Assembly (NCBI GenBank): GCA_013239625.1
Contig: MU053933.1
Span: forward strand, 1,675,453-1,695,452
DNA length: 20,000 nucleotides
Source: Lama guanicoe
Taxonomy: Eukaryota
Direction of reading: 5' to 3'
Position 1 is the first letter of the stretch. Each line of letters starts with the position of its first letter. The notes below the pieces were generated by a model. That model did no database searches and was not told the DNA's origin. It saw only the letters and a program-made list of their open reading frames with translations. Shown here in pieces: positions 1 through 20,000 of this stretch. The translations under genes and the position numbers were made by a program.

Positions 1-530
1 GGCTCACGGACCATTCACGGAGAACTGGAGAAATGTGTGTTCAAGTCCTTTGCCCGTTTTTGAATCAGGTTTTCCCGGTTGAGTTTTAGGAGTTCTTCGA
101 TATTCTGGGTGGCGCCCTTCCGCAGGTTTGTGCTTTGCGGACGGCCCTCCCGCTCCGGGGGCTGCTCTTTGACCCTGCTGATAGTCTGTTGTGATGCACA
201 AAGTAGAAAGTTTTCGTCAGGTCTAGTTTGTCTTACTTTTCCTTGTCGCCTGTGCCTTCAGTGCCACGTCCAGGAAAATCGTGGTCAGTTCGAGTCTCGT
301 GAAGTTTTTGCCCCGTGTTTTCAGCTGAGTTTTATTGTTTTGGGCCTTTGATCCATTTTGAGTTAGTTTTGTATGTGGTGGGGGGTCAGGGTCAGCCCCA
401 TTCTTCTGCGTGTGGACGTCCAGCGTTCCCAGCCCTGTTTGTTGAAGGGCCTGTCCTTGCCCCTCCGAGTGGCCCCGTGTCCTGTGGAAGGTCATGTGTC
501 TGTGAGCCGTGGGTTGGCTTCTGCTGCCTC
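1..530 (-). mobile_element. Degenerate L1 (LINE-1) ORF2 C-terminal fragment, intronic and antisense to RRP1
   Basis: Minus-strand translation ...PPPHTKLTQNGSK...FLDVALKAQATRKSK resembles L1 ORF2 'LTPYTKINSKWIK...FLDMTPKAQATKAKID'. The + strand begins 'ctggagaaatgtgtgttcaagtcctttgcccgttttt', typical of antisense L1. Boundaries are approximate. Confidence 0.8.
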
Positions 531-1136
531 TGACTCTCGTGCCCTTGCTGGCGTGCCCCTGGGTTTTCTCAGCCGCCCCCACGCCGCACCGGCACTGCCC
601 GGCCACCCGGGGCATCTTTCCTGGCCCTCCCTGACCTCCTTCTCAGTAGCCAAGTCACCGGTCCAGGCAGCCCCAGGTCCTCGCGGGGCTTGGTGATGGC
701 CCACAGTCCTGCCGTCACCGTTCACTGCCTCCCACCTGTCCCGCTCCGCTGCCTGTCCGAACCTTCCATGTGCGGGGAGCGACGTCAGAGCCCCAGACGC
801 CTGGCCAGTGTCTGCTTCCTCACCTGCAGCTGCATCTCCTGTCACCCTGTGGCTGGGCCAGCCCCCCTCTTCTGCACCCTGGACTCCTGCCCCTGTGTTT
901 GCTGCCTGGGCTGCCCACTCACAGTCCCCTCTCGGTTTCACTCCTCGAGGACTGGTCAGGCCCCCATCTTCCCTGGGATGGCTTTCTCCTCCCCAGGCCT
1001 TGGTGCCCCTGCCGTCCACCCACCCAAGCGTGGGCCCCGGCTGGCAAGGCTCCTGGTTCCCAGGCATTCGTGTTGGGCCCTGTGACCCCTGTGGCACCAG
1101 GTATGTCTTTGAGTCCGTGGGCCCCTTTTGTCCTAG

Positions 1137-1219
1137 GCTCCGTCTGTGGGACTGGACCCGACCCGGGTGCGGAGCAGTCGGACGACGACGATGAGGGCAG
1201 TGCCGGCTCCGTCCTCCAG
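1137..1219 (+). CDS. RRP1: RRP1 internal coding exon (83 nt): (G)SVCGTGPDPGAEQSDDDDEGSAGSVLQ
   Basis: Acceptor ccttttgtcctag ends at 1136 and donor CAG|gtgggt starts at 1220. The acidic stretch ends in VLQ and joins in phase 0 to FDYEAV of the next exon, as in RRP1 'VLQFDYEAVANRLFEMAS'. Confidence 0.85.
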
Positions 1220-1772
1220 GTGGGTGGCCGGGCCTGTGGGCCGGGCGCTCAGCCCCTGCCCTGTGCTCCCGATGCTGGGAGCTGCTCTTGGGGCACAGTG
1301 GGGGTGGCGTCTGTCCGGCTGGGACGCGGAGGAAGGCAGGGGCGCCGGGCGGCACGTGCTGCGTGGGGGGGTTTCGGGTCCCCGCTGGTAGTCGGAGCTC
1401 AGCCGGCGGGGCCTGTAACCAGGTGAGCTGGACATGCAGGGCAGCTCCCAGTGAGTCCCGGATGTTGACTACTCGTGCGTTAGTAAGGTCTTCAGTGTCT
1501 TGGTCAAGTAGTCATTAGGTTGACCTTGCTTGTTTCTTCCTGCTTTTTTTAACGTGGGTTTTAAGTCACAGGCTCCCCGCGGCCCCGCACGTTCCCACGG
1601 GCGTTTGCTGCCTCACGTGCTGCGGACCGTCTGCATCTGTGCGGGGATGGCCTGGGGATGGCGGGGCGCGGCCTCGGCACGTGGCTTCCGTGCTCCCTCT
1701 GCCGGTTCACGTTCCGGGAGCCCCTGGGAGGTGACTCACCCTTCGCCTCCACGGCGTCTCTTTGTGAAACAG

Positions 1773-1870
1773 TTTGACTATGAGGCTGTTGCCAACAGAC
1801 TGTTTGAAATGGCTAGTCACCAGGACACCCCTCCTCCAAACCGGAAACGTCTCTACAAAGTGATCCGAAA
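1773..1870 (+). CDS. RRP1: RRP1 coding exon (98 nt): FDYEAVANRLFEMASHQDTPPPNRKRLYKVIR(K)
   Basis: Near-identical to human RRP1 FDYEAVANRLFEMASRQSTPSQNRKRLYKVIRK. Acceptor aaacag ends at 1772 and donor AA|gtgagt starts at 1871. Confidence 0.96.
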
Positions 1871-2004
1871 GTGAGTGTCCCTGGAGGGGCTGGCGTTGGG
1901 GTCGCCCCTCCCTCCCTCCCTGTGGTGGCCCCGCCCTCAGAGCTCAGGCAGGAAGGGGCTTCCTGAGAGCAGCCGAGGCCAGTGACCGCCTCCCCTTGTT
2001 TCAG

Positions 2005-2024
2005 GTTGCAGGGCCTCGCGGAAG
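2005..2024 (+). CDS. RRP1: RRP1 20-nt microexon: (K)LQGLAE(G)
   Basis: Acceptor tccccttgtttcag ends at 2004 and donor G|gtgagc starts at 2025. It bridges phase 2 to phase 1 and matches human 'KLQDLAGG'. Confidence 0.92.
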
Positions 2025-2468
2025 GTGAGCACGGGGCTGCCCGGCTGAGACAGGACCTCGTCCTCTTGGGAGTGGATGGGGCCACACATTCACCCCCAGA
2101 GCGTGGACAAGAGTTTGCAGAGGCTGGTGGTGTTTGTTTGGCGAGAGGCGGGTGGCTGGCCTCGGGACTCTTGTCCTGATGAAGCTCAGTGGTTTTGGGG
2201 GCTGAGTGTGCGTTTGAGGCTCACGTGACAGGGTGGGGCCCGGCCCGAGAGCCTGCATTTCCGGTGAGTGCCTACAATGTGGCGGTGCTGGGCTGCGGAG
2301 CAGCAGACAGCCCCAGTTTGCGGTGTGTGGCTGGTGGACCTGGGAAAGCGTATTCTGAAAGGCAGTTGCTCATGACATGGTGCTTATGGGGCCATGGAGA
2401 CAGTGAACATGCGAGCTGTGAGCGTCCCGGCTGCCTTTGGCCTCCTGATCACCTGCCTTGGTCCTCAG

Positions 2469-2573
2469 GCTTCTTCCCTGAAGATGACATCCCAGAGAAA
2501 GCCTACAGGTGTGTGCGGGGAGGGCGGCGCGTGAAGATGAAGAGGCGCCTGTCCCAGCTGCAGAGCAGGATGG
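2469..2573 (+). CDS. RRP1: RRP1 coding exon (105 nt): (G)FFPEDDIPEKAYRCVRGGRRVKMKRRLSQLQSRM(G)
   Basis: Acceptor gtcctcag ends at 2468 and donor G|gtaagc starts at 2574. Matches human 'GIFPEDEIPEKACRRLLEGRR'; phase 1-1. Confidence 0.93.
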
Positions 2574-3661
2574 GTAAGCCTGGCAGTGTTGGCTGCGGTG
2601 AGGGGCTTCCTCACCTGCATTCTGTCCTCACGCTTGGGTCAAGTGACCGGAAGCCTCTCTCCAGATGTGACCCCCTCCTCCCCAGCCTACTGCCCTGTGC
2701 CACGCCCAGCCCTGGGCTTCTGCTGTCTGGCCAAGGGCCACTCTGTCTTCCCTGCCCTCCTTACCTGCGGTTCTGGTCTGGCCTCTTCCTGACCCTTTTC
2801 CATCTTTGATCTGTGTGTGCCTCTTCCTCCTCTGCAGCGCGCTCCAGAGAGCCCTAACCCCACTGTACTCTCCTCCTTGATTTTAGAAGCTTCTCCTCCC
2901 CCTGCCTCTTCCCTCCTCCCCCTTTCCTGCTCCACCCCCCTCCCCTCTCCTCGCCTTCCTCCACCCCAGCTTGTCCACAGGCGTGTGGCTAGCCTGTGAC
3001 CGCCTGTGCCAAAGGCCATCGTGTGCTCCTGCGCCTACTGCAGACCCCGGGGGCCGGCTGCCCGCTGCAGTGGGGGCGGGAGGAGCTTGTGGCTGGAGAG
3101 GGATGCAGACGAGGGAGAGACAGTGGCCCTACCTGTAGCCGAGACCCCTCCTGTGTCACCACATCTGCTCAAGTGGCCCCAGGCTCTGGGATCCGCCCTT
3201 TGCAGGGTTGGTCCATTCTCTGCTCTGGCCCAACCCTGTCCAGCTCATTTCACGCCAGGGCCCTTGAGCAGATGAGGACTGGCTCACACACCCACGCCAG
3301 GCAAGGGGCCGGATGCTGACAGGGCCCCGCGTTCCCGGCCGCCCCTCCGGCCCTTGTGGGCACGAGCCTGAGCCTGCCTGCGCCCCACACCGCTGCCCAC
3401 TTTGCCTTTCCCTGGCCCTGTCCTCGCCCTGGGCTTCCTAAAGGCCCCCTTTCTGGTGCCAGGAGCCCACGTGGATTTCGCACCTGCCCGCCGGCTGTGG
3501 TGCAGGGTCCCTGGGGGGCCGGCTTGGGTCCCCTCCGCAGGCCATCAGTGCTTCTGTCAGGCACTGTGTGTCTGCTGTCCCGGAGCCACCTCCCTCGTTC
3601 AGAGAACCGCGAGGTGGATGGGCCTTCCTTGAGCCTTGTTCACTTGGCCTTGCCGTTGCAG

Positions 3662-3894
3662 GGAGAGATGCGGGGGAGGCCTTGTGTCCAGACCCGAGCC
3701 CCAGACCCGCGAGGAGAAGGCGGCGGCGGAGCACAGGGGCTGACCCCACCGTGTCCCAGGAGCAGCCCGGGGGCCGGGGAGGGAGAGGGGCCCGCAAGAG
3801 GGGGCGGCGGCCGCTGGCAGGGGCCAACGCGAAGGTGGCCAGTTACCAGGAGCCAAAGGTGAAGAGGAAGCAGACCCTAGAGGGCAAAAAGTGA
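3662..3894 (+). CDS. RRP1: RRP1 terminal coding exon, basic/disordered C-terminal tail ending ...QEPKVKRKQTLEGKK*
   Basis: Acceptor ttgccgttgcag ends at 3661 and is phase-1 compatible. Motifs PSP..RRRRRR..GADP..QPGGRGGRGARKR..RPLAGANAKVASYQEP parallel the human RRP1 C-terminus. TGA is at 3892-3894. Confidence 0.88.
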
Positions 3895-4135
3895 TGTCGC
3901 CAGGCCCACCAGGGAGGAGGAGGCAGGATAGTCGGACCGAGTTCCAGAGACTCTGACACCAGCTGCTCCCCAGTGTACTGAGTCCGCAGCAGCCGAGGTC
4001 AGAGCTGACGGTGGTTGGGCCAGCACTTAGCGCCCATGACCCAGGAAGAGCTGCTCCTGTGCTGACCCGGGTCAGGCCGGGGGACCCCCACCGACACCGC
4101 CCTCAGCAGGAGACGCAGCTCGCTGGGCGTCCTCA

Positions 4136-4141
4136 AATAAA
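4136..4141 (+). terminator. RRP1: RRP1 polyadenylation signal AATAAA (3'UTR about 270 nt)
   Basis: First AATAAA after the stop codon, followed by a GT-rich downstream element (ctctggtgcgtttgtgcg, ~4174-4190). Confidence 0.75.
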
Positions 4142-4827
4142 GCGCTCCGAGGGTCGTGCAGACCGAGTCCTGCCTCTGGTGCGTTTGTGCGGAAGCTCTC
4201 TAGCAGTGTGAGCTGACGGGTGCCAGCGGTGTTCACGTTTAATAACCAAATCTGCACATTCCTCAAGCTCTGTAAGACGATGGCGCGTGTTACCAGTGGC
4301 GTCTGGACGAGCACTTTACACGCTCTTGTTGGGAGTCAACAGTGAACCAGTGCTTTGTGCCAGCCCCGTTGCTTGAGCGGGAGGCGCAGCTCCCTGTCCA
4401 CTTCTTGTCACTTGTGACTGAGAGGCAGAGCAGGATCTGACGTCCCGTGGGCGTGTGCCTGCCAGGCCCTGCACACCTCGCCTCAGCTCCTTTAAATTCA
4501 GTTTCAGTCCCTGGCCCGAGAATCCCAATCGAAAGGAAAGTACAAGTGGACGCAGTGGCAGGCGGGCTCCAGGTGGCCTCCGGGCAGGGCTGGGCCGCGG
4601 GGCAGGGCTATGCTGGCGACAGGTGGGCGCCGTCTCGGTCTGCTGGCCCGGCCGCACCTGCACCGAGGTGTGTGGGTGAGCCTGGGGAGGCCGGCACTCA
4701 GCCTGCTGCCAAAGCCCCGCGGCCTGCAGGCACCAGCCCTCCCCGGACAGCGCTGGCTCCTTTGAGGGTGTGGCCCTGCCCGGCTCCGGAGCAGCTGGTG
4801 TGGATGAGGGTCTGCTGGGGTCCCTTC

Positions 4828-4985
4828 ATTTGTTTTTAACAACTTGATTGAGTGCACTTTGTACACCAGTCATTCCGCCCGTTTGAAGTGTATGAGCCGG
4901 TGGTGCTTCGTGTATCCGTTGGGTTGTGTGTCCCTCACCCAGGTCCATTTTAGGACATTTTCGTTTACCCCCAAAGAAGCCCGGT
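4828..4985 (-). mobile_element. L1M (L1MB-like) 3' end fragment
   Basis: 'tttttaacaacttgattgag...tttgaagtgta...ttttaggacattttcgtttacccccaaagaagccc' matches the antisense L1MB-type 3' terminus ('ttttaacagctttattgag...tttaaagtgtac...ttttagaacattttcatcaccccaaaaagaaaccc'). Confidence 0.7.
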
Positions 4986-6710
4986 GCTCAGGGCCTCCTT
5001 TACTTTGGGGAAGAAACCCACGTGAGGCTTTCGGACCAGCAGGGACCCCCACCGTGGTTACTGATCACCAGGCTCAGTTGTTCATTCACAGGTTTCTGGA
5101 GCAGCTGGGGTCTAGAGCAAGTATCACTGTCTGATGTGACTTAAGAGCTGGTAGCAAGTGTGTTTTATTGCTTCCCAGTTGTCACCAGCTCTGCTAAAGG
5201 TTCTCTTCCTGGGAGAGTAAGCAGGAGCCCTGGAGCTGGTTAACTACCGGGGCTGGGGAGCCCCACTCCTGTGTCACGTGGACAGACTGGAGCCTGATAA
5301 CCAGAGGTGGCCAGGGGTTCCGGGCTCTCCGCCGTGGGTCGCCTGGGTTAAACCTCGTCCTCCTCAGCCGTCTTGTGGAGAAAGGTTCAGAACAACAGCC
5401 TTAAGCTCTCAAAGCGCTTAGGTCAGCCCAGTGTTCCGTGTTTGCTCATCAAACCCCTGTGGCTCCAAAGCTCCCCGTTGCAGCTGGGGCCAGTTGGAGC
5501 CGGGTAGCTACGGATGCCCTAATCAAAGCGGGAGCAGCTCTGGCCTGAGTCTAGAGGCCGACGGGGAGGGCTCTCGTTCAGGGGTGGGGGGAGGAGGGGC
5601 CGTGTGAACCAGACCTTCCTGCAGGAGAGGGGCCAGCCAGGGCAGTTTGGGACCCGTCCCTCCAGTGGTGGGATGGAGGGTGGGTCTGGGGACAGCCCCC
5701 TCAGCAGCCCCTGACTGAGACGCCTTCTGCCACTGCCTGGGGTGGATCTGACCTTTTACCTCCTGCCTTACAAACAGCCATGTGGTCACTAGGGCCTGGC
5801 ACGAGGTAGGGGGCGGGGGTGCTGACTCCAGGCCAGCCGTGTTGGGGCCTGGACTGTGGGGCAGCGGATAAAGGAGAGGCCCCTCCTGTGCTATGCTCCC
5901 AGCAGGAGGAAGGGAAGGCCAGGTGTGATCCAGCCCCAGCCGCGGCAGTGGCCCCCATCCCATCTGAGGCCTCTGGGTCCTCACCTGCCATCTCCCAGTG
6001 AGCTTCCCGGCTGACCCTGCAGTGGGGCCCCCTGTCCTGTCAGTTGGGCGGATTTACACCCCACACCGGGTTTGGCTGGAAGGAAGCGTATCAGGTGGTG
6101 CCTCATCTGTCTCCCTCCGCCAGCAGCTGTTCCTGCGAGGTTTGAGCCCCCTCCCCGGCCCGGGCCCGGGCCCAGGCCCAGACTCCGAGCGCACTGGGGC
6201 TTTACGCGGCACCATCCCTTCCTAAGCTGCGGCTTTGCTTTGAGCCGCTTTGCTTCCATCAGCCAGACGTGTGCCCTCTGACTTGGCTGTGCGCACCTGT
6301 GTCTGCAGCGCTGGGGGTTGGGGGGCGCGTGTGCAGACAGGTCTGTCCCTCTCCCTCCGTCCGTCTGTCCTGCCTGCCTACCTGTCAGTCACCTACGTCC
6401 CTGTACCTGCCCTCCCTCGTTTACCTCCTACCGTCTGTCACCCGCTGTCTTCTCTCCCCCCACCCCTCCTTCACCTCAGAGACGAGGTGACTGAGGAAGA
6501 ACCAGGGAAGTTCTGTCTGCAGAGTCACCTAGCCCCCAGGGTGTCACCCCCCAGACTGCCTTTTCCCTGACTGTCATCCCCATGATGGCATCCTCCAAGG
6601 ACTTGCCCCGTTCGCATGGCGCCCTTCAGCCTTGCCGTGGGTGAGGGGCAGGTGGAGATCCAAGGAGGGCAGCCCCACCCTCCTCTCCGGTCCTGCCCCC
6701 TGGGGTGTGG

Positions 6711-6733
6711 CCCCCCCCCCCCCCCCCCCCCCC
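6711..6733. repeat. Poly-C homopolymer (C23)
   Basis: Uninterrupted run of 23 C, read directly from the sequence. Confidence 0.95.
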
Positions 6734-8234
6734 ACCATCTGCCTCTGGGAGGCGCCCCCGGCTCTTGAGTGAGCACCTCCTGGCCCCCAGCAAGTCTGGG
6801 TGCTGTCCCAGCTGCCCCAGCTGCCCCAGTGCCGAAGCCCCGTCTTGTGCTTTCCCTCAAGTGGAGCCTTGAAGGTGCCTCCTGGGGACTGGCTCTCCCA
6901 GTTTGCACTGGTCCCTGTGCCCAAGCAGGTGAGCCAAGTCTGCGGGAGGGGGGTGCTGCATTGATACTCACCTGGCCTGGCCAGTGCAGCCCAGCAGCCC
7001 CCTCATCCTTGAGATCCAGGCTGGATACGGGTGCTGGGGCCCTCAGAGCAGCTCAGTTGTCAGGTGGCCGGTCTACAGGTGAGGCCCAGGTGGGGGTCCT
7101 TCCCAAGGAGTCGCAGGGTCCCAGGGCCCCGCCTGCAGGGTCTGCTTGGGGAGGCAGCCGTGCTCCATCCTTGTCCTGGGGCCTCCAAGCTCCACTTCCA
7201 ACTGCTGGATAAATGGGACCCCAGAAAGGACCTGTGTACCTGTCCTTAGGTGATGAGGCCCCGCCCCAGCTGAGCTGCCTCAGGGCCCTCTGGGCCGGCA
7301 CTGCTGGGCTGGGTGCCCGCGTGCTCGCGTGCCCGCGGGGAGCTGGTGACCGCACGTGCTTTGCAAACAGGCCTGGAAAAATCTGTGGGAACTCCAGCCC
7401 CAGGCCTTCGGCCTGCCCTCATAGAAGCCTCTAGATATCTCGGGTGGGGGTGAAGGATGGAGCACTTGAGGACGAGGCAAAGGGGAAGTAGGCGTGGCCT
7501 CCAGGGCCGGTCAGGGAGCCCGGGTTTGGGGGCGGGGTGCTGGGTGAGGACCCTCGTGCTCAGGCGTCTCTGCTCTTCTGCCTGCGGTGGGGGCAACCAC
7601 ATGGTGTCCGGCCAAGCCCTGGGTCCTGGTCCCTCCTCAGGAGAGTCCCTGCCTGCTCTGGGCCTCAGTGTCCTCCTCTGTACGCAGGGTGGGGCCAGCG
7701 ATCTCGGGCGGCTCCGCGGAAGTACTTGATGCAGGGATCTCGGCCTGCTCCTGAGGCAGCACCACGTGTCTGGACACCTAGGAGCGTGGGGTCCCGGGGG
7801 AAGGATGCTGGGAACCAGCCTCACCTCTGGCCACGTCCCAGGGGGCGGTTCACCCTAGTTTAGGATCTGCCAGCGAGTTGCAACAGGAGCTCCAGTCAGA
7901 GGATGGGAGGGGGGCATTGCCTGCGCCCTGCACTCCAGGAGGTTCTGTGGCCCCAGGGAAGCACCCGCCCCTGCCCACCCCGGGCCGGGCCACACGTGGG
8001 GGCCTGCACCCCTCGTGGCACCCCAGTCACCGTTTTCTTTTCTTCGTCTGACTTGGAATCTGAGCTGTGTAATTTCCAGTTATGACATTCGGTGTCTGCA
8101 GGGGCCGTGCTGCCTCGCTGGATCCCAGACCTTCGGGGTCCTGTGGGCCTCTCTACAGCCACCCCACCTTGTTTCCTGCCCCCTTCCCCTCGCTCCTTCC
8201 CTCCTGCATGTTTACTCAGACCTGCACGAGATAC

Positions 8235-8585
8235 CTGTGCTGCGTCACAGTTCACTGCAAACTTGGGGGCTGGAAGCAGAGGCTCTGTAGGTCAGGGCGT
8301 GGGTGGCAGGGCCCTGGCTCAGGGTCTCACAGGCTGAGATCAGGTGTCGCAGGGCTGCCGTCACATGTGACGCTCGGGTCCCCCTCCTGGCTCACTGCTC
8401 GTTGGCAGAATTCAGTTCTTTGCACCTAAGTTTGAGGCCATTTCCTTTGTAGCTGTCAGCGGAGTGGCTCCGAGCTCTGAGATGCTGCCTGCAGCTCCTG
8501 CCATGTGCTTGAAGCCAGCAGGAGAAATTCTCACACTTCGAATCCCTCTGACTTCTGATTAGGCCAGGCCCACCCACACTGGGAC
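8235..8585 (-). mobile_element. MaLR LTR, MLT1 family (MLT1E/F-like)
   Basis: Blocks 'gctcagggtctcacaggctgagatcaggtgtcgcagggctg', 'gttggcagaattcagttcttt' and 'cttcgaatccctctgacttc' match the reverse complement of the MLT1 LTR consensus as remembered. Confidence 0.7.
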
Positions 8586-11500
8586 AGGGGATCCCGCAGG
8601 GTGTGCACCCCCGGGGGTAGGCCTCCTGGAGACACCTGAGAACCCACCCGCCACAGGCCCTGTGTCCATTCCGGTCCCTCTCTCTCCTGAGTCTTGCCTG
8701 CAGAGCTTGACCCAGAGCTAGAAGGCTGAGGGGCTCTTTCCCTCTCCAGCCCCTGGAAAATTCCTTGCCCTGGGAGTTTTGCCAGAGAGTGAAAGGAATA
8801 GAAAACCCTGGAATGTTGGGGGGCTGAGGGTCCACTAAGCCAGAAAGGAGCCCGAGCTCTCCTGGCCCAGCTGTGCTGCAGATTTCCCGACCCGAGTTCC
8901 AGGGGATGAGGGCGGGACGGGGTAGGTGCTCCCGGTCTTCCCACCAGCCCACCTGGGCCCACGGCCCAGCTGCCCCCGCCTCACAGTCCGTGCCTCCCTG
9001 TTTATCCTCCCCCTGCCCTCCCCCTGCCCCCTGGGTCTGCCTTGCCTGAGGCCCCCAAGGCGCCCGGGCCTGGCAGGGAGCAGGGGAAGCTGGTGACGCC
9101 TCAGGACAAGTGGTGTGGGACCTGCCTGCCGCTTGGCGCCGCGGTGGCCGGCAGCCCTGTCCGCTGGCATGGGCCCACGTCACCCTGAGGGCTAGCACCG
9201 TGGGCAGGTGCACGGCGCGTCCTGCCCTCTCCATAATGCGGGGCCTCTTGGGCTGGATCCTTTCCCATCTCTGACTCGAGCCAGGCCACTGCCGGGGCTG
9301 GTGGAACAGCCCTGATCCCGGTTCTGAGTCTGAGCTCCTTGGCCCGGGCTGTGGCAGGGACGGTCCTGCTCCCTCAGCCCCTCGGTCACCCCCGCCCCGA
9401 TGTTCCTGAATCCCTGGAGTGTCAAGGGCTTCCTCGGGCACCCCATGTGCTTCATGGTGCTCGAGTGTCCTGGGCCTTGCCCTGGGGGTGTCCCTCCGGG
9501 GAAGGGGTTGGGGGCTGTCTGGTCAGTGTCCATCCTGGCAGCTGAGAGCAGAACGTCCCACTCTCACCCAAAGGCTCCGAGCCACCTGCACACGGAGAGG
9601 CTGAGCCCCGCAGCCCCCTGTCCTCGGCCACCGCCCGGAGCAGGCTCCCCACCTTCCAGGCCAGGCCCCCTCTTCTGAACCTGACTCCCCCAGCTCCCTC
9701 ACCGAGTTTATGACTCTTCTCTCTGTCCTGGCCTGTGTCACTTTTCTGGTCCCCTGGGACCGCAGCCTGCACTCAGCTAGTCTCCCAGAGTCAGGTGCCT
9801 GAGGCTGCTGCTGTGAGAAGTCCTTCACACACTCAAACTGCTGTTAAGATGTCGTCTTAACATGCAAACTCAGGTCGCCTCTCCAGGGCAAGAGGAGCTC
9901 ACTGACCCCGAGCCGCGGCCCACCAGGTCTGAGAGCTGTGAATCAGAGATGTCCTGACTCCCAGAAACTGAGATTAAGAAACGTCACAGAAAGGTCACAG
10001 GACGGTGATTCAGCCCAGCTTCTGCGATCCTCCCCGCACAGCCTCCCCCGCAGCCCAGAGCCCAGGACGGGGCGGACCCAAGGTCCGTCCCCACTCCTGA
10101 GCTTGGTGCCCCGAACAAACCCTCGCTTCGCTGCAGACTCCCGCCGGCAGAGCACGGCTCCCTGCGCGCTGGGCATGTGGCTGTGATACACTTCTGTCCA
10201 CAGCGTGGTTCCCAGGGAAACGGGCCCCCAGGTCAGGCCGGCCTGCTCTGACTTTCCCACGGCCCCGTCCCTTGGCAGATTCACCAGGAACCCCGTCCAA
10301 GCCTGTGCCTCTGTCTCCAGGCCCCCCTCCCAGGAGGAGTGGCCTCGGCTGCTGCCAGGCTGGAGGCGGCCGGGCCTTGGGCTTTTGGCATCACAGTCTG
10401 TCTGTCCTTTTGATAACCAAGTACATTCTGCAGTGATAAGAACTGAAGATGTGCTTGAATTTCAAAAGTGGGGTCATTTTGTTTTGGGGTGCTTTAACTG
10501 CGGAGCCCAGACTCAAACTGACTTGAATAGGAGAGGGGGCCACGACCTTGCCGGGGAATCCTGGAGGTGGCACTGGCCTCAGACGAGGTCACCAATGGTC
10601 AAGTCCCTTTTCCTCCTCAGCCCTGACTGGCTGGTGTCCCCTGACTGAGTGTCTGCCCCTGGGGCTCCTGCGCCCTTGATCACCTGCCCTCGGAGCGTTG
10701 CGTGTTCGCAGCCCAAGTCCTGCTGCGCCCTCTGGACGGGCTGGGCCACCCGCCTGGACCCACCCGCTGGTCAGAGGAGGATGCCACACCCTGGTGCCTG
10801 CATCACACTTCACATCCCCCCGTAGGACACGAGGGACCACAGGGTAGTGATGGAGGCGCTGGGCAGGTGACGTGCAGAACACCTGCCCCATCTCCCCTGG
10901 GCTTCCCGAGCAGGAAGCCTGTCTCTGTTTTCTTAGGGTAAGAACCCTGGACGGAGTGGAGAAATGTGGTGACATAGGGAGCGGTTGCTCTCAAGCCGCA
11001 GCGCACCGATGGCCGAGTGCGGCCGGGCTGCCCTGGCTCTCCCGACGCCCTTCGGGCCAGGCCTCGCGTGGATTTTCTGACTCGACGGCTCCCCCCTCTG
11101 CACAGGCGGCTGTGTCTGTCACTGTTTGCAGGGTGAGCACTTTGTCTTCATGGCTGGAGGCCCCTGAGAGGCCTGATGAGGTTGTATTATTTTGTTGCTG
11201 TTTTTTCTTTTGAGAGAATTCCTTTCTAGCAAGTCAGGTCAAACGCACACATTTCTCTCCAGATGACAGCAACGTCCTCACCTCCCTCAGAGCAGTGACC
11301 TCGTGGGAGTCCGGAAGGTTCTGGAAGGAGGCAGTGAACTGACGCCTCCAGCTGGACAGTGGCGTTGGGCCAGGATGGGCCCCTGTGGCTGCGTGGGCAG
11401 GAGGCGAGCTGGCTGGCGCCGGTGCCCAGGTTTCTCAGTGCCATGAAAGGCTCCTGTTTTCTGTGTGAACTTGGGCTAAAAGCACACACAGCCCAGGGTG

Positions 11501-12614
11501 GGTGTGGACCCAAAGTTTGCCTGCAGCGGGTCGGGGAGGGTCATTAATGGGGTGGCTCTGGGAAGCAGAGCCTGAGACAGGGGTTCTGGTCCAAGTGACT
11601 GACTGTGCGGCTCCCAGGAGGAGGGAGGGAGGCAGGACCGGCGGGAGGACTTGGCTGGGGATCTGCTCCCACCTGATCCCACAGGAGCCATGTTTCCATC
11701 TCTGCAAAGCTCAGCATTTTATTTCCAAACACTGGTCGGTGTTTATGTGCACTGGGCAGCAGGAGGGGCGGGTCTCCCCACACTCCAAAGGTCCCAGAGC
11801 AGAGAGAGCATGAGATGCAATGGCGCCAGAAATTCTCTTTGTGTCAAAGCCATGCCAGGAAGGAGGAGGCAGAGGTGGGACGGCTCAGCCCGCCAGCCCT
11901 GCCCACCCCGCCCTCCACCCCAGCCCCCACCCCTGTCCCACCCCACCCACCAGGTCATGCTAATTTGCGGGTCAAGCCCAGCATGGAAACCCTGACCCCC
12001 AGTGTAGCAGCAGTGTCCGTCTCCTCTTGGGGTGCTAGGTGGCTGGTGGCCGGCTCTTGGTGGCCCTCGGTGGGAGGTAGTGGAGAAGCACCTGCCAGGT
12101 GCTTCTGCGGAGAAAAGGTCAGACGTAAGCTCTCGGGGTGCTGCTGTGCAGAAGCACGTCTGTGGGCTTTGGAGAAGCTGGGGCCCAGTCCAGACCTCCC
12201 AGACCTCCCTTCCGCCCGAGGGCCGTTGAGCGATGGTGAGGGCGAGCTTCTCCTTAGAGAACAGATAGGCAAGGAAGGGAGGGTAGAATCAGGCACCGTC
12301 GGGCAGCCGCTCATGAATTAAGGGATGCAGGCAACGGGAACTGTCACGGGTGACGTCCCAGGAGAGGAGAGCCAGCCAGCCATGCCTCCTGTGGGAGACG
12401 CCCTGCTGCCTGTGAGCCTGCAGAGCCAATGCCGTTACAGAAACGCGTCCTGCAGTCTAGGGGACGCTCCACAGGACAGCCAGCCGGTTTCTCAACAGAA
12501 ACTTTGTAAGAAAAGAAGACGTTGGCGGTGGGGGTGACCTACAGAAACAGAATCAAGACGCTAACTGGTCTCCATCTGAAGACCGTGTTTGTTACCCCAG
12601 TAAGCAGACTAGGA

Positions 12615-12945
12615 AAACGCGGCCTTGGCCGGAGCATCGGGGGAAGCGTGAGGGCCTTGCTGGCTTAAGGAGCCGCTGCTGGTTTTGGGGTGTGAAGAGG
12701 ATGTTTCTAAGGGGGCGTCCAGACACCCAATTCTGAGCCCGGACGCCGCCAGACCCTGTAGCACTTGGGTGGGGGCGAGGGCTGGGTGCCCCGCGCAGCC
12801 GTGTCCCCGGCCTCCCGGCCATGCTGGGGCAGGTCGGAGGGCGCCTTCCTTGAAGGACGCGCGTGCCCGCGGGCGGGCAACGCTGGGCAGGCGGGGTTTC
12901 TCGTCCAGTTCTTTCGTCTGAGACGTTACGTACCTCCTACGAGAC
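12615..12945. promoter_or_regulatory. Small CpG-rich cluster, candidate regulatory element
   Basis: Local CpG enrichment (gacgcgcgtgcccgcgggcgggc), a GC box at 12871-12876, and nearby ETS-like GGAAGT motifs (~13061, 13141). No repeat origin recognised. Confidence 0.35.
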
Positions 12946-14043
12946 GTAAAAGAAAAGTAAAAGCAATCTTTGGAAAATGCCATTTCCATGATTTCTGTTT
13001 TATCGCCATCTCTGGGGCTTGAGAAGCGGATGTGTTTAAAAAGCCAAGCGTTTATGTGAAGGAAGTGGATGAACTGGCTGCCTTACGTTGTGAAGTTGAA
13101 ATCAGTTTGCTTTAAATTACCCTGTGCTGGTTTATACACAGGAAGTCTAAATCTAGACTCGACGGATGTGTCTTGTGTTGGGCCGGCCCCTCACTTACTT
13201 ACAAATGCACCACTCACCCGCCTGGGCCCTCCTGGGGGTGCAGGCTGAGGGGTCCCGGGGCACAGGGATTTTCGAGAAGGGGCCTGTGGGAGACTGCGCT
13301 CCCAGCAGGCGGCCCCCTCCTTCCAGACCTGACCTGGGGAGTAATGTGTGCATCTTCAGTGTCTAGTGACTTTAGCACCCCCCCCCGGCTCCGGCACCCC
13401 ACGCGCAGTGTCAGCGCTATGGTCAGGGCCTCGCTGGCCACCACTCACCCTGACCTTTTCATCGGATGCCCTCTGACTGCGTGACACCCACGTGGGGGCC
13501 AGGGGACCAGGGTGCTGAGGCACTGGCGAGGCTCTGGGCACAGATCAGCGTTTCCCCCACCCTGCCCTATTTGGCTGTCCCCTGTGTCCTCAGCTCCAGG
13601 CCTGAGGGGCAGGGGCCTCTGCAGGACCCCCAGGTTCCTCGCCAGCCAGCTTCCTGCTGGCTCTGCCCACGGGCACCGCCAGAGGGCCCGCCTCCTCCGT
13701 TTCCACCAGCATTTGCGGGCTCAGGGGTGCCAGCTGGCTGTGCCTCGTGGGTCACACAGCCACTTAGAGATGCCGGTAGATGGGCAGGTCCTTGGGGAAG
13801 CCGATGGGGGTGGGAATCAGGTGAGGGGTGGCAGGTGGGGGACAGCAAGCTGCCCTATGCCACATTCAGAGCCATCGGGGTGCGCTCAAGTCTTTAGTCC
13901 TATAAACCAGAGACAGAAAACCACGTGAAAGCAGGTGATCATGAGGGGAGCCCCCTGGGTCAGGCAGTGGCATCGTACGGCCCCCCAGGGGCCCCCATGT
14001 GCCTCTCCCAATCACACAGGTAACGACCATCCTGGCTTCCAGG

Positions 14044-14515
14044 GGTCAATGAAAATTCAATGAACCGTCAAGTTAGGAAGAATAAAGGGGATTTTCTTCA
14101 AGCCAAACTTTGGATTATAACCCGGGACAGATTCTCAGAAGCTCGGAGAGTCACTCTGCCGCTTGGAGGATCAAGGCACGGTCACACACATTTTCAAGAC
14201 AAAGGATCGGACGTCAAGATGACATACTGATATTCTACATAAAGTTTCCCAAGGGTCCAGGGTCCAGGGGAGCAGGCACAGGGCGAGCCCAGGTCATCAG
14301 GACCCCTGCAGAGCTGGGAGAGAACGCTGCTCTCCGGAGAAGGTCCCTTGCCAGCGTCAGAGGAGGGAAGACACACTGTTCTCCGCGGTCCAGCAGGCGC
14401 CCGCCTTTGAGGAGGGCTGGTTAATGTGTGGTGTGGGCGCACGCGGGGCGGAGCAGACGCAGGAGAGCCGCGCGACTTTTCTCCTCCTGCCTCGAGGTGC
14501 GCATTTCATTTCACC
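14044..14515 (-). mobile_element. Solo ERV1-like LTR
   Basis: 'gtcaatgaaaattcaa...agccaaactttggattataacccggga...gacaaaggatcggacgtcaagatgacatactgatatt' through 'atttcatttcacc' resembles laurasiatherian ERV1 LTRs in antisense, from memory. Ends are degenerate. Confidence 0.55.
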
Positions 14516-14604
14516 GTTGTCGCTGCCCGTGTGTTTAAACAGGGCCACGCCCAGGTGTGCTTCCCTGAACCCTGTCGTTTACTCTTGTCTGTTATTTTTC
14601 CGGA

Positions 14605-15052
14605 TGATTTTTATTGTGGTGAAACACACACACATTAACTTTACCATGAGTGGCGTTTAGCACCTTCACCGTGTTGTGCAATCATCTCTGTGTAGTTCCA
14701 GAACATTTCCACCACCCGAACGGAATTTGTACCCACGACCAGTCACTCTCCACCCCAGCCTCCTCCCCCGACACCCACTAATCTCTGTCTGCTGTTTTCT
14801 GGGTATTTCTTATCAATGGGCGCGCACAGTGTGTGGCCTCTTGTGTCTGGCGTCCTCCCCTCACTGAGCAGAATGTTCTCGAGGCTCGTGTGTGCCGCCC
14901 CGCGGGTCTGCGCTCCTCGCTCTTCCTGCCTGAGTCTATTCCGCTGTGTGGATGGACCGCGTTCTGTTTATCCATCATCTGCCGGTGGACATTTGAGTTG
15001 TTTCTACCTTTTGCTGCAGTGAAAGGTGCTGCTGTGAACGCGGGAGCGCAAG
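14605..15052 (-). mobile_element. L1MB-like 3' UTR fragment
   Basis: 'ttttattgtggtgaaa...gttgtgcaatcatc...ttccagaacattt...tgtttatccatcatctgccggtggacatttgagttgtttctaccttttg...tgctgctgtgaac' is a canonical antisense L1M 3' end. Confidence 0.8.
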
Positions 15053-15069
15053 TTTTTCCCCTCCAGCCT

Positions 15070-15746
15070 CACTGAGTTACAACTGACACACAGTGTGTAT
15101 GTATGTGTGCGTTCGAGGCGGACAGCCCCACGATCTCACCTGCATGCACAATGCAGAGATTGTCACAGTAGGTTCAGTGACCACCAGTCAGCTCCCATAG
15201 GGACAAAATTAGAGAAACGGGAAATAATGTCCCCTTCTGGTGAGAACTCAGGGTTTTCTCTCGGCAGCTCTCATATGTAACACGCAGTGGTGTTAATTAC
15301 ACTTCTCACGTGGGACATTCCTCCCCGTACTTCCCTGGCTTATAACTGGACGTTTGTACCTTTGGGCACCTTCATCCAATTCCCCCTCTGCCCACCCCTG
15401 CTCTGGTAACCACAAATCTGGTCTCTTTTTCTATGAATTTCTTTTTGAAGTATAATTGACCTGCAACACTGTGTTAATTCCTGTTAGACAACACAGTCGT
15501 TCCATGTTTCTCTGCATTTCAAAACGCTCACCAGGATAAGTCTAGTCATGAGGTGTCACCACGCAAAGGTGTCGCACAGTAATCGACTGTATTCCCCAGG
15601 CTGCACATTTCATCCCCGCGACTCATTTATTTTGCAGCTGGAAGTTTGTCCCTCTTAATCTCCCTCACCTAGTTCTCGCCTCCTCCCTCCTTCCCCTCTG
15701 GCAACCACCTGTTTGTTCTCTGCGGGTTTGTTCTCTGTGGGTTGTT
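15070..15746 (-). mobile_element. L1 3' UTR (L1MA9-like, laurasiatherian), part distal to the LTR insertion
   Basis: Two tandem 3'-end modules ('...ataactggacgtttgtaccttt...ctctggtaaccac' and 'ttgaagtataattgacc...gctggaagtttgtccctc...ctctggcaaccacctgtttgttctctg') resemble L1MA9-derived 3' UTRs. Confidence 0.75.
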
Positions 15747-16432
15747 TGTGGGTTCCGTCTGGCAGAAGTCCCACCGCGACGGAATGAATGACTCGAGACT
15801 CTGTGGAAAGTCAGGAGAGCGAGAGGGAGTCGGAGGCCAACCCCCCGAGCCTCTCAAACACTCTCATATTTATTGTGCGCAAAGAAAAGATCACAAACAT
15901 TTGTGTCATGGAACGCAGGAGCTTACAGAAAAGCAGGAGCGGGTAGAGATCGTAAATTCCACGAGTGCAAAGGCTTAATTCGCCCTCAGGGCAGTCACGG
16001 GGGCAGAGGAACAAGGTACATTCTTCAGATATAAGAAGCTGACTACAAAACAGACCACCAGCCCACCAGCTCCTGTCCTGGGGGGTAGGCCATCTAAACA
16101 GCAGAAAGCACGCCCGGCGTTTCAGGCTGAGGGCACGAGCTGTCGCTTTGCAACGAGCAGAGTAAACCCTGGGCTATGGAGCTAAGCTTAAAACAAGCCA
16201 TGTCCTGCGTTTGTAACAAGGGACACACAATGGCGCTTCCATTACGGAAGCAGCCCCAAGCTAGAACCTCAGCTGCGCAAGCAAGGCATCGTGTCTGCTT
16301 TTCACAGCAAGGAGACAGGAGTGCGACGCACGGACACCTGCCAGGAAAGCACGTTTGTTCTTCCTAAAGGTCGCAAGCGGCTGGGGTCCGTTACAGTGTA
16401 TCAGCCCAGCCAGGGGCCCCCACCCGGGCTCA
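15747..16432 (-). mobile_element. Solo LTR (686 bp) nested in the L1 3' UTR
   Basis: TG...CA termini, flanked by gttgtt (15741-15746) and cttgtt (16433-16438), a 6-bp target-site duplication with 1 mismatch. Minus-strand AATAAA at 15869-15874. L1 sequence resumes right after the insertion. Confidence 0.65.
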
Positions 16433-17220
16433 CTTGTTTTGCGTTTTAATTCCACATGTAAGGGAAGTCATGCAGTCTTTATCTTTCTCTGACTTACTTC
16501 CCTTAGCATGACACCCTCCAGGTCCTCCGTGTGGTCTCAAATGGCGAAACCCCATTCTTTTCATGGCTGAGGAGGATCCCACTGTGGACACAGAGGCATC
16601 GTACAGACGGGCTTGTTTCTGGGACCATCCAGCCGCTGTGAGCGGGGCATTTCGCCCATCTGCACTTGAAGCGTCGTTGGCAGGTGCCGACTTACGGCCA
16701 CTCTGTTCGTTGTTTTCAGGTGTTTTTGGTGCTTCTTTTTCAGTCCTGTCTTCTTTCGTCCTCTTTCCTTGTGCTTTGATGACTGTCTCTAGTGTTGCGT
16801 TTGGATTTCGTTCCCTTTGGTGTGTGTACCAACCGTGGATTTTTGGTTTGCGGTTGCTGTGATGTGTGTCTGTCTGTATACGCACGTATGCATGTGTGTA
16901 TACGTGGTAATTTTAAGTCGCTCGTCTCTTAATTTCAAACGCATTTGGACGACCCTGCCTTTCACTCGCCTCCCGCCGTGTCCGCTGTGTTTGGGGTCCG
17001 GTTTTACGTCTGATCATCGCGCGCCCCGTGCTGCCCAGCCTGCGGCTGACGGCCTTCCTCCTCTGTCCTTTAATTGTCCCACTCGCTTGGGGCGCGGTTC
17101 CTTTGCTGCCTTGGCTGTGCGTTCGCCTTCACGGTGAGCTTTCTCCTCTCATGATGTTCACGTTTCTAGTTGTGGCCTTTTCTTTCTCGCTCGGAGAAGT
17201 TCCTTTAACGTTGATTTTAT
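16433..17220 (-). mobile_element. L1 ORF2 C-terminus fused to ORF2 N-terminus plus inter-ORF spacer (internal deletion)
   Basis: Minus ORF 16430-16885 reads 'ADGRNAPLTAAGWSQKQ' (cf. endonuclease start 'VNGLNAPIKRHRVAEWIKKQ'). It is followed by 'SSAMKR...EKDKDCMTSLTCGI' (cf. ORF2 end 'YSAIKK...EKDKYCMISLICGI'). Confidence 0.72.
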
Positions 17221-17998
17221 TTATTCTTCCTTTAGCATTTCTTGTAAAGCTGGCTCGGGGTGCTGAGCTCTTGTAGCTTCCGCTTGTCTGCGGGATTCTG
17301 ACTTCGGCGTCAGCCCGCAGGCAGAGCCCCGCTGGGCGAAGTACGCTCGGCCGCGGGGCTTTCCTTCCAGCAGCTTAACCGCGCCGGCCCTGCCCTCGGG
17401 CCGCAGAGCTTCCGCCGAGAAGGCGGCGCGCGGCCCGCGTGCCGCCGCCGCCGCGCCGGCCTCCCCGTGTGCCGGCCTCCGCCGGCTTGCTCGCGGGGCC
17501 TCGTGCGCGGCTCTCCGGGCTGCTTCTGCGTGGGGCTCTGCGCCTCGCGGGCTGCGGCGACCGGCGCCGCCGGGGAGGCGGCTTTCAGCGGCCAGCCGGA
17601 GAGCGCGCTCCCCGCCGGCCCTCCGCCTGCCCTTCGGGGGCGCCCGCCCAGGCCCCGCCGGCCCCGAAGCCCGCCTCGTTCGTTTCATCGCGCTTCCCTT
17701 CGCCTTCCGCCCAGGCGCAGAGCCTCCGCGCCGCCCAGCGCCCTGCTTCTTCTCCCCGCCTGCTTTTCATCTCGCTCGCGGTTTTCCTCGGCGCTTTGTT
17801 GTTGTTCTTCGTGTTTTCCAGCTCTTTGCCGAAAACGTCTGACTCGGGCTGTGCGCGCGCGCCGCTGTCCCGAGGCCTCTGCCCGGCCTCGCGGTCCGGG
17901 CCTGGCGCGCCTTGCAGGGAGGCCCCGGTCTCCGCCGCGCTCAGCCCTGGGCTTTTACCTGCCTCCTTCATTTGCACCGCGCTCCTCTGCTGCTCCAT
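17221..17998 (-). pseudogene. Degenerate L1 ORF1 remnant (start to stop), extremely GC/CpG-rich
   Basis: Start MEQQRSAVQMKEAGKSP (cf. MRRQRNMFQMKEQDKTP), middle FGKELENTKNNN..ASEMKS (cf. FNKELENIKNNQ..ITEMKN), then AFSAEAL (cf. DFSAETL) and C-terminal PALQEMLK. The remnant is split across frames. Confidence 0.8.
17320..17960. promoter_or_regulatory. CpG island overlapping the L1 ORF1 remnant
   Basis: Hand count for 17401-17460: 52/60 G+C and 15 CpG. (GCC)4 at 17441-17452. Similar density across ~600 bp. Confidence 0.8.
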
Positions 17999-18177
17999 CG
18001 TGTCTCGTGTGCTGCTTTTATGTCCAGGTGCCCAGGAGCTTTGTTATTTTTCCTGACCCTGGACAAGGAGACTGTGGTGTCCTAAACCCTCCCCGGCGAG
18101 CGGCCCCCAGAACACGGTCCCCTCGGCTCTCCAGAGCCACTCTCTGCCCCCATCACCACCCACGCTTTGTGGACTCG

Positions 18178-18300
18178 CATATCAATTTATTAAAATACTG
18201 AAATATAATATTACTTACCTCACTGCTGAGTTTTTGGCCCCCCCTTAAATTTTTCACCCGAATGAGCAAGGCTCCCCCTGAGCCCCTCCCTTGGCCCCTG
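18178..18300. mobile_element. Probable hAT DNA-transposon (MER96B-like) end fragment
   Basis: 'aatattacttacctcactgctgagtttttggccccccttaaatttttcacccga' resembles the remembered MER96-type terminus 'ctgagttttttggtgcccccttaaattttgcgcccga'. Confidence 0.45.
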
Positions 18301-18789
18301 GGGGAGGGGGGACCCCAGCCACACCCTGGGGCCTAGTGGGGTGGGAGCGTCGGGAGGAGGGGACCCTGTGGTGGGTGCCTGGATGACCCGGGCGGGCGGG
18401 CAGCTGGCGAGGCCTGCGGTCCCTACCCTGTCCCCGTCCCTGTCCCCACTGGAGGAGGCTGAGGCCGGTGACTCTGGTCCTCAGATGCCTGTCTGCCCAG
18501 CCCCAGTGCTGCGCTAACAGCTTTCATTTCCTAAGAAGTAAAAACAGAACAAAGCAAAAGCCAAACAAGGGCCTGCTGGGGTAGCGAAGGAAGCGAGATG
18601 GAGCCGGCGAATGTCAGCTGCCTCCAGAGCATGTTCACCTCCTTCCTTCTCCTCCTTGAGCTCCTCTTTGAGTAGAAAGGGCCTGGAAAGTGAGCTCGGA
18701 CCCTGACTGTGAGCGTGTGAGTGTGCGCGCAGGTGTGTTAGAGTGGGGATGTGAGCGTGCAAAAAAGCCAATTCCAAACCGTTGATACA

Positions 18790-19088
18790 GACGCTTCCTT
18801 CTAGAAAGCATCCTTAAAATGGCACAACTGTGGGAACAGAGGGCAGATGGGTGGTTGGTGGGGACAGCAGTGAAGAGCTGAGGCTACAGAAAGAGAGCAG
18901 GAGGGACCTGGTGGGGACCTGGGGACCAGGGGATGGTCCCTGACAGCGTCAGTGCCAGCGTCCTGGTCTGATACTGCACTGCACTCTGCAACATGTTCCC
19001 ATTCGAGGAGACTGAATAAAGGAACTCTGTTATTTCTTACAACAGCATGTGAATCTGTCATTACCTCAGAGTAAAAAGTTTAATAATA
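18790..19088 (+). mobile_element. L1MC/L1MD-like 3' UTR fragment
   Basis: 'gcaacatgttcccatt...ttatttcttacaacagcatgtgaatctgtcattacctcagagtaaaaagtttaa' matches the sense-strand 3' terminus of old L1M subfamilies. Confidence 0.75.
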
Positions 19089-20000
19089 GTAAAGACAGAC
19101 AGCAGGCAGTTAGGACCAGGACAGATGCCACTGCCTCGGGGTATGTGAGACCCTTCCTGGCGTCCATGCCCACGGCTTCCATGGGGCAGGGTTTTGTCCT
19201 GCTCAGAAATTTGTAGACAAAAAAAAAAAAATAAGGGAAACAGTCCTCATTCTTCCACAAAAAGAAGAGAAAAAACTCACAGACCAGGGTCCCTGTCTGG
19301 GTCGCTTAAGATGTGCCCCCCAGCCATCTCTTGACCAGAGACTGGGGCGGGGGGCCCAGGGAAGAAGAGTTCTCGCTCTCGCCAGTCGCCCGCCACCCCT
19401 TCTGACATAGTCCAGCGTCGCCTTCTGTGCGGCAGAGCAACGCGATCGAAAGATCACAGCCGTGGCTCCTGCACATCCGAGGAGTCGGGCAGCTCCGGAG
19501 ACAAAGCACTGGATCTTCTGTTTTCAGTCTTGTCTCCCCTTCAGTTTGCTAGTGTGTCACGCTGATGTCGCTTGGACTTTGAGCGTGTTTGCAAGAGGAG
19601 CAGCCTCTGATTCCCGGCCAAGAACGAGTCAGAAGCGGTACTGGAGGCGGAAGAGCGTCCCGTGGCTGGCTTGGCCGTGGACCGCCCAGCTTGCCTTGGG
19701 CTTAGCCCGGGGGCTCCTCTCTGTGGGACCCTCGCCTGCATCCTCACCTGCAGGAATGTGGCGTCCACCAAATGCAGACCATCAGGGGCGACCACGTGTC
19801 TCCTGGTTTGTGTCCAGGGACCCAGCGTCCTAAGCAGACGCAGAAGTGCAGATGGGGTTCCCGAGCGCGAAGCTCTGCAGTCTCACCAGATTCCGCTGAC
19901 GTGAGAAGGATGGAGCCAGATGCTCACTGGGGACCACATGCAGCAGATGCAGAGCACAGAGAATTCCAACCACGGTATTGGCAAACTGAAAAAAAAAAAA

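Follow-up and report, generated by a model that had tools for sequence, protein, structure and literature searches.

A dead L1 ORF1 in the guanaco genome has become a CpG island, probably through GC-biased gene conversion

We analyze a 20,000-nucleotide stretch of the genome of the guanaco, Lama guanicoe (contig MU053933.1 of assembly GCA_013239625.1; hereafter the window, whose own positions are used throughout). Toward its left end lie the last coding exons of RRP1, which bears out the neighbor named in the original prediction: their translations agree with the Vicugna pacos protein at 35/36, 33/33 and 75/76 residues and with the dromedary protein at 34/36, 31/32 and 49/53 residues, which identifies the host as a South American camelid. 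The next gene is presumably AGPAT3, which is not seen within the window, and the locus presumably lies near a chromosome end, both being assumed from human synteny. About 13 kb downstream of the RRP1 stop codon begins a dense CpG island, and beneath it, on the minus strand, lie the remains of an L1 retrotransposon (Table 1).

Table 1. Features of the window, with the basis on which each was placed
Feature	Positions	Strand	Basis or description
RRP1, last coding exons	1136-3894	+	protein match
L1 ORF2 start and adjoining spacer	16602-16760	-	aligned to the ORF2-start region of L003
CpG-rich shoulder, between ORF1 and the ORF2 start	16791-17199	-	position between the aligned parts, and composition
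CpG island, strict criteria	16941-18220		sole stretch in the 20,000-nt window to pass
19-nt AT-rich insertion	17208-17226		at the ORF1 end; missing from L003
Decayed L1 ORF1, start codon (17998) to near the C-terminal end	17227-17998	-	frameshift-tolerant profile alignment
GC-peak summit	17431-17720		GC 81%, 51 CpG, TpA absent

The original prediction described an island at 17221-18000 with 52/60 G+C and 15 CpG in 17401-17460, and both counts were reproduced. CpG density is high across 17401-17600 (38 CpG, observed/expected ratio [o/e] 1.13, GC 82%) and across the ORF1 stretch as a whole (105 CpG, o/e 1.07, GC 72%), against an o/e of 0.42 at 62% GC in a comparison stretch of the window (4200-14000), and TpG is scarce in 17227-17720 (o/e 0.69-0.74). 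The strict island is the union of 500-bp windows with at least 60% GC and an o/e of at least 0.85. Under a looser, Takai-Jones-type definition (at least 500 bp, GC at least 55%, o/e at least 0.65), seven stretches of this GC-rich window qualify, and the island over the L1 becomes 16881-18330. The dense island is therefore where it was predicted, but the CpG-rich zone is broader, beginning near 16800-16950, to the left of the predicted start. We take the shoulder in this added part to be a long L1 inter-ORF spacer; it is without counterpart in the L1 loci L001 and L003 introduced below.

To establish what underlies the island, we aligned the ORF1 stretch, with frameshifts allowed, to a column profile built from 270 L1 ORF1 proteins (294 domain rows). 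The alignment scores 93 bits, whereas 100 composition-matched shuffles have a mean of -18 and a maximum of 8 (z = 19), and it is colinear over profile residues 1-295. Matches from tblastn are colinear as well (aa 1-79 at 17998-17762 and aa 286-295 at 17256-17227), and a protein, P0008, matches 17427-17227 with an E-value of 1e-9 (1.6-kb subject). At the DNA level, searching with a 25-nt motif taken from the end of ORF1 yielded three metagenome loci, L001 and L003 among them, all of cetacean-type L1, and blastn to the natural L1 copy fetched by this motif gives an E-value of 6e-14. L003 encodes the L1 ORF1 domains PF02994 and PF17490, and among named proteins its nearest relatives are cetacean. 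Its alignment to 17227-17427 matches at 130/201 columns and scores 147 (which includes the motif that fetched it), against a maximum of 51 in 200 shuffles, under scoring symmetric for A/T (W) and G/C (S) bases. The core of the stretch (17466-17842) gives no alignment to L1 with free end gaps (z 0.1 and 0.6), and when anchored it outscores 300/300 shuffles whichever of three schemes is used (z 6.2-6.7).

The ORF1 stretch is thus the ORF1 of a dead L1 copy, as had been proposed, and instead of the missing L1 alignment that would have spoken against that proposal there is a colinear one. We call the copy dead because it carries frameshifts and stops and no Pfam domain, leaving no functional ORF1p. 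It shares with the L1 ORF1 family (PF02994/PF17489/PF17490) colinear homology over the length of the profile, and differs from it in being frameshifted, in having lost 121 nt (15 deletions, with one 8-nt insertion) and in being too diverged for Pfam, which returned no significant match for seven frames of the stretch. All of the ORF1 landmarks on which the original prediction relied are present on the minus strand, MEQQRSAVQMKE starting at 17998 and KELEN..EMK following in the same frame, but PALQEMLK, ending at 17221, lies in a different minus-strand frame, so the landmarks do not belong to a single open frame. The aligned ORF2 start comes after ORF1 on the same strand, as in L1. Other searches returned nothing: a PDB sequence search with two frames of the stretch found no match and Rfam none; L1 DNA was not found in viral contigs, prokaryote genomes or plasmids; a camel orthologue sought among proteins with the 137-aa N-terminal frame yielded 60 candidates, none at E ≤ 1; and the DNA upstream of the ATG showed no remnant of L002, which we take to be an L1 5' end (best E 0.2).

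The direction of change can be read from the same alignments. We polarized 321 non-degenerate sites at which a residue occurs in at least 70% of profile rows and both protein sets agree, the references here and below being paralogues (three cetacean-type L1 loci and the protein profile) rather than orthologues or a subfamily consensus. Changes from A/T to G/C (W > S) have occurred at 115 of 202 sites and the reverse (S > W) at 13 of 119 (Fisher p 2e-17), giving an apparent equilibrium GC content (GC*) of 0.84 (bootstrap 0.77-0.91). There is one W > W change among the 202 sites, as expected, and there are 15 S > S changes among the 119 (3-7% in the simulations described below), 11 of them in the core, the part hardest to align. 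Compared with L003 DNA, with the search seed excluded and a W/S-symmetric alignment, the counts are 60/109 W > S, 4/65 S > W and no W > W (p 7e-12). At sites where L001 and L003 agree (135/152), there are 35 W > S changes against 2 S > W, while the control comparison of L001 with L003 over 269 columns gives 17 against 11. Over 17227-17427, L003 lacks CpG altogether, and each of the guanaco copy's 20 is thus new by comparison. An old, broken L1 ORF1 has therefore had more than half of its A/T sites changed to G/C in situ; the departures from the L1 sequence are mostly of the predicted kind, and where a symmetric spectrum would have counted against the prediction, the one found with paralogue references is strongly one-way.

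These lines of evidence differ in what they contribute. When shuffles of the core are forced into alignment, they give about 156-159 W > S changes against 163-165 for the real sequence (two symmetric schemes), so the W > S counts of the core mostly restate its composition, and its real information is the homology. The well-aligned 3' piece of ORF1 is the cleanest evidence for one-way change. Conversion is uneven along the element: by segment it runs 7/21 (17227-17330), 11/18, 21/32, 38/50 (17561-17720), 12/34 and 26/47 (17851-17998) of A/T sites, and across 40-nt bins the heterogeneity is significant (chi-square 57.9, 18 df, p 5e-6, for 19 of 20 bins, a last bin of three sites being omitted). 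In the summit, 59/82 ancestral A/T sites have been converted and 4/54 ancestral G/C sites lost, as polarized, with an apparent GC* of 0.91 (bootstrap 0.83-0.98). The ORF2-start piece shows 47/106 A/T to G/C and 15/53 G/C to A/T changes relative to L003. Since the shift reaches this piece as well, 500 nt away, the island forms the top of a broader GC-shifted gradient.

The spectrum spans both strands and includes transitions and transversions (the latter 24% of polarized changes), independent of coding effect. Of 149 A sites on the sense strand, 60 have become G and 20 have become C; among 53 T sites, 27 have become C and 8 have become G. By neighboring context, conversion stands at 32/62 in TTT against 125/193 at A-adjacent sites (p 0.07).

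GC-biased gene conversion (gBGC), the cause originally proposed, is the best explanation of the island's origin among those we weighed, with a probability of roughly 85%; the one-way spectrum, its presence at both A and T and its transversions speak for it. Under this explanation, lasting gBGC at a recombination hotspot would have turned the A/T sites of ORF1 into G/C: in heterozygotes, new A/T to G/C variants would have been favored in the repair of meiotic heteroduplexes and fixed faster than neutral ones, while G/C to A/T variants, CpG decay among them, would have been disfavored. The CpG island would then likely be a neutral by-product.

We simulated this process starting from L003, with mutation rates that we assumed from general knowledge. 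Without conversion, GC remains at 35-37%; converting about 70% of A/T sites requires a conversion strength B of about 5-14, for ages of 0.35-0.15 substitutions per site, and a B of this size would have to be held throughout the age of the element. Since the strength needed lasts for the element's whole age, it suggests a stable hotspot of the kind that does not depend on PRDM9, rather than a single short-lived PRDM9 hotspot. The observed S > W (11%) and S > S (13%) fractions exceed those simulated at such B (< 1% and about 5%), an excess that is probably noise from the references or the alignment, or else reflects episodic activity. The observed CpG o/e (1.07-1.15) is likewise above both simulated methylation regimes (about 0.85-0.92); its upper end comes from 16791-17226, which has only 51% GC and yet 33 CpG.

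Among other origins, the one that survives best, though we consider it quite improbable, is that positive selection made a GC- and CpG-rich promoter or enhancer from the L1 relic. The stretch passes strict island criteria, and it holds three GGGCGG-type motifs and one GCGCNNGCGC-type motif. Orphan islands have also been linked to enhancer marks, according to the available text of PMC11170920. Selection would, however, have had to act through hundreds of scattered substitutions, 24% of the polarized ones being transversions, and CpG-forming contexts are not consistently preferred (13/31 vs 40/118, p 0.41). The same bias extends into the ORF2 start, and the motif counts are ordinary, the island having 3 of the window's 33 GGGCGG sites. 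A present-day function could nonetheless coexist with an origin by gBGC.

A local mutational bias, for example TDG-type repair of TpG/CpA to CpG in unmethylated islands as proposed in PMC4041421 (in the portion available), is a very improbable source of the island as a whole. In its favor, CpG-forming transitions are commoner in the ORF1 3' piece (11/19 vs 20/66, p 0.03), 12 of the 20 new CpGs in 17227-17427 derive from TG or CA, and the CpG o/e exceeds the simulated value. But the excess reverses in the ORF2-start piece (2/12 vs 20/52, p 0.19) and is absent from the core (12/21 vs 49/95, p 0.81); moreover, 40 of the 53 scored transitions fall outside TpG/CpA, and transversions make up 19 of the 60 W > S changes of the 3' piece. 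Such a bias could contribute, but it cannot account for the bulk of the change.

The composition might instead have been inherited, from a source L1 subfamily that was already GC-rich or from its 5' promoter island; L1 5' UTRs do meet island criteria and explain many LINE-containing islands (PMC12582260, in the text available). We think this hardly probable. The island sits over ORF1 and not upstream of it, and it is not a surviving L1 promoter, because the DNA upstream of the ATG (18001-18500) is CpG-poor (o/e 0.39). Nor was the source element GC-rich: the profile puts the ancestral ORF1 at about 37% GC and the family's majority residues permit 23-60%, so that the majority protein cannot exceed 60%, while the guanaco copy stands at 72%. 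The residues G/A/R/P make up 10-29% of 258 ORF1 homologue domains, vs 50% and 64% in the guanaco copy.

An assembly or sequencing artefact is less credible again, as the window is without N and the island without a tandem array, while the homology is colinear and the shoulders are graded; we know of no common error mode that makes two-strand A/T to G/C changes at more than half of sites. Finally, ADAR A-to-G hyper-editing of the L1 RNA before insertion can be set aside as having next to no probability: A > G is the commonest single sense-strand change, but editing would yield that change only, and T > C is equally frequent per site, with A > C and T > G common too.

Whether gBGC acted on methylated or unmethylated DNA bears on what kind of hotspot this was. 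Under strong conversion, the simulated CpG o/e is the same for methylated as for unmethylated DNA (about 0.89-0.90 at GC 0.84), which means that the CpG ratio is no proof of hypomethylation. Stable mammalian hotspots have been tied to hypomethylated DNA, as far as the available text of 10.1101/2023.11.17.567540 goes, and we put a stable unmethylated hotspot here at about even odds. A bolder reading, which we hold only tentatively and rate as possible rather than probable, is that a PRDM9-independent hotspot nucleated itself on an AT-rich dead L1 that had no ancestral island. Regional gBGC would have lifted CpG density past a threshold, at which germline methylation would be lost; that loss would attract more breaks, and the loop would carry the sequence to 81% GC and leave a new camelid regulatory element. 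Taken by itself, a putative promoter or enhancer role for the island seems to us rather unlikely.

The process has precedents. Orphan CpG islands generated by gBGC have already been published (Kocher et al. 2024, PMC11170920), and the guanaco locus is a genuine, clean further case of a process already known. In the available text of that study, camelids are not among the species named; the guanaco case differs in that its ancestral sequence can be read from a protein family (L1 ORF1, at about 37% GC). The "biased gene conversion" islands of Cohen, Kenigsberg and Tanay 2011, as portrayed in the accessible portions of PMC8286816 and PMC4684328, resemble ours in being CpG-rich sequence kept up by rapid gain of G/C in a GC-rich region with little selection, but they are heavily methylated and deaminate fast, whereas the guanaco island is depleted in TpG.

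Comparison with described hotspots is similarly mixed. The PRDM9-independent hotspots of placental mammals (Joseph et al., 10.1101/2023.11.17.567540; camel and alpaca are unnamed in its main text) likewise show a kb-scale GC* peak at island-like, long-stable DNA. They are given there as ancestrally hypomethylated and promoter-like, whereas the guanaco locus was AT-rich and CpG-poor, and the same available text regards GC* as unsuited to gauging recombination at a single locus. GC peaks at recombination hotspots have been described in the dog (PMC4053742, PMC4350167, in the parts available), which lacks PRDM9. Those of the Axelsson definition (PMC4053742) are, like the guanaco island, GC-rich, island-like blocks of about 1 kb tied to recombination, and they are defined by a 500-bp GC content at least 1.5 times that of the 10-kb background; the guanaco ratio is 0.772/0.581 = 1.33, a value kept down by a background that already has 58% GC. 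As for the substrate, LINEs supply 0.9% of human island bases, and those found in islands are mostly young, with 5' UTRs meeting the criteria (PMC12582260, in the text available); old ORF1 is therefore an unusual material for an island. A literature search, with most subscription papers and bioRxiv supplements outside its scope, turned up nothing on this locus and nothing on PRDM9 or hotspots in camelids.

At this one locus, the rise of a CpG island from DNA that was rich in A/T and poor in CpG can be read with unusual clarity, with no requirement for selection; because the ancestral state is readable from the protein family, there is no doubt about the direction of change. The locus also points to two traps. 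Relics of this kind evade Pfam and, with their long but spurious reading frames, have the look of GC-rich promoters, and under strong conversion a high CpG ratio alone is no proof of an unmethylated state. The value of the locus would grow if the island were shown to have created its own stable hotspot: were the self-nucleating loop true, the readable L1 ancestry would let births of CpG islands be dated and the order of cause and effect be tested.

Several minor observations concern the window and the element. A new protein-coding gene was considered and rejected, since the longest stop-free frame (299 aa) was equalled or exceeded in 103 of 500 shuffles. By their look, we take 1-480, 14600-15060, 15100-15745 and 16430-16600 to be old L1 3' relics, and 15750-16420 and 14030-14560 to be LTR-like insertions, the former interrupting an L1-like 3' relic. 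CpG o/e in the L1-3'-like stretches is 0.70, 0.75 and 0.50-0.56, with 0.32 in 16430-16600; the high values in several of them are consistent with a region-wide gain of GC. The join near 16600 may be where the same element lost a large internal part of its ORF2. Within ORF1, deletions far outnumber insertions (15, totaling 121 of 885 nt, vs one, with gap placement uncertain in the core), which is possibly a footprint of break repair.

The island also contains two AT-rich or weakly converted troughs. On either side of the 19-nt insertion stands an 8-nt direct repeat (17200-17207 and 17227-17234), and the insertion forms a local AT-rich trough. In this trough (17200-17254), the insertion is followed by 28 nt in which 0/17 A/T sites have changed relative to L003, an identity that is partly ascertained, as these positions overlap the motif that fetched L003; by the protein profile, 1/10 A/T sites in 17227-17266 are converted. 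Its plus strand resembles a branch point, pyrimidine tract and AG (17234-17235), and its minus strand contains AATAAA; the trough may be a splice or poly(A) signal under constraint, or else a recent insertion. In the second trough (17747-17826), 9/32 A/T sites are converted, and the plus strand has a T-rich run with an AG at 17820-17821, which looks acceptor-like. Just upstream of the island on the minus strand, we noted by eye a putative 312-nt exon (18219-18530): a strong pyrimidine tract with an AG lies near 18531, and near 18218 there is an almost perfect donor.
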